Shown here: positions 1-64,000 of the stretch, piece after piece
How positions within the stretch are numbered: position 1 is the stretch's first letter
Layout: the number at the start of each line of letters is the position of its first letter
Sequence record: MW481326.1
DNA: 64,000 bases
Direction: 5' to 3' (one strand)
From: Escherichia phage vB_EcoM-Pr103Blw
Made by a program: the position numbers and the translations under genes
Notes under the pieces: model-generated
What the model saw: the letters and a program-made list of their open reading frames with translations, nothing else
Database searches by the model: none
What the model was told of the DNA's origin: nothing

Positions 1-1
1 T

Positions 2-133
2 TCTGCTATCCTCCCTCCTAACGCACCTTCCACAGTCAAGAAAAAAGGCTTTAACGCACCTCTTGTTGAGACAGGTGACTTAAGGGATAACCTTGCTTAT
101 AAAATTTCTACTAAGAAGGGTATTAAGAAATGA
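2..133 (+). CDS. 3' end of an upstream structural-module gene (5' end outside window)
   Basis: Open frame from window edge to TGA at 131-133; stop overlaps ATG of next gene (ATGA coupling). Confidence 0.3.
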   Translation, partial: SAILPPNAPSTVKKKGFNAPLVETGDLRDNLAYKISTKKGIKK

Positions 134-531
134 GACTCTTAAACAGACACAGCTTTGTAGTAAAGCGTAAAGTCTCTGAAGACGGTTATTACAATGATGA
201 TGGTGATTGGGTAGCTTCACAAGATATTGTAGAGGTTAACTGCAAAGGCAATATCCAGCCATATATCAAAGGTTCTGTAAAGAACGGTACACAGATTGCT
301 TTACCGGAAGGTATCAGACTTACCGATACAAGAATCCTGTATACCACATATAAGCTTAGAACTTCAGATGATGTAGAGTGGAATGAGTCTGATATTGTTA
401 TGATTGATGGTCATGAGTATGAAGTATTTATGACTATGGATTGGTCACAACAATTAGCCCATACATCCCATTATGAATATATCATTATTAGAAGGGATAA
501 AATGAATGCAGTTAGAAACAGCAGAACTTGA
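130..531 (+). CDS. hypothetical virion protein (tail-proximal module)
   Basis: 133-aa ORF, coupled to neighbours, immediately upstream of sheath/tube genes. Confidence 0.5.
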   Translation: MRLLNRHSFVVKRKVSEDGYYNDDGDWVASQDIVEVNCKGNIQPYIKGSVKNGTQIALPEGIRLTDTRILYTTYKLRTSDDVEWNESDIVMIDGHEYEVFMTMDWSQQLAHTSHYEYIIIRRDKMNAVRNSRT

Positions 532-1105
532 AAAAGGTCTAGTTAGAACCTTAGTGGATGTTATTGGTCACAGACTAGCTCGTGATAAAAATAATAGACC
601 AAACGTAATTAGAGCTTACCCTTCTGATAACTCAAATGACAAAGGTTTAAAACCTGACCAGCCATTTATCACCGTATATTGTCAAGATGCTGCAACACCT
701 TATGGTTGGGTTCTTGATAAGTTTGTTGAGGATGATGTAGTTTGCTACAGAATTGCTTTTCAGATTCCTGTACTAATTACGGTGAATGGTAAAGGTGCTC
801 ACAGCATCATGCTTGAGCTTAAACAACGATTAGAGATGAGTTCAGTCAGAGATTTAATTCTTGAAGAGACAGGAGCTACAGTTCTAGACACTGGAGCTAT
901 TCCAAATGACTACACTTATCTTAATACAGATTTCGAAAATTCTGCACCTCTTGTTGTAACTCTTGTAAAAAATTCGGTCCTGAAAGATGAACGTGGAAGT
1001 ATTATCGAACGTGTTATTGTGGATGGTGAATTAGTTTACGAAGAAGGACAAGAGCCACCAGAATATACTATCCATCTAGATGTAGACTCCAAAGGGGTAA
1101 AATAA
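506..1105 (+). CDS. hypothetical structural protein (possible tail completion/neck)
   Basis: 199-aa ORF, ATG with AAGGGA SD; position before sheath gene. Confidence 0.5.
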   Translation: MQLETAELEKGLVRTLVDVIGHRLARDKNNRPNVIRAYPSDNSNDKGLKPDQPFITVYCQDAATPYGWVLDKFVEDDVVCYRIAFQIPVLITVNGKGAHSIMLELKQRLEMSSVRDLILEETGATVLDTGAIPNDYTYLNTDFENSAPLVVTLVKNSVLKDERGSIIERVIVDGELVYEEGQEPPEYTIHLDVDSKGVK

Positions 1106-2458
1106 ATGTGGAATCCAATTGTTAATGTAGATATTACATTGAACACCGCAGGAACTACAAGAGAAGGTTTTGGGCTGCCACTATTTTTAGCTTCAACAGA
1201 TAATTTTGAAGAAAGAGTGCGTGGTTACACTTCCTTAACTGAAGTTGCTGAAGATTTCGATGAGAACTCTGCTGCATATAAAGCTGCTAAACAACTTTGG
1301 AGTCAGACTCCTAAAGTAACTCAGCTTTATATTGGTAGACGTGCTATGCAGTATACTGTATCAATTCCTGATGAAGTTTCTGAAAGCACAGATTATTCTC
1401 TAACTGTAGCTGTTAGTGGTGGAGTTTCTCAGCCATTCCAGTACACTGCACAGTCAGAAGATACTGCTGAGAAAGTACTACAGCAGTTTAAAACACAGAT
1501 TGAAGCAGAGCCTTCTGTTAAAGACCTTGTTACAGTTAATGTAACTGGTTCTGGCGGTTCAGCAACAATGGTAATTACCAAAGCTGGTGATAATGACTTC
1601 GTGAAGGTGACTTCTACAGCACAAACAGTATCAATTGCAAGTACTACTGCTGACACAGCATCGACTGCTCTGGCAGCTATTGAAGCTTATTCAACTGACT
1701 GGTATTTCATTGCAGCAGAAGACAGAACTCAACAGTTTGTCTTAGCAATGGCTTCTGAGATTCAAGCTCGCAAGAAGATTTTCTTTACAGCTAACTCCGA
1801 TGTAACAGCCCTACAAGGTACAGAATTAGCTAGTGCAAATGATGTTCCAGCACAACTTGCTAAGAATAAGTACACTCGTACAGTTTGCTTGTGGCATCAC
1901 ACAGCAGCAGAAGATTATCCAGAAATGGCATACATTGCTTATGGTGCTCCTTATGATGCAGGTTCAATTGCTTGGGGTAACGCACAGTTAACTGGTGTAG
2001 CTGCTTCTCTACAGCCATCTAACCAGAGACCTCTGACAAGTATTCAGAAGTCAGCTTTAGATGCACGTCACTGTAACTTTATTGACCTTGATGGTGGTGT
2101 TCCAGTGGTTCGTAGAGGGATTACTTCTGGTGGGGAATGGATTGATATCATCCGTGGTGTTGACTGGTTAGAATCAGACCTGAAAACTTCTCTGAGAGAC
2201 TTGCTAATTAATCAGAAGGGTGGTAAGATTACTTATGATGATACTGGTATTACCCGTATTCGTCAAGTCATTGAAACCTCTCTGCAAAGAGCAGTCAACA
2301 GAAACTTCCTGTCATCTTACACAGTTAATGTTCCTAAAGCCTCTCAAGTTGCTTTGGCAGACAAGAAAGCTCGTATCCTGAAAGATGTTACCTTCGCAGG
2401 TATCTTAGCAGGGGCTATCTTGGATGTTGACTTGAAAGGTACAGTGGCTTACGAATAA
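1106..2458 (+). CDS. putative tail sheath protein
   Basis: 450 aa; canonical order sheath-tube-chaperones-tape measure; size like P2 FI / Mu L; assignment positional. Confidence 0.5.
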   Translation: MWNPIVNVDITLNTAGTTREGFGLPLFLASTDNFEERVRGYTSLTEVAEDFDENSAAYKAAKQLWSQTPKVTQLYIGRRAMQYTVSIPDEVSESTDYSLTVAVSGGVSQPFQYTAQSEDTAEKVLQQFKTQIEAEPSVKDLVTVNVTGSGGSATMVITKAGDNDFVKVTSTAQTVSIASTTADTASTALAAIEAYSTDWYFIAAEDRTQQFVLAMASEIQARKKIFFTANSDVTALQGTELASANDVPAQLAKNKYTRTVCLWHHTAAEDYPEMAYIAYGAPYDAGSIAWGNAQLTGVAASLQPSNQRPLTSIQKSALDARHCNFIDLDGGVPVVRRGITSGGEWIDIIRGVDWLESDLKTSLRDLLINQKGGKITYDDTGITRIRQVIETSLQRAVNRNFLSSYTVNVPKASQVALADKKARILKDVTFAGILAGAILDVDLKGTVAYE

Positions 2459-2473
2459 TAGAGGTAAATTGGA

Positions 2474-2920
2474 ATGGCTATGTATCAGCAATATTCCCCT
2501 AAAGACGTTGTGTGTAGCTGGAATGGTATTGCCATTGAAGGCTTTGCCCCAGACTCATTCTTACGTCTACAGAGAACATCACCACTTGTAACACCAGTTG
2601 TAGGTGCAGGTGGTCAAGTTGCTCTGACAAGAAATGCAGACAAGACAGGTACTATTGAGATTGAGCTAATGCAGACTTCTCTCTCTAACCAGATGCTTTC
2701 TGCAATTCAAGCTAAACAAGACAATATGGAACTTGAAGAAGATATCTCTTCTAACTTCGTAATCTACGACCCATCAGGCTCTGTTCTGGCAACTGGTATT
2801 AATGCTTGGTTGCAGGAATTACCACAGATTGAACTTGGTCGTGACCAGAACTCTAAGACTTGGATTTTTGGTTGTGAGAAGCTAGACTACACTTCTACAA
2901 TTCCAGCGTCAAGTGTTTAA
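2474..2920 (+). CDS. putative tail tube protein
   Basis: 148 aa directly after putative sheath, followed by strong terminator as expected for abundant tube gene. Confidence 0.5.
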   Translation: MAMYQQYSPKDVVCSWNGIAIEGFAPDSFLRLQRTSPLVTPVVGAGGQVALTRNADKTGTIEIELMQTSLSNQMLSAIQAKQDNMELEEDISSNFVIYDPSGSVLATGINAWLQELPQIELGRDQNSKTWIFGCEKLDYTSTIPASSV

Positions 2921-2932
2921 TAAATCCTATAA

Positions 2933-2965
2933 GGGGGAGACTTTAAAAGGTCTTCCCCTTTTTTG
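2933..2965 (+). terminator. rho-independent terminator
   Basis: GGGGAGAC-tttaaaag-GTCTTCCCC stem-loop followed by TTTTTTG. Confidence 0.6.
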
Positions 2966-2992
2966 TTTCTTTTAAAGTATTAAGGAATCACA

Positions 2993-3391
2993 ATGAAAAC
3001 AGAATTTAGAGTAATTAATGGTAAGAAAGTAAATATCGTTCTGCTTGGGGCAAGAGATGGTATTAAGATGTCTATGAAGTTGGGTAAAATTGTTGTTCCA
3101 ACTTTTGCACAGATGCTGTCAAGTCTGACTGATAAAGATAAGAAAGAAGCTCCAATGGTTCCATTTAAAGAACTTGTTGAAGCTTGTTTTGACAGAATTG
3201 AAGAAATTAACCTTGAAGAAATGGCTACCTTACTATTTCAAGGGGCAACTGTTGATGACTTCCCACTAAATATTGATACCTATTTCCAAGCAAACTACGG
3301 TGAATTTATTGACTACTTAGCATTTGCGCTGGAGGCAAACTTCGGAAGTTTTTTCGAAGCAAGCATTTTCAAAAGCCTAACTTCTCAGTAA
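2993..3391 (+). CDS. putative tail assembly chaperone
   Basis: 132-aa acidic protein between tube and tape measure genes. Confidence 0.4.
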   Translation: MKTEFRVINGKKVNIVLLGARDGIKMSMKLGKIVVPTFAQMLSSLTDKDKKEAPMVPFKELVEACFDRIEEINLEEMATLLFQGATVDDFPLNIDTYFQANYGEFIDYLAFALEANFGSFFEASIFKSLTSQ

Positions 3392-3393
3392 AC

Positions 3394-3632
3394 ATGGGTA
3401 ACACTCTACAGACACCACTAACTGATGCTGCTGTAGAGGCAACCTATGAAGAAGCAGACGAGATGAAATTTGTGCTTGCTATTTATGGTATGGAAGGGTG
3501 TAAAGAAACACTTGACCAACTCTTTGCTATGACATTCTCTGATTTATTATCATTGAGACAATTTCTTGAGATTCAGAGGTCGTATAAAGAGGAAATTGCT
3601 TACAACGAACTTAGAAGAGCAGGAAAAATGTA

Positions 3633-3633
<1 letters not shown>
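3394..3633 (+). CDS. putative tail assembly protein
   Basis: 79-aa ORF immediately upstream of tape measure; ATGA-type coupling to next gene. Confidence 0.35.
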
Positions 3634-9017
<5,384 letters not shown>

Positions 9018-9018
<1 letters not shown>

Positions 9019-10487
9019 TGGCAGGATTAACTACAACAGGATTACAAACTCTAAGATATCAGGAAATTTTTGATAATATCAAATCAAGACTTCTTAGAGA
9101 TATTTCACCAAACCTTGACGTTTCTGAAGATAGCCAATTAGGTCTCTTCCTAGCTTCAATTGCAAGGTCTTTAGCAGATACACATGAGATTCTATCAGAA
9201 ATCTATGACGGCGGGACAATTGACAAGGCTGAAGGATTTAACCTTGATGATATTACAGCTTTGAATGCTGTATACAGATATGTTGCTCAGGCAACAAGAG
9301 GTCAAGTTGAGTTTACTGGAACTACTGGTGCTACCATTCCTTCAACAACAAGATTAAGAAGTACTGCCGGAAACATCTTTTATCCAGTTAATAACATTAC
9401 CCTTACTCCATCATATTGTGTTGAAGCTACACTTGAAGTTAACTCTTTACGAACTGATGCAGATTATGTTATTATTATTGATAACGTCATTTTCTCATAT
9501 AAACCAACCTCATTAGACACAATCACTACGCTGCTAACAAAATTAGCAGAAGCTATTAATGGTGGTATTGTAGCAAAAGCAGAAGTCATTAATGATGGAG
9601 CCGCATTAAGAGTCTATAAAGACGAAGGTGATATCATTGCAAGAACAAACCCTATGGTTGTCACTGCAACAACGTTTCTGACCTTTACAAAGATTACAAC
9701 TATTTCAGATGTAGTAGCTGAAGAGGTTGGTGCTACCCCTGCTTTGGCTGGTACGCTTATTGAGATTGAGACAACTGTTGATGGTCTTGACAGTATTTAT
9801 AACAGGTATGACTTAACAACTGGTAGAAACGAAGAAACTGACACAGAACTTAGACAGAGATATTTAGAATCCTTAGCAGTTACTGGTGTAGGGACTTTGG
9901 ATGCAATTGTGGCTGCTGTTAAAAGAGTTCAAGGGGTCTCAGATGCTTCAGGTGTTGAAAATGATACTGAAGAGACGAACTCAGAAGGTCTTCCACCAAA
10001 ATCTTTTAAGATTGTCGTAGTTGGTGGTCAAAACGATAATGTTGCTCAAGCAATCTGGGATACAAAACCTGCTGGTATTAGGGCTTATGGCTCGATTTTT
10101 GGCACAGCCTATGATTTAGGTGGTTTAGCACATAATATTTATTTTAGCAGACCAACACCAAAATACGCATTTGTTAAGGTGTCTTACTCATTATATGACG
10201 AAGAAAGTTTGACAATCCCTGAAGAAGATATCAGAGATAGTATTGTGCAAGGTATTAACGCCTACGGAAGAACTCTTAAGGTTGGTAATGATGTTATCCC
10301 TAACAGAATTTATGGGTACATCTATGACGTAATCAAAGGTATTGAGATTAATGAGGTGAAAGTAGCATTATCAAACAGCCAATCAGTTCCACCTAGTGAC
10401 GGACAATATACTACAGCAAGAATTACTGTTGACGGTGACCAATATACTGTTTGGGAAAGTAGCCAGTATACCATCACTAAGGAGTAA
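9018..10487 (+). CDS. putative baseplate J-like protein
   Basis: 489 aa; order after gp25-like ORF. Confidence 0.4.
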
Positions 10488-10489
10488 TA

Positions 10490-11344
10490 ATGTTTGAAAA
10501 GATTGATAGTGTTTACTATAAAACACTTGATGAAAGGACTGTAACACAGTTTAAAGATAAATTTATCTATACAAGTATCTTGAAAGCAATCACTGATGAA
10601 TTACAAACTCTAGAGGATGTTTGCTGGCAGATGCACACAGAGAGAAATATCAGGACGTCAGTAGGCCAACAACTTGATAACATTGGCTCACTGATTAAAG
10701 TTCCTAGACCTTTAGGTGCAGATGATGAAACATATAGGGCTATGCTTTATATCCAAATCTTCCTAAGACGCTCTGACACCACCCCAACATTCTTGCAAAA
10801 AGCAATTATGACGCTATATGGTGCAACTTTCTCTCAGATTTTTGAGCATATTACTCCTAAGACTGGTGGTATCGTTATCCGTATCAACACTAGAAAAAGC
10901 GTTCTAGATGCTGCATATACATTGTCAAAGATTTCTGCAACAACTACTGGCTCCGCTGTCATCTTAAGAGATGTTACTTTAAATGGAACTGCTTGGACTC
11001 CTGTAGAGGTTGCTGATTCATCACTTGCTATTGTTGATGATAAAGAGAACTGGTTTGTAACTGATGCTAACAGAGGTCTTGTCACAAATAACACTGGCGG
11101 CTCTCTGGAGTCCAACTTAGTAGGTAGTCTTGCAGATGCTGGTGTTATTGATGGTTACTTTAAGGTTGACAGAACAGCAAACCCACAGAGCGATGATTAT
11201 ATGACTGTAGATAGGTCTAATAATAGTGGCTATTTCATTGCTGGTAAAGAAGCTATTGCAGGTGGTGCATATGGAATCATGGCTGAGGTTGCACAAATTG
11301 TCAAAGGCAGAAAAGATAAATCACAACAAGAAGGAAATTCTTAA
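10490..11344 (+). CDS. putative baseplate/tail-fiber attachment protein
   Basis: 284 aa between J-like gene and tail fibers. Confidence 0.35.
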
Positions 11345-11646
11345 TGGCAGTTCTAAATTGGTCTACAAACGAAGTAGATACTGATGGTAATCAGTTAAAA
11401 GTTTTACCACCACCGGAAGTTCAAGAGACAGGTCTTTTAAAGGGTGAGCCTATGGGTAGACAGTGGTTCAACTATATTATCAACTACCTGCTGAATAAAG
11501 TAAATGGCACTGTTGGTGAAGTTCGTTCATATGCAACTGAGCAACCAGATTTAGTGGCTAATGGCTGGAATCTCATTAAGTCTGAGACAGGGACTGCATC
11601 AACAAGTACAAGAAACCTTTACACATATGAATACGTAGGAGCTTAA
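11344..11646 (+). CDS. hypothetical tail protein
   Basis: 100 aa, ATGA-coupled, precedes fiber genes. Confidence 0.35.
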
Positions 11647-11648
11647 TA

Positions 11649-12824
11649 ATGGCAGTAGGTGAAATTCAAATTAGTGCCTTGCCACAAGCGGCCTTACCAG
11701 TTGATTTGAGTGATATCTTCCACCTTAAGCAAGGTGTTGAGGATAAAAGATGTACGCTTGAGCAGTTGTTAGCACCTCACGCATCTTTGAGGAATAACCC
11801 TCATGGTGTAACTAAATCACAAGTAGGTCTTGATAATGTTATTAACTCTCTTCAATTAGTTGCAGCTAATAACTTGTCAGATATTGTAAGTGTTGCTGAG
11901 GCAAGAGCAAATCTACAAATTATGTCGTCAGAGGAAGTGAATAACTTAATTCAGCAACATATTGACGACAAAAGTAACCCACACAATACAACGAAAGCGC
12001 AGGTCGGTTTAAGTAATGTTCAGAACTGGACAACATCTAATCTGTACAATGAAGATGCTGATAAGTATGCTACCGCGAGAGCAGTGAATAATTTATACAA
12101 AGCTATCCAAGCATCATATCCAGTAGGGACTATTCATCTATCTGTTAACTCTGCTAACCCATCCACTTACTTGCTTTGTGGAGGTACTTGGGAGTTAGTT
12201 TCCAAAGGTAGAGCACTAGTTGGTTATGATACAGATTCTAGACCTGTTGGTTCAATGTTTGGTTCTCAGACTGTAGCATTAACAAATAATAATTTACCAG
12301 CGCATACTCACTCTATCTATCTAACAGGTGGTGGTCATACACACTCTGCAAGCGTATCTATCTCTAGCTTTGATTATGGTTCAAAAAGTACATCGACTTT
12401 TGATTATGGTACGAAGACAACTAACAGTGCTGGTGCTCACACGCACACGTTTAGTGGCACAACAAGCAATGCTGGTAACCACAACCATAGAGTACCTATG
12501 AGGGGTAATGATAGAGGTGGTACAAATGCTATTACTGCATCTGCTGATGCTGGTGTTGGTAATGCTATGTATACTGATTTAGCTGGTGCTCACACCCATA
12601 GCTTCTCAGGCACAACTGCATCATCTGGTGCTCATAGTCATACTGTTGCAATTGGTGCTCATAGTCACACTGTTAATATTGGTTCACACAGTCATACAGG
12701 TACTGTTACTGTTTCTAGCTCCGAGCATACACACTCAGGAACATCTGGTTCTGTTGGTGGTGGTCAAGCTTTCAGTATTGAGCAACCATCTTTTGTAGTA
12801 TATGTGTGGCAGAGAACAGTTTAA
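11649..12824 (+). CDS. tail fiber protein with His-x-His repeat tip
   Basis: 391 aa; repeated AGAHTHTFSGTT / GAHSHTV / GSHSHTG motifs as in the metal-binding needle of T4 gp37-type fibers. Confidence 0.7.
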   Translation: MAVGEIQISALPQAALPVDLSDIFHLKQGVEDKRCTLEQLLAPHASLRNNPHGVTKSQVGLDNVINSLQLVAANNLSDIVSVAEARANLQIMSSEEVNNLIQQHIDDKSNPHNTTKAQVGLSNVQNWTTSNLYNEDADKYATARAVNNLYKAIQASYPVGTIHLSVNSANPSTYLLCGGTWELVSKGRALVGYDTDSRPVGSMFGSQTVALTNNNLPAHTHSIYLTGGGHTHSASVSISSFDYGSKSTSTFDYGTKTTNSAGAHTHTFSGTTSNAGNHNHRVPMRGNDRGGTNAITASADAGVGNAMYTDLAGAHTHSFSGTTASSGAHSHTVAIGAHSHTVNIGSHSHTGTVTVSSSEHTHSGTSGSVGGGQAFSIEQPSFVVYVWQRTV

Positions 12825-12833
12825 TTTCTTTAC

Positions 12834-12856
12834 AGGGGCTTTATAGCCCCTTTTAA
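12834..12856 (+). terminator. terminator-like hairpin
   Basis: AGGGGCT-ttat-AGCCCCT followed by TTTTAAG. Confidence 0.45.
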
Positions 12857-12870
12857 GAGGAAAATTCATA

Positions 12871-15243
12871 ATGGCAGATTACAAATTGAGTCAATTAAAC
12901 TCAATCGACACAATTCGTTCAGAAGACCTATTGCACATCAGAGTTAAGAAAAGACCTGAAATGTTGGGTGACGAAGACCGTAGAATGACCTATCAAGACT
13001 TCTTAGCTTCCTTCAAACTAGAAAGGTTTGTTCAGATTGCTGGTAGCACTATGACGGGTGATTTAGGTATTGTCAAGTTACTTTACGGTGGCAAGGCTGT
13101 ATTTGACCCTACAGGCTCTTCTGAGATTACTATTGGGGATATTTTAAAGACTTTTAAAATTAACTCAAATGGTCTTAAACTCACTATTGCAGATGCTTCA
13201 AGGTCAGCAACTGTTTATCATACTTTGAATAAACCAAGCCCTAATGAACTTGGTATGAGAACTAATGAAGAGAATGATGCGAGATATGCAAGACTTGCTG
13301 TCACAAACACATTCTCTGGAACTCAGAACATTCAAGGTGATGCTAACTTACTTCGCCTTAGAAACCAAAATGCAAACAATGCACAATACATTGAAGGTGT
13401 AAACCTAGATGGTTCAGCTAGATGGTGGGTTGGTATTGGTAGTAATGGTTCTGATGAAGTGAAGCTGTATAATAACAAATATAATTCAGCCTTGACTGTT
13501 GCAAGCAATATCTCTGTTAATAAATCTTTAGCAATCACTGGTCAAGTTCAACCTTCAGATTTCTCTAACTTAGATGCTAGATACTTCACTCAGACAGTTG
13601 CTAATCAGAGATTTGCACAGTTAGCTGCTAATAACAATTTTACTGGAACAAACACATTCAGCAGAAACCTCACCATCATCAGTGATAGTGCTGCTTTAAG
13701 GTTGAAAAATGCAACAGCTAGCTCACTATTCATTCAGGGTGTTGACTCTCAGAACACTAACAGGTGGTATGTAGGGAACGGGGATAACACAGCCTCTGTG
13801 CTGTTACACAACTATGTACACGGTTCAAATATTAGGCTTGATAATGGCTATATCTCAGTCAACCAGAACTTCAGAATCACTGGTCAAGTTCAACCTTCAG
13901 ATTGGGCTAACATTGACTCTAGATATATTCCGGCAGCAACATTAAGTACTATTGCAAGAACTAATGCACAAAACACTTTTAACGGTGTACAGAAAGTTGT
14001 TACGGATAATGAAGCTCTAATTTTGAAAAACTCTACTCAGAACAGACCATTGTATATCCGTGGTGTGGACACTGCTAATGTGTCAAGGTGGTGGGTAGGT
14101 GTTGGTGGGGCAGATACTAATGATGTTACCCTAAATAACAGTTTTTCTGGCACTCAGTTAGTTTTAGGTAACTCATCTGCAAGCATCAATAAGACACTAT
14201 CTCTGACTGGACAGATTCAACCTTCAGATTTCTCTAACTTAGATGCCAGATATTATACGCAATCTGTCGCAAACTCTAGGTACATGCTTGCTGTATCTAC
14301 TGGTTCTGGTACAGAGGTTGGTGATGGAGATGGTATTGCTTGGAATGCTAGAACTGGTTTGTATAATGTTACAGGGAAAACTGGCGGTTCAACACAACTG
14401 GTTTATCAGATGTTTATCGGTGGTGGTTCAACACCAACTGCACAGTTGAAGTTTAGCTACGGGAATGGTGGTATTTTGTACAGGACAGCACGAGATGGGT
14501 ATGGTTTTGAGAAGGCATGGGCTAAAATCTATACAGACCAAGATAAACCAACCCCTTCAGATATTGGTGCATACACTAAAGCAGAAACTGACCAGAGAAT
14601 CGCAGAAGCAATTAGTGACTCTACAGACCTGAATAAAATCTATCCAGTAGGTATTGTGACGTGGTTTAACAGTAATGTCAACCCCAACACAGCACTTCCT
14701 GGGTTAACTTGGACGTACCTGAACAATGGTGTTGGTAGAACTATTAGAATTGCAGCAGCAAACGGTTCAGATGTTGCTACAACTGGTGGTTCAGACTCTG
14801 TAACGTTATCTGTTGGTAACTTACCTTCACATACACACAGCTTCTCTGCTACCACTTCATCATTTGATTATGGTACTAAGACTTCTAGCACAACTGGTAA
14901 CCATAACCACAACAGAGGTACTATGGAGATTACTGGTACAGTGGGTTACTTTAGAAGTGACTCTAGCAGCTTCTACACAGCAAGTGGTGCATTCACACTT
15001 GGTAGCTCAACTGCTTCTAAAGGCTTCACTGGTTCTAACTTTACTTATGGTATCCCTGCTAACTTTAATGCGTCAAGAACTTGGTCTGGCGTTACTAACA
15101 CAACTGGTAACCATAACCATACTGTAGGTATTGGTGCTCACAACCACACAGTTAGCGGTAACACAGGTGGTACTGGTTCTGGTTCAGCATTTAGTGTTAC
15201 TAACCAGTTCTATAAGTTAATGGCTTGGGTAAGAACTGCTTAA
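12871..15243 (+). CDS. long tail fiber protein with internal triplicated repeat and His-x-His tip
   Basis: 790 aa; three ~110-aa repeats (ITGQVQPSDFSNLDARY...); C-terminal HTHSFSATT/GNHNHTVGIGAHNHTV like the upstream fiber. Confidence 0.7.
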   Translation: MADYKLSQLNSIDTIRSEDLLHIRVKKRPEMLGDEDRRMTYQDFLASFKLERFVQIAGSTMTGDLGIVKLLYGGKAVFDPTGSSEITIGDILKTFKINSNGLKLTIADASRSATVYHTLNKPSPNELGMRTNEENDARYARLAVTNTFSGTQNIQGDANLLRLRNQNANNAQYIEGVNLDGSARWWVGIGSNGSDEVKLYNNKYNSALTVASNISVNKSLAITGQVQPSDFSNLDARYFTQTVANQRFAQLAANNNFTGTNTFSRNLTIISDSAALRLKNATASSLFIQGVDSQNTNRWYVGNGDNTASVLLHNYVHGSNIRLDNGYISVNQNFRITGQVQPSDWANIDSRYIPAATLSTIARTNAQNTFNGVQKVVTDNEALILKNSTQNRPLYIRGVDTANVSRWWVGVGGADTNDVTLNNSFSGTQLVLGNSSASINKTLSLTGQIQPSDFSNLDARYYTQSVANSRYMLAVSTGSGTEVGDGDGIAWNARTGLYNVTGKTGGSTQLVYQMFIGGGSTPTAQLKFSYGNGGILYRTARDGYGFEKAWAKIYTDQDKPTPSDIGAYTKAETDQRIAEAISDSTDLNKIYPVGIVTWFNSNVNPNTALPGLTWTYLNNGVGRTIRIAAANGSDVATTGGSDSVTLSVGNLPSHTHSFSATTSSFDYGTKTSSTTGNHNHNRGTMEITGTVGYFRSDSSSFYTASGAFTLGSSTASKGFTGSNFTYGIPANFNASRTWSGVTNTTGNHNHTVGIGAHNHTVSGNTGGTGSGSAFSVTNQFYKLMAWVRTA
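13537..14262 (+). repeat. in-frame intragenic direct repeats (3 copies, period ~330-340 bp) in long fiber gene
   Basis: actggtcaagttcaaccttcagat...ctagat recurs at about 13540, 13880 and 14210. Confidence 0.7.
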
Positions 15244-15322
15244 TCCCTTGTTGACTGATTGTTAAGATGGTGTTAATATTCTTTATGGGTATTCTCACCA
15301 TCTTGGCTGATGAGGTGATTAA

Positions 15323-15520
15323 ATGCCTACAATCCTAGCAATTCTTCTAAAAAATCTAGGTAGCTTCTTCTGGAAACTCATTTTATCCCTTCTAAGTGAA
15401 TACATGATTGAGAAAGTGTTCTTTAAGCTTGCAAGATATCTTGCGAGTAAGACAGACACACCTATTGATGATGAGTTCGTAGATAACTTAGAAAAAGCTT
15501 TTAAGGGGGAGAATAAATGA
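15323..15520 (+). CDS. small membrane protein (possibly holin-like)
   Basis: 65 aa, hydrophobic N-terminal half (ILAILLKNLGSFFWKLILSLL), downstream of fibers. Confidence 0.35.
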   Translation: MPTILAILLKNLGSFFWKLILSLLSEYMIEKVFFKLARYLASKTDTPIDDEFVDNLEKAFKGENK

Positions 15521-15888
15521 AGTGGCTAGAGGATGCTTTTAAAAATAATATTGGTGCAATTGTAGTTGGTATTTTTAGTGTTATTGGGATGTATACCACG
15601 ATGCAAGTTTCAAGTGGTAAGCAAGAAGTGTCTGTCACAACGAAGTTACAGCAGCTAGATAATTATTCCAAAAGTAACTATTCAGCTATTCGTGATTTAC
15701 AGTCTGACATGAGACTTATTCAGTTAGGGATGGAGAATCAGAAAGTTCAGTTAGAGAATGTTAAGGGTGAGAATGCAAAACTTACCAAAACTCTTGATAA
15801 GTTCTCTGACAGTGTAAATAATCTGGCTCAATCAGTATCAGCCCTCCAAGCTATTACTGAGAAGAACACAAAAAGTACTGAAAAATAA
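15517..15888 (+). CDS. membrane-anchored coiled-coil protein
   Basis: 123 aa; N-terminal TM (IGAIVVGIFSVIGMY) then heptad-rich region; ATGA overlap with previous ORF. Confidence 0.4.
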   Translation: MKWLEDAFKNNIGAIVVGIFSVIGMYTTMQVSSGKQEVSVTTKLQQLDNYSKSNYSAIRDLQSDMRLIQLGMENQKVQLENVKGENAKLTKTLDKFSDSVNNLAQSVSALQAITEKNTKSTEK

Positions 15889-15895
15889 AGTTTAA

Positions 15896-15921
15896 GGCTC
15901 CCGTAAAAAGGAGCCTTTTTT
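15896..15921 (+). terminator. rho-independent terminator between convergent blocks
   Basis: GGCTCC-cgtaaaaa-GGAGCC followed by TTTTTTG; sits between + strand late genes and - strand thyA. Confidence 0.6.
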
Positions 15922-15925
15922 GTTT

Positions 15926-16825
15926 CTACTTACCTACTGACAAAGGTGCTTCAATCTTTCCTGCATGTTGGTAGTTGTAAATGCCACCAATAAAATCACT
16001 TGCAGTAAGGTGTTTTAGGTCACTTAGTGTGCTAAGTGGCACACCAATCTCAAAAGTAGGTGCATGGAAATCTTCATTGTTCATCAGTTCATAAACCTGC
16101 TTCATATGGTTCTGATAAATCTGGGTATCCCCAAAGACACCTATCAAGTACCGTGGAGTGTATCCAGTCATCTTGCAAAGAACTTCTAAGATGAAGCCAT
16201 AAGACGCAATGTTAAATGGAAGCCCTAAAAAGGTGTCTACAGAACGTTGATACCATTGCAAGTCAACTTCACCTTCGTTAGTGATATAAATCTGAAACAG
16301 AACATGACAAGGTGCTAAAGCCATTGAGTTTGCTGCGATATCTGCTGCATTCCAAGCATTAACAAGCATGTATCGGTCTGTGATATCACCCTTCATCTTC
16401 GTTACTAAGGTCTCTAGCTGGTCTACAACACAACCGTTATGACCTTCAAAGTTTCTCCACTGAACTCCATAGATTCTCCCACCTGCATCCTCTAACCAAT
16501 CTTGTTCAGAAGAATAATTAGAGCTTAACCAACGTTTAAAATCATCTGACCAGATAGTCCAGCGTTCTCCGTCATTTTCATCCCAAGTACGGTAACGAAG
16601 TTCACCCAGCTTATTCTCACCATTCAGGAACCATAAAGCCTCCCCAATAACTTGCCGTGTAAACACCTGTTTAGATGTTAAGAGCGGGAAACCAGTTCGC
16701 ATATCAAAACGAAACTGAGGTGGAGCAAATGCAGAGATAACATCTCCAGTTCGTGTAGTACGCAGTTCACCAACGGATAAAACATGGTTCAGGATATTTT
16801 TGTAACTCAAATCAGCTTGTGACAT
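15926..16825 (-). CDS. thyA: thymidylate synthase
   Basis: 299 aa; active-site region ...LAPCHVLFQ... and ...GLPFNIASY... characteristic of ThyA. Confidence 0.9.
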   Translation of the reverse strand: MSQADLSYKNILNHVLSVGELRTTRTGDVISAFAPPQFRFDMRTGFPLLTSKQVFTRQVIGEALWFLNGENKLGELRYRTWDENDGERWTIWSDDFKRWLSSNYSSEQDWLEDAGGRIYGVQWRNFEGHNGCVVDQLETLVTKMKGDITDRYMLVNAWNAADIAANSMALAPCHVLFQIYITNEGEVDLQWYQRSVDTFLGLPFNIASYGFILEVLCKMTGYTPRYLIGVFGDTQIYQNHMKQVYELMNNEDFHAPTFEIGVPLSTLSDLKHLTASDFIGGIYNYQHAGKIEAPLSVGK

Positions 16826-16826
16826 A

Positions 16827-17372
16827 TTAAAAGTGTCCTTTTACTTGTGGAACATAAATTTCAAAGGTTGCTTTACCGTCTTCTGAAAGTCTTGACTGAA
16901 CCTTTGCAAATACACGGTTATCATACAGCTTATCGAAGAAGTTTTCAAAAGGTAAATGTACAGTGGCCTCTTCAGTCACTTTATGGAAGACTGTGTGGAA
17001 CACTACATCAGCATACGGTAAAGCACTGACAAGAATACCTGCACCACCAATTACAAAGACATCTTCATCAATAGAGCTGTCAAGATACTTCAAAAATGCT
17101 CCAAAGGATTCTTTACTGGCCTTAGCATACATTACATCATCTTTGTCAAAATCTATACCTAAATATGGTACAGAATTTGTTAAGATAAGGTTTTCACGGT
17201 CAGGTAAAGGCTTACTACCCAGAGTCTTAAAAGTCTCATTACCCATTACCACTAAGTTGTTTTTAGTGAGTCTCTTAAATTCTTGCATGTCCTGTTTATG
17301 TCTAGGCCACGGCATACCAGTCGGTGTACCAAATTCACCATTTTCGCCACTTGCAAAGATTAGTTTAATCAT
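16827..17372 (-). CDS. folA: dihydrofolate reductase
   Basis: 181 aa; N-terminal IFA..GENGEFG..G.PWP and VVMG..TF DHFR motifs; adjacent to thyA. Confidence 0.85.
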   Translation of the reverse strand: MIKLIFASGENGEFGTPTGMPWPRHKQDMQEFKRLTKNNLVVMGNETFKTLGSKPLPDRENLILTNSVPYLGIDFDKDDVMYAKASKESFGAFLKYLDSSIDEDVFVIGGAGILVSALPYADVVFHTVFHKVTEEATVHLPFENFFDKLYDNRVFAKVQSRLSEDGKATFEIYVPQVKGHF

Positions 17373-17629
17373 TTTGTAAATCCTTTCTTAATGAACCAGT
17401 TAATAACATTCTTCACAGCTTTATTGCTGTGATAGATTAAGTGTGGTGTAGGTTGGTATGAACCATAGGCCCAGAATGATAGATGCTCACCACAACAAAC
17501 ACATGTCGTACTCTCTTCAGCTATATGACCATTAACAATCACATGAACTTCACCTTGCAAGTCTGTACATCCACAATGTGGGCATCGGATAGGGGTTCCA
17601 TCAGACTCATAGCAGTGTTCAATTTTCAT
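17369..17629 (-). CDS. zinc-ribbon protein
   Basis: 86 aa with CPHCGC ... CVCCGEH cysteine pairs; ATGA overlap with folA. Confidence 0.5.
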   Translation of the reverse strand: MKIEHCYESDGTPIRCPHCGCTDLQGEVHVIVNGHIAEESTTCVCCGEHLSFWAYGSYQPTPHLIYHSNKAVKNVINWFIKKGFTK

Positions 17630-18151
17630 TTATTTAACCTCAAAAACTGGTTCAAGAACCAATATAAAATCTACACAGTCATCTTCTTCATCCAGAATAC
17701 CATCAAAGTTCTTAGGAACGAAGTCGAAGAGGCTCATAGAGTAGCGGTCAGAAGTAATCCTGATAGTTCCTCCGATATTCTCTACAGTTAATATTGTACG
17801 GCTTTCTGTTACCTCACTAAGAAGATTACTTACAAAGTCATCTAAGAAGTGCTTCATCAGTGACTTGAAACCTTTAGGATAATCTGTACCAGAGTATGTT
17901 TCAATCTGAGGTACAAGCTTAACATTTATACTAGTCTTTGTTAAGAACGTGCTAGAGAACATACTATCAGGTAACTTACAAACAATCTTTCCAGTGCCTT
18001 CATGCTCAATCTCAACAAAACCAGCTTCGTCGCCACATGTAACTATTTTAAAAGATGCTTCATTCTCATACTGTGAAGCCATAAACTTTTTAAGCATCTC
18101 TTTAAGGAAATCTGCATGAGCATCTTGTAAGTAGATATCAATCATAATCAA
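17630..18151 (-). CDS. hypothetical protein
   Basis: 173-aa ORF in tightly packed - strand operon. Confidence 0.5.
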   Translation of the reverse strand: MIMIDIYLQDAHADFLKEMLKKFMASQYENEASFKIVTCGDEAGFVEIEHEGTGKIVCKLPDSMFSSTFLTKTSINVKLVPQIETYSGTDYPKGFKSLMKHFLDDFVSNLLSEVTESRTILTVENIGGTIRITSDRYSMSLFDFVPKNFDGILDEEDDCVDFILVLEPVFEVK

Positions 18152-18158
18152 TCACCTA

Positions 18159-18518
18159 TTATGGGAACAAGCACTTAATGTCATCGTTTTTAAAAACGAA
18201 ACTTGTGTAGTTGTGACCTTCAACATCCAGCCAAACAGCCTGAACATCTACACCATCAAGGTTGTGGTAAAGTTCTTTGATGAAGTGGTCTTTCACAATC
18301 TGGCTGCTAGTTGTTTCCAGCTTAATATTTGAGATTGCTGAACCTACAGCCATATAACCCATGACACGTTTCTTCTCAGTATGCTTAATCTTACCATCTT
18401 TGTAAGCCATAATGAGATTGGAAAGAATTTTTACACCGTAGTACTTTTCAAGGTGAGTAGGTGCACCATAAAAGCCTAATGCGAAGTTTTCAAAGTGGAT
18501 AATGTTTTCACGTTTCAT
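18159..18518 (-). CDS. hypothetical protein
   Basis: 119-aa ORF. Confidence 0.5.
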   Translation of the reverse strand: MKRENIIHFENFALGFYGAPTHLEKYYGVKILSNLIMAYKDGKIKHTEKKRVMGYMAVGSAISNIKLETTSSQIVKDHFIKELYHNLDGVDVQAVWLDVEGHNYTSFVFKNDDIKCLFP

Positions 18519-18519
18519 A

Positions 18520-18849
18520 TTAATCTGCCAACCTTAAATTGAAATTAACACCAAATTTTTCACACACTTCCAACATATACTCAAGAGAGACATTCCCAGT
18601 GAGGTGGATTATGTTGGATACACGAGCTTGAGAGATACCACAAATTTTAGCGACTTGCTCTTGAGAAAGACCTCTGGATTTAATCTCTCTCTTAAAACGA
18701 TGTGCAACGAAGTCTCTCATTTCGTCTACATCCATTGGACAAATATAACTCTCCATTTCAGCCTCTCTATCAGCCTCCCAATCATCTTGTGGAGCATAAG
18801 GGTCAAAAACCTCATTCATCTTTCTTCTTCCGTTTACGTGAAGTATCAA
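18520..18849 (-). CDS. helix-turn-helix (XRE-like) DNA-binding protein
   Basis: C-terminal LSQEQVAKICGISQARVSNI resembles HTH_XRE motif. Confidence 0.5.
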   Translation of the reverse strand: MILHVNGRRKMNEVFDPYAPQDDWEADREAEMESYICPMDVDEMRDFVAHRFKREIKSRGLSQEQVAKICGISQARVSNIIHLTGNVSLEYMLEVCEKFGVNFNLRLAD

Positions 18850-19024
18850 TTAATGAGTCTATGTTTGTAGCTCTGACCTTTTCACGTTCATCATTAAGAT
18901 AATCATCAAGAGCCTTTTCAATCTGTGAATCATCTTGACAGATGACTGTAAAGACTGTAAAGCCGTCTGTATCGTCAATTATCTTACCATAACCGCTTCT
19001 GGGATGTAACTTTTTAAGAGCCAT
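18812..19024 (-). CDS. hypothetical protein
   Basis: 70 aa, basic C-terminus (RKRKKKDE). Confidence 0.4.
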   Translation of the reverse strand: MALKKLHPRSGYGKIIDDTDGFTVFTVICQDDSQIEKALDDYLNDEREKVRATNIDSLIDTSRKRKKKDE

Positions 19025-19025
19025 A

Positions 19026-19409
19026 TTAAATACCTGTGCAGCTTCTGTTTTCTAAGAAATACTCAACACCATACATAGCTTTTTGCATCAAATCTTCTTT
19101 AAACTGAATACGATGGTTAATCATGGCCTGTACATCAATATCATCATGGTGTTTCTCTTTAATGTTTGCAGATTGCAGGAAATACTCTGCAAGGACACGA
19201 TACTGATAGTCAGTTACCTTATCAGTCATCTCTGTCAAAGATTCTTCAGAGATTGGTTTAAGTAGTTCACCATTAGCTAGAGCAACACCTTTAACAATCT
19301 GGCAAGTGTCTTCTGGAACACCTGATAAGTCCACATTGGGAAGTTCTGTTGCATTGACTGGTAAATTTATTGCCATAACCATTGCAGCAGCTAATAAAAT
19401 CTTTTTCAT
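19026..19409 (-). CDS. secreted/periplasmic protein with signal peptide
   Basis: N-terminus MKKILLAAAMVMAINLPVNA typical cleavable signal peptide; AGG SD before ATG. Confidence 0.55.
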   Translation of the reverse strand: MKKILLAAAMVMAINLPVNATELPNVDLSGVPEDTCQIVKGVALANGELLKPISEESLTEMTDKVTDYQYRVLAEYFLQSANIKEKHHDDIDVQAMINHRIQFKEDLMQKAMYGVEYFLENRSCTGI

Positions 19410-19447
19410 AATGACCTCAAAGTTATATTAAATTTTGTATTACATTG

Positions 19448-19482
19448 AGTATAAAAATAAGCTATAACACCTAACTTGTCAA
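19448..19482 (-). promoter_or_regulatory. sigma70-like promoter (- strand)
   Basis: On - strand TTGACA-17 nt-TATTTT(TATACT) about 40 nt upstream of the 19409 start. Confidence 0.35.
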
Positions 19483-19630
19483 CAGATTTTATAGCTTATT
19501 TGGCAGATTTTTTTATAAGGCTACTGCCATCCTTCCATACCAGACTACACCATGCAAGACCAGACTTCACATCACCTTACTGTGCAATATATTACTTAAA
19601 AACCCTCTTAGAAGACTCTTAAGTGATGCT

Positions 19631-19670
19631 GGTGAGTATACGTTGGCTTATGCTGCTCAGTATACTCACC
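19631..19670. promoter_or_regulatory. perfect 11-bp inverted repeat (operator-like)
   Basis: GGTGAGTATAC-18 nt-GTATACTCACC; right arm overlaps -10 of the - strand promoter. Confidence 0.6.
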
Positions 19671-19686
19671 AAATTTTCTATGTCAA
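19659..19686 (-). promoter_or_regulatory. near-consensus sigma70 promoter (- strand)
   Basis: On - strand TTGACA-16 nt-TATACT. Confidence 0.5.
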
Positions 19687-19691
19687 CAACT

Positions 19692-19838
19692 TTATATAAA
19701 AGTCCTGATAACTATATGTGTTACAAAACAGAAGATTGTGAACAAGACACCCATTGCAAAGGATGTGTTCAAAAGTTTACTTGCTATGTAAGACAACACA
19801 AAGACAACTAATGCAAACAGAATGATTGTGCTTAACAT
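19692..19838 (-). CDS. small hydrophobic membrane peptide (48 aa, below ORF-track cutoff)
   Basis: ATG 3 nt after ligase stop; MLSTIILFALVVFVLSYIASKLL... two hydrophobic stretches. Confidence 0.35.
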   Translation of the reverse strand: MLSTIILFALVVFVLSYIASKLLNTSFAMGVLFTIFCFVTHIVIRTFI

Positions 19839-19841
19839 AGT

Positions 19842-20945
19842 TTACTCATAATCCCTAATAACTAGCCCAACAGGAAACTGTAAAGAACCCTTACGAGTCA
19901 TCTTCTGGAACTGAACCGTTAAAGGTTTCCCGATAAACTCTTCAGGATGCTCAGCAAGATACTGTTTCTTCTCATGAGTAGTCTTCCATGAGACATCTAC
20001 AAAGACGTTAGGAAGAGTCTCTACAACGAACTTACCGTGACCACGTTTATCAGTCTTGACACCAGTCACTTTAAACTCTTCAGTGTGCATCTTCTTGTGC
20101 TTAATCAAGAAGTATGAACGGTGACAACACTCATAGAAAGATTCTTCAGAGATTGAACGGTACATTGCACCTTCAAACTGAGCTTCAACCCACTTATCAT
20201 GGGCTTCATCAAACTCTTCCCAAGAATTTACACGACGAGACTTAACAGGAACAACTTTACAGCCGTCTCTGAAGTCATTCAATGGTGAAGTCTCAATAAT
20301 ATCTCTACGCTCAGGCCACGTCTTAGTACTGTCACAGATATCATACCAGTAAAACTTGAGTAGATGTCGGTCAGGATTGTCTTCATTTTTAATCATGGAG
20401 ACAATATCTTCTAAGTCCAACCCATGAGCATAGATTTCACCATCAAATTCATCAACATCTTTATGGAGCCTCAACATTGCCATAATGTCAGGTATTAGCT
20501 CAGTAGGAATTTTATAAATAGTGTTCTCACGAGAATATGCTGTAAATACACTACCAATACTTAAGTGTCTTGAAATTCTACAACGTACACCATCCAGTTT
20601 CGGTTGAGCATCAGCAGGGAACTTCAGATACTTTGCATGACTAACCTTTGCAGCATCATGAGCAAGCTGTACACCTACCTTCTCAGTATTCTGTGCAGAC
20701 TCTTTTGTGTAAGCATAACCTTTGCGGTCTACTTGTTTCTTGTACTTAGCAGAAACTTCAAAGAGAGCTTGCTGTTCAGCGTTACGCTCATTCTTTTTAC
20801 CAATGTTTTTAGGTTCTGCTGTATACTCTTCAAACATCATCTTGCCATTTTCTTTACCGTAGGTTGTAATAACTTTGTCACCTACAGCAACGCATGACCA
20901 GACGTTAAAAGAGCCGTCTTTATTTTGTTTGTACAGTATTGTCAT
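19842..20945 (-). CDS. ATP-dependent DNA ligase
   Basis: 367 aa; adenylation motif KLDGVR (lysine nucleotidyltransferase motif I). Confidence 0.85.
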   Translation of the reverse strand: MTILYKQNKDGSFNVWSCVAVGDKVITTYGKENGKMMFEEYTAEPKNIGKKNERNAEQQALFEVSAKYKKQVDRKGYAYTKESAQNTEKVGVQLAHDAAKVSHAKYLKFPADAQPKLDGVRCRISRHLSIGSVFTAYSRENTIYKIPTELIPDIMAMLRLHKDVDEFDGEIYAHGLDLEDIVSMIKNEDNPDRHLLKFYWYDICDSTKTWPERRDIIETSPLNDFRDGCKVVPVKSRRVNSWEEFDEAHDKWVEAQFEGAMYRSISEESFYECCHRSYFLIKHKKMHTEEFKVTGVKTDKRGHGKFVVETLPNVFVDVSWKTTHEKKQYLAEHPEEFIGKPLTVQFQKMTRKGSLQFPVGLVIRDYE

Positions 20946-21480
20946 TTAACTCACCTTGAAGCGTATGCTTCCTTACAGGAATGATAATGCCAGTCTCTGA
21001 AAGTGCCTCTCCATATGGTTCGAAGCACTGTTCAGGTAAATTGATAATACCTCTCCCATAGAGGTCTATGAAGTCACCATCTTTTGTTTTGTAAGCAATC
21101 TTACCTCTAATGCCAAGTTTATACAACTTTAAAGAGCCATCACAATATTTTACACAATCTCTAAACTGCACTTTAAAAGCATATTTAGAAAACCTTTCAT
21201 ACAAGTCGCTTAAAAGTGCTCCAATGTTATCAAATTGTGGTGTGCATAGATTCTCGCAAATATTCTCAAACTCTTCATAGAAGTCTTCATAATTTAATGG
21301 CGTAGCATTTGTCTCATACCAAAACTGAAGTATAGCTCTCTTTTTGGGTGCTTTGTCTGAATAATCAGCCTTCTTTATTTTATACCAAGACCTACGAAGA
21401 CTATAATCATTAAGTCTTAAGTGTATGCACCTTAAGTTATGTTCAAATTCTTTATGGTTAAAGTGTTTAGTGTATATCAT
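20920..21480 (-). CDS. hypothetical protein
   Basis: Track ORF 20920..21513 starts at TTG; ATG at 21480 has GAGG SD and sits 2 nt after upstream stop. Confidence 0.45.
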   Translation of the reverse strand: MIYTKHFNHKEFEHNLRCIHLRLNDYSLRRSWYKIKKADYSDKAPKKRAILQFWYETNATPLNYEDFYEEFENICENLCTPQFDNIGALLSDLYERFSKYAFKVQFRDCVKYCDGSLKLYKLGIRGKIAYKTKDGDFIDLYGRGIINLPEQCFEPYGEALSETGIIIPVRKHTLQGELNDNTVQTK

Positions 21481-21482
21481 AA

Positions 21483-21674
21483 TCAGGCCTCTGAGTGATA
21501 CCAAGTATTGCAAGCATTACATGCGTAAAGCTCTAAGTCATTTTTATCTGGTTTATGAAAACAGTTTGCTCCGCAGTGGCAACGAAATGGTTTTCCACCA
21601 ACTGTCAGGATGAAGGATTGAACCTTTCCATCAGGAGTTCGTACAGCATTTTTATGCTTATCTTCTTTACTCAT
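21483..21674 (-). CDS. zinc-ribbon protein
   Basis: 63 aa with CHCGANCFH ... CNACNTWYH cysteine/histidine clusters. Confidence 0.45.
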   Translation of the reverse strand: MSKEDKHKNAVRTPDGKVQSFILTVGGKPFRCHCGANCFHKPDKNDLELYACNACNTWYHSEA

Positions 21675-21834
21675 TTGTGCTCTTACCTTTGTCAGATTTC
21701 ATATAGGACATGTTACTATTCCTTTTAATAAAATGTACAACGCATTTTGGTGTATCTTTTGCATCTTTGATGTGCAACCTTTCGAAGCTGTGTACTGTGA
21801 AGATTGCATCTGTCATTGTTTGCTTAGTTTTCAT
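21667..21834 (-). CDS. small protein (55 aa, below cutoff)
   Basis: ATG overlaps stop of upstream gene (ATGA); fills otherwise empty 160-bp gap. Confidence 0.25.
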   Translation of the reverse strand: MKTKQTMTDAIFTVHSFERLHIKDAKDTPKCVVHFIKRNSNMSYMKSDKGKSTNE

Positions 21835-22037
21835 TTTCTCTTACCACCAATCTCTACGTCAATAACTTGAACATCACCAGCAACATCAAACTTATGAATG
21901 ATGCTTTCCACAGTGTAAGTCCAACCCTCGATGCGAACCAACTCACCTTCTCGTGGGACGATTGGATTACGTTGAGCTACGGTTGTAGTGGAGTGAACAA
22001 CATCATAACAATAGATGTAGTTTACTAAGACTTCCAT
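21831..22037 (-). CDS. hypothetical protein
   Basis: Track ORF 21831..22136 would overlap lipoprotein gene by 89 nt; internal ATG at 22037 has GAGG SD and follows lipoprotein stop. Confidence 0.45.
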   Translation of the reverse strand: MEVLVNYIYCYDVVHSTTTVAQRNPIVPREGELVRIEGWTYTVESIIHKFDVAGDVQVIDVEIGGKRK

Positions 22038-22047
22038 CGTGAAAACC

Positions 22048-22305
22048 TCACTCAATAACCGTAGTATGTGATTGACCATTTTTGCCATAGCTATAAGATG
22101 TTGTTGTTTGAGAGTTTGGGCATCTGACAACAACAATATCTCTGCTTATAGCATCACCATTGAGTTTGTAGATTTTGCAGTCTTGCATCTCTGGAGGAAG
22201 GCTGTAAGAAGCATCTTTGTTTTCATAAGATGGGTTGCAGCCAGCCAGAAAAATTACTCCAAGTGCAACCATTGCTTTCACACAACTCTTAACCTTATTG
22301 TTCAC
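22048..22305 (-). CDS. lipoprotein
   Basis: GTG start with AGAGAGG SD; signal peptide with lipobox (MNNKVKSCVKAMVALGVIFLAGC). Confidence 0.5.
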   Translation of the reverse strand: MNNKVKSCVKAMVALGVIFLAGCNPSYENKDASYSLPPEMQDCKIYKLNGDAISRDIVVVRCPNSQTTTSYSYGKNGQSHTTVIE

Positions 22306-22441
22306 GATAGTCTACCTCTCTGTATGTTTTTAAATAGTGAGTGATGAGTTCTGGTAATTCACTACGTTTAACGTTTGAACGAAGAAGTGTCCAGTCAAAA
22401 CCTTTACCAACCCTTCCCCAGAGACTGTACATTTTCTTCAT
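22295..22441 (-). CDS. small protein (48 aa, below cutoff)
   Basis: ATGA overlap with upstream stop, GGAG SD; overlaps lipoprotein start by 11 nt. Confidence 0.25.
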   Translation of the reverse strand: MKKMYSLWGRVGKGFDWTLLRSNVKRSELPELITHYLKTYREVDYREQ

Positions 22442-22656
22442 AGCAACTCCAGAATATCAATACGTTCACCTTTGAGTACTCCAGTACGGTCTTTTGCAAT
22501 CTTACCGTCAACGATAAGGATGTGTGTAGACCTTAAAGCGTCGTTGTTAAAGGTTTTTACGAACTTGCTAGGCATGACTACAATGGACATCTCCTGAATT
22601 AACTCTGGAGTATAGCAGTTATCATGAAGTTGCTGAATAACGTCTGCAAGTGTCAT
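22438..22656 (-). CDS. small conserved protein, paralog 1 of a pair
   Basis: ATG at 22656 (track start 22671 is TTG); MTL... N-terminus and C-terminal DGKIAKDRTGVLKGERIDILELL shared with paralog 2. Confidence 0.55.
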   Translation of the reverse strand: MTLADVIQQLHDNCYTPELIQEMSIVVMPSKFVKTFNNDALRSTHILIVDGKIAKDRTGVLKGERIDILELL

Positions 22657-22681
22657 TTTTGATGTCTCCAATATTCAATAT

Positions 22682-22861
22682 CTACAAGTTCTTGTGCAAT
22701 ACTTTTAAGGTTACTTTAAGGAAAACTTTCTCACCACCAGACAGGGAAGTGTTATCAACGAGTCTATTCATTCTCTCAAACAACTTCTGCTTACGGTTCT
22801 TGATAGTTTCCTTTGAAGCACCTTTCATCATTGCTGCATGGGTTCTTCCACGGTGGCTCAT
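22682..22861 (-). CDS. small basic protein (59 aa, below cutoff)
   Basis: ATGA overlap with paralog 2 stop; MSHRGRTHAAMMKGASKETIKNRKQK...; lies between the two paralogs. Confidence 0.35.
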   Translation of the reverse strand: MSHRGRTHAAMMKGASKETIKNRKQKLFERMNRLVDNTSLSGGEKVFLKVTLKVLHKNL

Positions 22862-23067
22862 AGCAAATTCTCGATGTCTACACGCTCACCTTTCAAGTAT
22901 CCTGTCTTATCTTTTGCGATTTTCCCTCCAGCAATAAAGATATCTACTGTACGCAGAACTTCAGGGTTTACTCTATAACCACTGCAAATAACAATAAGCA
23001 TGTCTTCAATCTCTTTTTGAGAATAACCTGCACATTGCAACTGAACTTCAATCTCTGAAAGCGTCAT
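22858..23067 (-). CDS. small conserved protein, paralog 2 of a pair
   Basis: 69 aa; strong AGGAGG SD; C-terminus GGKIAKDKTGYLKGERVDIENLL. Confidence 0.55.
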   Translation of the reverse strand: MTLSEIEVQLQCAGYSQKEIEDMLIVICSGYRVNPEVLRTVDIFIAGGKIAKDKTGYLKGERVDIENLL

Positions 23068-23128
23068 ATGACCTCCTATACAAGATACAGTATAAGGTAC
23101 TCTTCCGTGAGCACCTTGTCAATACTAA

Positions 23129-25828
23129 TTAGTGAACCTCAAGCCAGCTTTTACCAACCTTACCAGTACCTGTAACAAGTGTTTCTTTCTTAAGACCTAA
23201 GTTTTTAGAAGCTTGTCCATAATACCAGTCAGTAACTGCTTTCACTTCTGCCGTCATACTTTCTGGACATTCCCAACTTGTTTCATCGTGATATGCGCAG
23301 AGCAAACGAGCACCAATAGCTGGTTGACGACCATTCAACTTCATCAAACCTTCGTCAATCATACGACGACAAGCAAGGTTGATTGCCTCATTTTGAATCT
23401 GAGCCTCTGAACCCATCAAAAGGTAGTTCAACAGTTTGTGTGGAGATTTACACCACAACCAAGCTCCAGCAACCTTTACGAAGCCCCCTTTAGAGATTGC
23501 AGCGGTCTTACCAAACACCTCTTCAAGTGCCTTCTTAGTTGCTTTGTAGTCAGCTTCCAAGTTATCTAATAGTTTCTTAATCTTTGGTAAACGCACAAAG
23601 TAAGTCTGTTTAGTTAATGCACCTTCCTGAGTAGTGGCTGCCTTAATAGTTTTAGCAAACTTTTCATCACCTGCACCGAACAGTAGTGCATAGATACCAT
23701 TCTTAGCTTTCTTACGACCTTTGCTAATCTCATGAAGAAGATTCTCATCCTGAGTAGCTCGACAATTCAAGATATCCTGCTCATCATTCAAGCTAAAGTA
23801 AATACTGTTCAGTGTATGTGCATCAGTCCCTGAATAAACAACGTACAGGTCATTCTCAGGGTCATAACGTAGGTACTTATCAATCTCTGGGTTGAGGTAC
23901 TCATCAAAGTGTTTGCAGTAATAGCGTCCATCTTCTTGACGAATAAACTCAATCTCTTCTTTACCTTGCGTCACCGCTTTGGTGAAGTCTTTGTCACCCA
24001 TAAAGTTGCAAAGAAGAACTAGCTGGGCTGAGTTCATGTCTACAGAGACAACGTTAGTACCTTCTTCACAAATCCACACTGCCCTCATTGGTTCACCATA
24101 GACAGCAGCACCAGACGGTACGTTTACAATACCATACTGTGTCATACGTCCAGTTGAAGTACCAAATACCATTGCACCAGCACTAAGGCGACCATCTGGA
24201 CGAATCTGGTTTAGCCAACCTTTCTCATCATCCTTTGAGTTCTCAATAGTTCTGCGTCTGTGCATCAAAGTATAGTACTTAGCAATCTTCTGTCCAAGCT
24301 CACCTTCAATCGTATCATAAGATGATTCCGTAAGTTTTGGTGAAGTACGGATTAAGCAAGGTTCAAGCAAATCTGTGTACTTCTTCACAGACCAGTTATG
24401 TTCAATGTACTGGACACCTTCATGTTCGACATAACTCAAACCACACCGTTCAACCATCTCCTGCCACTTAGGATGTTTTGTAATCATCTTTTTGTTGTCT
24501 TTGAAACGACAAACTTTGACAGGGCGACCATCTGAGTCTTTCTTGTAGTTCCAGTCATCTGGAATCCAACCAACTGATTTCAAGTAGTCTTTAACAACTG
24601 CTACCTGAGTCATACGAGAAACTTCAAACTCAATTGGTGTATATGGTGCATCAATCAATCCTGTGTAGCGACTTGACTCCAGTTCAAAGTGGTTAACAAC
24701 ATGGCTGTTATAGTACTTCACAGTCTTAACTGTCTTCACTGGCTTCCAGTCTTTGCATTTCTTACCAATCTTTGCATTCAACTCGTTGCAAATTGCACGA
24801 GCATCCTTCATTGCTACAAAACCTTCCTTGTACTCTTCACCAGTTACAGAGTTGGTTGGTGTATAGCAATTTCTCTTTTCAATGTTAAAAATCTTTGTAG
24901 TTGGCTTACCAAATGGTTTGATTTCGTATGTCTGCATCTCACCGTTACGTACCTGCTGACGGTACTTCGTCTTAGGGTACTTGGTAATTCTCTTCAGTCC
25001 ATCTGCATGACCGAATGCTTCCACATACTCATTCCAAGCTTTTGCAAACTCTTCTCCAGTAACTTTACCTTTAGTTTTAATAGTTGGAGGAAGATGTGGT
25101 TCAACTTCTGAAGCAAGCTCATTAGTCAACTTGTCAAGTTCCTTTACATGGAACTCCATAAGCTCTTTATCAGCCTTCCAACCATTAATAGCCTGTTGAC
25201 TCATCCAGAAAGATGTTTCTTTAGCTCGCATGTAGGTTTCATAGGTGTCTATGCCACACTTCTTTAGCTTCAGGTATTCATTATCCAGTGCACGTTTAGT
25301 TTTGGCGTTAATACGGATATCTTCTACAACACGAGTGAAGATTTCTGCATTCCACACACCCCAATGTTCAATCTCTGGTTTACGTACACCAACACGAGCA
25401 CCCCATGCTGCCAAACCATGAGCACCTTTATAGCCTTTTGGAGTTGGTCTATCCATCCACTGAACACGAGATTGGATAAGAGAATCCTGAAAGAAATTAC
25501 TCCACGGCTTACACTTTGGATTATCAAAGTTCCATAAATCAGGTGCAATGTGATTGAAAACCCACCAGTCATATCCAAGACCGTTATGGATGCAAAGCCG
25601 TTTTGCCTTTAACGCAAACTCAATACCTTCACGTAAGCCACCCTTAATGTACTTGGTATACTTGTGACCGAGGATAGGCTCATCTGTAAAGACCCATACA
25701 GGTGGCTCTTCATCGTCAGATTTATAGTCTGCGAAAGCCATTACGTGCACTTTAGTGAACTCAAGGAGTAAACCATCAGTTTCTGTATCACCAACTAAAT
25801 GTAAGTTTTTAAAATCTACGTTTTCCAT
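23129..25828 (-). CDS. DNA polymerase, family A (T7 gp5-like) with 3'-5' exonuclease domain
   Basis: About 899 aa from ATG at 25828 (GAGGGAG SD); exo motif VGDTETDGL near N-terminus; Pol I-type palm/fingers downstream. Confidence 0.9.
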   Translation of the reverse strand: MENVDFKNLHLVGDTETDGLLLEFTKVHVMAFADYKSDDEEPPVWVFTDEPILGHKYTKYIKGGLREGIEFALKAKRLCIHNGLGYDWWVFNHIAPDLWNFDNPKCKPWSNFFQDSLIQSRVQWMDRPTPKGYKGAHGLAAWGARVGVRKPEIEHWGVWNAEIFTRVVEDIRINAKTKRALDNEYLKLKKCGIDTYETYMRAKETSFWMSQQAINGWKADKELMEFHVKELDKLTNELASEVEPHLPPTIKTKGKVTGEEFAKAWNEYVEAFGHADGLKRITKYPKTKYRQQVRNGEMQTYEIKPFGKPTTKIFNIEKRNCYTPTNSVTGEEYKEGFVAMKDARAICNELNAKIGKKCKDWKPVKTVKTVKYYNSHVVNHFELESSRYTGLIDAPYTPIEFEVSRMTQVAVVKDYLKSVGWIPDDWNYKKDSDGRPVKVCRFKDNKKMITKHPKWQEMVERCGLSYVEHEGVQYIEHNWSVKKYTDLLEPCLIRTSPKLTESSYDTIEGELGQKIAKYYTLMHRRRTIENSKDDEKGWLNQIRPDGRLSAGAMVFGTSTGRMTQYGIVNVPSGAAVYGEPMRAVWICEEGTNVVSVDMNSAQLVLLCNFMGDKDFTKAVTQGKEEIEFIRQEDGRYYCKHFDEYLNPEIDKYLRYDPENDLYVVYSGTDAHTLNSIYFSLNDEQDILNCRATQDENLLHEISKGRKKAKNGIYALLFGAGDEKFAKTIKAATTQEGALTKQTYFVRLPKIKKLLDNLEADYKATKKALEEVFGKTAAISKGGFVKVAGAWLWCKSPHKLLNYLLMGSEAQIQNEAINLACRRMIDEGLMKLNGRQPAIGARLLCAYHDETSWECPESMTAEVKAVTDWYYGQASKNLGLKKETLVTGTGKVGKSWLEVH

Positions 25829-26085
25829 TTTTACTCCCTCTAAAATCATTAACCTCATACATTACTGCAAAAAATTATAAAAAGCAAGTTGACAATGTAC
25901 TTGACAAGGTGTTAATCTTTGCGAAGTGGGTTTTTACTTAAAAGGTTACTTAACAGTTTAACTATACAGATACTTTAAAACTCTTAAAAGATTATTTAAT
26001 AGCTTTTAAAAAGCTTTAAAGTATAACGTATAGAATACGTTAAGATAAAAGATTAAAACTTAATAGTTACTTAAAAGAGGCTTAC

Positions 26086-26508
26086 ATGCAGAAAATGTTT
26101 GTTCACCCAGACATAGCTGACTTTGTTAGAGCTTTGCAGAAGTTGGAAGAACTTGACATTGCTGCTCAACGGGAATATGCTCACCATCACAGGAGAATGG
26201 TTGATATACAACATGAAATAGAGTTGTCTGAAAACTATGAAGATGACTTAAAATGCTCTGTATTTGAGCATATGAAAGATGTTGCTACAGCGAGACGTAA
26301 AGCTAAAGACACAGTTGCTTTACTAGATTCTCTTAAAAAGAGGTTGCAAAGTGGTACAGACCTGTGTAATCTAGCGTCACTGATTAATGATGTTGAAACT
26401 TCTTGGGATAGACATTACTATCCACGTTCTGAAAAGACACTTGACTTTTCTTCATCCGAAAACTTAAAATGTTCTAGAAAGAAACTTAACCAACTGAGAG
26501 AGAAATAA
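26086..26508 (+). CDS. hypothetical protein
   Basis: 140 aa, first gene of + strand block. Confidence 0.5.
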   Translation: MQKMFVHPDIADFVRALQKLEELDIAAQREYAHHHRRMVDIQHEIELSENYEDDLKCSVFEHMKDVATARRKAKDTVALLDSLKKRLQSGTDLCNLASLINDVETSWDRHYYPRSEKTLDFSSSENLKCSRKKLNQLREK

Positions 26509-26509
26509 T

Positions 26510-27322
26510 ATGAATACTACTGTAGACCAGATGCTTGAAGAAAAAGGTATTGACGAAGCTTTCTTAATCAATGCCGTAGAAAGCATGGCTATGATTCTTC
26601 GTGGAAACAACTACACAGAACAGTTTATGCCTGCAAGCTATAACCTGCCTAAAGACAAGTCTGATAACGGTGCTTTTGCAGAACAGGTTAATATGATGCT
26701 GTGTGACAAAACACTTGCTTTAGCATCTATTGTTGTAGGTGTTGATGCTCTTGCAGAGTTCATTTTTTATGAGATGCAGAAAAATGACTATATTGCCATG
26801 ACCTCTGAAGAAAAAGACTCGCTATTGCTCTTAGATAATAATGAGCTAGTTGACCTGTTAATTTCGTCAACGAGTGCTGTTATGGCTGCTCTTGAGAAGC
26901 GCATGGAAGAGAAGCTGTCACGATATGAAAAACTTGATTGGGGTGTAGAAGAGTTAAACCCACGAATCAAAGAGATTATCCAGCAAACTAAAGATTCTTT
27001 AGAAGAAGCTGTGAAAGATGATTCTGTAGCTGATGTAGAACCACTACAGGTGAAGGTTGCTCTGATGATTCCAGCTATTTCTACAATGATGAATATCGTT
27101 GCACTAATCCAACTTTCTCAGATGTTGGGAGTAACCATTGAGTTCGTTGAGGAAATGACTGGCGGTGTGAGTATGCAAGCAATCAATGATGTTTTGGTAA
27201 GCATCGGTGCTTCAATCATTGAAGAGAAGCTTCGCATTAACTTCGGTGATGATTTTGTTAAGCAAATCTCAGCTATGGCTGAAAAAGAACACTCACAGAT
27301 TAATACTAACCAACTGCACTGA
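26510..27322 (+). CDS. hypothetical protein
   Basis: 270 aa, acidic, coupled to previous ORF. Confidence 0.5.
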   Translation: MNTTVDQMLEEKGIDEAFLINAVESMAMILRGNNYTEQFMPASYNLPKDKSDNGAFAEQVNMMLCDKTLALASIVVGVDALAEFIFYEMQKNDYIAMTSEEKDSLLLLDNNELVDLLISSTSAVMAALEKRMEEKLSRYEKLDWGVEELNPRIKEIIQQTKDSLEEAVKDDSVADVEPLQVKVALMIPAISTMMNIVALIQLSQMLGVTIEFVEEMTGGVSMQAINDVLVSIGASIIEEKLRINFGDDFVKQISAMAEKEHSQINTNQLH

Positions 27323-27340
27323 GTTTTTATAAATCTTACA

Positions 27341-27365
27341 AGCCTCCTTAGTTGGGGGCTTTTTA
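27341..27365 (+). terminator. terminator-like hairpin
   Basis: AGCCTCC-ttagtt-GGGGGCT followed by TTTTT. Confidence 0.4.
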
Positions 27366-27383
27366 GTAATTAATGGAGATAAA

Positions 27384-28127
27384 ATGAGTAATATTATCGC
27401 ATTTACTGGAAAGGCACGTTCTGGAAAAGACACCTCATGTTCTATTGTGAAGAACATCTTAGAGGATGAGTATGGCTACAATGTTGCTGTAATGGCCTTT
27501 GCAGACAACCTTAAACTATCTGCATCAAAGATATTTGACTTGACTTGGAATGACCTGTACGGTGAAACTAAAGAGACTCCACAGGTTTTTGACTTATCAT
27601 ATCCTGAACTGATGTTTAAAGTTACGGAAGCTATGGAGTTCACCTTCAGAGATGAACGTTACCATATGGACTTCAAGCTTATGTCAGAGTTAACCGGACG
27701 ATTAATCATGGAGCTTAAGAAGGTTGCTAAACCGACTCTATTGACACGTCTGGGGTTTAGCAAAAAGTATAAATTCTCATCAAGACAAATTCAACAGATT
27801 TGGGGTACTGAAGTTGTCCGTAAGGTAATGGGCGACAAGTTCTGGTCTAAAGACCTTGAAAAAAGAATGGTTAGATTCCATGAAATGTGCTCACTTAGAA
27901 ATCAATATGGTTTTGTCTTAATCAGTGATTTAAGATTTGACTCTGAAGCTGAATGGCTGAGTAGATTTGCACACCAAACTATTGAAGTAAAAAGAGACAA
28001 TGTGGACAAAGTTTCATCACATGTTTCAGAAAATGGGATTTCTACAAAATATGAGCGTGACATTATTCATAATAATGGTACTCTTGCAGACCTTGAGAAC
28101 AAGCTAAGAGCCATCATTAAAGTTTAA
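27384..28127 (+). CDS. deoxynucleoside monophosphate kinase (P-loop)
   Basis: N-terminal IIAFTGKARSGKDT matches Walker A of T4 gp1-type dNMP kinase (MKLIFLSGVKRSGKDT). Confidence 0.6.
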   Translation: MSNIIAFTGKARSGKDTSCSIVKNILEDEYGYNVAVMAFADNLKLSASKIFDLTWNDLYGETKETPQVFDLSYPELMFKVTEAMEFTFRDERYHMDFKLMSELTGRLIMELKKVAKPTLLTRLGFSKKYKFSSRQIQQIWGTEVVRKVMGDKFWSKDLEKRMVRFHEMCSLRNQYGFVLISDLRFDSEAEWLSRFAHQTIEVKRDNVDKVSSHVSENGISTKYERDIIHNNGTLADLENKLRAIIKV

Positions 28128-28135
28128 AAGAGAGA

Positions 28136-28336
28136 ATGAAGATGAGAGTAAAAGACAATTTTAAAGTTATTGACCACCGTTTAGTGGAACTCTCATCTCT
28201 TTCCAATGAGGTAATGATTGAACGTCTTAAGAGAGTTGAATCACGAAGGAAAGAGATTGCAGATGAAATTCATGAACTGGACAAGATTGAAAATGGATTG
28301 AAGGCAGAACTACAACGAAGAGGTGCTAATGTCTAA
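28136..28336 (+). CDS. small coiled-coil protein
   Basis: 66 aa, charged, overlaps primase-helicase start. Confidence 0.4.
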   Translation: MKMRVKDNFKVIDHRLVELSSLSNEVMIERLKRVESRRKEIADEIHELDKIENGLKAELQRRGANV

Positions 28337-30314
28337 AGGTCGTAAATTGAAAGAGGCTGGTCAGTTTATTGGTCATTGTGCATGTCCACGTTGTGGTTCA
28401 TCAGATGCTGGTTCAATCTATCATCATGACGATGATTCTTATTCAATGACTTGCTTTAGTTGTAACAAAGGTTTCCCAGAGTGGGATTTTGATAAAGGAC
28501 AAATCGTGAGCACTTATTCTACTGGTTCAGACAATAAAAACCGTACTTTCCGTGGAATGGATTTAGACGATGTGAAAGAAAACCTTGAAGCAATGGACTT
28601 AAAGGATAGGAAGATTCCTGCAAAAGTCCTTGAACGCTTAGGTATCAAGGTTGACATTGACAGTGATGGTGAAATTGATGCGCACTTCTATCCAACTTAC
28701 AAACGTAATGAAGATGGTAAGCTAGAACATGTTGGTTACCGTGTTCGTCACCGTTACCCAGAAGACCATCCAAAAGAGCACCTACGTGGTAAGCTAAAAG
28801 ACTTTTCTGGTGGTGTTGGAGACATTAAAGGTGAACTGGCAATGTTCGGTTCATGGATTGCTCCAGAAGGTGGTAACCGTCTATTCATCTGGGAAGGTGA
28901 GATGGAATGTGCGACAGCAATCTATATGACCTCTCTTGCGATTAAAGACAAGTCTCGTCGTAAGAATTACTGTCATGTATCTGTTCCGTCAGGTGCAAAC
29001 ATCAAGTCTATCAAAGATAACTATCAGTACATCACATCATTTGATGAGATTTACTTGTGCTTTGATAATGATGAAGCAGGTGCTAAAGCTACCAAAGAGG
29101 CTGCTGGTATCTTACCTATTGAGAAGGTTCGTTTATTCCAGTATCCAGAAGGTGTAAAAGACCTTAATGAATGGTGGACAAAGTTCTATAAAGAAAAAGA
29201 CACAGTTCTTGAAGGGTTTAAGCAGCGTATCTACAACGCACCTCGTTATTGCCCTGCTGGTATCAAGAACTTTGCAGATGGTTTTGAGGCAATGAAGAAT
29301 CGTGGTCAGATTCCTTTGATTCCTTTCCCAGAATCTTTCGGGGATTTGAACAGACTAACTTACGGTGGTTATGGTTTAGGAGAGATTACAACTCTGGCAG
29401 CACCATCTTCAGTAGGTAAATCAGCTTACACTCGTGAGATGATTTATTCAGCTTGGAAGGAAACCGATTACAATATTGGTGTAATTCCGGTAGAAGATAC
29501 CTATGAAGAGTTGATGGAGATGCTCTGTGCAATTCACCTGAGCAAACAGATTTCTGAGATTCCTTATGACGAACGTGATTGGGATGAATTAAAGGAAGCA
29601 CACGCAGAACTATCTAAAGGTCGTCGTATCCACATCGTAGACCATCAAGGGGCGATTGACCAAGACAACCTGCTGGAATTTGTTGACTATCTTGTTAACA
29701 GTTTAGACTGTAAGATTATTATTCTTGACCCTATTACGTTGGCTCTGTCACGTTCAGATACGGATGAAGAGGAAGTTTTGTCTGAGCTATTGCGTCGTTG
29801 CAAACGCTACCAGTATGCACAGGTTAACGTCTGTCACGTTCGTAAGAGTGCAGGTGGTCAGAAAGCTAACTCTGAAGGTGGAGATATCTCTGAAGAGGAT
29901 ATTAAGGGTTCTGGTGCGTATTTCCAGATTTCCATGAACAACATTCTGTTAATGCGTAACAAGGTTGACCCAGACCCTGTTAAGAAAAACTTGACAAAAA
30001 TCAAGTTAACTAAGTGTCGTCGTCATGGTAAGTCAACAGGTATTGCTGGTCATACTTGGTACAATCCAGACACAGGACGTCTTATCAAAGCTTCTGGGTG
30101 TGGTGTTGACATTGATGGCGCAGCAGAAAATATTCGACAACAGTTTGGCATTGGTGAAGCTGAAGACCATTATGATGACTCTTTACCTCATTATGAGGAT
30201 GAAGTGTTTGACCGTGAGACTGGTGAAGTCTATACTGAAGAACAGCGTCAAAGCTCAACGATTCCACCTGTATTAAGTGAGGATGCAGATGACTGCCCGT
30301 TCGAAACTGAGTGA
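28323..30314 (+). CDS. primase-helicase (T7 gp4-like)
   Basis: N-terminal zinc ribbon (CACPRCGSSD...CFSCNKG), central TOPRIM-like region, C-terminal DnaB-type Walker A (APSSVGKSAYT). Confidence 0.85.
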   Translation: MLMSKGRKLKEAGQFIGHCACPRCGSSDAGSIYHHDDDSYSMTCFSCNKGFPEWDFDKGQIVSTYSTGSDNKNRTFRGMDLDDVKENLEAMDLKDRKIPAKVLERLGIKVDIDSDGEIDAHFYPTYKRNEDGKLEHVGYRVRHRYPEDHPKEHLRGKLKDFSGGVGDIKGELAMFGSWIAPEGGNRLFIWEGEMECATAIYMTSLAIKDKSRRKNYCHVSVPSGANIKSIKDNYQYITSFDEIYLCFDNDEAGAKATKEAAGILPIEKVRLFQYPEGVKDLNEWWTKFYKEKDTVLEGFKQRIYNAPRYCPAGIKNFADGFEAMKNRGQIPLIPFPESFGDLNRLTYGGYGLGEITTLAAPSSVGKSAYTREMIYSAWKETDYNIGVIPVEDTYEELMEMLCAIHLSKQISEIPYDERDWDELKEAHAELSKGRRIHIVDHQGAIDQDNLLEFVDYLVNSLDCKIIILDPITLALSRSDTDEEEVLSELLRRCKRYQYAQVNVCHVRKSAGGQKANSEGGDISEEDIKGSGAYFQISMNNILLMRNKVDPDPVKKNLTKIKLTKCRRHGKSTGIAGHTWYNPDTGRLIKASGCGVDIDGAAENIRQQFGIGEAEDHYDDSLPHYEDEVFDRETGEVYTEEQRQSSTIPPVLSEDADDCPFETE

Positions 30315-30570
30315 TAGTTACAAAAGAGAGGGGTTCATACCCTTCTTTGAAGAAAAAAGTTTAAATAAATTTCAGGAAGAGTGTTTGACAAAGGTTGATA
30401 GGTTCTATAGAATGCTCCTCATGAAATGCAATGGGGAAGTTGATATAAAAGAAGATTTCTACCAAAGCACGATTACAGTCATCATTACACTGCCTCAGCA
30501 TAATATTAGTTGGCTGTTTATCATTAAAGAAAATGTGTTTGAATATCAAGTATATCGGAGAATATCATGA
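30289..30570 (+). CDS. hypothetical protein
   Basis: Track ORF starts at GTG 30277; ATG 30289 is 6 nt after GAGGA SD. Confidence 0.35.
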   Translation: MTARSKLSDSYKREGFIPFFEEKSLNKFQEECLTKVDRFYRMLLMKCNGEVDIKEDFYQSTITVIITLPQHNISWLFIIKENVFEYQVYRRIS

Positions 30571-30716
30571 AACACTCTAAAGCATTTGAAAAAGTTTTTG
30601 GGGATTCCTTAAAAGCCACTGCTGGTAAACCAGCAAAATACTATGAAGAGAAGCGTGTAAGAACTGGAAAAACTGCACGTAAAGCAGCTTCTAAAGATAA
30701 GCACAACTTCCAGTAA
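30567..30716 (+). CDS. small basic protein (49 aa, below cutoff)
   Basis: ATGA overlap with upstream stop, GGAG SD; lysine-rich (KAASKDKHNFQ). Confidence 0.35.
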   Translation: MKHSKAFEKVFGDSLKATAGKPAKYYEEKRVRTGKTARKAASKDKHNFQ

Positions 30717-30723
30717 TTAATGT

Positions 30724-30752
30724 TTGACAATAGAGTATCAACAAATTAGAAT
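30724..30752 (+). promoter_or_regulatory. sigma70-like promoter
   Basis: TTGACA-17 nt-TAGAAT about 40 nt upstream of SSB gene start. Confidence 0.55.
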
Positions 30753-30788
30753 TGGTACTTTTCATAAATTGAGATAGAGGTTTAAATA

Positions 30789-31646
30789 ATGTCTAAAGTT
30801 GTTAAAATGAAAGCTCCGGTAGAGAAGTACAATGGTACTGAACGTCAAACTCTGCGTTACCTTCTGAAAGATGTTTGGTTTTATTACCTGAACACTTCAC
30901 CACGTCCGGGAAAAGGCAAATCCATTGATAAGAAATTCCCAGGCAAAGACTGTAACTACAGTGTTTCAATTCTGGCAGAAGATGGTAACAAACTGTTTAA
31001 AGAGTTTACTAAGTCTAAGAAAAACCCAGAAGGTTGGGATAAAGTTACTACTGAAGCAGTTGATGCAGATGACTTCGAAGAGAAGTTTGGTTGCAAACCA
31101 CCATTTGAAGCAGACACTTACTACATCTTGAAAGTAAGTCGTGCAGCAGCTTATAAAGATGGTGCTGTGTGGACAGCTAAACAGTCATTCCCTGTAATGC
31201 TGATTGAAGAAGTAAATGGTAAGCGTGTAGCTGTTAAACAGCCGATGAAGAAAATCAAAGCTCAAGCATCTGACAAACATGAAGATGACAAGAACTATGA
31301 TGTAATTCATCCAGATATTGCAGTCGGTAATGGTTCTTTTGGTAGTGTGATTCTTTCTACTCACTTCTACACTTTTGAGAACAATGTCCTGACAAAACCT
31401 ATTCAGGAACAGTTTATCATTGACACCCTTGTACCCTACACTGGTGGTAACGGTGCTAACGGTGAACCTGAACTGGATGAAGACGAACTGGCTATGCTTG
31501 GTCTTGATGGTGTTGAAGACAACGGTGAAATCACTGAAGAAGACGCAAAAGACCACAAGCCTTCTAATGATTCTGATGATGGTGACGATGAAGACTTGCC
31601 AGACCCAGATGACGAAGAAGATGAAGACTTCGATACAGAAGACTAA
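30789..31646 (+). CDS. putative single-stranded DNA-binding protein (T7 gp2.5-like)
   Basis: 285 aa with acidic C-terminal tail ending DDEEDEDFDTED, like gp2.5; sits in T7-like replisome cluster. Confidence 0.5.
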   Translation: MSKVVKMKAPVEKYNGTERQTLRYLLKDVWFYYLNTSPRPGKGKSIDKKFPGKDCNYSVSILAEDGNKLFKEFTKSKKNPEGWDKVTTEAVDADDFEEKFGCKPPFEADTYYILKVSRAAAYKDGAVWTAKQSFPVMLIEEVNGKRVAVKQPMKKIKAQASDKHEDDKNYDVIHPDIAVGNGSFGSVILSTHFYTFENNVLTKPIQEQFIIDTLVPYTGGNGANGEPELDEDELAMLGLDGVEDNGEITEEDAKDHKPSNDSDDGDDEDLPDPDDEEDEDFDTED

Positions 31647-31664
31647 TCTTTAAAAGTTACTTTA

Positions 31665-31692
31665 AAGCCCTGTACTTAGTATGGGGCTTTTT
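31665..31692 (+). terminator. terminator-like hairpin
   Basis: AAGCCC ... GGGCTT stem followed by TTTTT. Confidence 0.35.
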
Positions 31693-31708
31693 CATATGGA
31701 GAGTCACA

Positions 31709-32749
31709 ATGGAGAAGTACACGCTAACAAAACTTCCCGATTCAGTTACACATGTCTTTATTGACTCTGACAGTATTGCCTATAAAGGTGCTTGTGTAGT
31801 TGAGAAAGCAAAATATAAGTATGTCAATAAACTAACAGCAGAAGAATCTGAACCATTTGATAATGCAAAAGATGCGGCAAGATGGTTAGCAGACCAGAGA
31901 ATCCTTGTGGAAGAACTTGGCCTGACATTTGATGAAGATGAATGGGAAAGACAGACTTGGAAAGAAGCTAAGAGTGAAAAAGAAGCTATCATGGCTACTC
32001 AGCAGGTTCTTCAGGAATGGCTTAAGGTTGTTGGTAAAGAGAGAACTTGGGTAGGTTACTTAACAGAGAAGGGTGTACATAAACATAAAGACATTAAAGG
32101 TCTTGAGCACCAATATCAAGGTAACCGTAAAGAGGCTGTCACACCAACACACTTGGTTGCTTGTCGTGAATATCTTCTGTCAAGACCAGAGTTTAAACTC
32201 TTAAAGGGTGGCTTCGAAGCCGATTCCATCGTAATTGCTAAAGCTGAAAAGATGGGTAAGAAGGCTGCTCTTATGAGTATTGACAAAGACCTTCGACAAG
32301 CTGAAGGTACTTATTGTATTGATATGACTTATGAAAAGTCACCACTAATTTTTATTGCTGACAATAATGTTGGTGATATCTGGGATTGTCCTATCAAATC
32401 AAAACCAAAAGCTGCAAAAACAGTTGGTGTAGGTTTTAAATTTTTGTGTTATCAGGCTGTTGCTGGAGATAATGCAGACAACTACTTCGGCCTTAAAGGT
32501 GCTGGAAAAGTAGCTGTGATGAATGCTTTAGATGGTAAAGAGACTTATAAAGAGTGCCTTGACGCTATCTATGAACTCTATGCTAAAAAAGAGTCTTACA
32601 CCTATGTGTCATGGGATGGACAGACTGTTACCAAAACACCATTAGAGTTAATGGAACAACATTTCTGGATAGCATATCAAGAGAGAAATCCAAAAGATAA
32701 TTTCTCTTTTAAGAAATATAATTGGGAGCCGTGTATGAATGAAGATTAA
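31709..32749 (+). CDS. 5'-3' exonuclease (T7 gp6-like)
   Basis: VFIDSDSIAYKGA, MSIDKDL and AGDNADNYFG segments parallel gp6 motifs (ILVMDGDWLVFQA, ISCDKDF, KGDITDGYSG). Confidence 0.6.
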   Translation: MEKYTLTKLPDSVTHVFIDSDSIAYKGACVVEKAKYKYVNKLTAEESEPFDNAKDAARWLADQRILVEELGLTFDEDEWERQTWKEAKSEKEAIMATQQVLQEWLKVVGKERTWVGYLTEKGVHKHKDIKGLEHQYQGNRKEAVTPTHLVACREYLLSRPEFKLLKGGFEADSIVIAKAEKMGKKAALMSIDKDLRQAEGTYCIDMTYEKSPLIFIADNNVGDIWDCPIKSKPKAAKTVGVGFKFLCYQAVAGDNADNYFGLKGAGKVAVMNALDGKETYKECLDAIYELYAKKESYTYVSWDGQTVTKTPLELMEQHFWIAYQERNPKDNFSFKKYNWEPCMNED

Positions 32750-33236
32750 AGGATTTGGCAATTGTCCTACCTATGGTCATTGGGTATCTTTATGTGGGGA
32801 AGTTGACCCCACTAAACATTTTGGTTTTGTCTATTTAGTATACTGTAAGAAAACCGGACAATATTATATCGGAAAGAAACAGCTTAATAGTGTGACCAAA
32901 AGAAAAGTTGCTGGCAAGACTCGGAAGAAGGTAGTCACTAAGGAAAGTGATTGGATGACTTATGAGACTTCCTCTGAGTATATTAAAAAGGATATTGAGA
33001 GCTTTGGAAAAGAATTTTTTGACTTTTACATTATTCAAACCTACTACACAAAAGGTGGTCTAGTTTATGGTGAAGCAAACCTTCAACATAAATTCGATGT
33101 AATGACAAAAAGGATTGACTCTAAGCTCAGACTCTTCTACAATGCCAATATTGCAGCAATTAAGTTTATTACTAAAGAAACTTATGAAGATGCTGAAAAA
33201 AGAATCCATAAGGTAATGAAAGCAAATTGTGCTTGA
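32739..33236 (+). CDS. GIY-YIG domain protein (possible endonuclease)
   Basis: FGFVYLVYCKKTGQYYIGKK matches GIY...YIG spacing. Confidence 0.4.
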   Translation: MKIKGFGNCPTYGHWVSLCGEVDPTKHFGFVYLVYCKKTGQYYIGKKQLNSVTKRKVAGKTRKKVVTKESDWMTYETSSEYIKKDIESFGKEFFDFYIIQTYYTKGGLVYGEANLQHKFDVMTKRIDSKLRLFYNANIAAIKFITKETYEDAEKRIHKVMKANCA

Positions 33237-33242
33237 TAACTA

Positions 33243-33506
33243 TTGAGAGAGAATAAAATGTTTAACAAAAGTAAAGCTGTGAGTCATGTAGCAAAAGTTG
33301 ACAGCAAGATTGAAGAACTTGAGCGCATTCTTGCAAATGCCAGAGAGTCAATAATTAAAGAGGTTGAAGCTGTTGAATCTCAAATGCAGCACCTAATGCT
33401 TAAACGTCAAGAGCTACGTGAGCATCTGGAATATATTGAAACACGAGAGCTAAAGGTTAACAGATATTTTAAGGAGTCCAAATGTTTAACTCAAGAGAAT
33501 CAGTAA
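33243..33506 (+). CDS. small coiled-coil protein
   Basis: 87 aa, heptad-rich. Confidence 0.4.
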   Translation: MRENKMFNKSKAVSHVAKVDSKIEELERILANARESIIKEVEAVESQMQHLMLKRQELREHLEYIETRELKVNRYFKESKCLTQENQ

Positions 33507-34237
33507 AAAACTGGAATCTTCGTTGTGGAAAAACTCAAAAGCAACCTTACAGTGATGAGTATTGGGAATCTTTGAAATCTCAATCTCTATGTATGCTTGA
33601 AGAAGCAAAAGAGCTTGTAAAAGCAATTGAAGAGAAAGACCCCATTGAGACACTTGATGCTCAGGCAGATTTGCAATATGTTCTTGACGGTTTGATTTAT
33701 CTGTCACAACATGACCATAATGGTGCTATGGAAGCTGTTTGCCATAATAATGACCTGAAGTACACAGATGACTATGAAGAAGCTTTGAAACGTCTTGCAG
33801 ATATTGAGAAGCGTACTGGTCAAGAATGTATCATCAGAATGTCAGTAGTTGATGGTAAAGAGTGGTATGCAATTGTTCGTGCAGCAGATGGGAAGATTAT
33901 GAAGCAGTCTAATCTCCCTAAAGTGCAGCTTGGTGAATACATTGTAGAACTTGAAAGCCAAGAACTTTTTGTGGTAGTATCTGAGACATGCGTTATCTGC
34001 AAAGGTATTGTAGGTAGCTTAAAGGATTTGGGTGTAGATGGTTTTGTAGAAGTTAATCCAATTACCTCTAAAGCAGATAAAGATTTCTGTAAAGAGAATG
34101 GACTATGGATTGCAGATATTGTCTACTATGATGGTGAGGAGTTCCATGTAACCTCATACCCGAAACTGAATTATGATGCTAATAACCTGAAGTGCTGGTT
34201 AAAAGGGGTTGGTTATAATGGATTCACAGAACATTAA
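33482..34237 (+). CDS. hypothetical protein (weak MazG-like EExxE segment)
   Basis: 251 aa; LEEAKELVKAIEEKDPIETLDAQADL resembles all-alpha NTP pyrophosphohydrolase motif; weak. Confidence 0.4.
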   Translation: MFNSRESVKNWNLRCGKTQKQPYSDEYWESLKSQSLCMLEEAKELVKAIEEKDPIETLDAQADLQYVLDGLIYLSQHDHNGAMEAVCHNNDLKYTDDYEEALKRLADIEKRTGQECIIRMSVVDGKEWYAIVRAADGKIMKQSNLPKVQLGEYIVELESQELFVVVSETCVICKGIVGSLKDLGVDGFVEVNPITSKADKDFCKENGLWIADIVYYDGEEFHVTSYPKLNYDANNLKCWLKGVGYNGFTEH

Positions 34238-34541
34238 TAAAGAAGGTGTGGCTCAGAAGAGCCACTTCTCAAACTACAATATCTCTATGACGGTGTTTAT
34301 GAATGACCCGTTACTTGAGAAGTATGGTGAGACTCCAGATACACTTCTGGATAATGAACAAGTTTTAAAAGCAGTTCTGTACAAATACGGGATTGATATT
34401 GAGAAAGAGTATTCTTTTGAAATCTGTCAACACAGGAATACTTTTGGTAAAGTTGTAATGGCTCCACTCTTCATGGGTGTAGAAAGAACTGACTATGGTT
34501 GGCTATATCTAAAAAGAAACTTGGAGAAATACCGTGTCTAA
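34209..34541 (+). CDS. hypothetical protein
   Basis: 110 aa. Confidence 0.4.
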   Translation: MVIMDSQNINKEGVAQKSHFSNYNISMTVFMNDPLLEKYGETPDTLLDNEQVLKAVLYKYGIDIEKEYSFEICQHRNTFGKVVMAPLFMGVERTDYGWLYLKRNLEKYRV

Positions 34542-34866
34542 AGCAAAAAAGTTATCTTATGATGACATTATCTCAGGTGCTAAATTAGGTGTTGATAGTA
34601 TCGGACAAGATGTTAAGCACGGAGACACAGTTATGTACTGTGACGACCGAAGAGGCAGAAGTGCAATCTTGTTTGGAAGAGTTGTTTGCAAGATGCGAGG
34701 TAATTACGTTGTTGAAGACATGAATGTGGATGTCACAAAACAGCTTGAAATAATTATGAATAGTAATATATCATGGTTCGTCAATTGTATGCACACTTCG
34801 TCAGTCACAAAGGTAAGTGATAAGTTTTACGATATGTGGCAGAATGAGCAAATTTTCAAGATTTAA
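34534..34866 (+). CDS. hypothetical protein
   Basis: 110 aa, coupled. Confidence 0.45.
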   Translation: MSKAKKLSYDDIISGAKLGVDSIGQDVKHGDTVMYCDDRRGRSAILFGRVVCKMRGNYVVEDMNVDVTKQLEIIMNSNISWFVNCMHTSSVTKVSDKFYDMWQNEQIFKI

Positions 34867-34872
34867 ACTAGG

Positions 34873-34895
34873 GAGCCTCTTCGGAGGCTCTTCTC
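34873..34895 (+). terminator. terminator-like hairpin with UUCG loop
   Basis: GAGCCTC-ttcg-GAGGCTC then T-rich. Confidence 0.4.
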
Positions 34896-34912
34896 ATCTG
34901 TAGGATTCAAAA

Positions 34913-37147
34913 ATGATTAAGACAATTAAAAAATCAAACGGTACAGTAGTAAGCTTTGACCCAGAAAGACTGAATAAGTGGGCATCATGGGCAGATAAGC
35001 GTGGAATTATCTGGTCAGAAGTCACTATGGAAGCTATGAAGCGTGTCTATGAAGGTTGCACTACAAAAGAGATGCACCAAGCTATGATTGATGTTTGTGT
35101 TGATAAACAAACTCAAGAGTACTCAGACATGGCTGGACGGCTACTTCTGGGTATTATCTACAAAGAAGCCTTTGGAGGCTTTACTAAGGTTCCTACGCTG
35201 GTTACCTTCGTTAAAAATATGGAGAGAGCAGGGCTTTGGGAGAAGATGGACTATTCTCAGGAAGAGCTTGAATATCTGCAAGGGTACATTGTGCACTCAA
35301 AAGATATCTCTTACGGTTATGCAGTCCTGAAACAGTTCAGAGACAAGTATGGTATCCGTGATATTAAAACGGGAAGACTTTTTGAGTCACCACAATTTAT
35401 GTTTATGGGTATGGCTATGAAAGCCTTCGAGAAGCAACCAAAGCACCGCAGACTGCAAGATGTGATTAAGCTGTACACTTACCTGTCTGACCTGAAGATT
35501 AATGCTCCTACGCCTTATCTGAATGGTTTACGTGCTACTAAGTCAGGTTATGCGTCATGCTGTTTGATTAAGGCAAATGATACTGCTGAGTCACTTGGTA
35601 TTGCTGCAAAGGTTGCTTATGATATGACTACGAAGCAAGCTGGTATTGGTATGCTGATGGAGACTCGCACTATTGGTGATGGTATCCGTCAAAATACTAT
35701 TGAGCACATGGGTAAACTGCCTTATTACAAGCTTGTACGTTCATCTGTAGAGGCAAATAAACAGAAGAGTCGTGGTGGTTCAGCTAACAACTTCTACACC
35801 GCTCTAGACCCGCAGATTGAAGATTTACTACGTTTGAAGCACCCTACAACGGTTCCTTCTAAACGTATTAATGAGATGGACTACTCATTTGGTACAAATG
35901 ATTATTTCTGGCAGTGTGTTCAATATGATACAGATTGGTTGCTATTCTCTTACAAGGATGCGCCAAAACTTTATGATATGTTCTACACCGCATCTGCTGA
36001 TGAGTTCGCTATGGCAGTTGGTCACGCAGTACACTCTGGTGTTAAGCACAGACGAGTAAAGGCTCGTGAAATTGCTAAACTGTTTATCCAGCAGCGTTAC
36101 GCAACAGGTCGTGTGTATCCATTCTTCACAAATAATGCAAATACACATACACCATTTAAAGAACCTTTGAAGATGTCAAATCTTTGTATGGAAATTGTGT
36201 TGCCAGTGTACGGCTTTGAGAAAGAGACAGACCTTTACAGAGACGATGCTGTGAAGGAGGATGGTGAGGTAGCTCTTTGCTTCCTAGCTAGTTTGGTTGC
36301 AGGGAGAATTTCAGAAGATGAATACGCTGACGTTGCTTATTATGCTCTTGCAATGGTTGACTCCGTTATTGACCTTATGGATTATCCGTATCCGTCGATG
36401 CGTAACCATGTTCAGAAGCGTCGTTCTGTTGGGATTGGCCTTACAAATGTGGCTCATTACCTTGCGAAGAACTACGTGAACTACTCTTCAAGGGCTGGTA
36501 AGACAAAGCTTCACGAACTTGCAGAGATGCACTCTTACTATCTGCATGAAGCTTCTCTAAGACTTGCTAAAGAGCGTGGTGTACCTGAATACATGAAGTT
36601 CACTAAGTACCCTGAAGGATGGGTTCCTCCGAAGACAGCTAACAAGAAGATTGATGAGAAGCATGATGCAAAACTAAGATATGATTGGGATGACTTAGCA
36701 CAACGTATCAAAGAAAATGGTGGCATCCGAAACTCTGTACTTGAGGCTTATATGCCTAATGAGAGTTCTTCACTGGCAACTAATACGACAAATGGCTTGT
36801 ACCCAATTCGTGACTTTATTTTAACTAAAAAGTCTGCAACTGGTAACGTACTGTTTATTGTTCCAGATTATGAAGAGTTGAAGTATGTCTATGAAATTGC
36901 TTGGGATATTGACACCTTTGACCTGATTGATTGTTATGCAATTGTCCAAAAGTTCACTGGTCAAGCTATCTCTTCAGATTTCTATGTTGACTACGCAAAA
37001 GCTAAGAAGGTATCATTGGCTCAAGCTTTGAAGTATATGATTTATGCCAACTCGGTAGGTATGAAAACCATGTACTACCTTAACAGTCGCATCGGTGTAG
37101 GTAAGTCTGCACTGCAAGATGCTTATTGCGAGGGCTGTGGTGTTTAG
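34913..37147 (+). CDS. nrdA: ribonucleotide reductase class Ia large subunit
   Basis: 744 aa; N-terminal ATP-cone, active-site NLCMEIVLP region, C-terminal Cys pair (CEGCGV). Confidence 0.9.
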   Translation: MIKTIKKSNGTVVSFDPERLNKWASWADKRGIIWSEVTMEAMKRVYEGCTTKEMHQAMIDVCVDKQTQEYSDMAGRLLLGIIYKEAFGGFTKVPTLVTFVKNMERAGLWEKMDYSQEELEYLQGYIVHSKDISYGYAVLKQFRDKYGIRDIKTGRLFESPQFMFMGMAMKAFEKQPKHRRLQDVIKLYTYLSDLKINAPTPYLNGLRATKSGYASCCLIKANDTAESLGIAAKVAYDMTTKQAGIGMLMETRTIGDGIRQNTIEHMGKLPYYKLVRSSVEANKQKSRGGSANNFYTALDPQIEDLLRLKHPTTVPSKRINEMDYSFGTNDYFWQCVQYDTDWLLFSYKDAPKLYDMFYTASADEFAMAVGHAVHSGVKHRRVKAREIAKLFIQQRYATGRVYPFFTNNANTHTPFKEPLKMSNLCMEIVLPVYGFEKETDLYRDDAVKEDGEVALCFLASLVAGRISEDEYADVAYYALAMVDSVIDLMDYPYPSMRNHVQKRRSVGIGLTNVAHYLAKNYVNYSSRAGKTKLHELAEMHSYYLHEASLRLAKERGVPEYMKFTKYPEGWVPPKTANKKIDEKHDAKLRYDWDDLAQRIKENGGIRNSVLEAYMPNESSSLATNTTNGLYPIRDFILTKKSATGNVLFIVPDYEELKYVYEIAWDIDTFDLIDCYAIVQKFTGQAISSDFYVDYAKAKKVSLAQALKYMIYANSVGMKTMYYLNSRIGVGKSALQDAYCEGCGV

Positions 37148-37202
37148 TTTTAATAACTATGAGGGTCGTAAAAGACCCTCTAAAAATAACTTTGGAGAAA
37201 CT

Positions 37203-37460
37203 ATGAAAGATTTGATAGCAAACCATGAATGGCCTATATACTTGCTCCACAAACCTCGAAAAACGCTGTACTATGTGAGTAGCACAGACATGATGATAAA
37301 ACAAAATGATGACTCATGGGTCGATGGCGTCTCTTACATCTCTACAGCAGATGGTAAAATCTATGCAAGACCTTATGACATGTTTAATAAAGAAAATTGG
37401 GAAGTTTTAGGCAGAAAACAAGCCTTAGAGATGATAAAGAAAGGAGAAATCACATTATGA
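37203..37460 (+). CDS. hypothetical small protein between nrdA and nrdB
   Basis: Track ORF 37119..37460 begins inside nrdA; ATG 37203 with GGAGAAA SD follows hairpin GAGGGTC-gtaaaa-GACCCTC (37161-37180). Confidence 0.4.
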   Translation: MKDLIANHEWPIYLLHKPRKTLYYVSSTDMMIKQNDDSWVDGVSYISTADGKIYARPYDMFNKENWEVLGRKQALEMIKKGEITL

Positions 37461-38530
37461 TTAACCAACACCCAATCTTTTTAGGTGGTGAGAGAAAGAC
37501 ATTTGACTCACTTAACAAGCACTACCCAAAAATCTTTGAGCTATATAAACAACAAAAAGCGCAAGACTGGTCAGAAGATGAGTTCCCTTTTGAACAATCA
37601 CGTCTTGATTTTGAGAGTGTGCCAGCATCAATGTCAGGTGTAATGCTTGAGATTCTTAAGTGGCAGTGGGAAGCAGATACCCAAGTTGCTAAGAGTTTAG
37701 CGTTTGCTTTTGCACCATTCATCTCTGATGACATTTATGCAACTGCAATTATGAAGCAGTCTGAGATTGAAAACTTACATGCTCTGACTTACTCAGAGAT
37801 TGTAAGGCAATGTATTAAAAACCCTGAAACAATCTTAGATGAGATTAACCAGAACATTGCTGTACAAGACCGATTAAAAACTGTGAACCGTGTTCTTGAA
37901 GAATTGCTGGGTGAAGGTATAAACTATCGACTGAGTTATGTCCGTGACTCACTTCTGGACAAAGACCCTTTACACTTTCATAAAGTGATTCTGAAAGGTC
38001 TATTTGCAGTGACTGCACTGGAAGGTATATCTTTTATGGCATCCTTTGCATGTACTTTTGCACTTGATGCTCAAGATAAATTTCAGGGTATTGCTCAAGC
38101 TGTCCAGAAAATTATGCTTGATGAAATCCTTCACACTAAAATTGATATTGAAGTTTTAAAAGAAACTTTAAGAGATGATGAGTGGCAAAAAGCTTTCCAA
38201 CAAATTCTTCCAGAGATTAAAGTAATCTTAGATGAAGTAGTTGAAAGTGAAGAAAAATGGTCGTATTATATCTTCTCCGAAGGACGTGCTGTAGTTGGTT
38301 TAAATACAAAGCTTCTTCATGAGTGGGTTTACTATAATGCTGCCCCACTGTATGATATGTTTGGCATTCCCAGAGATTTTGTAGCTCCTAAAGAACCACC
38401 TTTGAAGTATATGATTAAGAAGATGGAAATTGATAAAGAGCAGAATGCTAATCAGGAGCAACAGAACGGTGCGTATTTATTGAATACTGTTGTAGATGAT
38501 TTGAATAGTGGATTTTTAGAGGTTCCTTAA
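37457..38530 (+). CDS. nrdB: ribonucleotide reductase class Ia small subunit
   Basis: ATG 37457 (AAGGAGAAA SD, ATGA overlap); ferritin-like diiron protein size/position. Confidence 0.85.
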   Translation: MINQHPIFLGGERKTFDSLNKHYPKIFELYKQQKAQDWSEDEFPFEQSRLDFESVPASMSGVMLEILKWQWEADTQVAKSLAFAFAPFISDDIYATAIMKQSEIENLHALTYSEIVRQCIKNPETILDEINQNIAVQDRLKTVNRVLEELLGEGINYRLSYVRDSLLDKDPLHFHKVILKGLFAVTALEGISFMASFACTFALDAQDKFQGIAQAVQKIMLDEILHTKIDIEVLKETLRDDEWQKAFQQILPEIKVILDEVVESEEKWSYYIFSEGRAVVGLNTKLLHEWVYYNAAPLYDMFGIPRDFVAPKEPPLKYMIKKMEIDKEQNANQEQQNGAYLLNTVVDDLNSGFLEVP

Positions 38531-38772
38531 TGACTTATGTAATTTACTCCAAAACTGGATGCCCTCAGTGTGAGACTGCAAAGAATTTTGCGAAAGCTCG
38601 TGGTATTGACCATGTTGTGAGAATGTTAGGGCAGGATTATGAACTGTCAGACCTGATGGATATTGCACAGATGCCAGTTCGTCAGATGCCATTCATCATG
38701 AAAACTGACGGTCAAAACTTAAAACCTGTTGGAACGCTACAGAATTTTATGGCAGAGGTGAATAATGCTTAA
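38530..38772 (+). CDS. nrdH: glutaredoxin-like protein (NrdH-type)
   Basis: 80 aa with CPQC redox motif at N-terminus, directly after nrdB. Confidence 0.7.
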   Translation: MTYVIYSKTGCPQCETAKNFAKARGIDHVVRMLGQDYELSDLMDIAQMPVRQMPFIMKTDGQNLKPVGTLQNFMAEVNNA

Positions 38773-38971
38773 ACGCCTTTTGGAAGGTTTGGTTGTTGAT
38801 GCACCAGCCATTGTGATTGGTATGCTTGTTGTTAACCTATTTACTGATTTTGAACAAGGTTCATTGTTTGGAGCCATGCTATTATGGGTTATCTTTGAAA
38901 TATTAGAGATACAGCTAGGCATCACTGAAAAACTAAGAAAACTCGTTTCAAAGTTTTCTAAAAAGATTTAA
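38765..38971 (+). CDS. small membrane protein
   Basis: 68 aa, two hydrophobic stretches. Confidence 0.4.
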   Translation: MLKRLLEGLVVDAPAIVIGMLVVNLFTDFEQGSLFGAMLLWVIFEILEIQLGITEKLRKLVSKFSKKI

Positions 38972-38976
38972 AATGA

Positions 38977-39000
38977 AAGGGTCTCTTCGGAGACCTTTTT
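38977..39000 (+). terminator. rho-independent terminator
   Basis: GGTCTC-ttcg-GAGACC followed by TTTTT. Confidence 0.6.
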
Positions 39001-39019
39001 AGCATGTAAAGGGGCAATA

Positions 39020-41164
39020 ATGAACAAAGTACAGATTATTAAAAAGAATGGCTCACTTGAAGAACCGGATATCAAAAAAGTTTTAGCAGCAGTAACTAAG
39101 TCAGCTAACAGGGTTGGGTATAAAGAACTCCCACCAGATGTTACCCAAGCTCTTGAGTCAGCATTTATGAGGCTTCTGGTGAAGTCCACTAAGCAGAATA
39201 ATTTGCTCATCTCGGTAAATGACATTCACAGTATTGTTGAGGGTGCTTTGGCAGAAGTCAATCACGAGATTTACGAGTCTTACTCAACATATAGAAATTA
39301 CCGTAAAGAGGTTGCTCAAAATTGGGATGAGCTTTACCAAAAGACTAGAGACACACTCTTCTTAGGTGACCGTGAAAATGCCAACTTTGACAGCAGTTTA
39401 ATTTCTACAAAAGGTTCAATTATTCGTGGTTATCTGACTAAAGAAATCTTTAAACAATACCATTTAACACCAGAGGAACTCGAAGCCATTGAAAAAGGGT
39501 TTATCTACATCCATGACTTAAGAGACCTAATCTTTGGTGGTATTAACTGTTGCCTGTTTGACATTGGTAAAGTACTGAAAGGTGGCTTTGAGATGTCTGG
39601 CATCGAATACTGTGAACCGAAGTCTGTACTGTCAGCCTTACAAGTTATCGGTGATGTAGTTCTTTCAGCAACTGCACAGCAATTTGGTGGATTTACTTTA
39701 GCAGAGATTGATAAGGTACTTGTACCGTATGCTAAGAAGTCTCTACGCTATCATGCTGAGAAAGCAGCATCTTATGGTATTCCTAAAGAACATTACCATA
39801 ATTATGTCATGGAGCAGTTACAGATTGAATTAACTCAAGGTTTTCAGTCACTTGAAATGAAACTGAACACTGTACCTTGCAGCCGTGGTGATTTCGCATT
39901 CACAACTTTGACATTCGGACTACTTGACTCAGATATGTCTAATGAAGACAACCGACTACAATACATGATTGCAAGCACTCTCCTAGATGTTCGTATGAAT
40001 GGACAAGGTAAGAGCAAGAAGCCTGTTGTATTCCCTAAACTTGTTTATATCTACGACCAGAAGAGACATGATGAAAATATCTGTCAAGGTCACCTGTACA
40101 GTAAAGCTATCGAGTGTTGCTCTAAAGCAATGTATCCAGATTTCTTAAGTGTATCTGGTCACGGTGCTGTAGCAGAGGCTTTTGAGCGTTCTGGTAAGGT
40201 AATTTCACCGATGGGTTGCAGAGCTTTCTTGTCTCCATATCTTAACGATGATGGGGGAGAGTTCTACGTTGGTCGTGCTAACATTGGTGCTGTGTCTTTG
40301 AACTTGCCAATGATTTACCAGTATTCTAAAGAGAATGGTTTAGATTTCTGGAAAGAGCTTGATAAGTACCTAGAGATGATTCGCAGCTTCCACAAGAAAC
40401 GCTACGAAATGATTGCTAATATGCCAGCAAGTTCTAACCCTCTTGCATTCACACAAGGTGGTCTGTACAAAGGTACTAAGAAATCTACTGACAAGGTTGG
40501 CTGGGATATCGTGAAGTCCTTCACAGCTTCTTTTGGGGTTACCGCACTGGATGAGTTATCTGTTCTTGCTGAAGGTAAACGACTTCATGAAGTTGGAAGC
40601 TATAGTTTTGCATACGATGTTCTGGCATACATCAACATGAAAACTGAAGAGTTTAAAAATGAAGATGGATTCTTATATGCTGTCTATGGTACTCCAGCAG
40701 AATCACTTTGTGGAACTCAGCTAAAACAGTTCAGAGATATGTTTGGCGTTATTAAAGGCGTTTCTGACAAGGAATACTTTACAAACAGTTTCCATATGAA
40801 TGTTGCAGCAGACATCTCACCATTTGAGAAGCAGGACTTAGAAGAGCCATTCTTCCATATCTGTAGAGGTGGCAGAATCCAGTATGTCAGAGTAGCTAAC
40901 CCAGAAAACTTAACAGCACTTAAAAGCTGTATTACAAGAGGCATGTTGAAAGGTTTTTATCAGGGACTTAACTTTGACTTAGCAATCTGTGAGCATTGTG
41001 GTAACAGACCAAAGGCTGATGTTGAAGAGTGTGAGGTTTGCCATTCACATGATATTTCTGTGATTAACAGGGTGTGTGGGTATCTTGGATGGACTAAGAT
41101 TAAAGGTGAATCCCGAATGAACGATGCAAAAATCGCTGAGATTCGTGATAGAGTCTCTATGTAA
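39020..41164 (+). CDS. nrdD: anaerobic ribonucleoside-triphosphate reductase
   Basis: 714 aa; C-terminal Cys cluster (CEHCGN...CEVCHS) and glycyl-radical motif RVCGYLG. Confidence 0.9.
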   Translation: MNKVQIIKKNGSLEEPDIKKVLAAVTKSANRVGYKELPPDVTQALESAFMRLLVKSTKQNNLLISVNDIHSIVEGALAEVNHEIYESYSTYRNYRKEVAQNWDELYQKTRDTLFLGDRENANFDSSLISTKGSIIRGYLTKEIFKQYHLTPEELEAIEKGFIYIHDLRDLIFGGINCCLFDIGKVLKGGFEMSGIEYCEPKSVLSALQVIGDVVLSATAQQFGGFTLAEIDKVLVPYAKKSLRYHAEKAASYGIPKEHYHNYVMEQLQIELTQGFQSLEMKLNTVPCSRGDFAFTTLTFGLLDSDMSNEDNRLQYMIASTLLDVRMNGQGKSKKPVVFPKLVYIYDQKRHDENICQGHLYSKAIECCSKAMYPDFLSVSGHGAVAEAFERSGKVISPMGCRAFLSPYLNDDGGEFYVGRANIGAVSLNLPMIYQYSKENGLDFWKELDKYLEMIRSFHKKRYEMIANMPASSNPLAFTQGGLYKGTKKSTDKVGWDIVKSFTASFGVTALDELSVLAEGKRLHEVGSYSFAYDVLAYINMKTEEFKNEDGFLYAVYGTPAESLCGTQLKQFRDMFGVIKGVSDKEYFTNSFHMNVAADISPFEKQDLEEPFFHICRGGRIQYVRVANPENLTALKSCITRGMLKGFYQGLNFDLAICEHCGNRPKADVEECEVCHSHDISVINRVCGYLGWTKIKGESRMNDAKIAEIRDRVSM

Positions 41165-41173
41165 AACTTGACA

Positions 41174-41213
41174 AGGTGATGTGGGTCTTGATAGGCTTAC
41201 ATCACCTTTTTTA
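41174..41213 (+). terminator. rho-independent terminator
   Basis: AGGTGATGT ... ACATCACCT stem followed by TTTTTT. Confidence 0.55.
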
Positions 41214-41318
41214 TTGGATGTTAGATATGGCAGAGAGTATTATTGGGTTGTTCATAGGTTCTGTCTTACTAGGGTTCTTTTTAGGACTCTCTTATTGTGA
41301 GTTGAGAGGTAAGTTAAA

Positions 41319-41519
41319 ATGTTTAAAATATCAAAAGCGATGATATACATACTCCACATCCTAATCTTCTTCTTTGGGGTTAGCGTTATGGTATGGGGCT
41401 TTTCAGACCCACAATGGAGTTTCTCATATCATGGTCAGATGGATTTATGGTCATGCTTCAAACCATTTTTAGGGTTAGCTATAGCATTCAGCGCATTGCC
41501 AACTAAGGTGAAATTATGA
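41319..41519 (+). CDS. small membrane protein
   Basis: 66 aa, GAGAGG SD; hydrophobic; an overlapping 38-aa ORF at 41227..41343 is an alternative. Confidence 0.35.
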   Translation: MFKISKAMIYILHILIFFFGVSVMVWGFSDPQWSFSYHGQMDLWSCFKPFLGLAIAFSALPTKVKL

Positions 41520-41911
41520 TTAAGTTGAACCAAAAACAGTTAGAGTGGATTAAAGATTACGCTTCAGAGTGTGGCTCTTGTGAAAAGAATCACGTAAGAT
41601 ACTCAACATTCCGCACGACCTTTACATTGTACATCAGTGACAACGTTCTAAGTGATTCCGTAGAAGATGGTGCAGCGTTGCCTAATGAGTTGCTTGACAA
41701 ATTAGTTGTAGTCACTGGAACTTGGTCTGAAGAAGACGGTCACGAATTATCTAACGATGTTGTCTTCTACAGTATTGAAAACATTATGAATCCAGAGTAC
41801 ATTATGTTAATAACTTGTGCACAAGACTGTGTGCCATTGCAAAACTTCATTAAAGAGCACTGTGAAGAGTTTATTACTAAACTGGTTCCTTATCAGGTGG
41901 TGTTTGAATGA
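41516..41911 (+). CDS. hypothetical protein
   Basis: 131 aa, ATGA-coupled. Confidence 0.45.
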   Translation: MIKLNQKQLEWIKDYASECGSCEKNHVRYSTFRTTFTLYISDNVLSDSVEDGAALPNELLDKLVVVTGTWSEEDGHELSNDVVFYSIENIMNPEYIMLITCAQDCVPLQNFIKEHCEEFITKLVPYQVVFE

Positions 41912-42207
41912 GTAAAACAATTCGAAGAAAAGGTTTAAAGAACGTTCATGGACTCTATGAGTGGAGAAATGAGGTACGTAACAGAGAAAATGCTTCAGAT
42001 GTCTACTTCCATTCTGATATGATGTCCAGAAAAGGTGGCTCTTATGACTTTACAAGTCAGCCGTGTAGAGAGATTAAGAAGGCTACTAAACGTCTTACAA
42101 GAACACAAATAAGGCAGCTTTCTAAGACATCCTTCTTAGATGAAGACTTTGACATTGACAGTAAGTCTCCAAAGAAAGCTGCTCAGAACACTTATATGTA
42201 TTGGTGA
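41908..42207 (+). CDS. hypothetical protein
   Basis: 99 aa, basic. Confidence 0.45.
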   Translation: MSKTIRRKGLKNVHGLYEWRNEVRNRENASDVYFHSDMMSRKGGSYDFTSQPCREIKKATKRLTRTQIRQLSKTSFLDEDFDIDSKSPKKAAQNTYMYW

Positions 42208-42216
42208 GGTAACTAG

Positions 42217-42702
42217 ATGAATTACATGGAGATTCGACCATTTGACACAGCTAATGGTGAAGGGGTTCGTGTAAGCCTCTTCGTAGCTGGTTGTAAGCAT
42301 CACTGTGAAGGCTGCTTTAACAGGGAGTCTTGGAAGTTTAATGCTGGTAAAGAGTTTACTTATGCAAACCTCTACGGCATCATCAAGCTAATGGATGATA
42401 AGGCCATCAGTGGGCTGTCAATACTTGGTGGGGAGCCTCTGGATGACAGAAATATTCAAGAGGTCACCAACATATGCAAACGTGTTAAAACTGTTTACCC
42501 AGAAAAGTCTATATGGCTTTGGACAGGTTTTCAGTTACACGAAAAAATTCACCTAGATGTGATGAAATATATTGACGTGGTGATTGATGGTAAGTATGAT
42601 GCTTCTAAACCAACAGTTAAACCATATCGTGGTTCTGATAACCAAAACCTCTGGAGAAAAGAGTATGGGTGGCAAGGTGATTGTCAATGGCGAGCAGAGT
42701 AA
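42217..42702 (+). CDS. nrdG: anaerobic RNR activating protein (radical SAM)
   Basis: 161 aa with CKHHCEGCFN (CxxxCxxC radical-SAM cluster). Confidence 0.8.
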   Translation: MNYMEIRPFDTANGEGVRVSLFVAGCKHHCEGCFNRESWKFNAGKEFTYANLYGIIKLMDDKAISGLSILGGEPLDDRNIQEVTNICKRVKTVYPEKSIWLWTGFQLHEKIHLDVMKYIDVVIDGKYDASKPTVKPYRGSDNQNLWRKEYGWQGDCQWRAE

Positions 42703-42739
42703 ATCTCGTCGTAAAATTGGCTACGGAAAAGGTGAGATA

Positions 42740-43042
42740 ATGATTATCTCTTTTAATAGTGCTTTATTAGGCACTTATAAGGTTAAGACTGAACTCCTTG
42801 ATGAGTGGAAAAAGTATACAAACTCACTTTTTGGTAATGTTGGAATGGAAGCCTTAGCAGAGATTGAGAAGGCTGGAATATTCGAAGTTGTTGGTAAAGG
42901 CCACTTTACAATGTTCTACAGAACAAACCTAAACGTTGGTGACAGTATTGTTGGTGTCACTGAAGAAGAACTTAAAACATTTTGTGAAAAGATTGAGAGA
43001 GATACGAAATGGGAATCTGGAACAGTTTTAAATCAAAAATAA
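42740..43042 (+). CDS. hypothetical protein
   Basis: Track ORF 42584.. overlaps nrdG; ATG 42740 with GGTGAG SD is first start after nrdG stop. Confidence 0.35.
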   Translation: MIISFNSALLGTYKVKTELLDEWKKYTNSLFGNVGMEALAEIEKAGIFEVVGKGHFTMFYRTNLNVGDSIVGVTEEELKTFCEKIERDTKWESGTVLNQK

Positions 43043-43266
43043 AAGCAGCACTGGCATCACTAGGTATGCTCACTGGTGTTGACGTTACTCATCTCATGCA
43101 GAACTTCAAGATGGATGAGAAACTAGCTAATGAGATTATGGAAAGCATCTATGTAGGTCGTGGTAAAGGTGGTAAAAAACAAGCACATCGACCAACTGGT
43201 GCAGCAGCAATTAAACGTGCAGCTAAGAAAGCTCGTAACCGTAAACGTAACAAGAAGGCTAAATAA
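43009..43266 (+). CDS. small basic protein
   Basis: 85 aa, C-terminal KRAAKKARNRKRNKKAK. Confidence 0.4.
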   Translation: MGIWNSFKSKIKAALASLGMLTGVDVTHLMQNFKMDEKLANEIMESIYVGRGKGGKKQAHRPTGAAAIKRAAKKARNRKRNKKAK

Positions 43267-43268
43267 TC

Positions 43269-43589
43269 ATGAGCAAAGTTTATAACACTCGTAAATTACA
43301 GATTTTCGTACTGTGCCAGTTTATGGCTAAAGAGTATAACTACTACTACTGTGGCACAGGATTCATTAGTGATGATGACGGCTCATATCTACCATTCAAA
43401 GAGGCTGTAAAACTCTTCAATGAAGAGAAAAGCTCTAAGAAAGATATTGAAAAGGTTAAGCTAACCTACAGCAAGAAAGATAAGAAGATTATCTGCCTAG
43501 ATAACTTTGTAAAAGTTACTGGAGAAGCAAAAGAGTTTATGGATGAGAGTGAAATCTCGTTCACAAGTATCTTGAAAGTAGCTCAGTAA
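43269..43589 (+). CDS. hypothetical protein
   Basis: 106 aa. Confidence 0.45.
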   Translation: MSKVYNTRKLQIFVLCQFMAKEYNYYYCGTGFISDDDGSYLPFKEAVKLFNEEKSSKKDIEKVKLTYSKKDKKIICLDNFVKVTGEAKEFMDESEISFTSILKVAQ

Positions 43590-43601
43590 ACAGATACTAT
43601 A

Positions 43602-43630
43602 AGGGAACTGCAAAGGTTCCCTTTTTATTT
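43602..43630 (+). terminator. rho-independent terminator
   Basis: GGGAAC-tgcaaag-GTTCCC followed by TTTTTATTTT. Confidence 0.6.
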
Positions 43631-43640
43631 TGGAGACAAT

Positions 43641-44156
43641 ATGTATCTGTCAAATCTAAAACGTTCTGCTGCAATGTCAGTTCTAAGACTCAGCTTTGAG
43701 GAACGTCAAGAGTTCATCGACTCCCACCAATACGACCCTTCTAACTCAAACCACATGATTCTCTGGAATCGTGAGAGTACTCGTGAACGAGCACTATTCC
43801 GCTATTACCCACACTACACTATAGATAACCTGTATGAATGTTTTGTTGTGAAGAACACCATTACAGTGCTCAATAAGCTTTGTAGATACACAGGTAACCA
43901 GTCCTTCACATTAGGCCACCACAAGCCTGTTACAAAAGGTGGCGAACATCACTGTGCGAACTGGTTTATCCAAACTAAATCTGATAACCAGAAGCAAGGA
44001 GATAATCTTTTAAGCACCTCTAAGATGACCTATGAAGAGCAAGAGAGATATATCAAAAATAATATGCCAGATGTGCTTGACAACAACTATACAGATTTGG
44101 CAATATCTCTCCTGTTGAAGTTCGAGACAGTTTATAGGGCAACTTACAATGGCTAA
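43641..44156 (+). CDS. HNH endonuclease-like protein
   Basis: LGHHKPVTKGGEHHCANWFIQTKSDNQKQGDN resembles HNH core (HH..P..GG...N). Confidence 0.5.
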   Translation: MYLSNLKRSAAMSVLRLSFEERQEFIDSHQYDPSNSNHMILWNRESTRERALFRYYPHYTIDNLYECFVVKNTITVLNKLCRYTGNQSFTLGHHKPVTKGGEHHCANWFIQTKSDNQKQGDNLLSTSKMTYEEQERYIKNNMPDVLDNNYTDLAISLLLKFETVYRATYNG

Positions 44157-44427
44157 AGAGAAGTGGGAAATTTTACCATTAGTGAGTGAAGGTGGTAACG
44201 GTTGTGAGATGTACATGATACGAGGTCATGTTCCAGAACCAATTGCACTTGAGATGGTAAACAATTTTACAGATGGCTCTTACAAAGATTTAGGAGAGCC
44301 AACTATAAAGCATCAATGGGTCAAACCTGTACCAGACAGCACAGGTAACTGTAGTGTACTTTATCACGTTGTAGACCCTGCAAAATGCAAATCTGCAATG
44401 GCAGTAACAAACATAACTTTTGATTGA
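44149..44427 (+). CDS. hypothetical protein
   Basis: 92 aa. Confidence 0.4.
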   Translation: MAKEKWEILPLVSEGGNGCEMYMIRGHVPEPIALEMVNNFTDGSYKDLGEPTIKHQWVKPVPDSTGNCSVLYHVVDPAKCKSAMAVTNITFD

Positions 44428-44440
44428 GAGAGAGAAAACT

Positions 44441-44905
44441 ATGATTTTTTGCAATTCCCAGAAGCATGTAATAGAGATTCTATATAAGGAGTTTGGTACA
44501 GAGAACACCTTTGACTCAAATGAAGCAATTGATGTACTAAGAGAAAAAAGCCTCTTTATAAGAGGTCAATCAATTAACAATGCTCGTGGCTACCTAACAG
44601 TGCTAAGGCAATCCGGTGTACTGATAACTGTAGGCCAAATAAAAAGTAAGGGGAGACTAAGCATCAACCAGATTAACCGAGCTTTTATGGAGAAACACCC
44701 ACAACTATCACGAATGTTAGATGATGGACATGGGGAGGTAAAGAGCCTTCAAAAAACAACCTCGACCGATGTTAATTCAGTTGACATACAACCAGATGTT
44801 AGGTATTTTATTGAGGATGTGATGTTTAAAACAATGGATGAAGCAGTTGAACACTGTAAAAAACATCTGATTAAAGTTAAACGTGCAAAGATTGTTTGGG
44901 AATAA
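44441..44905 (+). CDS. tandem paralog A (unknown function)
   Basis: ATG 44441 after GAGAGAGAG SD; shares EILYKEFGT..FDSNEAI...PQLSR...KYFI.. and C-terminal K.K..IWE with paralog B. Confidence 0.5.
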   Translation: MIFCNSQKHVIEILYKEFGTENTFDSNEAIDVLREKSLFIRGQSINNARGYLTVLRQSGVLITVGQIKSKGRLSINQINRAFMEKHPQLSRMLDDGHGEVKSLQKTTSTDVNSVDIQPDVRYFIEDVMFKTMDEAVEHCKKHLIKVKRAKIVWE

Positions 44906-44938
44906 TACTTCAAAAACTTCTATTGAGAGAAAAAGAAC

Positions 44939-45391
44939 ATGTTAAGTTCATTTTACATAGCACTGACTGAGATTCTATATAAAGAATTTGGTACAGATAC
45001 CATCTTTGACTCTAATGAGGCTATAAAAGCTCTCAGAAGTGGAAGTGACTACCTAAGTAAAAGCCCTATAGCAAACATTCGGTATTACTTGACCACAATG
45101 CGTAAAATGGGGCTACTGATGGCTGTAAGTCAGGGAACAAAAGACTGTGCTTCTCTATACCTAAACCAACTAAATAAAATGATGATAGAGAGCGACCCAC
45201 AACTATCAAGACTACTTGATAGTGTTGACACAACTAATAGGAATACAAGAACATCAAAACCAAAAGGTGAGTTCCTCCCTGATGCAAAATACTTTATTGA
45301 TGAACTAATGTTTGATACCATAGAAGATGCAGTTGAGTATTGCAAAAAGAATATTATTAAGTTGAAAAGAAAGAAAATTATTTGGGAATAA
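44939..45391 (+). CDS. tandem paralog B (unknown function)
   Basis: 150 aa; same motifs and equivalent SD context as paralog A. Confidence 0.5.
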   Translation: MLSSFYIALTEILYKEFGTDTIFDSNEAIKALRSGSDYLSKSPIANIRYYLTTMRKMGLLMAVSQGTKDCASLYLNQLNKMMIESDPQLSRLLDSVDTTNRNTRTSKPKGEFLPDAKYFIDELMFDTIEDAVEYCKKNIIKLKRKKIIWE

Positions 45392-45426
45392 AACCAAGAA
45401 AACTACCATTATCGAGAGAGAGAACT

Positions 45427-46308
45427 ATGAAAACGTCTATCCGTGTTACAGTTCATTCACCAACTAAAGGAACTCATGAAGAAGAGTTTAACATCATCCA
45501 ATTCCCTTCTGGTGAGATTGGTGGACACTTTTCGCCAGAGTTTGTTGATTTTACTGCTTATGCAGCATCATCCATCAACAATGTGATTATGATTGTAAAA
45601 GGTTATGATAAAGACACATTGTTTGCTGTGGCACTTGCTAAAGAAGCAATTGATGATTTAGTACCTCATAAGTTTGCTATGAAGACCATTATCTTTTACT
45701 ATTTGCCAAATGCACGTTATGACCGTCACATGTTTAAAGGTGATGCAGCAGCTTTGAAAGTGTTTGCACAACAGGTTAATGCAATGGGTTTTGATGCAGT
45801 CTGTGCAGTTGACCCTCACAGCTATGTACCAGATAACCTGTTTAACTGCTTCCAGAGTATCCCCCAAAAGGAGATTGCAGTCCACTATGCGAATGACCCA
45901 CTGGTTGATTACTTAGTAGCCCCAGATGCAGGTGCTGCTAAGAAGATTGCAGAAACTGCTAAAGAGGTGGATAAACCATATATCACAATGTCTAAAGTAC
46001 GTAACCTTAAGACTGGTGAAATTACTGGTATGCGAATCCTTGATGATGTTGATTTGGCAGATAAAACCGTCATGATTCTGGATGATATTTGTGATGGGGG
46101 ACGAACCTTCATAGAAGCAGCTAAACATCTTCGTGAAGCAGGTGCAAAACGTGTGGAACTCTATGTAACACATGGTATCTTCTCTAAAGATGTTGAAAAC
46201 CTTCTTGACAATGGCATTGACCACATCTACACTACAAACTCTTTAGGGGAAGCTAAAGACCGTGGCTTAACACATTATGGCCAAGTTACTGTAGCAAACC
46301 TTGATTAA
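45427..46308 (+). CDS. PRPP-synthetase-family pyrophosphokinase (Prs-like; candidate ADP-ribose pyrophosphokinase of a two-gene NAD+ reconstitution cassette)
   Basis: ATG 45427 (GAGAGAGAG SD); Prs-like VDPH, APDAGAAKK and PRPP-loop ILDDICDGGRT motifs; directly upstream of NAMPT-like gene. Confidence 0.8.
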   Translation: MKTSIRVTVHSPTKGTHEEEFNIIQFPSGEIGGHFSPEFVDFTAYAASSINNVIMIVKGYDKDTLFAVALAKEAIDDLVPHKFAMKTIIFYYLPNARYDRHMFKGDAAALKVFAQQVNAMGFDAVCAVDPHSYVPDNLFNCFQSIPQKEIAVHYANDPLVDYLVAPDAGAAKKIAETAKEVDKPYITMSKVRNLKTGEITGMRILDDVDLADKTVMILDDICDGGRTFIEAAKHLREAGAKRVELYVTHGIFSKDVENLLDNGIDHIYTTNSLGEAKDRGLTHYGQVTVANLD

Positions 46309-46317
46309 AACTTTATA

Positions 46318-46338
46318 GGGGCTTAAAAGCCCCATTTT
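46318..46338 (+). terminator. short intercistronic hairpin (weak terminator or processing site)
   Basis: GGGGCTT-aa-AAGCCCC then ATTTT; weak T-run. Confidence 0.35.
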
Positions 46339-46353
46339 GAGAGAGATTAAAAG

Positions 46354-48135
46354 ATGACTAAATCACTTTATGCAGTACCAGCAGGTTTAAACGCAGATGC
46401 TTACAAATCTGGTCACATCTACCAGTATCCTAGTGCAACAGAGTACTTGATGTTCAACCTGACACCACGTAGCGACAAATGGTTTAACAGCCCCTTAGCA
46501 ATTGATGGTGTAGTTGCTTTTGGTATTCAGCGTTTTGTTAAAGATTACCTGATAGACCACTGGAACGCCACCTTCTTCGAACGTGACAAAAAAGAAGCAA
46601 TTGACGAAATCTTAGAAGTCATGAACGGTGTTCTGGGTAAAGATGCTATTGGTCGAGAGCATTGGGAAGCACTTCACGACTTAGGTTATCTGCCAGTTGA
46701 AGTATACGCTGTAGAAGAAGGCACAGTTGTCCCTATGCGTGTTCCGATGATTGTTTTCCAGAACACTGTTTCAGGTTTCCATTGGGTAGCGGGGTATCTG
46801 GAAGATGCTTTCTCTGCTGAGATTTGGAAGGCTTGTACCATTGCAACTATTGCATTGCACTACAAACGTATCTGTAAGAAGTGGGCTGACCTTACTTGTG
46901 ACAACGACTTACATTTACCTTATCAGTGCCATGACTTCGCTATGCGTGGTATGTCTGGCTTTACTGATGACGCATTTAACGCTGTAGGTCACTTAACCAG
47001 CTTTAAAGGAACTGATAGCTTCCCTGCTGTGTATACAGCTAAACGTATCTATGGACAGTCCTACCCAATATCTGATATTGGTAGCTCTGTACCAGCCACT
47101 GAACACTCTGTAATGTGTGCAAACATTGCTTGGGAAGGTGGTAATGAGTTGATTGAAGAAGAAAGACGCTTTAAAGGTGAGTTACAAACCTTCCGTCGTT
47201 TCTTAACAGAAACTTACCCAACTGGTATTGCAAGTGTTGTTTCAGACACTTATAATTTCTGGAGAACTGTGTCAGAAATCTTACCAGCACTTCGTAAAGA
47301 GATTATGGAACGTGACGGCAAACTGGTAATTCGTCCTGACTCTGGAGACCCTGTACATATTGTCACAGGATACAAAGCAATCCATTTAGAGTGTGCTAAA
47401 AAGGCTTATTACGAACACCTAAGTAAGCTGGAAGCCAGCGACACAATGTTGAATGCTGTTCTGAACATGAAGCTTGAAAACATCAATTATGGTATTGCTG
47501 GATGGCTACTGTCAGAAGGCTACGAAATGGTTGTTGACAGAGAAGACTTTGAAGTTGCTGATACAGTGCTGTTGAAAAACGCTTATATGGTTGGTTCTGC
47601 AAATGTTGTAACACGTCCTGTAGCAGAGATTGATGGGGCTATTAAGACCTTGTATAACATCTTTGGAGGAACTATCAACTCTAAAGGGTTTAAGGTACTG
47701 GATGAGCACATTGGCCTTATCTATGGTGACTCTATCACGTTGGAACGCGCAAACGAAATCCTTAAGCGTTTGTATGAAATGGGTTTTGCAAGCTCTAACG
47801 TAGTGTTTGGTGTAGGTTCTTACACTTACCAGTACATGACTCGTGACACCTTTGCATTTGCTGTCAAAGCAACTCTTGCAAGCATTGGTGGTAAAGAGAT
47901 TATGCTTGCAAAAGACCCTAAAACAGATAGTGGTGTTAAGAAGTCTGCTTTTGGTGGTGTAGCCCCTATGTGGGATGGTGAGAATCTGAAAGCTGTAGAT
48001 GGCTATGGATTCCAGAGCTTTGCAGATGCACTTGAACATCCAGCTTGTGCTTTACATTTAGTCTTTAGCGACTCTGAGCAGTTCGGCTACACAACTCTTG
48101 GTGATATTCGAAATAATATTGACAAGCATCTTTAA
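46354..48135 (+). CDS. nadV: nicotinamide phosphoribosyltransferase-family protein (NAMPT/NadV-like; candidate nicotinamide ADP-ribose transferase)
   Basis: 593 aa; DAYKSGH near N-terminus, HDFAMRG, SFKGTD, SVPATEHS, VVSDTYNFW and RPDSGDP match conserved NAMPT segments. Confidence 0.9.
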   Translation: MTKSLYAVPAGLNADAYKSGHIYQYPSATEYLMFNLTPRSDKWFNSPLAIDGVVAFGIQRFVKDYLIDHWNATFFERDKKEAIDEILEVMNGVLGKDAIGREHWEALHDLGYLPVEVYAVEEGTVVPMRVPMIVFQNTVSGFHWVAGYLEDAFSAEIWKACTIATIALHYKRICKKWADLTCDNDLHLPYQCHDFAMRGMSGFTDDAFNAVGHLTSFKGTDSFPAVYTAKRIYGQSYPISDIGSSVPATEHSVMCANIAWEGGNELIEEERRFKGELQTFRRFLTETYPTGIASVVSDTYNFWRTVSEILPALRKEIMERDGKLVIRPDSGDPVHIVTGYKAIHLECAKKAYYEHLSKLEASDTMLNAVLNMKLENINYGIAGWLLSEGYEMVVDREDFEVADTVLLKNAYMVGSANVVTRPVAEIDGAIKTLYNIFGGTINSKGFKVLDEHIGLIYGDSITLERANEILKRLYEMGFASSNVVFGVGSYTYQYMTRDTFAFAVKATLASIGGKEIMLAKDPKTDSGVKKSAFGGVAPMWDGENLKAVDGYGFQSFADALEHPACALHLVFSDSEQFGYTTLGDIRNNIDKHL

Positions 48136-48149
48136 AAGTATATGATAAG

Positions 48150-48172
48150 AGGCTCCTACGGGAGCCTTTTTA
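48150..48172 (+). terminator. rho-independent terminator
   Basis: AGGCTCC-tacg-GGAGCCT followed by TTTTTAATTT. Confidence 0.6.
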
Positions 48173-48188
48173 ATTTCTGGAGAATGCT

Positions 48189-48533
48189 ATGGACAACCTT
48201 TCCATATGGTTTAACAAGAAACCTGTACAACCGAAATACTTACAAGTTGCCTATACAGACATCCTTGAAGTTCTCGGTAAAGAAAAGTTTGAAAAGTTTT
48301 GTGAAGGTATCTACAATCACCACTGCCAATTTGCTACAAAAGAGGGTATGTTTGTCATAGAACAGTTCTTTGGCAGAGACCCAGATGACTATGAAGAGAT
48401 TAGCTTTGTAATAAAATACATGATAGAGTATATTGAAAATCGTGGATTCGAAGTTAATCCTGAATTTTATGAACATGAGGGTGTACCTTTAGCAAAAGGT
48501 TTCGATGGCATACTCGTTAACTGGACTTGGTGA
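48189..48533 (+). CDS. hypothetical protein
   Basis: 114 aa. Confidence 0.45.
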   Translation: MDNLSIWFNKKPVQPKYLQVAYTDILEVLGKEKFEKFCEGIYNHHCQFATKEGMFVIEQFFGRDPDDYEEISFVIKYMIEYIENRGFEVNPEFYEHEGVPLAKGFDGILVNWTW

Positions 48534-48874
48534 AAATTATGAAAATCAAAGAGATGAACATCAACATTGTCTTAGAAGAACGTTGGGAGAACATTAAGAG
48601 AACTGAGGACGGTCATAAGTTCCTTAACAAAATTTTAGTAGCAGCTAAAGAAGAACTGACTGGGAAGATTTCAACAGCAATCACAATAAAAGTTTGTGTA
48701 AAAGGTCTTCCAGACAATCACCAATTTGCACTTGACGAGTTTAAAGAAAACTTCTACAATCCAAACAAACAGATGCTTGAAAGTAACTTTGCAGTGTCTA
48801 CAAGTATCGTCCATGACAGAAGCTTTATCCTTTACAAAAATATGAGAGGTGAGTCATGCAAGCATATTGGGTAG
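48527..48874 (+). CDS. hypothetical protein
   Basis: 115 aa. Confidence 0.45.
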   Translation: MVKIMKIKEMNINIVLEERWENIKRTEDGHKFLNKILVAAKEELTGKISTAITIKVCVKGLPDNHQFALDEFKENFYNPNKQMLESNFAVSTSIVHDRSFILYKNMRGESCKHIG

Positions 48875-49032
48875 AAATTTTACTATCACTTGGTAGCGTA
48901 GCAGTATTTGTTTATCTTCTTTGTAAGTACTATGCAGAGCACAAAAAATGTGACTACTGTAATGGAGAAGGTTATACAAGAGCAGGTTGCTGCCCTATAT
49001 GTGGTGGTTCTGGTAAAATGTTTAATAAGTGA
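48856..49032 (+). CDS. small membrane-anchored zinc-finger protein (58 aa, below cutoff)
   Basis: GAGGTGAG SD; N-terminal TM (WVEILLSLGSVAVFVYLL) then CDYCNGEG...CCPICGGSGK (DnaJ-type CxxCxGxG finger). Confidence 0.35.
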   Translation: MQAYWVEILLSLGSVAVFVYLLCKYYAEHKKCDYCNGEGYTRAGCCPICGGSGKMFNK

Positions 49033-49060
49033 TTTAACAGTAAACTAAGAGGAAAGTATT

Positions 49061-51427
49061 ATGCGCATGGTAAACGACCACGCAGAAGTGATTAAGAGTT
49101 CAACTTCTCTAGAGACGTCTCAAGCACAGATTACAATGACACCTGAAATGTTCAGCCTTTTGAGTTCTGGTGTATACACCTTTAAAGAAAGGGCAGTGAT
49201 TCGTGAACTGTCATGTAACGCAGTAGATGCTCAGAAAGAAGCTGGAAAAGAGAACATCCCGTTCCATGTGCATTTACCTACTCGTTTTGAGCCTTACTTT
49301 GAAGTTCGTGATTTTGGAACCGGATTGACTCATGATAAAGTTATGAGTTTGTACCTAAACTATGGAGCTTCTACGAAGAATGACTCTAATGACTACATTG
49401 GTGCAATGGGTATCGGCTCAAAATCACCATTTGCAATTGCTCAGTCATTCACAGTGTCTAGCTATGTTGATGGTGTTGTTAATAAGTACTCTGTTTACCT
49501 TGAGAATGGTATCCCTCAAGTAACTAAGCTAACTACCAACCCAACGAATGAACCTAATGGTTTAGCTGTACGTGTAGCAGTTGCTGACCATCGTATTTCA
49601 AAGTTCTTTGAAGAGGCTGGTAATGTATACTCATACTTTGCTGTAAAACCAGAAAGTAATATCGAGTATGACGATGTATTAGCAGATATGAACGTCATTG
49701 CCCGTGAAGAAGGTGTTTATGATGCCATGATTCATAAGCAAAGCTGGCGTTCTAGTGGTAACAGGACAGAGTTTAATGTGGTGATGGGTAACATTGCCTA
49801 CCCTGTTAATATGGAAGCATTACTTGGTGATGATTTCTTCAAAGTATTGCCAGAATTTTTCCGTAGGAGCGTAGACCTTGTAAACATCTACATGCCTATT
49901 GGTTCAGTTGCTATTGCAGCTTCTCGTGAAGCATTGCAGATGAATGACACGACAAAAAACGTTATCATTGAGGCTACTAAAAAGATAACTGAAGCAATTA
50001 CAAAGGATGTTATCAAGAAAGTTAATAGCCAACCTACACTCATGGATGCTGCACAGGCTTATGCTGAGTTACGTTTGAACTCACGAGAGATGTTTAATGC
50101 TGTGTGTCCAAAGCTAGAGTGGGGCGGTGTTAAGCTTGATTCTCTGGAAGAAGAATTACTAAACATTCGTCGTGGAATTATCTACGCAGAAGACGGCTCA
50201 GTCATTTACGAACGTGACGGTAAAGGCAATATCAAGGTTGATAGGAACGGGAACAATATCCCTAAAGTAGATTATCTTTATGACCCAGTTGCTTATGTCA
50301 AGTTCAACTCTTTAGAGAGTAAGATTCGTGCAACATCGCTTTCCTACACTCAAGAGGCAAGTATGTTCAATATCTTTGGCGCAATGCGTAAAAGTCAAAT
50401 TGAACAGTTTTTGTTTGTTATAAATGACCGTCGAAATAAAAATGGTACTGAGAAGACTGTAGGACGCAACCAAATCTTGCGTGGTGCATGTCGAGACTAT
50501 GCCAGTGAGTCAAGTCTGTTTCACAGATACAATGGTATTGTCTTTGTATTCTCTACAGAGAAAGAGCTAGACGACTTAATCAATCTGCACAAACTTGATA
50601 AAAGCTTGTTAAAGATTGTGAAGATGTCTGACAAGGAACATCATTATCAGCGTAAAGAAGCTGTAAGAGGTGTTGTAAAACTCTGGAAAGCTGTTCCAGC
50701 AGAAGGTGTAGCTTCATACAAAGAGGTGTCAGAAGACTTAGATACGATTGAAGAACCTCAGCTTTACATTAAGGCAGTCGGTGACACAGTTGATGGTGAA
50801 TGTTTTTGCTCATCTCCAGAAGATGTAGCTAAGTCAGTTGCTAATGTTACAGGTAAGACAGTCTATGTTTTCCGAAAAGCAAATTGGAAAAAGATACCAG
50901 AAGACTGGATTGAAGTAGATGAGAAGCTCTTGAATGACAGCTTAACTGATGTTCACTGGATTAACCATAACAGGTATATGACACGTATCTATATGAATGG
51001 TGTCCTCGACCTTACAAGTAGTTGGATTATTGCCAGAAACTTTACGTTCAATAACAGGAAGATTTCTCGTGGCTATTGTTATTCACGGGATACAAACAAA
51101 ACTATCTTCTTAGAAGGTAATGAAGATGCTGTAGAGGCAATGTTTGGTAAAATCCAATACGTTGCTGCACCGTTTGCATATACTTACACTATTAGTAGGT
51201 TGCAAACTTTGAAAGACTGCCTTGACAATGATACAAAGCTTTACAAGAAAATTAAGAAAGCTGGTGACCGCATGGTCATTAAGGTGACAAACTACCTTTC
51301 AAAAAGAAAACAAGAAAACTTCTTGCTTTCTCATTTAGATTGGAATAAAGTGTCACCCATCGAAGTGAGTAAGTTCTTAGGCTTTGATGTGAAGTGTGTT
51401 CCAGAAGGGACTACAATTTACGATTAA
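49061..51427 (+). CDS. rIIA: rIIA protein (GHKL ATPase-like N-terminus)
   Basis: 788 aa; RAVIRELSCNAVDA, VRDFGTGLT and YIGAMGIGSKSPF parallel T4 rIIA N-terminal segments. Confidence 0.85.
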   Translation: MRMVNDHAEVIKSSTSLETSQAQITMTPEMFSLLSSGVYTFKERAVIRELSCNAVDAQKEAGKENIPFHVHLPTRFEPYFEVRDFGTGLTHDKVMSLYLNYGASTKNDSNDYIGAMGIGSKSPFAIAQSFTVSSYVDGVVNKYSVYLENGIPQVTKLTTNPTNEPNGLAVRVAVADHRISKFFEEAGNVYSYFAVKPESNIEYDDVLADMNVIAREEGVYDAMIHKQSWRSSGNRTEFNVVMGNIAYPVNMEALLGDDFFKVLPEFFRRSVDLVNIYMPIGSVAIAASREALQMNDTTKNVIIEATKKITEAITKDVIKKVNSQPTLMDAAQAYAELRLNSREMFNAVCPKLEWGGVKLDSLEEELLNIRRGIIYAEDGSVIYERDGKGNIKVDRNGNNIPKVDYLYDPVAYVKFNSLESKIRATSLSYTQEASMFNIFGAMRKSQIEQFLFVINDRRNKNGTEKTVGRNQILRGACRDYASESSLFHRYNGIVFVFSTEKELDDLINLHKLDKSLLKIVKMSDKEHHYQRKEAVRGVVKLWKAVPAEGVASYKEVSEDLDTIEEPQLYIKAVGDTVDGECFCSSPEDVAKSVANVTGKTVYVFRKANWKKIPEDWIEVDEKLLNDSLTDVHWINHNRYMTRIYMNGVLDLTSSWIIARNFTFNNRKISRGYCYSRDTNKTIFLEGNEDAVEAMFGKIQYVAAPFAYTYTISRLQTLKDCLDNDTKLYKKIKKAGDRMVIKVTNYLSKRKQENFLLSHLDWNKVSPIEVSKFLGFDVKCVPEGTTIYD

Positions 51428-51432
51428 AGTGT

Positions 51433-51462
51433 TTGACAAGGGGCTTCAAAGCCCCTTAGAAT
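51433..51462 (+). promoter_or_regulatory. sigma70-like promoter with hairpin in spacer
   Basis: TTGACA-18 nt-TAGAAT; spacer holds AAGGGGC-ttcaaa-GCCCCTT stem-loop; upstream of rIIB. Confidence 0.4.
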
Positions 51463-51506
51463 AGCCTTACAAAATGATTTATTAACTAACAAGAGAGAGT
51501 AATAAG

Positions 51507-52616
51507 ATGACTACTAAAACTAAAGCACAGATTGACGCAGAAATTTACGAACTGGTTAAAGAAGGTAAGCTGACTAAAACAGCTATTGCACAGAAGTTCA
51601 ATACTTCAACCCGTTCAGTTGGTCGTGCTGTAGAGCGTCATGAAGCAACCTTAAAAGGTAAGAAGAAGGCGACTTCTACACCAGCTAAGAAGACCCTAAA
51701 GCAAGTTGCTAAGTCAGTTAAAAAGAAAGCTGGCAAACCAGTTGAAAAGGTCGTTAAAGACGCTGTACAGAAAGCTCCAGTAAATAAACTGCATGAAGCT
51801 ATGCAGAAAGATGACAAGATTGAGTACATGATTACTGGTGACTCTGTAATTATGACTTACGGTTCAGAATCTGAAATTGTTGAGTCTACTCATCCGAACT
51901 ATCAAGAGATTGTAGTTCATGTTGTGAAAGGTGAGTTCAAGAAAGCATTTGAACTGATGAACATTCGTAAGTCTATCGAAAACTTCACTCAGGGTGCTAT
52001 CACAATCAAAGGTGACAAGCTCTTCTACGGTGCTGTTGAGATGCGTTCTACTCTGGTTGACCGTATTCTTCACATGATGAAAACTGGTGATAAAGGTTTT
52101 GAACGACTTGTAATGTTCTTCGAAAAACTGATGGAAAACCCATCTAAAGATTCTGTAGAACAACTTTGGGGATTTGTATCTCACCTTGATGTTGAAATTG
52201 ATGAAGAAGGTTACATCATTGGTTGGAAGAAAGTCTCTACTCGTGAAGGCAAGCTGGTTGACTCTCACACCTACAAAGTGCCTAATGATTTGGGTAACAT
52301 TGTAGAGATGCCACGTTGGATGGTTGATAACAACCGTAACGTAACTTGCTCTCAAGGTCTTCATGTTGGCGCTTGGGATTATGTTCGTTGCTTCTCAGGT
52401 GATACCATCCTGAAGGTTCGTGTCCATCCACGAGATGTTGTATCTGTTCCGACTGATTACAACGATATGAAGATGCGTTCCTCTCGTTATGAAGTTGCAG
52501 CAATCGTTGATAATCAACGTAAAGTGCTGAAAGCATGGGATGGTAAGACTGAAGCTTTGCATGTCATCGTTGGCACTGCTGGTGAACTCATCTCTCAACG
52601 TAAACGTGAAATCTAA
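51507..52616 (+). CDS. rIIB: rIIB protein
   Basis: 369 aa; LFYGAVEMRSTLVDRIL, CSQGLHVG and VRVHPRDVVSVPTDYNDMKMR closely parallel T4 rIIB segments. Confidence 0.8.
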   Translation: MTTKTKAQIDAEIYELVKEGKLTKTAIAQKFNTSTRSVGRAVERHEATLKGKKKATSTPAKKTLKQVAKSVKKKAGKPVEKVVKDAVQKAPVNKLHEAMQKDDKIEYMITGDSVIMTYGSESEIVESTHPNYQEIVVHVVKGEFKKAFELMNIRKSIENFTQGAITIKGDKLFYGAVEMRSTLVDRILHMMKTGDKGFERLVMFFEKLMENPSKDSVEQLWGFVSHLDVEIDEEGYIIGWKKVSTREGKLVDSHTYKVPNDLGNIVEMPRWMVDNNRNVTCSQGLHVGAWDYVRCFSGDTILKVRVHPRDVVSVPTDYNDMKMRSSRYEVAAIVDNQRKVLKAWDGKTEALHVIVGTAGELISQRKREI

Positions 52617-52632
52617 TAAGTAATTTCTTAAA

Positions 52633-52656
52633 AGGCTGCTTCGGCGGCCTTTTTTA
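52633..52656 (+). terminator. rho-independent terminator
   Basis: GGCTGC-ttcg-GCGGCC followed by TTTTTTATTT. Confidence 0.55.
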
Positions 52657-52685
52657 TTTGTATTTTGTGCAGAGTGCTGTATAAT
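52657..52685 (+). promoter_or_regulatory. promoter-like element with TGTGCAG motif
   Basis: TTTGTA-17 nt-TATAAT with adjacent TG; contains TTGTGCAGAG resembling the 57.1-57.3 kb repeat unit. Confidence 0.35.
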
Positions 52686-52716
52686 TGTTGTCACGATAAA
52701 CTAAACAGGAGAACCA

Positions 52717-53265
52717 ATGAAGAAATTGATTCTAGGCTTGTGCTTAATGTTTACAGCACACTTATCTTATGCAGTTGACTGCCCAGAGCTAACAATTAGC
52801 CAAAAAGTAAACATGTTAAAAGCTTACCAGTATGGTGAGAATAATATGGGTAAAGGTTGGGGTATTACTCTAGCAGCTATAGCCTTACAAGAGTCAGAGT
52901 TAGGTCTGAAGGTAGAGAATAAAAAGACCCACGACTATGGTATTTTCCAGAATCACTTGAAGACTGTTGTAAAGCGTAACAAAATTAGTCCTAATGTGGC
53001 TAAAAAGAAACTCTTAAAAGATTTTGACTATGCAGCAAAAGAGACGCATAAAGAGCTTGAGTTTTGGACTAAGGTACATGGTCACCCGAAGTCAAAGAAG
53101 ACTTTACAAAAAGTTTTAGCATCATATAATGCTGGGTATTCGTACAAAATCCCTAAAGCTAAGAAATACTCTCAAGATGTCTATAACAATATGAAAGTTA
53201 TTGCTCAATGTGAATTTGCAACAAACATTTCTAAGGTAAATCATGAAAAAATTAAGAAAGTCTGA
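52717..53265 (+). CDS. secreted lytic transglycosylase-like protein (SLT/GH23-like)
   Basis: Signal peptide MKKLILGLCLMFTAHLSYA; AIALQESELG...DYGIFQ resembles SLT catalytic Glu-Ser region. Confidence 0.5.
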   Translation: MKKLILGLCLMFTAHLSYAVDCPELTISQKVNMLKAYQYGENNMGKGWGITLAAIALQESELGLKVENKKTHDYGIFQNHLKTVVKRNKISPNVAKKKLLKDFDYAAKETHKELEFWTKVHGHPKSKKTLQKVLASYNAGYSYKIPKAKKYSQDVYNNMKVIAQCEFATNISKVNHEKIKKV

Positions 53266-53938
53266 TGAAGTCCTGTGCCACGCTTATGACTTGCATCCTC
53301 ATGAGTTAGGTCTTGATTCCTGTGTATGGACTCCAGAACAGTGCAGGGATTTTGAAGACACTGCAAGAGAAGTTGTATGTTCACTTGAAGAGTTCCACAC
53401 ATCAGAACCAATTGTGAACGTTGTGGATAAAGAAACTGGACAAGCTATAGGTGTAAGTCGTGATAGTTTAGTCATAGTCAATAAAGACCTTGTAGAAAAA
53501 GGTAACCTCATCTTAGCAGATATTGATGGTGTTCTTACAAATTTTAATCACGAAGACTGCTCAACGGAATTGACTGATGGGTCATTCTCACAGTACACTA
53601 ATCTTCTTGACTCTGTAAGAGCAAAACCAACATATGTTTTTAGTATTATTGATGCAATTGCTAATCATGCTGCCATTGGACTCTTGACAGCGAGAGGTGA
53701 ATCTCAGAGAATACCTACTGAGATGTTTTTAAGGCATAACATAGAACATGATTACATGCTTTTTATGCGTGGTTTTGGAACTAACTCTATAAGTGCAGAA
53801 AGTTTAAAAGTGAGGATGATTCAGTCTTGCATTCTTCCTTATTTTAATATAGTATGCTTTATAGAAGATACAGAGAAGAATGTTCAGAAGGTTAACAGAA
53901 TCCTTCCACACATTAAAACCATGTTAGTTAAACATTGA
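53243..53938 (+). CDS. HAD-family phosphatase-like protein
   Basis: 231 aa; ILADIDGVLTNF matches HAD motif I (DxDGVL). Confidence 0.35.
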   Translation: MKKLRKSDEVLCHAYDLHPHELGLDSCVWTPEQCRDFEDTAREVVCSLEEFHTSEPIVNVVDKETGQAIGVSRDSLVIVNKDLVEKGNLILADIDGVLTNFNHEDCSTELTDGSFSQYTNLLDSVRAKPTYVFSIIDAIANHAAIGLLTARGESQRIPTEMFLRHNIEHDYMLFMRGFGTNSISAESLKVRMIQSCILPYFNIVCFIEDTEKNVQKVNRILPHIKTMLVKH

Positions 53939-53949
53939 GAGAAAAACTT

Positions 53950-54414
53950 ATGAACAATATCATTACGGTAGCACTGGACGATACGGCAAACAAATCTGAA
54001 GTAGTTCGTAAAATGATTCAAGGTAACTTTGAAGGTAAAATTTTCCGTGCTGTTAATGTAAAAGCTGATGGCAGCATTCGTGAATACCGTGCATTGTTGA
54101 ATGTTAAAAAGCACGTAAAAGGTGCTGGTTCAACGACTGCACACAAAGAAAACCTGATGACTATCTACGATATGGGTAAGGCTTCAGAGTTAGGTGCTGA
54201 AGGTATCGTTAAAGAAGGTGCTCCGTATCGCTCTTTCAATCTGGAAACTACTCTTATGCTTTCCTTTACAAGTGGTTCTAAAACAATCACTTATCTCTTT
54301 ACTGATGCTGCAACGGTATCTGCTATTAAGGATAGCACTGTCAAAGCTGGCGTAGTTGCTGCTGCAAAAGCTTCTTCGATGGCTGCAAATATCCTTGCTA
54401 AAGTCCTCGGTTAA
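53950..54414 (+). CDS. hypothetical protein
   Basis: ATG 53950 (track start 53935 is TTG); about 154 aa, Ala-rich C-terminus. Confidence 0.45.
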   Translation: MNNIITVALDDTANKSEVVRKMIQGNFEGKIFRAVNVKADGSIREYRALLNVKKHVKGAGSTTAHKENLMTIYDMGKASELGAEGIVKEGAPYRSFNLETTLMLSFTSGSKTITYLFTDAATVSAIKDSTVKAGVVAAAKASSMAANILAKVLG

Positions 54415-54426
54415 GGTTAAGATACA

Positions 54427-54447
54427 GGCTCCTTCGGGAGCCTTTTT
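54427..54447 (+). terminator. rho-independent terminator
   Basis: GGCTCC-ttcg-GGAGCC followed by TTTTTCATTT. Confidence 0.6.
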
Positions 54448-54466
54448 CATTTCAGGAGATTGCTAA

Positions 54467-54814
54467 ATGACATTTAAAGAGTTCTGTCAAGCTACTTTCA
54501 TAATTGTTTTCTTAGTTGGGGCAGGTGTCTGGGGAGGATACTCTTACAGAGACTACCAAGTTGCTGAAGCTGAGTTAAGCAATGAGAAACTAATAAGTGT
54601 TGCTAAAGATGCTTATCAGGAAGGTTTAGCCACACTCAGCACCAATTACAAAAATGATTTGAAAGATGTGCTTGCTAAGAATAAGCACACAAAAGAGGTA
54701 CTAACATATGAAAAAACTAAGCCAGAGTTTTATAATGTTTGTGTTACTGATAATTATGTCAGGGTGTTCAACGAACAAAGTGAACAGTACATTCAAAAAC
54801 TACCAAGTAAGTGA
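54467..54814 (+). CDS. putative i-spanin (Rz-like)
   Basis: 115 aa; N-terminal TM (ATFIIVFLVGAGVWGGY) then coiled-coil periplasmic domain; o-spanin-like gene embedded at its 3' end. Confidence 0.5.
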   Translation: MTFKEFCQATFIIVFLVGAGVWGGYSYRDYQVAEAELSNEKLISVAKDAYQEGLATLSTNYKNDLKDVLAKNKHTKEVLTYEKTKPEFYNVCVTDNYVRVFNEQSEQYIQKLPSK

Positions 54815-54977
54815 GAGTGACAAGTACACTCAAGAAGAGTCAAGATTCACTGTCAAAGGTAATACTGGTAGTGATGTGGCAGCAGCCCTTGAGTTTTATC
54901 GTGATGGTTTTTACCAGTGCACAATCAAAGCTAATAACCTTATTGATATGATTTTATTAGGAAATAAACAGCAATGA
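54708..54977 (+). CDS. putative o-spanin (Rz1-like lipoprotein)
   Basis: 89 aa; lipoprotein signal with lipobox (LLIIMSGC); starts inside i-spanin gene in another frame. Confidence 0.5.
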   Translation: MKKLSQSFIMFVLLIIMSGCSTNKVNSTFKNYQVSESDKYTQEESRFTVKGNTGSDVAAALEFYRDGFYQCTIKANNLIDMILLGNKQQ

Positions 54978-55243
54978 CAGAGAATGAAGATACTTTTTAC
55001 GTAGAAGGGTACTTACTGTTACCGCGACCAAAAGAAACTTATATGCGAATTGACTTCATACCAACCATTATGGATAATGTGATGTGTCATATCTTTATGC
55101 AAGGTGTCACAGCACAGCTTAAGCATGTTGGTAAGGAGTGCAAAATAAAGGTTGACACTCATCCAGAAATCAAAGAGAATCACTACACATGGTTCTTACC
55201 AGATTCTAAAGAAATCTTAGCAGTTCTTAAAACGAGGAAATGA
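54974..55243 (+). CDS. hypothetical protein
   Basis: 89 aa, ATGA-coupled. Confidence 0.45.
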   Translation: MTENEDTFYVEGYLLLPRPKETYMRIDFIPTIMDNVMCHIFMQGVTAQLKHVGKECKIKVDTHPEIKENHYTWFLPDSKEILAVLKTRK

Positions 55244-55554
55244 TTATGCAATTCCAGCCAACAAATCGTGGATTTTCTTATGCAGAATTTAAAGATGCTA
55301 AAGGGGAAATTTGTACTTTACAAGAGAGTTCATCATACGAACCATGTATCTGGTTAGGTGCTAAAGAGGTCTCTGTTCAGTACCTAGATAATGGCTGGAA
55401 AGCACTTGATATCCCAGCATTAGTAGGTAAAGACTTTGTAGGTAATCAAAGAATGAAGCTCAATCAAGAACAGGTAAAAGAATTGTTGCCGTACCTTCAA
55501 TACTTTGCTGAAAATGGTGAATTACCAACAGAGGAACTTACAAATGCAGATTAA
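55240..55554 (+). CDS. hypothetical protein
   Basis: 104 aa, ATGA-coupled. Confidence 0.45.
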   Translation: MIMQFQPTNRGFSYAEFKDAKGEICTLQESSSYEPCIWLGAKEVSVQYLDNGWKALDIPALVGKDFVGNQRMKLNQEQVKELLPYLQYFAENGELPTEELTNAD

Positions 55555-55870
55555 TGGAAGAGACTTTGTAGCCGTTTACTACGAGAAAGGTAAAGAAGTT
55601 GGCGTAGCGCAAGTATCTTATGGCAATGGTAAGTGGCTATATGGAACAATCGCAGTAGTCGGAACAAGAAGTGATACAAAAACTTTTAAAGATTGTGTTG
55701 ACCTTCTTGAAGAATCCATCCAGAATCATTGGTGTCTGATATGGATGACTGATAACGAAGTGATGGAGCGTTTCAAAAAGATTGGTATCAGCATTGACAG
55801 TATTGAGCATGTTGATTTATATGAGCTAACTGAGAAGGTAAACTATGAAAGTAATACTAGCCAGAGATAA
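55544..55870 (+). CDS. hypothetical protein
   Basis: ATG 55544 with GAGGA SD (track start 55505 overlaps previous gene by 50 nt). Confidence 0.4.
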   Translation: MQINGRDFVAVYYEKGKEVGVAQVSYGNGKWLYGTIAVVGTRSDTKTFKDCVDLLEESIQNHWCLIWMTDNEVMERFKKIGISIDSIEHVDLYELTEKVNYESNTSQR

Positions 55871-56078
55871 AAAGACCCGTAAGATTGTAAGTTCAGCAGT
55901 ATTCATAGGAAGAGATGAAGTCGTTCCGTTTGCAGGGGAAGATGTGTTAACTTATAAGAAGGGATTAAAACGTAAATTCAGTGACCGTTTACGTGGCTTC
56001 ATCTCTGAACCATTAGAAGACTTTAAAAGTCGCTGTGGTAAAGGCATCATCACTCAAGAGGTAATTATTCATGGCTGA
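55845..56078 (+). CDS. hypothetical protein
   Basis: 77 aa. Confidence 0.4.
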   Translation: MKVILARDKKTRKIVSSAVFIGRDEVVPFAGEDVLTYKKGLKRKFSDRLRGFISEPLEDFKSRCGKGIITQEVIIHG

Positions 56079-56271
56079 TTTCTGCAAAGACTGTTCTATC
56101 GAAATGTTTGGACGTGATACAGGTGACTTAAAAGGTCTCATCACTGAAGATGATTTTAAAGCTGGCTACGCAATGCCAGTAATCTGTGAAGGCTGTGGGT
56201 GCATCTGGGTAGACCACGAAGGACAGCGTGTAAAACCTTCAGAAGATAAAGAATCTTGGGAGAGATGTTAA
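56071..56271 (+). CDS. small zinc-ribbon protein
   Basis: 66 aa with CKDC ... CEGCGC cysteine pairs. Confidence 0.4.
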   Translation: MADFCKDCSIEMFGRDTGDLKGLITEDDFKAGYAMPVICEGCGCIWVDHEGQRVKPSEDKESWERC

Positions 56272-57057
56272 ATGGGTATTGTAAAAATCATCAATGGTGA
56301 TATCTTTGCTGCATTTGATAAAGGTAAGTTTGACATCATTGGTCATGGTTGTAACTGCATGAACCTAATGGGTGCAGGTATCGCTGACAAGATTTCTAAA
56401 CTTTACCCAAAAGCATATGAGACCGATACAGAAGTTTATCTATATGCAGGTGGTATAGGACACAAACCCTGTGAAAATTTACTGGGTAATTTCTCTGTAG
56501 CACGTTTAAAACAAGGTCGTATAGCCAACCTTTACACTCAGCTTAAGACTGGTAAAGATGCCCGATACAGTGCTTTAGAGTTATCTTTGAAACAGCTTAA
56601 CAGATACTGTGAAGTTAATCAGTTGAAGAAAGTTGGTTTACCTATGATTGGCGCAGGTATCGGTGGGTTGGACCCTCAAGCCGTCACAGTTATCATCAAT
56701 CAGGTGATGAAGAGTGTAGATGTTTATCTATATGTCTATGAAGGAGAGATGTACCACAAGTTACGCTCAGGTTGGAAGAACTACTGTGAACCAGAATACT
56801 TTGCAGGTGTAGTTGTGTTCACGGATAATGCAGTTACCCTCTTCAGACGAAGAAAAGGTAAGATACATCAAAGTAACCCTCCGGTTGAGAAGATGTCTCT
56901 AAGTAACGCTCTAGTTACCCACCTGTCGAAGAGCAATCACAGGATAGCCGTAACATTTGGCAGTGATGCAGATACATATATTTATGCAAGAACTGATGAG
57001 GATATTGAGACGGTCTTCTCTTCACCGGAAGTTACCTTCTTAGACGCAAAGAACTAA
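56272..57057 (+). CDS. macro-domain protein (ADP-ribose binding/processing) with C-terminal extension
   Basis: N-terminus NGDIFAAFDKGKFDIIGHGCNCMNLMGAGIA and later LPMIGAGIGGL match macro-domain Gly-rich ADP-ribose-binding loops. Confidence 0.6.
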   Translation: MGIVKIINGDIFAAFDKGKFDIIGHGCNCMNLMGAGIADKISKLYPKAYETDTEVYLYAGGIGHKPCENLLGNFSVARLKQGRIANLYTQLKTGKDARYSALELSLKQLNRYCEVNQLKKVGLPMIGAGIGGLDPQAVTVIINQVMKSVDVYLYVYEGEMYHKLRSGWKNYCEPEYFAGVVVFTDNAVTLFRRRKGKIHQSNPPVEKMSLSNALVTHLSKSNHRIAVTFGSDADTYIYARTDEDIETVFSSPEVTFLDAKN

Positions 57058-57131
57058 GAAACTCTGTATAATATTCACAATAGACTAAGCCTTTCTTATC
57101 TGGTAAATTTTTCAGGTAAGGAGGGCTTTTT

Positions 57132-57320
57132 CATTTCAGGATTGTGCAGGTATATATCTATAGAGAAATCTGTAGAGAGAATTTTGAACTCCAAAGAGAA
57201 AATTCATTTTCAAACTGTGCAGGTAATCTCCAAAGAGCTTTTTCATTTTCAAAACGTGCAGACCCCGCTCAGGTCGGGCAAGAAAAATCATTTTAGAATT
57301 GTGCAGGTAGGTTTTTATAG
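57132..57320. repeat. array of four direct repeats (consensus TTCATTTTCAAAAcTGTGCAGGTA)
   Basis: Copies near 57132, 57205, 57243, 57288; non-coding (track ORFs on both strands here only translate the repeat). Confidence 0.6.
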
Positions 57321-57330
57321 AGAGCCAGAC

Positions 57331-57365
57331 CAACCCCTCTCCCCCTCTTACTCCCCCTCTCCCCA
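57331..57365 (-). other. G-quadruplex-capable tract on - strand (C-rich on + strand)
   Basis: + strand CCCCTCTCCCCCTCTTACTCCCCCTCTCCCC gives four G-runs of >=4 with short loops on - strand; unusual in AT-rich genome. Confidence 0.45.
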
Positions 57366-57484
57366 AAAGTCAAGAGAAAAATTTGTAGCGGATTGAAAAA
57401 TAATTCTTGATTTGTGTTCTGTTTTGTGGTAGTCGTGTGCGCACGTTTCATTACAGTTTTCCAAAAATATTTTTAAAATTTTTC

Positions 57485-57578
57485 TTGACTCTTTGAACGG
57501 GGTTATCTAGTATTTGCATCAACGGGGAGGGAATGACCTTTCCCACTAAGTAAAGTCCTTAAATTAGGAGATTCAAAA
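57485..57578 (+). promoter_or_regulatory. early promoter plus conserved leader cassette, copy 1
   Basis: TTGACT-17 nt-TAGTAT, then leader TCAACGGGGAGGGAATGACCTTTCCCACTAAGTAAAGTCCTTAAATTAGGAGATTCAAAA-ATG. Confidence 0.65.
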
Positions 57579-57959
57579 ATGGCATATCGTGCACCTAAAT
57601 TCATCAACAAAGACAACTTTCGCAACGCACTGGAGAAGTCACTTGATGAGAATTTTAAAGGTAACGTTATTGTTGTTCACTCGTTCAATTTTAAGTATGA
57701 TATCAACGGGAATAAAATCAACCATTACACGGCAACCATGTTAGATGGCACTCTTTCAAGTGAAAAAACAATTCTACATGCACTTGCTGGGCGTGGAAAA
57801 AACCTGATAAGGTGCGATAAGAGACGTTATCAGGGTGGCGCATATGGTTACGATGACGCTATTTATCATCTTGAAAATATGGGCTATCAAGTAGAAAAAG
57901 CTGGAGTATCACAAATCATCGGGAGCGATGGTTATGTAACAATCTTCAAAATTAACTGA
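57579..57959 (+). CDS. early protein, unknown function
   Basis: 126 aa; starts right after conserved leader/RBS. Confidence 0.6.
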   Translation: MAYRAPKFINKDNFRNALEKSLDENFKGNVIVVHSFNFKYDINGNKINHYTATMLDGTLSSEKTILHALAGRGKNLIRCDKRRYQGGAYGYDDAIYHLENMGYQVEKAGVSQIIGSDGYVTIFKIN

Positions 57960-58048
57960 TAAAGTACTTTACAAGGGGCTTATAGTTCGATAAAGTAAGC
58001 CCCAGATAAAGAGCTTTACCACTCAATCCTAAATTGGAGAACTAAAAA
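57960..58048 (+). promoter_or_regulatory. intercistronic palindrome-hairpin element, copy 1
   Basis: Palindrome TAAAGTACTTTA, hairpin GGGGCTTA...TAAGCCCC, then AGATAAAGAGCTTTACCACTCAATCCTAAATTGGAGA...ATG. Confidence 0.55.
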
Positions 58049-58339
58049 ATGGCTATTATCAAAAACGTTGTAATTACTGCAAAGACTCGTGATGACGCTC
58101 GCGTTATGGCTAAAAAGTTAGGCGGGAAAGTGGTTGACAACGGAAAACAATCTGCTGTAAGGTGGGGCGTGAAGGCTGATAAGCAGTTGAGGTTAAAAAA
58201 TTCACCGATAAACCTTTTTACATGTGTAAACACTATCGGGAAGACAAATGTATACACGAAAAAGGCATACATTAGACGCGTAGCATTAACATCCCCCATT
58301 CGTACAATGAGAAGTTATGCAAAGCTGAAAATTAACTGA
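58049..58339 (+). CDS. early protein, unknown function (basic)
   Basis: 96 aa; follows element copy 1; ends ...KLKIN like preceding gene (...IFKIN). Confidence 0.6.
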   Translation: MAIIKNVVITAKTRDDARVMAKKLGGKVVDNGKQSAVRWGVKADKQLRLKNSPINLFTCVNTIGKTNVYTKKAYIRRVALTSPIRTMRSYAKLKIN

Positions 58340-58427
58340 TAAAGTACTTTACAGGGGGCTTAAAAGTTGATATCTTAAGCCCCAGATAAAGAGCTTTACC
58401 ACTAAATCCTAAACTGGAGATTCAAAA
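58340..58427 (+). promoter_or_regulatory. intercistronic palindrome-hairpin element, copy 2
   Basis: TAAAGTACTTTA + GGGGGCTTAA...TTAAGCCCC + conserved RBS leader. Confidence 0.55.
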
Positions 58428-58724
58428 ATGAAACTATCAAATAAAGTCCGTGAAAATCTAAGCAAGTTACTTAATAAAATTGATTTCATTGAAACATCAA
58501 GGAATAGTCATGATGTTATGGAATGGTTACACGGAAAAATCAAAGGCCGTCGTGTAGTGATTTGCTTATGGAATAGTTGCAGGGAATATAAAAAACCTGT
58601 ATTGCAAGTCAATATCTATGATGATACTTTTAAAAGCCCTGTAAAGTCTAAAAGCGATTTATTAGAATCCTATGAGATAACTGTAAATGGCAAAGTATCA
58701 CGTAAAGAGGAAACACCATGCTAA
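58428..58724 (+). CDS. early protein, unknown function
   Basis: 98 aa. Confidence 0.6.
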   Translation: MKLSNKVRENLSKLLNKIDFIETSRNSHDVMEWLHGKIKGRRVVICLWNSCREYKKPVLQVNIYDDTFKSPVKSKSDLLESYEITVNGKVSRKEETPC

Positions 58725-59050
58725 TGACTGGTATCACTGCAATCATTGCCATTTTCGCGCTATATAAGGCATATAAAGCCTATAATCTAGCAAATAAGGC
58801 AATCACACAGCAGGTTAGCAATAACCTTGTAGAGAGCTTTCTAGGGCGTTTAAGTGATGAGCAAATAAAGCGGCTAGAGATGAGCTTCAGATATAAAGCG
58901 AAAACCTATCAAATAAGTGACATCTTCAAAGATGATTTTCAGTTAGTTGATGATTATAATTCTCTGATAAATGCTTTAAATATCAGTGACTTAAAAGACT
59001 ACTACGCTGTAATTGTTCAAGAATTGAGCAAACGAAAACAAAACTGTTGA
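58718..59050 (+). CDS. early membrane-anchored protein, unknown function
   Basis: 110 aa; N-terminal hydrophobic segment (LMTGITAIIAIFALY). Confidence 0.5.
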   Translation: MLMTGITAIIAIFALYKAYKAYNLANKAITQQVSNNLVESFLGRLSDEQIKRLEMSFRYKAKTYQISDIFKDDFQLVDDYNSLINALNISDLKDYYAVIVQELSKRKQNC

Positions 59051-59138
59051 CACTGGTTTTTAGATAGATTAAATTACACATCAACGGGGAGGGAATGACC
59101 TTCCCCACTAAATAAAGTCCTAAACTGGAGATTCTAAA
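59047..59138 (+). promoter_or_regulatory. early promoter plus conserved leader cassette, copy 2
   Basis: TTGACA-17 nt-TAAATT then leader with GGGGAGGGAATGACCTTCCCC hairpin and AGGAGA... wait-free RBS GGAGATTCTAAA-ATG. Confidence 0.65.
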
Positions 59139-59411
59139 ATGTATACTACTAACAACGGTCGCACTTTAAATGTCACACTACGTCACTATGTAGATGGTGT
59201 CATGCACTTTGAAGACTTACAAGCTGAACAACATATCTTAGATTGGCAAGTCGCAGGACTCCAAAAAACTGCTACGGGATACGGTAAAAAAATTCCAACC
59301 AGTTGGAAAGTACACTACGAAGGACGTTTGCGCAGAATTTATCAGGATGTGCAAAGCAATAGTGCATCGAGTTACATTATAGTAAAAGGTAAAAAACTGC
59401 ATTTAGTGTAA
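59139..59411 (+). CDS. early protein, unknown function
   Basis: 90 aa. Confidence 0.6.
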   Translation: MYTTNNGRTLNVTLRHYVDGVMHFEDLQAEQHILDWQVAGLQKTATGYGKKIPTSWKVHYEGRLRRIYQDVQSNSASSYIIVKGKKLHLV

Positions 59412-59495
59412 AGTACTTTACAGGGGGTTATCAAGCTGATAAGATAACCCCAGATAAAGAGCTTTACCACTCAATCCTAAATTGGAGATTCTAAA
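59409..59495 (+). promoter_or_regulatory. intercistronic palindrome-hairpin element, copy 3
   Basis: TAAAGTACTTTA overlapping stop codon; hairpin GGGGTTATC...GATAACCCC (stem co-varies relative to other copies). Confidence 0.55.
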
Positions 59496-59900
59496 ATGGC
59501 TATTAATAACCGTGAATTATCAATCTTAAAAGCACGTTTGACCGTCAACCGGATTAATGTTCTGACATCATCAGCGCCTGATGAGACATTGCACAACATT
59601 ATCGGAAAGATTCAAAGTGTTATCTTAGACGTTGAAAACGTAAAAAACTCATTGGCTGACGTTGCAGCAGGTATCACGCTAGACGGTGCGCAATATGAAA
59701 TGATTGATATGTTAGGCAAATCAAAGGTTATGAATAAAGAGTTAGACCTAAAAATGTTTCGATTTGCCGTGAAAGTATGGCTATCTGTCGAGTATGATGC
59801 TAATTTTGCAATCGCTGATTTCTTCGCCACTTGGTTACAACGTAATTTGACAAATCACGATTTTCGTGGCATCTGCGATGCAATTTATGCAGAACTCTAA
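59496..59900 (+). CDS. early protein, unknown function
   Basis: 134 aa. Confidence 0.6.
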   Translation: MAINNRELSILKARLTVNRINVLTSSAPDETLHNIIGKIQSVILDVENVKNSLADVAAGITLDGAQYEMIDMLGKSKVMNKELDLKMFRFAVKVWLSVEYDANFAIADFFATWLQRNLTNHDFRGICDAIYAEL

Positions 59901-59909
59901 AAAATTTTG

Positions 59910-60003
59910 TTGACACTGGTTTTTAGATAGATTAAATTACACATCAACGGGGAGGGAATGACCTTCCCCACTAAATAAAGTCCTTAAACTAGGAGATTCA
60001 AAA
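59910..60003 (+). promoter_or_regulatory. early promoter plus conserved leader cassette, copy 3
   Basis: About 95 bp nearly identical to copy 2 (TTGACACTGGTTTTTAGATAGATTAAATTACACATCAACGGGG...). Confidence 0.65.
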
Positions 60004-60207
60004 ATGGCTATTATTAACGGTTTAACCATTGAAACTACACACATCAAAGATATCAAAGTTGGTGATATAGTCCTTTCCCACGGCGTAGAAAAAACTGTCA
60101 CTGCAAAGGATATCAAAGAGGATTCTTTCATGGGTAGGACTCTCTTCGGTGATTCTTATTGCTTAGGTTATCTTGCAGTTTTAAAAGTTGTCAAAATTAA
60201 CAAATAA
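60004..60207 (+). CDS. early protein, unknown function
   Basis: 67 aa. Confidence 0.55.
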   Translation: MAIINGLTIETTHIKDIKVGDIVLSHGVEKTVTAKDIKEDSFMGRTLFGDSYCLGYLAVLKVVKINK

Positions 60208-60291
60208 AGTACTTTACAAGGGGCTTATAAGTCTGTAAAGTAAGCCCCAGATAAAGAGCTTTACACAATCCTTAAACTAGGAGATTCAAAA
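60205..60291 (+). promoter_or_regulatory. intercistronic palindrome-hairpin element, copy 4
   Basis: TAAAGTACTTTA overlapping stop; hairpin GGGGCTTAT...TAAGCCCC; conserved RBS leader. Confidence 0.55.
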
Positions 60292-60834
60292 ATGAAATGC
60301 TATCACGGAACTACTCAAGAAAATTTCCTCAACCTGATTAATAACGGTGATAAACCATCAGGCGCATGGAATTGTTCGGATATGGACGGCAATTTTTACG
60401 TGTATCCAGAAAATAAAATCTATGGCGACGATGAGGAAGAAATAGCATCAGAAGGTATCCAACAAGCTCTAGGAAATGCCACTATCACCGCAGCTTTCCA
60501 GATGAAAACCCAAAATATTGTTATCTTAGAACTCGATATTCCAGAGGATGAGCTGAATGATGATTATTCTTGTGATAATATGTCGAGTGTGGCAAGTTTT
60601 ACAGAGTACTTTGATGTAAATTGGATTAAAAAGGTCTATACAACAGAGTTTAACGCTATGTATTCACCTTTTTGTCTTCCTTCATTGGATAACCCAAATT
60701 TAAACTATCTTGATGAGTCTCTGGAGCTTCTTGCTAAAAGTGTTCAACAGTCGGACAGTATTCAGGTTTTTTGTGACATCATGGATACACTGACAGGGAA
60801 CATTGCAGAAGAGGATTTAAAGAGCTTTTTCTAA
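60292..60834 (+). CDS. early protein, unknown function (acidic)
   Basis: 180 aa. Confidence 0.6.
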   Translation: MKCYHGTTQENFLNLINNGDKPSGAWNCSDMDGNFYVYPENKIYGDDEEEIASEGIQQALGNATITAAFQMKTQNIVILELDIPEDELNDDYSCDNMSSVASFTEYFDVNWIKKVYTTEFNAMYSPFCLPSLDNPNLNYLDESLELLAKSVQQSDSIQVFCDIMDTLTGNIAEEDLKSFF

Positions 60835-60866
60835 AAACCTATGCAATCACCTTATAAACACTAATC

Positions 60867-60887
60867 AGCCCCTTGTAGGGGCTTTTA
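60867..60887 (+). terminator. terminator-like hairpin
   Basis: AGCCCC-ttgta-GGGGCT followed by TTTTA. Confidence 0.45.
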
Positions 60888-60900
60888 GGGGGCTTAAATC

Positions 60901-61134
60901 ATGCTTACAACCATTTATCTCATCCTTTCCATTTGTAACGGCCATTCATGCGATTTTAAAGGGCTTGAGGAGTTCACAGGAAGTAAAGAAAATGCCATTC
61001 AAGTTTGTCAGATAGCAAGGCAAGACTATCCCGCCAGTGATGACATACAATGCTACTTTAAGACAGAAGATGAAGAAGGCATTTATTTTGATAGTGTTGA
61101 CGGTCAATATGAAATTATCATTGAAAAAGACTAG
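60901..61134 (+). CDS. early protein, unknown function
   Basis: 77 aa; GGGGGC SD. Confidence 0.5.
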   Translation: MLTTIYLILSICNGHSCDFKGLEEFTGSKENAIQVCQIARQDYPASDDIQCYFKTEDEEGIYFDSVDGQYEIIIEKD

Positions 61135-61225
61135 ACAAGCCTGATAAAAGCTTGTAGAGTGTCAATCAACGGGGAGGGAATAACCTTCCCCACTAAGTAA
61201 AGTCCTTAAACTAGGAGATTCTAAA
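61132..61225 (+). promoter_or_regulatory. early promoter plus conserved leader cassette, copy 4
   Basis: TAGACA-17 nt-TAGAGT overlapping upstream stop, then leader with GGGGAGGGAATAACCTTCCCC hairpin. Confidence 0.55.
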
Positions 61226-61567
61226 ATGGCTTATGTAACTGTAATTACCGATAAAGAGAATTCATCTTGGTCAACTCAGGTTAGTGATAAGATGTCACCT
61301 ATGCAGTGTCTAAAATACTTTGAGCAGTGGAACAAAGGCGAGGATGTAAGCCCCTTTCAGGTAATGCAAATCATCCATACAGATAACGAAGGGAATAAAA
61401 CGACACTGAATAGTGAGTACTATGCAAGCCGTTTTGAAACGAGAAGTAAAACAATGAAGCTTTTACGTGAATCCGGCTATTCTCACATTGCCGCGCTAAT
61501 ATGGGATGACCTGCTGAAAAGCCAGCGTATCAGCTATGTAAAACCTGAAAAAATATTCATCAGTTAA
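61226..61567 (+). CDS. early protein, unknown function
   Basis: 113 aa. Confidence 0.6.
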   Translation: MAYVTVITDKENSSWSTQVSDKMSPMQCLKYFEQWNKGEDVSPFQVMQIIHTDNEGNKTTLNSEYYASRFETRSKTMKLLRESGYSHIAALIWDDLLKSQRISYVKPEKIFIS

Positions 61568-61599
61568 TCAATAACTTATAAAAAACTTTAAAAAATTAC

Positions 61600-61628
61600 T
61601 TGACGATACCCCTTGACAATAGTACATT
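61600..61628 (+). promoter_or_regulatory. sigma70-like promoter
   Basis: TTGACG-17 nt-TACATT in 220-bp gap. Confidence 0.4.
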
Positions 61629-61696
61629 TGTTCGAGGGGGTTTATCTAAAAGGGATTCACTTAAAAGATTCTTTATAGATAAGCTTAAAAAATTGC

Positions 61697-61789
61697 TTGC
61701 AATCAACTATCAAAACAAGTAAATTACTAATCAACGGGGAGGCGATAACCTTCCCCACTAAATAAAGTCCTTAAACTAGGAGATTCAAA
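61697..61789 (+). promoter_or_regulatory. early promoter plus conserved leader cassette, copy 5
   Basis: TTGCAA-17 nt-TAAATT then leader (hairpin GGGGAGGCGATAACCTTCCCC). Confidence 0.6.
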
Positions 61790-62320
61790 ATGAACAAGTT
61801 CAAAGCTATCAACTATATTCGTTCAAATGCTGTAATGTCTAAGCCTGTTAAAGATACCTACGAATTTCGCTGCAACGGTGTACACTTCGCAACCATCACT
61901 AAATCAGAAAACGGGGCTTATTACGTTCATCGTCGTAATGTTTCGACCGTTGTAGTCTCTCACTTTATGCAAGCTGTAGCAGAATTATTACCGTTATTCT
62001 TAGAGATTTACTTAGATGAGTGTAAAAACGTTCGCAACCATGTTAAAAACCTTTTAAATGGTTATAAGATGGCTTATGAACGTTCTATCAAGAATCTTAA
62101 CAAGTTCTATAAAGCCCCTGAAAATACTGTATCAATAGCTTATGATGTAAGCGGTGAAATGGCCAACCTCTCTAATGTAGAACAAATTAGCCTTTATGAT
62201 TTACGTCCTAGTGGCTACTCTAAGACTCTCGGTGAAGGTTTATCCTTCAATATCAAGAACTTAGAAAAAACTTTAAAAGATATTGAAAAAGATATTGACG
62301 AGACAATCAAAAGTCTGTAA
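61790..62320 (+). CDS. early protein, unknown function
   Basis: 176 aa. Confidence 0.6.
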   Translation: MNKFKAINYIRSNAVMSKPVKDTYEFRCNGVHFATITKSENGAYYVHRRNVSTVVVSHFMQAVAELLPLFLEIYLDECKNVRNHVKNLLNGYKMAYERSIKNLNKFYKAPENTVSIAYDVSGEMANLSNVEQISLYDLRPSGYSKTLGEGLSFNIKNLEKTLKDIEKDIDETIKSL

Positions 62321-62382
62321 ATTGTCAATCAACGGGGGATAACCTCCCCCACTAAACAAAATCCTAAACTGGAGTTATCAAG
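62295..62382 (+). promoter_or_regulatory. early promoter plus conserved leader cassette, copy 6
   Basis: TTGACG-17 nt-TAAATT (-10 overlaps stop codon); shortened hairpin GGGGGATAACCTCCCCC. Confidence 0.6.
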
Positions 62383-62646
62383 ATGGAAAACGTAGAATTA
62401 ACCACACTTTTACAAATTGCAACCGACAAAGAAGATGTAGCATTATTCCACCGTATCGAAAGTGATTTGTTCAATGGTGAAATCATTAAAGAATCTTACG
62501 AAGTTGTCGGATTCAAAGATGGTAAAGCATTTGGCTTTTTTGACCTCGACAAAAGCAAAGCGGTTACAATGTACGATGTTCTATCTTGTGAAATTCTGAC
62601 AAAATACAACGAAAAAAGGCTTGCAACCTACGCCAATATGCAGTAA
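62383..62646 (+). CDS. early protein, unknown function
   Basis: 87 aa. Confidence 0.6.
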   Translation: MENVELTTLLQIATDKEDVALFHRIESDLFNGEIIKESYEVVGFKDGKAFGFFDLDKSKAVTMYDVLSCEILTKYNEKRLATYANMQ

Positions 62647-62713
62647 ATTACTAATCAACGGGGAGGGAATGACCTTCCCACTAAACAAAGTCCTAAACTG
62701 GAGAATCTAAATT
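62621..62713 (+). promoter_or_regulatory. early promoter plus conserved leader cassette, copy 7
   Basis: TTGCAA-17 nt-TAAATT then leader with GGGGAGGGAATGACCTTCCC hairpin. Confidence 0.6.
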
Positions 62714-62962
62714 ATGTCAACTATCCGCGTAACTGTTAATGCTTATGGCTGCCACAAACTTGATGCAAAATTCGATATCGGTGGAACAGATAACACCTTT
62801 GACCTTATCAAAATGCTGATTCAGCAGGTGATACCAGATTATAACCCTACTGATGACTTCTGGAAAGATGCCGTAAAAGAAGCCATAAACGAGGAATCTC
62901 ACTACCATTATTGGGGTGACTTGATTGTCTCTCTATACTACAGCAAACAAGGCTACAACTAA
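62714..62962 (+). CDS. early protein, unknown function
   Basis: 82 aa. Confidence 0.6.
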   Translation: MSTIRVTVNAYGCHKLDAKFDIGGTDNTFDLIKMLIQQVIPDYNPTDDFWKDAVKEAINEESHYHYWGDLIVSLYYSKQGYN

Positions 62963-63000
62963 TCGACGCAACGGGGCTAAATAGCCCCAGATACCTTTAC

Positions 63001-63024
63001 AGCCCCTTAAATGGGGCTTTTTTA
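63001..63024 (+). terminator. rho-independent terminator closing the early gene array
   Basis: AGCCCC-ttaaat-GGGGCT followed by TTTTTT; preceded by a second hairpin GGGGCT-aaat-AGCCCC at 62974-62988. Confidence 0.6.
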
Positions 63025-63039
63025 CGTCTATCGAATCCT

Positions 63040-64000
63040 TATACAATCCCTTTCCTTTCTAGAATCTTATCAGACCTTAAAAAGCAATAACTCTATAGTC
63101 TACTCTATAACCTCTTATCAAATCAACTTAAATATAAGCCCATAACCCGAAAGGGAAGGGCAACCACTAAAATGCTCTATAAAGCTCTATAACAGCCTTA
63201 TCAACCTAACTTAAGCAATCATATTAACCCACTCTAAAAAGCCCTTTATAGAGCTTCCTAGAGCCTTAAAAGAATCTTATAAGGGTACAAGCTTATAAGC
63301 TGGCTAGTATCTTGTGAATACCTAAACAACCCCTTGATAGTCACTAAAAAGTATGTTATAGGGGCTATAGAGTTACTTCAAAGTTACGTAAAAAGAGCTA
63401 TAAAGTTACGTAAATGCTAGCCCCCTTAACATTTTCTTAACAATTTCTTAACAAACCCTACATAGTTATGCTTGTTAGAGACTTGTTAGCCCCTTGTTAA
63501 ATCTCTGTTAAGACCACGTAAAAGCCTTGTAAGAGTCTTTGACATATCCTTAAAAGCCTCTGTAAAGCCCTATAAAGAGCTATCCATACAGTTGAGGGGT
63601 AAATACTAGGGAGAGCCTTAAAAGAGCTTACAAGGGGCTGTATAGGGCTTTTAAGAGGTATGTTTAAGAGTTCACTAAGAAAGGAAAGGGAACGATAAGA
63701 AAAGAGATAGTGACCATGTTAATAGCTTGTTAAAAAGATTAAACACTTGTTAGAAACTTGTTAATTATCTTAATAAAATAACTCTTTAAAATTAACTTGT
63801 TAGCTCTTATTAGTCATCTGTTAAGACTCTGTAAAGACTATTCAGCACTTGTTAGAAAACTGTTACATCCTTGTTAGTTCTGTTAAGAGACTGTTAAGAC
63901 CTTTGAAGAGTTGTTAAGAGCTTGTGAGAACTGTTAAGAGATTGTTAAGGATATTTTAAAATTTTGCAAAGTACTTGTAAGGGAGTTGTTAAGGGCTACC
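63040..64000. repeat. non-coding region dense in short degenerate repeats (CTATARAG and yTGTTARr families)
   Basis: No ORF of 60 aa or more; more than 20 copies of TGTTAAG/TGTTAGA-like heptamers, from about 63840 spaced every 10-12 bp; also TTACGTAA x2 and CTATAAAG/CTATAGAG copies. Confidence 0.6.

What the first reader, a model, noticed from the sequence alone, without database searches (positions are those of the whole stretch)
11649..15243. Two tail-fiber genes sharing a His-x-His tip module; the longer one carries an internal in-frame triplication
Both fiber proteins end in a domain rich in HxH repeats (AGAHTHTFSGTT, GAHSHTVAIGAHSHTV; HTHSFSATT, GNHNHTVGIGAHNHTV) and similar last residues (AFSIEQPSFVVYVWQRTV versus AFSVTNQFYKLMAWVRTA), resembling the metal-coordinating needle tip of T4 gp37-type fibers. 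The 790-aa fiber also has three consecutive ~110-aa repeats, visible at DNA level with a ~330-bp period. Shared tips on distinct shafts plus expandable repeats are a substrate for recombination-driven host-range change. The alternative-frame track ORFs inside these genes (12586..12798, 14813..15127) are repeat artefacts.
Basis: partly seen in the sequence, partly recalled or inferred. Interest (0 to 1): 0.45.

Follow-up and report, generated by a model that had tools for sequence, protein, structure and literature searches.

The report
Felix O1-type phage tail fibre pair

Summary
Observation confirmed, interpretation supported, not novel.

- **Genes:** 11649..12824 (391 aa) and 12871..15243 (790 aa) are adjacent + strand genes. 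They are 92-95% identical in DNA to the tail fibre pair of Felixounavirus phages.
- **Shared tips:** the two C-terminal regions are homologous (31% identity, E 1.3e-15 with composition correction). The 391-aa protein matches the solved T4 gp37 tip (2XGF) at E 8e-27, with HxH motifs aligned. HxH counts are 9 and 4; no shuffle of 20,000 reached either.
- **Triplication:** the 790-aa protein has three units of about 110 aa, 40-45% identical (E 1e-19 to 8e-27). They match Pfam gp37_trimer three times. DNA similarity between units is limited to the linker-coding ends.
- **Prior work:** VpaE1 (2015) reported gp37 homology of both fibres. The Bas63 cryo-EM paper (2025) described the collar, HxH needle and head tip on both fibres, and a repeat-domain shaft on the long one.
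- **Extras found here:** the long fibre is a cassette mosaic with conserved linkers. Felix O1's two fibres share one needle+head module (83% aa) although their collars are only 32% identical. Syntenic uncultured relatives carry 4 or 5 repeat units. The alternative-frame ORFs are not conserved.

The parts
11649..12824 (+). Short tail fibre gene (STF, 391 aa); orthologue of Felix O1 ORF76
   Evidence: ORF. PHROG 2097 tail fiber, 1e-138. 84-95% nt identity to felixounaviruses. Syntenic position. Counterpart of the Bas63 gp26 STF inferred from position and architecture, not aligned to it directly.
11649..12080 (+). STF N-terminal baseplate-binding region and short shaft, with two NPHxxTKxQ(V/I)GL motifs (aa 1-144)
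   Evidence: Highly conserved among 6 phages. Function inferred from the Bas63 description of the baseplate-binding domain and the helix-and-turn motifs.
12081..12293 (+). STF collar domain (about aa 145-215)
   Evidence: Pfam Gp10_C over aa 154-276, 67.3 bits against a cutoff of 27. Matches T4 gp10 structures 2FKK and 5HX2 at 3e-6, and the start of the 2XGF alignment. Boundary inferred.
12294..12494 (+). STF ascending needle strand with HxH at aa 219, 230, 264 and 278
   Evidence: HxH positions. Aligned to the T4 gp37 needle in 2XGF.
12495..12584 (+). STF head insert (about aa 283-312), His-free and variable; the putative receptor-contact region
   Evidence: Variable among 6 phages while the flanks are conserved. 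The head role is inferred from T4 gp37 and Bas63.
12585..12824 (+). STF descending needle strand (HxH at aa 315, 329, 338, 347, 360) and conserved C-terminal return strand
   Evidence: A tandem 27-nt period encoding (A/S)HSHTV(A/N)IG lies at 12615-12694.
12871..15243 (+). Long tail fibre gene (LTF, 790 aa); orthologue of Felix O1 ORF77
   Evidence: ORF. PHROG 4277, full length, E 0. Close homologues reach 99% identity. Counterpart of the Bas63 gp27 LTF inferred from position and architecture, not aligned to it directly.
12871..13245 (+). LTF N-terminal baseplate-binding region and first shaft domain (aa 1-125); not related in sequence to the repeats
   Evidence: 91-100% identical to the window across 119 homologues. 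The unit HMM finds no match here.
13246..13578 (+). Repeat unit R1 (aa 126-236), Pfam gp37_trimer
   Evidence: 71% identical to unit 4 of the five-unit relative P0121.
13579..13920 (+). Repeat unit R2 (aa 237-350), Pfam gp37_trimer; its body is a variable cassette
   Evidence: Matches the T7 gp17 fibre C-terminal structure 4A0T at 1e-6. The body, aa 256-330, is only 43-64% identical to the window across homologues and is replaced in phage H12.
13921..14262 (+). Repeat unit R3 (aa 351-464), Pfam gp37_trimer
   Evidence: The linker QPSDFSNLDARY is conserved and shares about 31 nt exactly with the R1 linker.
14263..14625 (+). Fifth shaft domain (aa 465-585), Pfam gp37_C, related to phage Mu tail fibre protein S; a swappable cassette
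   Evidence: PF12604, 70.6 bits. 8JU3 Mu tail fibre at 1.3e-22. Replaced by a domain about 60 aa longer in the 846-850-aa class (JN01, H12) and by a third type in XTG1.
14626..14820 (+). LTF collar domain (about aa 586-650), almost invariant
   Evidence: 99-100% conserved across 119 homologues. Gp10_C at 25.2 bits, just under the 27-bit cutoff. Aligns to the STF collar.
14821..15243 (+). LTF needle and head: HxH at aa 654 and 678, a His-free variable head of about 65 aa (about aa 682-745), HxH at aa 748 and 757, then an invariant C-terminal strand
   Evidence: 2XGF match at E 0.003 over the needle motifs only. Salmonella phages lose DNA similarity at window position ~14890, inside this part.
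12586..12798 (+). Alternative-frame ORF (70 aa) inside the STF tip; not a gene
   Evidence: +1 frame over Gly/Thr/His/Ser/Ala-rich codons. Low-complexity Leu/Val translation. Not open in Felix O1.
14813..15127 (+). Alternative-frame ORF (104 aa) inside the LTF tip; not a gene
   Evidence: Same +1 frame effect. Shortened to 49 codons in H12 and absent in Felix O1.

Best explanation
The region encodes the two receptor-binding fibres of a Felixounavirus (Felix O1-like myovirus): a short fibre (STF, 391 aa) and a long fibre (LTF, 790 aa). They sit directly after the baseplate wedge genes.

Both proteins are expected to form homotrimers. Each has an N-terminal baseplate-binding part and a C-terminal T4 gp37-type tip. 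That tip consists of:
- a collar domain;
- a needle in which the chain runs out, forms a small head, and runs back;
- HxH motifs from the three chains that face the axis and coordinate metal ions (Fe2+ in T4).

By this model the STF has up to 9 metal sites and the LTF 4. The variable His-free insert between the two HxH blocks is the head that contacts the receptor. For this genus the receptor is the LPS core or O-antigen.

The LTF shaft has, in order:
- an N-terminal domain;
- three sequence-related units of about 110 aa (Pfam gp37_trimer, related to the T7 gp17 fibre C-terminal region);
- a Mu-S-like gp37_C domain.
The shaft domains are joined by conserved (Q/K)P(S/T)..D/E..(A)RY-type linkers.

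Host range evolves by swapping cassettes (repeat bodies, the fifth domain, the head) through recombination at the conserved linkers, collar and C-terminus.

Shown here: homology, domain content, mosaic pattern and copy-number variation. Inferred from T4 and Bas63: trimer state, metal binding, chain reversal and receptor contact.
For: - **Identity:** 92-95% nt identity to felixounaviruses across the region and across the first 25 kb. Gene order is the same in five annotated genomes.
- **Families:** PHROG tail fibre families at 1e-138 and E 0. Pfam Gp10_C, gp37_trimer x3 and gp37_C.
- **Solved structures:** STF aa 145-362 against the T4 gp37 tip 2XGF at E 8e-27, with HxH motifs and FDYGTK aligned. 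T4 gp10 at 3e-6. LTF against the Mu tail fibre 8JU3 at 1e-22, T7 gp17 4A0T at 1e-6 and 2XGF at 0.002-0.003.
- **Paralogy of the tips:** E 1.3e-15.
- **HxH enrichment:** 0 of 20,000 shuffles reached the observed counts.
- **Literature:** VpaE1 gp74 and gp75 were both reported homologous to the T4 gp37 adhesin, with an LPS-core receptor (PMC4690856). Bas63 cryo-EM shows an STF and an LTF, each with a collar, HxH needle and head tip, and an LTF with repeat domains resembling T4 gp34 (PMC12609058).
- **Mosaic:** conserved linkers, collar and C-terminus, against variable R2 and R3 bodies, fifth domain and head.
- **Exchange between paralogues:** Felix O1 STF and LTF needle+head are 83% aa and 81% nt identical over 270 nt, while their collars are 32% identical.
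- **Copy number:** 3 units in felixounaviruses. 4 and 5 units in syntenic uncultured relatives, with a position-shifted unit at 71% identity.
Against:
- The AlphaFold2 monomer model is poor: mean pLDDT 49.5, and the whole tip is below 50. The fold search on it gives low TM-scores.
- The LTF tip matches 2XGF only weakly (E 0.003, with a strong composition bias), and its head has no detectable similarity to the T4 head.
- LTF Gp10_C scores 25.2 bits, just under Pfam's 27-bit cutoff.
- The 81% nt identity of the shared Felix O1 module shows the exchange is not recent. It could also reflect two separate acquisitions from one donor.
Confidence: 0.93

Rival explanations
1. The resemblance between the two C-termini is convergent low-complexity composition (Gly/Thr/Ser/His-rich) rather than homology.
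For: HMMER reports a high composition bias for the LTF-2XGF match: bias 40.6 against a score of 17. DNA similarity between the two window tips is limited to patches of 36-54 nt.
Against: BLASTP with composition-based statistics still gives E 1.3e-15 over 221 aa. The alignment starts in the non-repetitive collar, at YPVG..NPNT..W. Both tips share the FDYGTK motif, the GIGAH.HTV motif and the AFS(I/V)..W(Q/V)RT(V/A) end. In Felix O1 the same pair reaches E 1e-52.
Confidence: 0.02
2. The 391-aa protein is a baseplate wedge component of the T4 gp10 type rather than a receptor-binding fibre.
For: Its only Pfam hit above the gathering cutoff is Gp10_C. PHROG 958, baseplate wedge subunit, matches at 1.4e-10. 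The gene lies right after the wedge genes.
Against: The match to the gp37 tip 2XGF is far stronger (8e-27 against 3e-6) and covers the whole needle, which the gp10 matches found here do not reach; they end at STF aa 240. The best PHROG is a tail fibre family at 1e-138. The Bas63 counterpart is seen as a 430-A fibre attached to wedge 2A.
Confidence: 0.03
3. The three-unit array is a recent, unstable tandem duplication whose copy number differs among close relatives and drives rapid host-range change.
For: The linkers share short, near-identical DNA: about 31 nt exact between R1 and R3. Relatives with 4 and 5 copies exist.
Against: The units are only 40-45% identical in protein, and their bodies cannot be aligned as DNA. 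All six felixounaviruses examined have exactly three units. The 119 full-length close homologues listed fall into two length classes, 779-797 and 846-850 aa, explained by the fifth-domain swap. The Bas63 authors also found no variation in repeat number within the genus. The 4- and 5-copy proteins are under 50% identical to any isolated phage.
Confidence: 0.05
4. The alternative-frame ORFs (12586..12798 and 14813..15127) are real overlapping genes.
For: They are 70 and 104 codons long, and similar open +1 frames occur in several relatives.
Against: Their translations are low-complexity Leu/Val/Thr strings. The open frames are absent in Felix O1, and the LTF one is cut to 49 codons in H12, which is otherwise 98% identical in that segment. 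Openness follows from the codon set used there: GGT, ACN, CAY, AGY and GCT give no stop in the +1 frame.
Confidence: 0.01

Closest known systems
Felixounavirus short and long tail fibres (Bas63 gp26/gp27; Felix O1 ORF76/ORF77; VpaE1 gp74/gp75)
   Same: Same gene order, sizes, domain content and a gp37-like tip on both fibres. DNA identity to members of the genus is 84-95%.
   Different: Only allelic. This window combines the Felix O1-type (Mu-S-like) fifth domain with the head type common in O157-infecting phages, which has 4 HxH motifs rather than the 6 in Felix O1 and Bas63. The same combination occurs at 99% identity in a metagenome contig (P0001).
T4 gp37 long tail fibre receptor-binding tip (PDB 2XGF)
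   Same: Collar, then two HxH blocks around a head insert, with the FDYGTK and GIGAHxHTV motifs. STF E 8e-27. In T4 the HxH motifs bind Fe ions along the needle, as summarised.
   Different: The Felixounavirus fibres are single-protein fibres, not a chain of four proteins (gp34 to gp37; from general knowledge of T4). HxH counts are 9 and 4, against 7 in T4. The LTF head is unrelated in sequence. No gp38 or gp57A-type chaperone was looked for here.
T4 gp10 (and, from general knowledge, gp12) C-terminal collar-type domain (Pfam Gp10_C, PF21939)
   Same: The collar part of both tips matches this family.
   Different: The gp10 matches found here end at STF aa 240 and do not cover the long HxH needle and head.
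T7 gp17 fibre C-terminal region, and the T4 gp34 shaft repeats
   Same: LTF repeat unit R2 matches T7 gp17 residues ~368-442 at 1e-6 to 7e-6. The weak fold search also returns T7 gp17 and T4 gp34. The Bas63 authors make the gp34 comparison.
   Different: Here the domain is used three times in tandem as a shaft element. The model behind the fold search is of low confidence.
Phage Mu tail fibre protein S (PDB 8JU3), Pfam gp37_C
   Same: LTF aa 478-580 match Mu S residues 329-429 at E 1.3e-22.
   Different: In the LTF this domain is internal, followed by a gp37-type tip. It is one of at least three interchangeable cassettes at that position.

Membership tests
T4 gp37-type receptor-binding tip (collar-needle-head) | Collar domain homologous to the gp10/gp12/gp37 collar | tested here: met
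   STF: Pfam Gp10_C at 67.3 bits against a cutoff of 27, and 2XGF/2FKK matches. LTF: 25.2 bits, just under the cutoff, but its collar aligns to the STF collar within the E 1.3e-15 alignment.
T4 gp37-type receptor-binding tip (collar-needle-head) | Two blocks of HxH motifs that align with those of gp37, flanking a His-free insert | tested here: met
   STF: 4 + 5 HxH motifs, aligned to 2XGF at E 8e-27. LTF: 2 + 2 HxH motifs, aligned at E 0.003. The enrichment is beyond all 20,000 shuffles.
T4 gp37-type receptor-binding tip (collar-needle-head) | Homotrimer with chain reversal at the head, giving a six-stranded needle | not testable with these tools
   Only a monomer AlphaFold2 run is available, and the tip is below pLDDT 50. 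Reported for the corresponding Bas63 fibres from cryo-EM density with fitted models.
T4 gp37-type receptor-binding tip (collar-needle-head) | Metal ions coordinated octahedrally by the HxH histidines | not testable with these tools
   Inferred from T4 as summarised in PMC12609058. No metal data exist for this protein.
T4 gp37-type receptor-binding tip (collar-needle-head) | Dependence on dedicated fibre chaperones (gp57A and gp38 in T4) | not tested
   The two small downstream ORFs match only PHROGs of unknown function. The rest of the window was not screened.
Pfam gp37_trimer (PF20744) repeat domain | Profile match above the gathering score | tested here: met
   281.1 bits against a cutoff of 21.7, three stretches. 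A unit HMM built here finds exactly three copies.
Pfam gp37_C (PF12604) / Mu S-like domain | Profile match above the gathering score, and similarity to a solved member | tested here: met
   70.6 bits against a cutoff of 22.5. 8JU3 at E 1.3e-22.
Felixounavirus STF/LTF orthologues | Synteny (wedge genes, 100-aa ORF, STF, LTF, two small ORFs, convergent td and frd) and high identity | tested here: met
   with full-length protein alignments. No direct alignment to the Bas63 sequences was made; Felix O1 served as the genus reference.

The most novel reading that the evidence does not exclude
The fibre pair works as a two-level cassette system. Repeat units can be duplicated, moved and exchanged at the conserved linkers, giving 3, 4 or 5 units, with window unit 1 reappearing as unit 4 in a relative. 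The needle+head module can be copied between the short and long fibre of one genome, as in Felix O1. On this reading the variable shaft domains, including the Mu-S-like fifth domain where published challenge mutations map, are secondary lateral receptor-binding sites rather than passive spacers.
Probability: 0.3. Interest if true: 0.4.

Novelty: already known. Interest (0 to 1): 0.15.

Why it matters
Felixounaviruses are used for Salmonella typing and are candidates for biocontrol of E. coli and Salmonella. Their host range is set by these two fibres.

A map of conserved joints (linkers, collar, C-terminal strand) and swappable cassettes (repeat bodies, fifth domain, head) gives practical break points for engineering host range. 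The basic architecture is already published, so the finding itself adds no new biology.

The modest additions are:
- the two Felix O1 fibres share one needle+head module;
- the number of repeat units does vary (3 to 5) outside the cultured genus.

Tried and rejected
- **Tandem Repeats Finder** did not report the ~330-bp array because the copies are too divergent. Whole-protein self-BLAST returned only the identity hit, so the units were compared after splitting.
- **HMM test for a five-fold repeat.** A unit HMM built from 18 units found nothing significant in the LTF N-terminal domain, the fifth domain or the STF. Only three units are related in sequence.
- **AlphaFold2 monomer of the full LTF**, with 46 aligned homologues, gave mean pLDDT 49.5. 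Only the three repeat units reached block means of 70-88, with the fifth domain at 60-74, and the tip was unusable. Foldseek on that model returned Mu S, T7 gp17 and T4 gp34 at TM 0.31 or lower. This is consistent with the sequence results but is not independent evidence.
- **The primary T4 gp37 tip paper** (PMC2996694) is not held in the library. Domain boundaries of gp37 were taken from the summary in PMC12609058 and from the alignment.
- **Literature searches** for recombination or copy-number reports in Felixounavirus fibres found nothing specific.
- **tblastn of the 4- and 5-unit proteins** against isolated phages found nothing above 50% identity, so their hosts are unknown.
- **Explanations considered and rejected:** convergent low complexity, a baseplate gp10 role for the STF, a recent unstable duplication, and real overlapping genes. 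See the rival explanations.


Full report
**What is there**

The window carries two adjacent + strand genes, 11649..12824 (391 aa) and 12871..15243 (790 aa). They follow baseplate genes: a Baseplate_J-like protein, a DUF2612 wedge-like protein and a conserved 100-aa ORF. After them come two small ORFs and the convergent thymidylate synthase and dihydrofolate reductase genes.

Megablast places the region, and the first 25 kb of the window, in the genus Felixounavirus. Identity is 92-95% to E. coli O157-infecting isolates such as H12, JN01 and the typing phages, and about 84% to Salmonella phage Felix O1. Five annotated relatives have the same gene order and call both genes tail fibre genes. I call them STF (short) and LTF (long), following the Bas63 nomenclature.

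**Checking the observation**

The two C-terminal regions are homologous.
- BLASTP with composition-based statistics aligns STF aa 136-342 to LTF aa 564-761 at 31% identity, E 1.3e-15. Without the correction the value is E 3e-25.
- The alignment starts in the non-repetitive collar (YPVG...), so composition alone does not explain it.
- There are 9 HxH motifs in the STF, all within aa 219-362, and 4 in the LTF, at aa 654, 678, 748 and 757. Shuffles give means of 1.4 and 0.17, and none of 20,000 reached the observed counts.

The triplication is real.
- Units aa 126-236, 237-350 and 351-464 are 40-45% identical pairwise, E 1e-19 to 8e-27.
- Pfam gp37_trimer matches three times, 281 bits in total.
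- At the DNA level the ~330-bp period is visible only through the linker-coding ends of the units. One direct-repeat family has 342/327-nt spacing, and BLASTN finds 33-66 nt at 82-93% identity, with about 31 nt exact between units 1 and 3.
- The unit bodies cannot be aligned as DNA, and Tandem Repeats Finder does not report the array.

**What the parts are**

The STF matches the crystal structure sequence of the T4 gp37 receptor-binding tip (2XGF) at E 8e-27 over aa 145-362. FDYGTK, the HxH motifs and GIGAHxHTV are all aligned. It also matches the T4 gp10 C-terminal domain at about 3e-6, and Pfam gives Gp10_C at 67 bits.

The LTF contains the following parts:
- three gp37_trimer units, one of which matches the T7 gp17 C-terminal fibre structure 4A0T at 1e-6;
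- a gp37_C domain that matches the phage Mu tail fibre S structure 8JU3 at 1.3e-22;
- a tip whose needle motifs match 2XGF only weakly (E 0.002-0.003). Its collar scores just under the Gp10_C cutoff.

A unit HMM built from 18 units finds exactly three copies in each of six phages. It finds no relationship to the LTF N-terminal domain, the fifth domain or the STF.

**How it most likely works**

In T4 gp37 and in the Bas63 fibres the tip is a trimer. The chain leaves the collar, runs up a needle, forms a small head and runs back, giving a six-stranded needle. The HxH motifs point inward and in T4 bind Fe ions (PMC12609058).

Transferred to this window, the His-free variable inserts are the heads that touch the receptor. 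They lie at about STF aa 283-312 and LTF aa 682-745. The conserved C-terminal strands (AFSIEQPSFVVYVWQRTV and AFSVTNQFYKLMAWVRTA) most likely return to the collar.

Reported receptors for the genus are LPS structures. VpaE1 uses the incomplete LPS core (PMC4690856). For Felix O1 and Bas63 see PMC8594841.

The trimer state, metal binding and receptor contact are inferences. The only structure prediction available here was an AlphaFold2 monomer, and it was poor: mean pLDDT 49.5, with the tip below 50. The fold search on that model has low TM-scores.

**Comparison with relatives**

I aligned six phages and built a conservation profile over 119 close homologues. Together they show a cassette mosaic in the LTF.

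| LTF segment (aa) | Part | State across homologues |
|---|---|---|
| 1-150 | N-terminal region | conserved |
| 226-255, 331-360, 451-465, 556-585 | linkers | conserved |
| 256-330 | unit 2 body | variable; replaced in H12 |
| 361-450 | unit 3 body | variable |
| 466-555 | fifth domain | variable |
| 586-675 | collar | conserved |
| 676-750 | head | variable |
| 751-790 | C-terminal region | conserved |

- The fifth domain is replaced by a domain about 60 aa longer in the 846-850-aa class, and by a third type in XTG1.
- Salmonella phages lose DNA similarity to the window at about position 14890, inside the tip.

This matches what the Bas63 authors reported: variable tips and variable repeat bodies, with no variation in repeat number within the genus.

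Three further points came out of the comparison.
1. In Felix O1 the needle+head segment of the STF and the LTF is 83% identical in protein and 81% identical in DNA over 270 nt, while the collars are 32% identical. In the window phage the two segments are 30% identical. The tip module has therefore been exchanged between the two paralogues, or acquired twice from one source.
2. A profile of the repeat unit was searched against 1.84 billion representative proteins. It found orthologous fibres with 5 units (1015 aa) and 4 units (901 aa as called). Both lie in fully syntenic contigs of 77 and 87 kb. Both are under 50% identical to any isolated phage.
3. Window unit 1 is 71% identical to unit 4 of the five-unit protein but only 40% identical to its unit 1. 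Units 3 and 5 of that protein are 64% identical to each other. Units have therefore been duplicated and moved.

**Alternative-frame ORFs**

Both lie in the +1 frame over the needle/head-coding DNA. The dominant codons there (GGT, ACN, CAY, AGY, GCT) give no stop in that frame. Their products are Leu/Val-rich strings. The frames are closed in Felix O1, and the LTF one is shortened in H12. They are artefacts of codon composition.

**Novelty**

The gp37 homology of both Felixounavirus fibres was reported for VpaE1 in 2015. The collar-needle-head tip with HxH motifs on both fibres, and the repeat-domain shaft of the LTF, were described from cryo-EM of Bas63 in 2025. This window's allele also exists at 99% identity in public metagenome data. 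The additions made here are incremental.

Noticed in passing
L004 (Felix O1, NC_005282) 1501-2667 and 2718-5066: Felix O1's short and long fibres share almost the same needle+head module: 83% aa identity, and 81% nt identity over 270 nt. Their collars are only 32% identical. In the window phage the two modules are 30% identical.
   Followed up: partly
L006 6001-9048 (Logan SRR22802239) and L007 5001-7706 (ENA ERZ28599557): Syntenic uncultured relatives have long fibres with 5 and 4 gp37_trimer units. Window unit 1 is 71% identical to unit 4 of the five-unit protein, so units have been moved or duplicated. The gene call for the four-unit protein probably starts about 30-50 codons too late.
   Followed up: partly
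window 15894-15917: A bidirectional terminator-like hairpin (AAGGCTCCC...GGAGCCTT, with T runs on both strands) lies between the end of the fibre operon and the convergent thymidylate synthase gene.
   Followed up: no
window 15323-15520 and 15517-15888: Two small overlapping ORFs (65 and 123 aa) with hydrophobic N-termini. They are conserved in all relatives and match PHROG 402 and 4038, both of unknown function. The second is annotated 'holin' in phage JN01, without supporting evidence seen here.
   Followed up: partly
window 11344-11646: A conserved 100-aa ORF directly upstream of the short fibre gene (PHROG 4141, unknown function). It is present at the same place in all syntenic relatives, including the distant ones.
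   Followed up: no
window 14263-14625 (LTF aa 465-585): Mutations at LTF aa 497 and 534, reported after a 12-h challenge of a Felixounavirus on Salmonella Infantis (PMC6669636), would fall in the variable Mu-S-like fifth domain rather than in the tip if numbering is equivalent. This hints at a role for that domain in host recognition.
   Followed up: no
window 12615-12694: A short tandem 27-nt period (2.1-2.6 copies, 80-83% matches) encodes the (A/S)HSHTV(A/N)IG needle repeats of the short fibre.
   Followed up: no
L005 (XTG1, KT184316) 4371-4380: The GenBank record annotates a 10-nt 'cos site' inside the long fibre coding sequence. This looks like a pattern-match annotation rather than a real feature.
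   Followed up: no

What the first reader, a model, noticed from the sequence alone, without database searches (positions are those of the whole stretch)
19026..23067. Minus-strand cluster of small exported proteins and a paralogous pair, stitched together by overlapping micro-ORFs
Between ligase and DNA polymerase genes lie a signal-peptide protein (19026..19409), a lipoprotein with lipobox LAGC (22048..22305), two ~70-aa paralogs sharing a C-terminal GKIAKD[KR]TG.LKGER[IV]DI..LL module (22438..22656 and 22858..23067), and several ORFs just below the 60-aa cutoff whose ATGs overlap the upstream stop. Phage-encoded periplasmic and lipoproteins in early/middle regions are often superinfection-exclusion or receptor-masking factors. 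The paralog family is unfamiliar to me.
Basis: partly seen in the sequence, partly recalled or inferred. Interest (0 to 1): 0.45.

Follow-up and report, generated by a model that had tools for sequence, protein, structure and literature searches.

The report
Small conserved genes of Felix-O1-like phage
This is the ordinary block of small, real but functionally uncharacterised genes that sits around the DNA polymerase and ligase genes of Felix O1-like phages; homologues of its conserved genes were annotated in 2010, and nothing ties it to superinfection exclusion.

Summary
The window is a Felixounavirus (Felix O1-like) phage genome. Each matches a PHROG family of unknown function, and dN/dS against nine relatives is 0.03-0.5. 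Felix O1 homologues were annotated in 2010 as genes 87-94, and RT-PCR showed transcripts peaking at 25 min for those tested.

The paralogues are 46% identical over their full length (E 4e-18). They form a lineage-restricted orphan family (phrog_4230) that always lies between PolA and the ligase, with no significant match to any solved structure.

The lipoprotein (lipobox LAGC) belongs to a large phage family (phrog_902; precomputed Pfam DUF4884). It occurs in virulent phages of Vibrio, Acinetobacter, Erwinia and E. coli that are unlikely to share a receptor. It shows no homology to T5 Llp and is not the spanin; the real Rz/Rz1 pair is at 54467-54977.

The 127-aa protein has a conserved Sec signal peptide and a conserved Cys pair. 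It is a core gene lying downstream of the ligase, not between ligase and polymerase.

Four junctions have overlapping stop and start codons. One "micro-ORF" is a frameshift-truncated allele of a 69-aa gene.

The export predictions hold. The superinfection-exclusion or receptor-masking reading has no positive support and some evidence against it. Verdict: ordinary, already catalogued, function unknown.

The parts
22858..23067 (-). parA, 69 aa. Acidic cytoplasmic protein of phrog_4230. Accessory second copy.
   Evidence: PHROG E 2.7e-33. 46% identical to parB. A copy at least 60% identical to it occurs in about 66 of 253 phage records. dN/dS 0.17-0.27 against close homologues.
22682..22861 (-). 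orf59. Very basic protein (pI 11.1) of phrog_5180. Frameshift-truncated allele of a 69-aa gene (Felix O1 gp94).
   Evidence: PHROG E 9.9e-32 over profile positions 1-58 of 69. A 1-nt deletion relative to the five relatives aligned changes the last ~10 residues. ATGA overlap with the parA stop codon.
22438..22656 (-). parB, 72 aa. The copy of phrog_4230 present in essentially all relatives (Felix O1 gp93).
22295..22441 (-). orf48, a 48-aa basic micro-protein of phrog_2381 (Felix O1 gp92).
   Evidence: PHROG E 5.6e-22. Found in 243 phage records; in Justusliebigvirus alia it is the N-terminal part of a 160-aa protein. dN/dS 0.2-0.27. ATGA overlap with parB.
22048..22305 (-). Lipoprotein precursor, 85 aa, GTG start, lipobox LAGC. 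phrog_902 / DUF4884 family (Felix O1 gp91).
   Evidence: PHROG E 2.9e-18. 591 phage records in many genera. 632 homologous clusters, all with a precomputed PF16225 hit. Lipobox Cys, two further Cys and P63 are invariant. dN/dS 0-0.13. An alternative GTG start at 22281 also precedes the lipobox.
21831..22037 (-). orf68, 68 aa, phrog_4427 (Felix O1 gp90). Highly conserved.
   Evidence: PHROG E 4.8e-46. 94-100% identical in 9 relatives, dN/dS at most 0.15. Felix O1 gp90 RT-PCR positive, maximum at 25 min.
21667..21834 (-). orf55, a 55-aa basic accessory micro-protein of phrog_25478.
   Evidence: PHROG E 1.9e-37. Only 34 phage records; present in 4 of 9 relatives. dN/dS 0.13-0.52, based on few substitutions.
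21483..21674 (-). orf63, Cys-rich (CxC ... CxxC), probably a zinc ribbon. phrog_5768 (homologue of Felix O1 gp89).
   Evidence: PHROG E 2.3e-40. Present in 9 of 9 relatives at 68-98% identity, dN/dS about 0.1. Felix O1 gp89 RT-PCR positive, maximum at 25 min. The zinc-ribbon reading comes from the sequence only.
20920..21480 (-). orf186, a rare and fast-diverging accessory gene inserted just upstream of the ligase.
   Evidence: No PHROG, Pfam, PADLOC or PDB match. 15 phage records at 35-81% identity and one IMG/VR locus. dN/dS 0.14-0.17.
19842..20945 (-). ATP-dependent DNA ligase (landmark gene).
   Evidence: phrog_114, E 1.1e-93.
19692..19838 (-). tm48, a 48-aa hydrophobic membrane micro-protein of phrog_22006. 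Accessory.
   Evidence: PHROG E 7e-30. Hydrophobic along its whole length. Present in 3 of 9 relatives.
19410..19691 (-). Conserved, structured non-coding spacer with two sigma-70-like promoters. It separates the pol-ligase block from the next operon.
   Evidence: Promoter matches of 11/12 and 10/12. RNA fold z-score -3.1. Palindrome around the second -35 element. About 95% identical in relatives, and the site where some relatives carry a 2-gene insertion.
19026..19409 (-). sig127, a Sec-exported periplasmic protein of 127 aa, phrog_4332 (Felix O1 gp87). Core gene.
   Evidence: PHROG E 8.5e-67. 258 phage records, mostly 95-99% identical. Signal peptide and two Cys conserved at 31-33% identity. 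dN/dS 0.04-0.09. Felix O1 gp87 RT-PCR positive, maximum at 25 min.

Best explanation
The interval is the standard small-gene block of the replication module of a Felix O1-like myovirus.

Shown: it consists of real protein-coding genes on one strand. They run from the DNA polymerase through the ligase and are packed with overlapping or abutting stop and start codons. A second unit follows, behind its own sigma-70-like promoters, and begins with the exported 127-aa protein.

Shown: a stable core is present in every relative examined. It comprises the basic 69-aa protein (frameshift-truncated to 59 aa here), parB, orf48, the DUF4884-type lipoprotein, orf68, the Cys-rich orf63 and sig127. Swappable accessory genes (parA, orf55, orf186, tm48) are inserted at gene boundaries and differ from phage to phage.

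Shown in Felix O1 by others: the tested homologues are transcribed, with a maximum at 25 min.

Inferred: the overlaps give translational coupling along a polycistronic mRNA. The lipoprotein and sig127 are processed and act in the envelope or periplasm, and tm48 sits in the inner membrane. The remaining products are cytoplasmic and modify the host or assist replication.

Because its motif is conserved across phages of unrelated hosts, the lipoprotein most likely binds a conserved envelope component of Gram-negative bacteria rather than a particular phage receptor. The par family keeps its place between PolA and the ligase even in distant relatives, so it is more likely tied to replication or nucleic-acid transactions than to the envelope. 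No biochemical function is established for any of these genes.
For: - Identity of the window: 258 Felixounavirus records match at 88-95% nucleotide identity.
- Every small ORF except orf186 hits a PHROG at E 1e-18 to 1e-67.
- dN/dS is 0.03-0.5 for all of them, comparable to the ligase and polymerase.
- Junction table and promoter scan.
- Core versus accessory pattern in nine relatives and in database counts.
- Felix O1 genes 87-96 with their RT-PCR timing.
- Export signals conserved in distant homologues.
- Hydropathy and charge of each product.
- par homologues lie between PolA and the ligase in divergent contigs.
- The phage's own spanin pair is elsewhere, at 54467-54977.
Against: - No functional evidence exists for any gene in the block.
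- No terminator or transcript map was available, so the operon boundaries are inferred.
- The lipoprotein (gp91), orf48 (gp92) and gp94 were not tested by RT-PCR in Felix O1.
- The lipoprotein model has low confidence (pLDDT 57), so its fold, and any structural likeness to known exclusion proteins, is untested.
- Signal peptides were judged from sequence rules and conservation, not with SignalP or LipoP.
- The replication link for the par family rests on synteny alone.
Confidence: 0.8

Rival explanations
1. One reading: the lipoprotein and/or the 127-aa periplasmic protein are superinfection-exclusion factors. They would either mask the receptor (like T5 Llp or lambdoid Cor) or block the incoming tail machinery in the periplasm (like T4 Spackle).
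For: Both proteins are exported. Both are expressed from the replication-gene region, as T4 sp is, which lies between genes 41 and 61. Felix O1 gp87 is transcribed at mid infection. Both carry a conserved Cys pair, as expected for stable periplasmic proteins.
Against: There is no similarity to Llp or Spackle beyond the signal peptide and no PDB sequence match. The genes are not next to a receptor-binding-protein gene (compare). Felix O1 is reported to use LPS, not a protein receptor. The lipoprotein motif is conserved across phages of Vibrio, Acinetobacter, Erwinia and E. coli. sig127 is a near-invariant core gene.
Confidence: 0.15
2. The cytoplasmic small proteins (parA/parB, the basic 69-aa protein, orf48, orf55, orf63, orf186) are host-takeover or anti-defence factors. 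This would parallel the small genes that follow T7 gene 5. The variable members (parA, orf55, orf186) would reflect an arms race with host immunity.
For: Presence is patchy and divergence fast for orf186 (35-81% identity inside 89-99% identical flanks). A second diverged par copy occurs in only about a quarter of genomes. orf55 occurs in 34 records. The proteins are small, charged and lack enzymatic motifs.
Against: There are no hits to PADLOC models (which cover defence systems, not anti-defence proteins), Pfam or PDB. The core members (parB, orf68, orf63) are strongly conserved (dN/dS at most 0.19), unlike typical arms-race genes. The comparison with T7 rests on my own knowledge, not on a test.
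Confidence: 0.3
3. The par family is an accessory factor of the phage replisome or ligase, for example a polymerase- or ligase-binding adaptor. Its conserved, flexible C-terminal tail (KDRTGxLKGERxDI) would be the docking motif.
For: A par homologue lies between PolA and the ATP-dependent ligase in every lineage seen. In a divergent 57.6-kb contig, only two small genes separate pol from the ligase and one of them is par. The tail is conserved and has lower pLDDT. The gene is co-expressed with pol and the ligase in Felix O1.
Confidence: 0.2
4. The lipoprotein is the phage's outer-membrane spanin (Rz1 equivalent).
For: It is a small lipoprotein with periplasmic Cys residues. In phage 4MG its homologue follows a gene annotated as an Rz-like spanin.
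Against: The window has a canonical overlapped pair elsewhere: an Rz-like i-spanin at 54467-54814 (phrog_1152, E 8.9e-42) with a lipoprotein at 54708-54977. No i-spanin-like gene adjoins 22048-22305. Its operon neighbours in Felix O1 peak at 25 min with the replication genes; gp91 itself was not tested.
Confidence: 0.02

Closest known systems
Felix O1 genes 87-94 (Whichard et al. 2010, PMC3185647): hypothetical proteins around the DNA ligase (g88) and DNA polymerase (g96)
   Same: The genes are orthologous and in the same order. sig127 is 98% identical to gp87, orf68 96% to gp90, the lipoprotein 99% to gp91, orf48 100% to gp92 and parB 90% to gp93. orf63 is 76% identical to gp89, and orf59 83% to gp94 over its 59 residues. 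The Felix O1 transcripts that were tested peak at 25 min.
   Different: The window lacks the HNH endonuclease gene (g95). It adds parA, orf55, orf186 and tm48, and its gp94 homologue is frameshift-truncated.
phrog_902 / Pfam PF16225 (DUF4884) small lipoproteins of large virulent phages
   Same: The lipobox Cys, two further conserved Cys and the VVRCPNS..T.Y..GK motif are present, at about 80-90 aa in length. In other phages too, the gene is embedded among small genes that are mostly unannotated.
   Different: Nothing distinguishes the window copy from other Felixounavirus members. The residue after the lipid Cys is Asn here but Asp in about a fifth of homologues, so localisation may differ between members.
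T5 Llp (lytic-conversion lipoprotein that blocks FhuA)
   Same: It is a small phage lipoprotein (77-aa precursor) made by a virulent phage, with a Cys pair in the mature part.
   Different: There is no sequence relationship once the signal peptide is removed. Llp sits beside the receptor-binding-protein gene oad, whereas this gene sits between pol and the ligase. Llp targets a protein receptor, whereas Felix O1-type phages are reported to use LPS.
T4 Spackle (Sp), a periplasmic superinfection-exclusion protein
   Same: It is a Sec-exported small protein encoded among replication genes, between genes 41 and 61.
   Different: The hhalign match is confined to the 20-residue signal peptide, with probability 16.5%. 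sig127 is larger (127 versus 97 aa) and there is no PDB sequence hit.

Membership tests
phrog_4230 (par family) | Full-length match to the family profile (72 positions) | tested here: met
   parA E 2.7e-33 over positions 1-72; parB E 2e-42 over positions 1-72. The two proteins match each other at E 4e-18.
phrog_902 / DUF4884 phage lipoproteins | Profile match to the family | tested here: met
   phrog_902 E 2.9e-18. A profile search returned 632 homologues.
phrog_902 / DUF4884 phage lipoproteins | Pfam PF16225 hit on the window protein itself | tested here: inconclusive
   Precomputed PF16225 hits sit on all homologues. However, hmmscan against the session's Pfam-A copy returns none, even at E up to 10.
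phrog_902 / DUF4884 phage lipoproteins | Lipobox with invariant Cys, two further conserved Cys, and the C-P-N-S motif | tested here: met
   C23, C43, C62 and P63 are invariant in 113 sequences. A lipobox is present in all or nearly all of 121 homologues.
Llp/Cor-type receptor-masking lipoproteins | Lipoprotein signal peptide | tested here: met
   LAGC lipobox preceded by a charged n-region and a hydrophobic core.
Llp/Cor-type receptor-masking lipoproteins | Sequence homology of the mature domain to T5 Llp | tested here: not met
   hhalign of the mature-domain profile against mature Llp gives probability 1.4%. The 82% probability obtained with full-length sequences covers the signal peptide only. 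Lambdoid Cor proteins were not compared.
Llp/Cor-type receptor-masking lipoproteins | Gene adjacent to the receptor-binding-protein gene | tested here: not met
   T5 llp abuts oad. Here the neighbours are orf48 and orf68, between pol and the ligase.
Llp/Cor-type receptor-masking lipoproteins | Binds and inactivates the phage's outer-membrane protein receptor | not testable with these tools
   The literature states that Felix O1 targets LPS and not protein receptors (PMC8594841), which argues against this. A binding assay is needed.
Llp/Cor-type receptor-masking lipoproteins | Structural similarity to Llp | tested here: inconclusive
   The AF2 model has pLDDT 57. Foldseek against the PDB gives a best E of 2.2 and does not return Llp, but a model of this quality is too poor to count as a test.
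T4 Spackle-like periplasmic exclusion proteins | Sec signal peptide and periplasmic location | tested here: met
   MKK, a hydrophobic core and VNA|T, conserved in divergent homologues together with two Cys. This is a prediction only.
T4 Spackle-like periplasmic exclusion proteins | Sequence homology to Sp | tested here: not met
   hhalign probability 16.5%, with only signal-peptide columns aligned.
T4 Spackle-like periplasmic exclusion proteins | Inhibits the tail-associated lysozyme of superinfecting phage | not testable with these tools
   Requires biochemistry or genetics.
Two-component spanin, outer-membrane subunit (Rz1) | Gene embedded in, overlapping or adjacent to an i-spanin gene | tested here: not met
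   The neighbours have no transmembrane segment. The real overlapped Rz/Rz1 pair lies at 54467-54814 and 54708-54977.

The most novel reading that the evidence does not exclude
The DUF4884/phrog_902 lipoprotein may be a broadly conserved envelope effector of large virulent phages of Gram-negative bacteria. It would bind a conserved periplasmic or outer-membrane host component, not a phage-specific receptor. The effect could be protection of the infected cell (receptor-independent exclusion, resistance to lysis from without) or disabling of an envelope-based defence. That would be a new functional class, present in hundreds of phages from Vibrio to E. coli.
Probability: 0.15. Interest if true: 0.55.

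Novelty: already known. Interest (0 to 1): 0.17.

Why it matters
As it stands the finding matters little. Most of these genes have near-identical copies in dozens to hundreds of sequenced Felix O1-like phages; only orf186 is rare. Homologues of the conserved genes have been annotated as hypothetical proteins since 2010.

Two points have modest value for phage biologists:
1. A small lipoprotein family with an invariant Cys pair and CPNS motif is shared by virulent phages of very different hosts and has no assigned role. That makes it a reasonable target for a simple expression-and-challenge experiment.
2. The pol-ligase interval of Ounavirinae is a compact hotspot where accessory genes (parA, orf55, orf186, tm48, HNH endonucleases) come and go around a fixed core. 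That is useful for anyone engineering these therapeutic or diagnostic phages, or looking for anti-defence genes.

Tried and rejected
- Pfam, NCBIfam and PADLOC scans of all small proteins found nothing above noise.
- PDB sequence searches with single sequences and with profiles for the lipoprotein, sig127 and orf186 found nothing significant.
- Foldseek of the par model against BFVD returned its own family and a weak match to a phiEco32 73-aa protein (E 0.017). I tentatively identify that protein as phi32_100, which shares the motif IIDG..VK.R.G. The par HMM does not detect it and it is not near the polymerase gene, so I kept it only as a lead.
- AF2 of the lipoprotein with 113 sequences reached only pLDDT 57, so the Foldseek search against the PDB was uninformative.
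- The apparent 82% hhalign probability to T5 Llp was an artefact of the signal peptide.
- I considered the o-spanin idea because of the 4MG context and rejected it after finding the real Rz/Rz1 pair.
- tRNA and Rfam scans of the window were empty.
- Literature searches for Felixounavirus lipoproteins, exclusion, transcriptomes and DUF4884 found nothing functional.
- The fusion partner of orf48 in phage alia has no Pfam hit.
- The hairpin at 19595-19623 is single-copy in the window, so it is not a dispersed repeat.

Full report
**Identity of the window.** The 4.2-kb interval matches 258 phage records, almost all Felixounavirus (Felix O1-like myoviruses of Escherichia, Salmonella, Shigella and Citrobacter), at 88-95% nucleotide identity. 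No record covers more than about 85% of it. Annotated relatives show the same order on one strand: DNA polymerase, a run of small hypothetical genes, the ATP-dependent ligase, a gap, then further small genes leading to dihydrofolate reductase and thymidylate synthase. The window has no tRNA genes and no Rfam matches.

**Checking the observation.**
- Junctions read from the sequence are as follows. There are ATGA overlaps at parA/orf59, parB/orf48 and orf68/orf55. There is an 8-nt overlap at orf55/orf63, 11 nt at orf48/lipoprotein and 26 nt at orf186/ligase. The remaining gaps within the pol-to-tm48 block are 1-25 nt.
- The two ~70-aa proteins are paralogues over their full length: 46% identity, E 4e-18.
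- The 85-aa ORF carries FLAGC. A six-frame scan of the whole window with a lipobox rule finds only this ORF and one other.
- The 127-aa ORF begins MKKILLAAAMVMAINLPVNA|TE.
- Of the 12 small proteins, only three have a hydrophobic segment: the lipoprotein, sig127 and the 48-aa tm48.

Errors in the finding:
- The 127-aa gene lies downstream of the ligase, after a 282-nt spacer with its own promoter-like sites. It is not between the ligase and the polymerase.
- The exported proteins are two genes 2.6 kb apart, not a cluster.
- The 186-aa ORF at 20920-21480 was not mentioned.

**Are the small ORFs genes?** Every one except orf186 matches a PHROG family at E 1e-18 to 1e-67. All of these families are labelled "unknown function". 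I aligned each gene by codon to its homologues in nine relatives. Nei-Gojobori dN/dS is 0.03-0.5 for all of them, including the 48-, 55-, 59- and 63-aa ORFs. These values are comparable to the ligase and the polymerase C-terminus.

The Felix O1 genome paper already lists the conserved genes as genes 86-96:
- gp87 is 127 aa, gp89 72 aa, gp90 68 aa, gp91 85 aa, gp92 48 aa, gp93 72 aa, and gp94 69 aa with pI 10.4.
- RT-PCR was positive for genes 87, 88, 89, 90, 93 and 96, with maximum expression at 25 min.
- Genes 91, 92 and 94 were not tested (PMC3185647).

One nuance applies to the window's 59-aa ORF. It carries a 1-nt deletion relative to all five relatives aligned. The deletion changes the last ~10 residues and removes the canonical ATGA overlap with parB, so this ORF is a truncated allele of the 69-aa gene.

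**The paralogues.** Both belong to phrog_4230.
- A word-indexed search of 5.8 billion proteins returned 134 clusters; all 120 listed are 82-99% identical to parB, and every named one is a Felix O1-like phage protein or a hypothetical protein in an enterobacterial assembly.
- A full HMM search of 1.84 billion cluster representatives returned ten. The family is therefore restricted to this lineage.
- parB-type copies occur in essentially all 253 matching phage records. A copy at least 60% identical to parA occurs in about 66 of them.
- In two divergent contigs the homologue still lies between PolA and the ligase. In one of these it is one of only two genes between them.
- An AF2 model has pLDDT 77. 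It shows two short helices, a strand, a helix, a beta-hairpin and a conserved but less confident tail, KDRTGxLKGERxDI.
- Foldseek against BFVD returns the family itself and a weak match to a phiEco32 73-aa protein. I tentatively identify that protein as phi32_100, which shares the motif IIDG..VK.R.G. HMMER does not detect it.
- The proteins are mildly acidic and have no hydrophobic segment.

The function is unknown. The constant position between the polymerase and the ligase is the only clue.

**The lipoprotein.** It belongs to phrog_902.
- tblastn finds it in 591 phage records. These include Vibrio T5-like phages, Acinetobacter phages, the Vequintavirinae phage 4MG, jumbo phages of about 350 kb, and Pectobacterium, Erwinia and Klebsiella phages.
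- A profile search finds 632 clusters, all carrying a precomputed PF16225 (DUF4884) hit. My own scan of the available Pfam copy did not reproduce that hit.
- The lipobox Cys, two further Cys and Pro63 are invariant, and VVRCPNS..T.Y..GK is nearly so.
- The residue after the lipid Cys varies: Asn here, Asp in about a fifth of homologues.
- In other phages it also sits among small, mostly unannotated genes; the few named neighbours give no clue to function.
- The profile's apparent 82% hhalign probability to T5 Llp comes from the signal peptide. With mature domains only it falls to 1.4%.
- T5 llp abuts the receptor-binding-protein gene. This gene does not.
- The AF2 model reached only pLDDT 57, so structural comparison is uninformative.
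- It is not the o-spanin. An Rz-like i-spanin (phrog_1152, E 8.9e-42) with an overlapping lipoprotein lies at 54467-54977.

**The 127-aa protein.** It belongs to phrog_4332.
- It is present in 258 records, mostly at 95-99% identity, and at 31-34% identity in Suspvirus and Mooglevirus.
- The divergent homologues keep MKK, a hydrophobic core, an A-x-A-type cleavage site and two invariant Cys, although the core sequence itself has changed. That pattern is what a functional signal peptide and a periplasmic disulfide would produce.
- dN/dS is 0.04-0.09.
- There is no PDB sequence match. The match to T4 Spackle is limited to the signal peptide.

**Core and accessory genes.** Across nine relatives the following are always present: the 69-aa basic protein, parB, orf48, the lipoprotein, orf68, orf63, the ligase, sig127 and orf70. 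The rest are patchy:
- parA occurs in 3 of the 9 relatives.
- orf55 occurs in 4 of 9 and in 34 phage records.
- tm48 occurs in 3 of 9.
- orf186 occurs in 3 of 9 and in 15 phage records, at 35-81% identity inside flanks that are 89-99% identical. It has no PHROG, Pfam, PADLOC or PDB match and only one IMG/VR locus.
- Some relatives carry an HNH endonuclease after pol. Others carry a two-gene cassette in the ligase-sig127 spacer.

**The spacer at 19410-19691.** It is about 95% conserved in relatives. It folds more stably than all 200 shuffles (z -3.1). It contains two sigma-70-like promoters and a palindrome around the second -35 element. Where the cassette is inserted, a 38-nt hairpin segment is duplicated on both sides.

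**Interpretation.** The best-supported account is that this is the ordinary, mid-infection small-gene block of the Felix O1-type replication module. A fixed core and exchangeable accessory genes are tightly packed for coupled translation.

The export of two proteins is well supported by sequence and conservation. The specific claim of superinfection exclusion or receptor masking is not supported, for four reasons:
- There is no homology to the known examples that were tested (T5 Llp, T4 Spackle).
- The genomic context is wrong for an Llp-type gene.
- Felix O1 is reported to use LPS rather than a protein receptor (PMC8594841).
- The lipoprotein family's motif is conserved across phages that are unlikely to share a receptor.

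A receptor-independent envelope function remains possible. It is the most novel reading that the evidence does not exclude.

**Verdict.** The features are real, but they are already catalogued and their function is unknown. Interest is low.

Noticed in passing
window 22682-22861 (deletion near 22715): The 59-aa ORF differs from the five relatives aligned by a 1-nt deletion. The deletion frameshifts the last ~10 codons and truncates a conserved 69-aa basic protein (Felix O1 gp94). The normal ATGA overlap with parB is replaced by a 25-nt gap. This could be a real mutation or a sequencing error.
   Followed up: yes
window 20920-21480: This 186-aa ORF lies directly upstream of the ligase and overlaps it by 26 nt. 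It has no PHROG, Pfam, PADLOC or PDB match. It occurs in only 15 of 50,697 phage records and one IMG/VR contig, at 35-81% identity, while its flanks are 89-99% identical. It is a rare, fast-diverging accessory gene under purifying selection (dN/dS about 0.15).
   Followed up: partly
window 19410-19691: This conserved non-coding spacer holds two sigma-70-like promoters (19686..19659 and 19482..19454). A 13-bp hairpin overlaps the first -10 element, and a second hairpin lies at 19595-19623. An 18-nt palindrome (19455-19472 / 19484-19501) brackets the second -35 element and may be an operator for the HTH regulator encoded downstream at about 18520-18819. The RNA fold z-score is -3.1. Relatives insert a 2-gene cassette here, flanked by a duplicated 38-nt hairpin segment, which resembles promoter/stem-loop-mediated cassette shuffling.
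   Followed up: partly
window 54467-54814 and 54708-54977 (+): This is the phage's spanin pair: an Rz-like i-spanin (phrog_1152) with an overlapping, out-of-frame 89-aa lipoprotein (lipobox MSGC). It is the only other lipobox ORF in the 64-kb window.
   Followed up: yes
window 23068-23128: The 61-nt spacer between the polymerase stop codon and parA contains TTGACA and TATACT separated by 22 nt, which is too far apart for a canonical sigma-70 promoter. An 8-bp imperfect inverted repeat (AGGTGCTC...GAGTACCT) lies in between. Its role is unknown.
   Followed up: no
L025:1495-1977 (Escherichia phage alia, Justusliebigvirus): The 48-aa micro-protein (phrog_2381) forms the N-terminal third of a 160-aa protein in Stephanstirmvirinae phages. 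The fused C-terminal part has no Pfam match.
   Followed up: partly
L029:25521-25742 (phiEco32 gene phi32_100): This 73-aa protein ends in HYLIIDGVLVKSRHGW, which resembles the parB motif HILIVDGKIAKDRTGV. It is probably the BFVD entry B0FIR2, which Foldseek matched weakly (E 0.017, TM 0.55). It may be a remote relative of the par family outside Ounavirinae, but HMMER does not detect it.
   Followed up: partly
homologues P0121-P0250 and window 22048-22305: The precomputed Pfam annotation PF16225 (DUF4884) on all lipoprotein homologues could not be reproduced with the session's Pfam-A library, even at E up to 10. This is a discrepancy between data sources, not a biological finding.
   Followed up: partly

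What the first reader, a model, noticed from the sequence alone, without database searches (positions are those of the whole stretch)
19631..19686. Perfect 11-bp inverted repeat overlapping a near-consensus minus-strand promoter
GGTGAGTATAC-18 nt-GTATACTCACC is a perfect inverted repeat whose right arm contains the -10 hexamer (TATACT on the minus strand) of a TTGACA-16-TATACT promoter reading toward the secreted-protein gene. A long perfect palindrome overlapping a promoter is the classic arrangement of a repressor operator, suggesting regulated expression of the downstream block.
Basis: seen in the sequence. Interest (0 to 1): 0.4.

Follow-up and report, generated by a model that had tools for sequence, protein, structure and literature searches.

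The report
Promoter of an orphan VIPR guide RNA
The palindrome sits on the conserved promoter that, in Felix-O1-like phages, launches a VIPR guide RNA (a recently described phage RNA-guided DNA-silencing system). The perfect 11-12 bp form is private to this phage, which has also lost the Vipr protein gene.

Summary
TGGTGAGTATAC (19630-19641) and GTATACTCACCA (19660-19671) form a perfect 12-bp inverted repeat with an 18-nt spacer. It overlaps a minus-strand TTGACA-16-TATACT promoter, here called P1.

The window is a Felixounavirus. The 73-nt P1 core is nearly invariant in 230 phage records, but only a 9-bp dyad (TGGTGAGTA/TACTCACCA) is conserved. The perfect extension is a clustered 2-3-nt change seen in no other record, which fits quasi-palindrome correction.

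P1 does not serve the secreted-protein gene directly; that gene has its own promoter, P2, overlapped by a second perfect repeat. P1 is followed by:
- a 19-20-bp RNA hairpin;
- a 12-unit array in 5-nt register (NN-DGY);
- a conserved tail.

This is the vrRNA1 unit of the type II VIPR locus of phage SUSP1, which carries the consensus P1 core (the window's copy differs at 3 positions). The window, and the complete genome of its closest relative SP22, have no vipr or vap gene, so this is an orphan guide locus.

The dyad's function is unresolved. I slightly favour an RNA stem-loop in read-through transcripts over an operator. No other copy exists, and no cognate binding protein is evident.

The parts
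19681..19686 (-). P1 -35 hexamer, TTGACA
   Evidence: Invariant in 33 related sequences.
19659..19664 (-). P1 -10 hexamer, TATACT, 16-nt spacer. It lies inside the promoter-proximal arm of the repeat.
   Evidence: One of 32 relatives has TATGCT.
19660..19671 (.). Inverted-repeat arm overlapping the spacer and -10 (plus strand GTATACTCACCA). The conserved core is TACTCACCA, 19663-19671.
19630..19641 (.). Inverted-repeat arm in the initially transcribed region, about +15 to +26 (plus strand TGGTGAGTATAC). The conserved core is 19630-19638. Positions 19639-19641 (TAC) are the private change that perfects the palindrome; relatives have CCC, or CCT in SP22.
19651..19654 (-). Predicted P1 transcription start, inferred from the -10 position and not mapped. 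The dyad axis is at 19650.5.
   Evidence: Inference.
19591..19629 (-). Hairpin B, a 14-bp (window) to 19-20-bp (relatives) G.U-rich RNA hairpin directly before the repeat array. It is a likely processing site at the 5' end of the vrRNA.
   Evidence: Folding at -17 to -20 kcal/mol, z -5 to -6. 31 variants keep the stem. Mature SUSP1 vrRNAs are ~100 nt, which excludes the leader.
19539..19598 (-). vrRNA-like repeat array: 12 units in strict 5-nt register (NN + AGT/TAT/TGC/GGT/TGT). Only 4 triplets are canonical GGY. The first two units overlap the 3' side of hairpin B.
   Evidence: Identified as a VIPR vrRNA through.
19502..19538 (-). Conserved 3' tail with hairpin GGCAG...CTGCC. The SUSP1 vrRNA1 tail has the compensated form GGTAG...CTACC.
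19455..19501 (.). IR2, a perfect 13-bp inverted repeat (AAATAAGCTATAA / TTATAGCTTATTT) with a 21-nt loop that contains the -35 of P2.
   Evidence: It is the only perfect repeat of >=11 bp in the whole SP22 genome and is kept in all relatives read.
19454..19482 (-). P2 promoter, TTGACA-17-TATTTT, immediately upstream of the 127-aa gene.
   Evidence: The orthologous site is annotated 'promoter' in phage ASO1B.
19026..19409 (-). 127-aa signal-peptide protein gene (phrog_4332, function unknown), the first gene after P2.
18520..18849 (-). XRE/HTH_3 transcriptional regulator, the third gene of the P2 operon and the only candidate DNA-binding protein nearby.
19692..19838 (-). Upstream 48-aa membrane ORF (phrog_22006). 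Its stop codon abuts the P1 cassette and there is no terminator before P1.

Best explanation
**Shown.**
- The window is a Felix-O1-like phage.
- The repeat lies on P1, a single-copy, near-invariant sigma-70-type promoter cassette placed right after the ligase block.
- P1 is followed by a short leader, a long G.U-rich RNA hairpin (B), a 12-unit array in 5-nt register and a conserved tail.
- This matches the vrRNA1 unit of the type II VIPR locus of phage SUSP1, whose P1 is the consensus core (the window's copy differs at 3 of 73 positions).
- This phage has no vipr or vap gene, so the locus is an orphan guide unit.
- Only a 9-bp dyad (TGGTGAGTA / TACTCACCA, axis on the predicted start site) is conserved.
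- The perfect 12 bp arose here by one clustered change, best explained as template-switch 'correction' of a quasi-palindrome.

**Inferred, and the mechanism I commit to.**
- P1's own transcripts begin inside the loop and cannot form the hairpin.
- The dyad therefore acts as an RNA stem-loop (11+3 pairs including G.U, about -15 kcal/mol; -20 here) in transcripts that read through from the ligase operon.
- Hairpin B is cut to free the 5' end of the vrRNA.
- The adjacent stem-loop then caps and protects the 3' end of the upstream mRNA.
- It overlaps the -10 only because the ~95-nt gap leaves no other room.

My confidence that P1 is the promoter of the vrRNA unit is about 0.8. My confidence in this specific role for the dyad is about 0.35.
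For: **Identity**
- Megablast places the window in Felixounavirus.
- The 73-nt P1 core is 100% identical to the consensus in 101 of 230 records and differs by at most 3 positions in 127 more.
- The cassette occurs once per genome.
- The array is found only at this locus and only on the sense strand.
- The inserted gene in wV8-type relatives is Vipr: PDB 36pp 'SUSP1 Vipr protein', E = 6e-128, and phrog_4652.
- The VIPR preprint reports vrRNAs of 9-16 GGY/NN repeats plus a structured tail, with vrRNA1 detected upstream of vipr by sRNA-seq.
- In SUSP1 the order is P1, hairpin B, array, tail, vipr.
- Neither the window nor the complete SP22 genome has vipr or vap.

**Private extension**
- No record carries the TA change.
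- Three of the 12 differences from SP22 across 436 nt are adjacent, at 19639-19641.

**RNA reading**
- The consensus hairpin folds at -15.3 kcal/mol, z -2.9; the window's at -20.3, z -6.4.
- G.U pairs extend the stem on the sense strand only.
- A G-to-A variant turns the outer U.G pair into U-A.
- The neighbouring elements B, T1 (the terminator-like tail hairpin found after the first array in most relatives) and C (the tail hairpin present in this window) are RNA structures; T1 and C show compensatory alleles, and B's variants keep the stem.
- No terminator separates the upstream genes from P1 in any of four upstream contexts.
- Hairpin-in-promoter composites recur in this genome, for example at 51433.
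- The dyad is kept in vipr/vap-less genomes, which argues against Vap1 as a binder.
Against: - No transcription start, processing site or RNA 3' end has been mapped in this phage.
- The sequence family is too uniform for a covariation test. The arms never vary, and more distant relatives (phiEa104, Yersinia P778) lack the cassette altogether.
- Two natural variants (CAGG, CTGG) break an inner pair of the predicted RNA stem.
- The hairpin has no U-tract on the sense strand.
- The dyad axis falls on the predicted start site and the half-sites are about 3.1 helical turns apart. An operator explains both features more naturally.
- The window's array has the lowest share of canonical GGY triplets of 82 arrays (4 of 12), and its P1 core differs from the consensus at 3 positions, as many as or more than nearly all of the 230 records. 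The locus may be decaying here.
Confidence: 0.4

Rival explanations
1. The dyad is an operator on DNA. A phage or host protein binds the two 9-bp half-sites, which are centred on +1 and lie on the same face of the helix. This throttles the strong vrRNA promoter, much as Aca repressors bind inverted repeats in strong anti-CRISPR promoters.
For: - The arms are invariant and the loop is variable.
- The 3' half of the spacer is conserved beyond what a promoter needs.
- The dyad axis (19650.5) coincides with the predicted start site, and the half-site centres are 33 bp apart, about 3.1 turns.
- P1's own RNA cannot form the hairpin.
- An HTH_3 regulator is encoded three genes downstream.
- In vipr+ relatives the type II accessory protein Vap is a predicted DNA binder.
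- Widely spaced dyads overlapping a -10 have precedent, for example BirA bioO (my own knowledge).
Against: - There is no second copy in the window or in the 87-kb SP22 genome.
- The palindrome at P2, the promoter of the HTH gene's own operon, has an unrelated sequence. One regulator cannot serve both.
- The dyad is retained unchanged in genomes that lack vap.
- A 33-bp centre-to-centre spacing is too wide for a simple HTH dimer.
- No binding data exist.
Confidence: 0.25
2. The dyad has no function of its own. The upstream arm is conserved as part of the promoter and the downstream arm as part of the vrRNA leader. The complementarity is a relic of an inverted or direct duplication. A 16-nt direct repeat (19626-19641 and 19650-19665) also exists. 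The perfect form is a neutral templated mutation in a decaying, vipr-less locus.
For: - Direct repeat D5.
- The whole cassette is near-invariant, so arm conservation is not specific evidence.
- The window's cassette carries unusually many private changes and its array is the least canonical of 82.
- Variants next to the 9-bp core are not compensatory.
Against: - An exact 9-nt reverse complement within about 40 nt is expected by chance at roughly 1e-4.
- The 3' half of the spacer is normally free to vary in sigma-70 promoters, yet it is invariant here while the 5' half varies.
- The cassette is retained essentially unchanged in about 110 vipr-less records.
Confidence: 0.2
3. The hairpin is an intrinsic terminator for antisense (plus-strand) transcription. 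On the plus strand the stem is followed by AAATTTTCT. The C-rich complement of the array just upstream would also load Rho. Together they would shield the ligase and polymerase genes from antisense read-through.
For: - The plus-strand fold is -13.9 kcal/mol for the consensus and -22.2 for the window.
- The stem is followed by AAAUUUUCU.
- The array complement is 42% C and 9% G.
Against: - The loop is 18-24 nt, far larger than in typical terminators.
- The terminator scan did not call it.
- No conserved plus-strand promoter lies upstream. The only candidate, at 19566, is specific to this window.
Confidence: 0.07
4. This rival applies to the window only. The private change creates a second perfect TATACT at about +13 to +18. 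That would act as a sigma-70-dependent promoter-proximal pause element, as in lambdoid PR' promoters.
For: The duplicated TATACT lies 24 bp downstream of the -10.
Against: Relatives have GGTACT, which lacks the critical A at position 2. This cannot be the conserved function.
Confidence: 0.05

Closest known systems
Type II VIPR locus of Escherichia phage SUSP1 (Vipr + vap1 + vrRNAs; bioRxiv 10.64898/2026.04.26.720920 and 10.64898/2026.04.26.720927)
   Same: - Same genomic slot, after the ligase block in an Ounavirinae phage.
- The same P1 promoter cassette (SUSP1 carries the consensus core; the window's copy differs at 3 of 73 positions).
- The same order: leader, hairpin B, repeats in 5-nt register, then a tail hairpin with a compensated stem.
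- vrRNA1 expression from this position was seen by sRNA-seq in SUSP1.
   Different: - The window has no vipr and no vap and carries a single array.
- Only 4 of 12 triplets are canonical GGY.
- The tail is followed by IR2/P2 and the 127-aa gene instead of vipr.
- The preprints do not describe the native promoter or its dyad.
PeSL composite promoter/stem-loop cassettes of T4-type phages (PMC2839356, PMC4122927)
   Same: A near-consensus early promoter is fused to a stem-loop in a short intergenic gap, at the edge of a region where gene content varies between close relatives.
   Different: - PeSLs are dispersed in many copies and act as terminator/promoter units. This cassette is single-copy per genome.
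- Its stem-loop has no U-tract.
RNase III processing hairpins between phage T7 early genes (my own knowledge)
   Same: Long intergenic RNA hairpins in polycistronic early RNA. Cleavage there releases the downstream RNA and leaves a protective structure on the upstream one. This is the logic I propose for hairpin B plus the dyad hairpin.
   Different: Cleavage has not been shown here. Hairpin B is a continuous G.U-rich stem rather than a T7-type stem with an internal loop.
Aca-type autorepression of strong anti-CRISPR promoters; BirA bioO (my own knowledge)
   Same: Inverted repeats overlap the -10 and start site of a strong promoter in a phage conflict locus. BirA's operator has about 12-bp arms and a 16-bp spacer.
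   Different: No cognate protein has been identified, there is only one site, and the spacing is wide.

Membership tests
VIPR system (type II, SUSP1 clade) | Vipr (RAMP-like) protein gene in the locus | tested here: not met
   tblastn of Vipr (ASO1B_086) against the window and the complete SP22 genome returned only noise, E >= 0.6. The gene is present at 98-100% identity in 15 of 24 related loci and in 118 phage records.
VIPR system (type II, SUSP1 clade) | vrRNA with 9-16 GGY/NN repeats | tested here: inconclusive
   There are 12 units in strict 5-nt register. G is at the middle triplet position in 11 of 12 and Y at the third position in 12 of 12. Only 4 of 12 are full GGY, the lowest share among 82 arrays.
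VIPR system (type II, SUSP1 clade) | Conserved structured 3' tail after the repeats | tested here: met
   The tail GGATGGCAGTAGCC...CTGCC is essentially identical to the commonest tail in relatives, apart from one extra A in the loop. SUSP1's vrRNA1 tail is the compensated GGTAG/CTACC form.
VIPR system (type II, SUSP1 clade) | Accessory vap gene | tested here: not met
   No tblastn match to vap1 (ASO1B_085, phrog_5926) in the window or in SP22.
VIPR system (type II, SUSP1 clade) | Orthologous position and promoter of SUSP1 vrRNA1 | tested here: met
   The same P1 cassette (differing from the SUSP1/consensus core at 3 of 73 positions in the window) and hairpin B occur upstream of the array in SUSP1 (L035) and in the window.
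VIPR system (type II, SUSP1 clade) | Expressed vrRNA that loads into Vipr and has a natural target under the 1-nt-skip rule | tested here: inconclusive
   Expression and loading cannot be tested with these tools. An exact 10-NN skip-1 pattern found nothing in genome contigs or viral contigs. No guide from the clade matches the window or SP22 above noise. A mismatch-tolerant pangenome search was not possible.
Sigma-70 promoter | -35 and -10 hexamers with a 16-18-nt spacer | tested here: met
   TTGACA-16-TATACT matches at 11 of 12 positions. The hexamers are invariant in 32 of 33 sequences.
Sigma-70 promoter | Mapped transcription start | not testable with these tools
   The only indirect evidence is the sRNA-seq signal for vrRNA1 downstream of the consensus P1 in SUSP1.
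Repressor operator | Dyad symmetry overlapping core promoter elements | tested here: met
   The 9-bp conserved dyad (12 bp here) covers -19 to -11 and about +15 to +23.
Repressor operator | Cognate DNA-binding protein, or further sites forming a regulon | tested here: not met
   There is no other copy in the window or in the SP22 genome. The nearby HTH gene's own promoter carries an unrelated palindrome. Protein binding itself was not tested.
Intrinsic terminator | G+C-rich stem followed directly by a U-tract on the transcribed strand | tested here: not met
   On the sense strand the stem is followed by AGCAUCAC, and the terminator scan did not call it. A U-rich run exists only on the antisense strand.
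PeSL mobile promoter/stem-loop cassette | Many dispersed copies flanking variable ORFs | tested here: not met
   There is one copy per genome in 23 IMG/VR contigs and in SP22.

The most novel reading that the evidence does not exclude
About half of Felix-O1-like phages, including this one, have lost vipr and vap. They still keep a near-invariant, strongly promoted orphan vrRNA unit whose promoter carries a conserved dyad. The most novel reading is that this orphan RNA is functional without a cis-encoded effector. It could be a guide that borrows Vipr from co-infecting relatives or satellites. Alternatively it could be a decoy that titrates a rival's Vipr, an RNA anti-VIPR. In either case the dyad would be the switch that times its expression.
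Probability: 0.2. Interest if true: 0.75.

Novelty: new variant of a known kind. Interest (0 to 1): 0.45.

Why it matters
VIPR was described only in 2026, and the preprints I read say nothing about how native vrRNAs are transcribed or controlled. This analysis contributes three things:
- It pins the native vrRNA1 promoter to a 73-nt cassette that is almost invariant across three Ounavirinae genera, and it finds a conserved dyad centred on the predicted start site.
- It proposes hairpin B as the 5' processing element.
- It indicates that roughly half of the phage records with this cassette have no detectable vipr.

If the orphan units are active, guide-only phages would add a new layer to inter-phage conflict. 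If they are relics, they mark how VIPR loci are lost by recombination between their repeated modules. For the flagged palindrome itself the lesson is modest. Its perfection is a one-off templated mutation, not a conserved operator.

Tried and rejected
**Known RNA families.** Rfam searches of the region and of the longer ASO1B module returned nothing above noise.

**Regulon.** Exact and <=2-mismatch searches for the 11-mer found no further copy. The related motif TANNCTCACCA is enriched (6 found against 0.63 expected), but the sites lie mostly inside or antisense to genes, so I dropped it as a promoter class.

**Covariation test in distant relatives.**
- The metagenome scan used too loose a pattern and returned chance hits plus one sequence identical to the consensus.
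- Erwinia phiEa104 and Yersinia P778 have ligase followed directly by the next gene and no cassette.

**Genome terminus or packaging site.** One record (warpig) ends inside the array. However, UAB_Phi87 has mapped 608-bp terminal repeats while its cassette lies at 58 kb in the record. I rejected this idea; the break is probably an assembly artefact in the repeats.

**Replication origin, R-loop or primase-site array, and TRAP-like protein-binding RNA.** I entertained these for the array before the VIPR match. supersede them.

**PeSL membership.** Rejected because the cassette is single-copy.

**Self- or cross-targeting.** No vrRNA of the clade matches the window, SP22 or P1 under skip 0-3 rules beyond noise. 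Exact skip-1 target scans were empty.

**Literature.**
- The Felix O1 genome paper lists five promoters but not this one.
- I found no transcript-start mapping for this genus.

**HTH regulator.** A comparison with solved structures was uninformative.

Full report
**1. The observation**

On the plus strand, GGTGAGTATAC (19631-19641) and GTATACTCACC (19660-19670) are separated by 18 nt. The flanking T and A extend the repeat to 12 bp.

On the minus strand, TTGACA (19686-19681), a 16-nt spacer and TATACT (19664-19659) match the sigma-70 consensus at 11 of 12 positions. This is the best minus-strand match in the window.

The 11-mer has no other exact copy in the window. Only two perfect inverted repeats of at least 11 bp (loop 3-30 nt) exist in all 64 kb, and both lie in this one intergenic region. 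The second is 19455-19467 / 19489-19501. First-order Markov simulations expect 0.68 such repeats per window at >=11 bp and 0.23 at >=12 bp.

**2. Where we are**

The window is a Felixounavirus, close to wV8, Felix O1 and especially SP22. The repeat lies inside a minus-strand block that runs DNA polymerase, small ORFs, ligase (19842-20945), a 48-aa ORF (19692-19838), the gap, a 127-aa signal-peptide protein (19026-19409), a 70-aa protein, an HTH_3 regulator (18520-18849), then DHFR and thymidylate synthase. GC skew simply follows the direction of transcription.

**3. What is conserved**

In 33 related sequences the cassette begins directly after the stop codon of whichever gene lies upstream; four different contexts were seen. 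It reads AAAGTTG-TTGACA-TAGAAAATTTGGTGAG-TATACT-GAGCAGCATAAACCAACGGGTACTCACCAGCATCACTTAAGAG....
- Among 230 phage records the 73-nt core is identical to this consensus in 101, and differs at 1-3 positions in 127 more.
- Neighbouring coding DNA shows 86-97% mean pairwise identity.
- The few variable positions fall in the 5' half of the spacer and in the loop between the arms.
- The 9-nt cores TGGTGAGTA and TACTCACCA never vary.
- The dyad axis (19650.5) falls on the start site predicted from the -10 (19651-19654), and the half-site centres are 33 bp apart.

**4. What is private to this phage**

No other record has the window's ...CGTATACTCACC. The consensus is CGGGTACTCACC, with CAGG in SP22 and CTGG in pEP20.

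Against SP22 the 436-nt region differs at 12 positions. Three of them are adjacent, at 19639-19641 (TAC against CCT), and a fourth lies at 19647. A clustered change that turns an imperfect repeat into the exact complement of the other arm is the signature of quasi-palindrome template-switch mutation (my own knowledge). It also creates a second TATACT and lengthens a 16-nt direct repeat. The 'long perfect palindrome' is therefore not the family feature.

**5. What P1 drives**

The secreted-protein gene has its own promoter, P2 (TTGACA 19482-19477, 17-nt spacer, TATTTT), which is annotated as a promoter in phage ASO1B. P2 is overlapped by the second perfect repeat, IR2.

Between P1 and P2 lie three elements:
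- Hairpin B (19591-29): 14 bp here and 19-20 bp in relatives, rich in G.U pairs and therefore strand-specific, at -17 to -20 kcal/mol.
- An array (19539-98) of 12 pentamers in strict register, NN + [G/A/T]G[T/C].
- A tail hairpin, GGCAG...CTGCC (19502-38).

Across relatives I found 67 distinct arrays of 9-19 units. All are on the sense strand and only at this locus. G makes up 42% and C 9% of the array bases. The NN positions are hypervariable between otherwise near-identical phages. In 17 of 22 loci the first array ends in a hairpin followed by a U5 tract, 152-193 nt from the predicted start.

**6. Identification**

The same kind of heterogeneous GGTNN array occurs in at least 48 unrelated IMG/VR contigs. 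In three of them it sits next to a phrog_4652 protein.

The 195-aa gene inserted at this locus in wV8-type relatives also belongs to phrog_4652. It matches PDB 36pp 'SUSP1 Vipr protein' at E = 6e-128.

Two 2026 preprints describe VIPR systems:
- The components are a Vipr RAMP-like protein, an accessory Vap protein and ~100-nt vrRNAs.
- Each vrRNA has 9-16 GGY/NN repeats plus a structured tail.
- The NN dinucleotides read double-stranded DNA with a one-nucleotide skip and silence transcription.
- The systems are aimed at satellites and rival phages.
- In SUSP1, sRNA-seq found one vrRNA upstream of vipr and three downstream.

In SUSP1 the order is P1 (identical to the consensus), leader, hairpin B, 13 repeats, tail, then vipr. 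The predicted primary transcript is about 154 nt while the mature RNA is about 100 nt. The leader and hairpin B must therefore be removed (inference).

P1 is thus the native promoter of vrRNA1. The preprints do not discuss it or its dyad.

**7. The window is vipr-less**

tblastn finds no Vipr or Vap1 in the window or in the complete 87,251-bp SP22 genome, which has the same short architecture.
- 9 of 24 IMG/VR loci lack vipr.
- 230 phage records carry P1 but only 118 encode a Vipr at >=90% identity. These counts include duplicate and partial records.

The window's array has the fewest canonical GGY triplets of 82 arrays, 4 of 12. Its P1 core differs from the consensus at three positions, as many as or more than nearly all of the 230 records. 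No natural target was found by exact skip-1 scans, and no guide from the clade targets the window, SP22 or P1.

**8. What the dyad does**

Because P1's own RNA starts inside the loop, only two kinds of role are open: a site on DNA, or a hairpin in RNA that reads through from the ligase operon.

For the RNA role:
- The sense strand forms 11+3 pairs including G.U, at -15.3 kcal/mol (z -2.9); in the window it is -20.3 (z -6.4). DNA or the antisense strand keeps only 9 pairs.
- A natural G-to-A change converts the outer U.G pair to U-A.
- The other structured elements in this gap (B, T1, C) behave as RNA structures: T1 and C have compensatory alleles and B's variants keep the stem.
- Nothing terminates transcription upstream of P1.
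- The dyad persists in genomes without the DNA-binding Vap1.
- If hairpin B is the cleavage site that frees the vrRNA, the stem-loop just upstream would cap the 3' end of the severed ligase mRNA. This is the logic of T7 RNase III sites.

For the DNA role:
- The dyad axis lies on +1.
- The half-sites face the same side of the helix.
- The 3' half of the spacer is conserved.
- An HTH regulator is encoded nearby.

Against the DNA role:
- There is a single site.
- The palindrome at the HTH operon's own promoter is unrelated in sequence.
- The spacing is wide.

No covariation test is possible. The family is too uniform, and the next relatives lack the cassette. My estimates are RNA stem-loop about 0.35, operator about 0.25, no independent function about 0.2, and minor alternatives for the rest.

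**9. Verdict**

The flagged feature is real and sits on an important, previously uncharacterised promoter. Its eye-catching perfection is a private mutation. The promoter serves a VIPR guide RNA rather than the secreted-protein gene, and the operator reading is only one of two comparably supported mechanisms. The wider point of interest is the widespread orphan vrRNA unit in vipr-less Felix-O1-like phages.

Noticed in passing
window 19455-19501: IR2 is a perfect 13-bp inverted repeat (AAATAAGCTATAA / TTATAGCTTATTT) whose 21-nt loop holds the -35 of promoter P2. It is conserved in all relatives read and is the only perfect repeat of >=11 bp in the whole SP22 genome. P2 heads the operon that encodes the HTH regulator, so IR2 is a better operator candidate than the flagged repeat. 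It could alternatively be the terminator-like end of the P1 transcript.
   Followed up: partly
window 19539-19598, plus L001-L024, L035: Hypervariable pentamer arrays, NN + GGY, occur only on the sense strand and only at this locus. They were identified as VIPR vrRNAs. The window's copy is the least canonical of 82 arrays.
   Followed up: yes
IMG/VR loci L180-L258: At least 48 unrelated viral contigs carry heterogeneous GGTNN arrays, 81 arrays in all. Many fill the gap between two same-strand ORFs, and some occur in tandem runs of 7-10 arrays separated by fixed linkers (L189, L199). In L233, L196 and L198 they adjoin phrog_4652 (Vipr) genes.
   Followed up: partly
L202 about 14802-14940 (minus), L252 about 1369-1500 (minus): Two arrays are followed within ~20 nt by sequences that look like a tRNA T-arm (GGTTCGATTCC). 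This suggests a vrRNA next to, or fused with, a tRNA-like element.
   Followed up: no
hairpin B variants: In one variant, recovered twice among the fetched loci, the apical part of hairpin B is inverted between the flanking CACTTAAG / CTTAAGTG repeats. In that orientation G.U pairs become A.C mismatches. This looks like an inversion by recombination across the stem.
   Followed up: no
window 15290, 16612, 19630, 19661, 26176, 52833: The motif TANNCTCACCA occurs 6 times against 0.63 expected. The copy at 26176 follows a TTGACA-17-TATGCT match in the divergent early region, and its downstream sequence resembles the P1 leader (CAACGGG...CTCACCA..TCAC).
   Followed up: partly
window 51433-51468 (+); also 48119-48195 (+) and 59047 / 59910 (+): Other promoter/hairpin composites exist. 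At 51433 a GGGGCTTCAAAGCCCC hairpin fills the spacer between TTGACA and TAGAAT. At 48119 a promoter is followed at once by a terminator hairpin. The two copies of the 39-bp repeat promoter are each followed by a GGGGAGGG...CCTTCCCC hairpin.
   Followed up: partly
L049 (phage warpig, MN850637.1, end of record): A GenBank 'complete genome' ends inside the array, 142 nt upstream of the 127-aa gene. Several other records are opened near this locus. These are probably assembly breaks in the repeats rather than physical genome ends.
   Followed up: partly
Only 17 Salmonella-phage records encode Vipr while 75 carry the P1 cassette. For Escherichia phages the counts are 77 and 114. Loss of vipr seems concentrated in the Salmonella-infecting lineage, which includes Felix O1 itself.
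   Followed up: no
window 19566-19593 (+): A plus-strand TTCACA-16-TATATT match (10 of 12) points antisense through hairpin B and P1. Its -10 depends on bases specific to this window, so it is probably fortuitous.
   Followed up: partly

What the first reader, a model, noticed from the sequence alone, without database searches (positions are those of the whole stretch)
44441..45391. Tandem duplicated genes of unknown function directly upstream of the Prs-like/NAMPT-like pair
The two adjacent ORFs share an evident common origin (EILYKEFGT[ED]xxFDSNEAI, PQLSR[ML]LD, KYFI[ED][DE]xMF, C-terminal KRxKIxWE) and near-identical ribosome-binding contexts, but have diverged in the middle. They are the only genes between an HNH endonuclease and the candidate NAD+ cassette and may be expressed with it. 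Duplicated, diverging small proteins next to a counter-defence module are candidates for accessory or specificity factors.
Basis: seen in the sequence. Interest (0 to 1): 0.45.

Follow-up and report, generated by a model that had tools for sequence, protein, structure and literature searches.

The report
Variable winged-helix gene pair beside NARP1
The two small genes are genuine diverged duplicates encoding winged-helix proteins, but they form an optional, swappable cassette that most related phages lack, so they are very unlikely to be needed by the neighbouring NAD+-rebuilding enzymes.

Summary
ORF A (44441-44905, 154 aa) and ORF B (44939-45391, 150 aa) are paralogs (47% identity, E 3e-39). 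Both belong to phrog_29478, a family of unknown function that is very rare and restricted to Ounavirinae.

AlphaFold models give an N-terminal winged helix, a disordered linker with no identity between A and B, and a conserved C-terminal beta-beta-alpha module ending in invariant W-E.

The window is a Felixounavirus. Its Prs/NAMPT pair is NARP1 (Adps/Namat), 80% and 98% identical to Bas63 gp79/gp80.

The paralogs form a cassette array with 0, 2 or 4 copies, always inserted at the Adps ribosome-binding site and flanked by short direct repeats. Only 11 of 211 matching records in the annotated phage collection carry it. Bas63, where NARP1 was proven, has none. The one distant homolog lies 5.8 kb from Namat.

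dN/dS of 0.05-0.16 shows the genes are functional. Saturated dS between cassette types inside about 95%-identical flanks, and lower diversity within the cassette than in its flanks, point to a recombining mosaic module.

Best reading: an optional accessory cassette of probably nucleic-acid-binding proteins carried in a counter-defence-rich operon, not a NARP1 cofactor. The function is untested. Interest is modest.

The parts
43601..43623 (+). Terminator-like hairpin that closes the upstream unit, which makes it the 5' boundary of the operon holding the cassette
   Evidence: 9-bp stem followed by a T run. Mordin has an annotated terminator at the equivalent place.
43641..44156 (+). 171-aa gene (phrog_3500) with a weak HNH-like nuclease signature. 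It is the ortholog of Bas63 gp77 (96% identical).
   Evidence: Bas63 gp77 is reported as a counter to the Ec67 retron in 10.1101/2024.10.10.617714.
44149..44427 (+). Conserved 92-aa gene (phrog_4726, ortholog of Bas63 gp78). Its stop codon marks the left edge of the insertion site.
44419..44444 (+). Left junction J1: TTTGATT(GA)5AAACTATGA. It serves as the RBS of ORF A and as the left copy of the flanking direct repeat. The GA tract length is polymorphic (n = 3-9) among genomes.
   Evidence: (repeats D5, D7).
44441..44905 (+). ORF A, 154 aa, an A-type member of phrog_29478. Winged helix 44441-44725, disordered linker 44726-44791, C-terminal beta-beta-alpha module 44792-44902.
   Evidence: Identical to P0016, the protein of phage vB_EcoM-Pr103Blw.
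44911..44938 (+). Internal junction J2, a degenerate copy of J1 (71% over 28 nt, with the ATTGAGAGA core). It serves as the RBS of ORF B.
   Evidence: (repeat D5).
44939..45391 (+). ORF B, 150 aa, a B-type member of phrog_29478. Winged helix 44939-45220, linker 45221-45280, C-terminal module 45281-45388.
   Evidence: Identical to P0030, Pr103Blw_00124.
45404..45430 (+). Right junction J3: ...ATCGAGAGAGAGAACTATGA. It is the right copy of the flanking direct repeat (17 nt, 94% to J1) and the RBS of Adps.
   Evidence: (repeat D7). Recombination between J1 and J3 would reproduce the 0-copy junction seen in pEP20.
45427..46308 (+). Adps, the Prs-like first enzyme of NARP1. It is 80% identical to Bas63 gp79, and its N-terminal half is mosaic.
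46354..48135 (+). Namat, the NAMPT-like second enzyme of NARP1. It is 98% identical to Bas63 gp80.
48147..48170 (+). Terminator-like hairpin at the 3' boundary of the operon
   Evidence: Mordin has an annotated terminator after its Namat gene.

Best explanation
A and B are functional genes for two diverged members of a small, Ounavirinae-restricted protein family (phrog_29478). Each protein has an N-terminal winged-helix domain, a disordered hypervariable linker, and a conserved C-terminal beta-beta-alpha module ending in invariant Trp-Glu.

The genes are units of an optional cassette array. The array sits exactly between the stop codon of the gp78-like gene and the start codon of Adps, and each unit carries its own copy of the GA-rich ribosome-binding junction. 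Related phages hold 0, 2 or 4 units in different combinations: A+B, C+short, or C+short+A'+short'.

Short direct repeats at both ends allow gain, loss and exchange by recombination. The cassette therefore behaves as a mosaic module moving among otherwise about 95%-identical genomes.

The cassette is read through with the counter-defence operon (gp77-like nuclease, gp78, Adps, Namat), but NARP1 chemistry does not need it.

Inferred and not shown: the winged helix binds nucleic acid or a partner protein with paralog-specific specificity, and the conserved C-terminal module provides dimerisation or docking to a common partner. On this reading the array is a host-dependent accessory (counter-defence or takeover) function rather than a housekeeping one.
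For: - Paralogy: E 3e-39.
- Family membership and rarity: phrog_29478; 15 clusters among 5.8 billion proteins; 4 representatives among 1.84 billion; none in IMG/VR or GTDB genomes and 2 in JGI metagenomes.
- The C-terminal module is the best conserved part (60% against 45% and 14%) and the only part kept in the distant member P0011.
- Copy number and composition at one fixed site.
- Flanking repeats and the exact 0-copy junction.
- Purifying selection: dN/dS is 0.05-0.16 between orthologs. dS is 2.4 for A against its SP3 counterpart, while the flanks have dS 0.15-0.26.
- Lower diversity within cassette types than in the flanks: the cassette is more similar than all three flanks in 64 of 66 genome pairs.
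- Operon bounds.
- Dispensable for NARP1: Bas63 has no copy yet its gp79/80 counter SIR2-HerA.
- Counter-defence neighbours: gp77 against the Ec67 retron and rIIA/B against QatABCD in Bas63.
Against: - The winged-helix domain of B has no net charge (pI 6.2).
- The C-terminal module is modelled at only pLDDT 55-73 and has no structural match.
- The diversity comparison is partly biased, because most two-copy loci were retrieved by exact identity to one B allele. With a divergent allele (L023) the contrast shrinks to 97/94% against 92-93%.
- The direction of change (insertion or deletion) is not resolved.
- The counter-defence role rests on neighbourhood only.
Confidence: 0.6

Rival explanations
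1. NARP1 accessory or specificity factors. A and B would modulate Adps/Namat, for example by widening the substrate range or sensing NAD+ breakdown products, as the Macro phosphatase Adpp and the glycosidase RyDEP do in other NARP1 operons.
For: In every Felixounavirus or Mooglevirus locus that has the genes, they sit immediately upstream of Adps, with no terminator in between. Extra genes inside NARP1 operons are known to extend the pathway.
Against: The genes are absent from about 95% of records with the same operon. They are also absent from Bas63, where the two enzymes suffice. The distant member P0011 is not adjacent to NARP1. There is no Macro, RyR, Nudix or other nucleotide-handling domain, only a winged-helix fold. 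All positive loci are close syntenic relatives, so adjacency reflects one insertion hotspot rather than repeated independent association.
Confidence: 0.08
2. Operon regulators analogous to Aca proteins of anti-CRISPR loci. The winged-helix proteins would bind an operator and tune transcription of the counter-defence operon.
For: The proteins have a helix-turn-helix type fold and lie inside a terminator-bounded operon that carries proven counter-defence genes.
Against: The same operon, promoter region and terminators exist without the cassette in most relatives. Two to four diverged paralogs are not expected for a single autoregulator. No operator-like palindrome was found near the operon start or within the cassette.
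Confidence: 0.12
3. A selfish mobile cassette with no benefit to the phage, spreading by recombination or gene conversion at a hotspot, possibly helped by nearby nucleases.
Against: The cassette encodes no nuclease, and the C-terminal beta-beta-alpha module lacks conserved catalytic His/Asn residues. The gp77-like nuclease is present in all genomes, so it cannot drive homing into cassette-free ones. Strong purifying selection on every paralog type argues for a function that is selected.
Confidence: 0.12
4. Non-functional duplicated remnants or annotation artefacts.
For: There are no Pfam, NCBIfam or PADLOC matches.
Against: The reading frames are intact in dozens of independent assemblies. dN/dS is 0.05-0.16. 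The N-terminal fold is confidently predicted. The start context and length are conserved.
Confidence: 0.02

Closest known systems
phrog_29478 (PHROGs family, unknown function; e.g. Mordin_7/Mordin_8, SP3_48-51, Pr103Blw_00124)
   Same: Both ORFs match the profile end to end, with E 6e-70 and 4e-59. They occupy the same genomic site as the Mordin and SP3 members.
   Different: Nothing is known about the family. This work adds the domain architecture, the 0/2/4 copy-number behaviour, the subtypes (A, B, C, short) and a distant member (P0011) that keeps only the C-terminal module.
Winged-helix DNA-binding regulators (MarR/SarA/PadR/ArsR/Fur type)
   Different: No sequence-profile match reaches a Pfam cut-off, and neither weak sub-threshold hit is to a winged-helix family. 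There is no MarR-type dimerisation helix pair. Instead there is a disordered linker plus a unique beta-beta-alpha tail. Protein-binding winged helices score equally well. DNA binding is untested.
NARP1 operon add-ons: Adpp (Macro-domain ADPR-1P phosphatase) and RyDEP (RyR-domain cADPR glycosidase)
   Same: They are extra genes embedded in or next to the Adps/Namat pair in a subset of phages.
   Different: Those are enzymes with nucleotide-binding folds and a demonstrated biochemical link to ADPR. A and B have neither such a domain nor any demonstrated link, and they occur in well under 2% of known NARP1 loci: 15 records against 859 NARP1 pathways counted in 10.64898/2026.01.28.702374.
Aca (anti-CRISPR-associated) HTH regulators
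   Same: They are small helix-turn-helix proteins encoded inside phage counter-defence operons.
   Different: Aca genes are the conserved marker of their loci and act on an operator in the acr promoter. Here the genes are the variable element, they come in multiple copies, and no operator was found.
Morons and hyperplastic-region accessory cassettes of lytic phages
   Same: The cassette is optional, varies between otherwise collinear genomes, is inserted at an intergenic joint with short flanking repeats, and shows mosaic ancestry.
   Different: It has no promoter or terminator of its own. The units reuse and duplicate the resident RBS joint and are read through within an existing operon.

Membership tests
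phrog_29478 | Full-length match to the family profile | tested here: met
   A: E 6.1e-70, residues 1-154 on profile 1-150. B: E 3.6e-59, residues 1-150 on profile 2-150.
Tandem paralogs (common origin of A and B) | Significant pairwise similarity over the full length, same strand, adjacent | tested here: met
   47% identity over 146 aa, E 3e-39. DNA repeat period is 495-499 nt.
Winged-helix superfamily | H1-S1-H2-H3-S2-wing-S3 topology with structural similarity to solved winged-helix domains | tested here: met
   [not shown]
Winged-helix superfamily | Sequence-profile membership in a curated HTH family (MarR, PadR, ArsR, etc.) | tested here: not met
   No Pfam or NCBIfam winged-helix or HTH family matched, even at E up to 1. 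PDB sequence profiles gave only noise at E 0.25.
Winged-helix superfamily | Sequence-specific nucleic-acid binding | not testable with these tools
   Indirect evidence only: a conserved helix-3 surface in the long paralogs; the domain of A is basic (pI 9.3) but that of B is neutral (pI 6.2).
NARP1 accessory genes (Adpp / RyDEP type) | Macro (PF01661/PF14519/PF20016) or RyR domain | tested here: not met
   No such Pfam hit for A or B.
NARP1 accessory genes (Adpp / RyDEP type) | Recurrent association with Adps/Namat across unrelated phages | tested here: not met
   The family occurs only in Ounavirinae. 15 of 50,697 phage records carry it. 11 of 211 records with this junction region are split by an insert. 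It is absent from Bas63. P0011 lies 5.8 kb away from Namat.
NARP1 (Adps + Namat) for the neighbouring pair | Orthology to the experimentally characterised Bas63 gp79/gp80 | tested here: met
   80% identity (293 aa) and 98% identity (593 aa), same order and spacing. The function is taken from 10.1101/2024.02.11.579819.
Aca-like operon autoregulator | Conserved presence with the operon and an operator (inverted repeat) in its promoter | tested here: not met
   The operon exists without the genes in most relatives. No convincing palindrome lies near 43540-43660 or at the junctions.
His-Me finger / HNH nuclease (for the C-terminal beta-beta-alpha module) | Conserved catalytic His at the end of strand 1 and a metal-binding Asn/His on the helix | tested here: not met
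   The invariant residues are F123, F129, A135, C139, K140, I144, K147, W153 and E154. H138 alternates with Tyr, and there is no conserved His or Asn in the hairpin.
Known anti-phage defence or candidate systems (PADLOC) | Profile match | tested here: not met
   No hit at E up to 1 for A, B, P0010 or P0011.

The most novel reading that the evidence does not exclude
The array would be a previously unrecognised family of phage counter-defence (or host-takeover) proteins built on a 'variable head, constant tail' plan. A conserved C-terminal beta-beta-alpha/W-E module would dock onto one conserved partner. Diverged winged-helix heads, kept as 2-4 anciently split alleles per genome and exchanged between phages as a cassette, would provide different target specificities. 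This would explain why the cassette travels inside an operon whose other genes counter a retron and NAD+-depleting systems.
Probability: 0.2. Interest if true: 0.6.

Novelty: new member of a known kind. Interest (0 to 1): 0.3.

Why it matters
The result keeps the NARP1 locus annotation clean. The two enzymes are the functional unit, and these neighbours are passengers at an insertion hotspot.

If the cassette does confer a host-dependent advantage, it offers a compact, naturally portable pair of candidate counter-defence genes. There is a ready experimental contrast between 0-, 2- and 4-copy phages that are otherwise about 95% identical, including the tractable Bas63.

The junction anatomy is also a small, clear example of how lytic phages add and drop genes inside an operon without disturbing its expression signals. 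A GA-tract RBS is duplicated at each unit, and recombination between the copies restores the exact cassette-free joint.

Tried and rejected
- Pfam, NCBIfam and PADLOC scans of A, B and the distant members gave nothing meaningful. The hits were Cas9_RuvC at E 0.012, NDUS4 at E 0.12 and SgcJ/EcaC at E 5e-4, all far below the cut-offs.
- A PDB sequence-profile search matched only the NCK SH2 C-terminal strand-helix at E 0.25, which I treat as chance.
- The whole-library HMM search found only 4 representatives, so it offered no bridge to a characterised family.
- IMG/VR (two scans) and GTDB genomes held no relative. JGI metagenomes held 2.
- The afdb50 fold library was unavailable.
- A nuclease reading of the beta-beta-alpha module was rejected for lack of catalytic residues.
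- 'Fast-evolving arms-race genes' was rejected as the explanation for 80% identity inside 96-98%-identical flanks. dN/dS is 0.05 and dS is saturated, so the alleles are old rather than rapidly changing.
- The operator and palindrome search around the operon start and the cassette found nothing convincing.
- Rfam had no credible RNA in 43000-48500.
- Opposite-strand ORFs over the region are short (72 aa or less) and unsupported.
- An HMM search of the six-frame window found no further family member in the 64 kb.
- The alternative TTG start of A (44420) was rejected, because all homologs begin MIFC at the ATG behind the GA-rich RBS.

Full report
**What is there**

The region holds two adjacent + strand ORFs at exactly the reported coordinates. 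ORF A runs 44441-44905 (154 aa from the ATG). ORF B runs 44939-45391 (150 aa). BLASTP of A against B gives 47% identity over 146 residues, E 3e-39. Both match PHROGs family phrog_29478, of unknown function, from end to end.

In the fourth, KYFI[ED][DE]xMF, A has Arg in place of the Lys. Divergence is indeed concentrated in the middle: 46% identity in residues 1-95, 0 of 17 in the linker, and 59% in the last 37 residues.

Two details in the finding are wrong.
- A conserved 92-aa gene (44149-44427, phrog_4726) lies between the 'HNH' gene and ORF A.
- The shared ribosome-binding context (ATTGAGAGA, then 7-9 nt, then ATG) is not peculiar to A and B. It also precedes Adps, Namat and the ORF at 43009.

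Opposite-strand ORFs are short and unsupported. No Rfam family matches credibly.

**Where the window comes from and what the neighbours are**

The DNA is 93-97% identical to many Felixounavirus (Felix O1-like) genomes. Proteins A and B are identical to those of Escherichia phage vB_EcoM-Pr103Blw.

The 'Prs-like/NAMPT-like pair' is NARP1. The two proteins are 80% and 98% identical to Bas63 gp79 (Adps) and gp80 (Namat). Those Bas63 genes are the ones in which the ADPR to ADPR-PP to NAD+ pathway and its counter-defence role were demonstrated (10.1101/2024.02.11.579819; 10.1101/2024.10.10.617714).

The gene at 43641-44156 is 96% identical to Bas63 gp77, which is reported there as a counter to the Ec67 retron.

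Terminator-like hairpins at 43601-43623 and 48147-48170 bracket one tightly packed unit: gp77-like, gp78-like, A, B, Adps, Namat. Phage Mordin has annotated terminators at the same two places. Co-transcription with NARP1 is therefore plausible from the anatomy, but it is not shown.

**What the proteins look like**

No Pfam, NCBIfam or PADLOC family matches. AlphaFold2 models of A (pLDDT about 90 for residues 1-95) and of B show the same three parts:
- an N-terminal winged helix;
- a disordered linker of about 20-25 residues;
- a C-terminal strand-strand-helix module, modelled at lower confidence (pLDDT 55-73).

The C-terminal module has no structural or sequence match. It lacks the conserved His/Asn needed for a His-Me nuclease. 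Even so, it is the best conserved part of the family. Its invariant residues are F123, F129, A135, C139, K140, I144, K147, W153 and E154. It is also the only part retained in the most distant member, P0011.

**How rare and how variable the family is**

- Word-indexed searches of 5.8 billion proteins found 15 clusters at 90% identity.
- A full HMM scan of 1.84 billion representatives found 4.
- IMG/VR and GTDB genomes held none, and JGI metagenomes held 2.
- Every member with context lies in an Ounavirinae-type phage.

At the same site, between the stop codon of the 92-aa gene and the ATG of Adps, relatives carry different states:
- A+B in the window and in dozens of metagenomic contigs, with one B allele indexed in 242 sample blocks;
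- the homologous Mordin_8+Mordin_7 pair in Mooglevirus;
- a C-type plus a short 131-aa type;
- four copies in the order C, short, A', short' in SP3 and ESCO50.

In the annotated phage collection only 15 of 50,697 records hold any member. Of the 211 records that carry the junction region, at least 131 have the 92-aa gene running uninterrupted into Adps, and only 11 are split by an insert. The window has no further member elsewhere in its 64 kb. P0011 sits 5.8 kb downstream of Namat, beyond rIIA, rIIB, an SLT-domain gene and a PNKP-like gene.

**How the cassette comes and goes**

Each unit begins with a copy of the joint that ends the 92-aa gene, AACTT(T/C)T..ATTGAGAGA...ATG (repeat D5). The whole cassette is bracketed by a 17-nt direct repeat: GAGAGAGAAAACTATGA at 44428 and GAGAGAGAGAACTATGA at 45414 (repeat D7).

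In Mordin the bracket is a perfect repeat of about 40 bp that includes the last codons of the upstream gene. Recombination between the brackets yields exactly the joint seen in cassette-free phages, TTGATTGAGAGAGAAAACTATGAAAAC. The GA tract itself is length-polymorphic, with n = 3-9. These facts fit gain, loss and unit duplication by short-homology recombination. The direction of change is not resolved.

**Evolutionary signals**

- Between the window and SP3, the flanking genes are 96-98% identical in protein with dS 0.15-0.26. A and its SP3 counterpart are 80% identical with dS 2.4 (saturated) and dN/dS 0.05.
- The difference therefore reflects old alleles under purifying selection placed into young backgrounds. 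It is not rapid diversification.
- dN/dS is 0.05-0.16 for the other ortholog pairs where dS could be estimated, so the genes are functional.
- Among twelve two-copy genomes the cassette is more similar (mean 99.2% for A and 98.4% for B) than the flanks (94-96%). It exceeds all three flanks in 64 of 66 pairs.
- This suggests recent spread of the cassette by recombination. The caveat is that most of those loci were retrieved through exact identity to one B allele. With the most divergent allele the contrast is small.
- The neighbourhood is recombinationally active in general. The 5' half of Adps is mosaic between the window and Bas63. Some relatives carry an HNH homing endonuclease gene between Adps and Namat.

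**Interpretation**

Shown here:
- the paralogy and the domain plan;
- the restricted distribution;
- optional presence at one hotspot;
- purifying selection and mosaic ancestry;
- the operon context;
- absence from Bas63, in which NARP1 is functional.

Inferred: the winged helix binds nucleic acid or a partner with paralog-specific specificity, and the conserved tail mediates oligomerisation or docking. On this reading the array provides a host-dependent accessory function, with counter-defence the most attractive option. The operon's other members counter a retron and NAD+ depletion, and the nearby rIIA/B counter QatABCD in Bas63.

Genuine NARP1 add-ons do exist, but they are nucleotide-handling enzymes: Adpp (Macro) and RyDEP (RyR). 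An Aca-like operon regulator is unlikely, because the operon is the same without the genes and no operator was found. A purely selfish cassette cannot be excluded. However, it has no nuclease of its own and is under strong purifying selection.

**Verdict**

This is a real, correctly located pair of diverged duplicates. It belongs to an already catalogued but uncharacterised phage ORFan family with a generic winged-helix fold, and it forms an optional mosaic cassette at the Adps start. It is an ordinary kind of phage accessory locus with a tidy anatomy. It is of moderate interest mainly as a candidate for counter-defence screening, and it is not part of the NAD+ reconstitution machinery.

Noticed in passing
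window 44426-44435, and the same joint in L009-L016, L023-L027: The (GA)n tract that forms the RBS region upstream of ORF A varies from n = 3 to 9 among otherwise near-identical cassettes. It is a slippage-prone dinucleotide repeat sitting exactly at the recombination joint. Its effect on translation of A is unknown.
   Followed up: partly
window 43641-44156: This 171-aa protein is 96% identical to Bas63 gp77, reported to counter the Ec67 retron and described there as GIY-YIG. Here the only nuclease-type profile hits are weak HNH ones: phrog_2214 at E 7e-5, phrog_9645, and the IscB HNH region at E 0.05. The motif GHHKPVTKGGEHHCANW...N..K looks HNH-like. Its N-terminus gives a spurious multi-repeat match to staphylococcal protein A domains.
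   Followed up: partly
window 45427-45950, compared with L008 14747-15270: The 5' half of Adps is only 57-87% identical in nucleotides between the window and Bas63, while the 3' half and Namat are 90-98% identical. Against pEP20 the whole gene is 99% identical in protein. Adps therefore exists as two N-terminal allelic forms within Felixounavirus, with a breakpoint inside the gene.
   Followed up: partly
[not shown]
   Followed up: no
L008 8631-11517 (Bas63), compared with window 39020-41164: In Bas63 the anaerobic ribonucleotide reductase gene nrdD is annotated as joined from two pieces around a putative homing endonuclease gene (bas63_0068). In the window nrdD is a single uninterrupted 714-aa ORF.
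   Followed up: no
L004 8001-8378 and its surroundings (Logan contig SRR31815898_117897): A divergent Ounavirinae-like phage encodes the only remote family member, P0011 (125 aa, with only the C-terminal module conserved). It lies in a run of small genes that also includes a weak WYL_2 hit and a 246-aa Macro-domain protein at 10505-11245. The Macro protein could be an Adpp-like ADPR-1P phosphatase placed away from NARP1.
   Followed up: no
L019-L022 (Mooglevirus-like contigs): The array can also consist of one 151-aa C-type gene plus one 131-aa short-type gene. The 4-copy arrays therefore look like two such long+short pairs in tandem, which suggests the duplicating unit may be a gene pair rather than a single gene.
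   Followed up: partly
window 45382-45426: The mechanical ORF for Adps starts at a TTG (45382) that overlaps the end of ORF B. All homologs begin MKT... at the ATG at 45427, behind the GA-rich RBS, so the 293-aa form is the likely product.
   Followed up: yes
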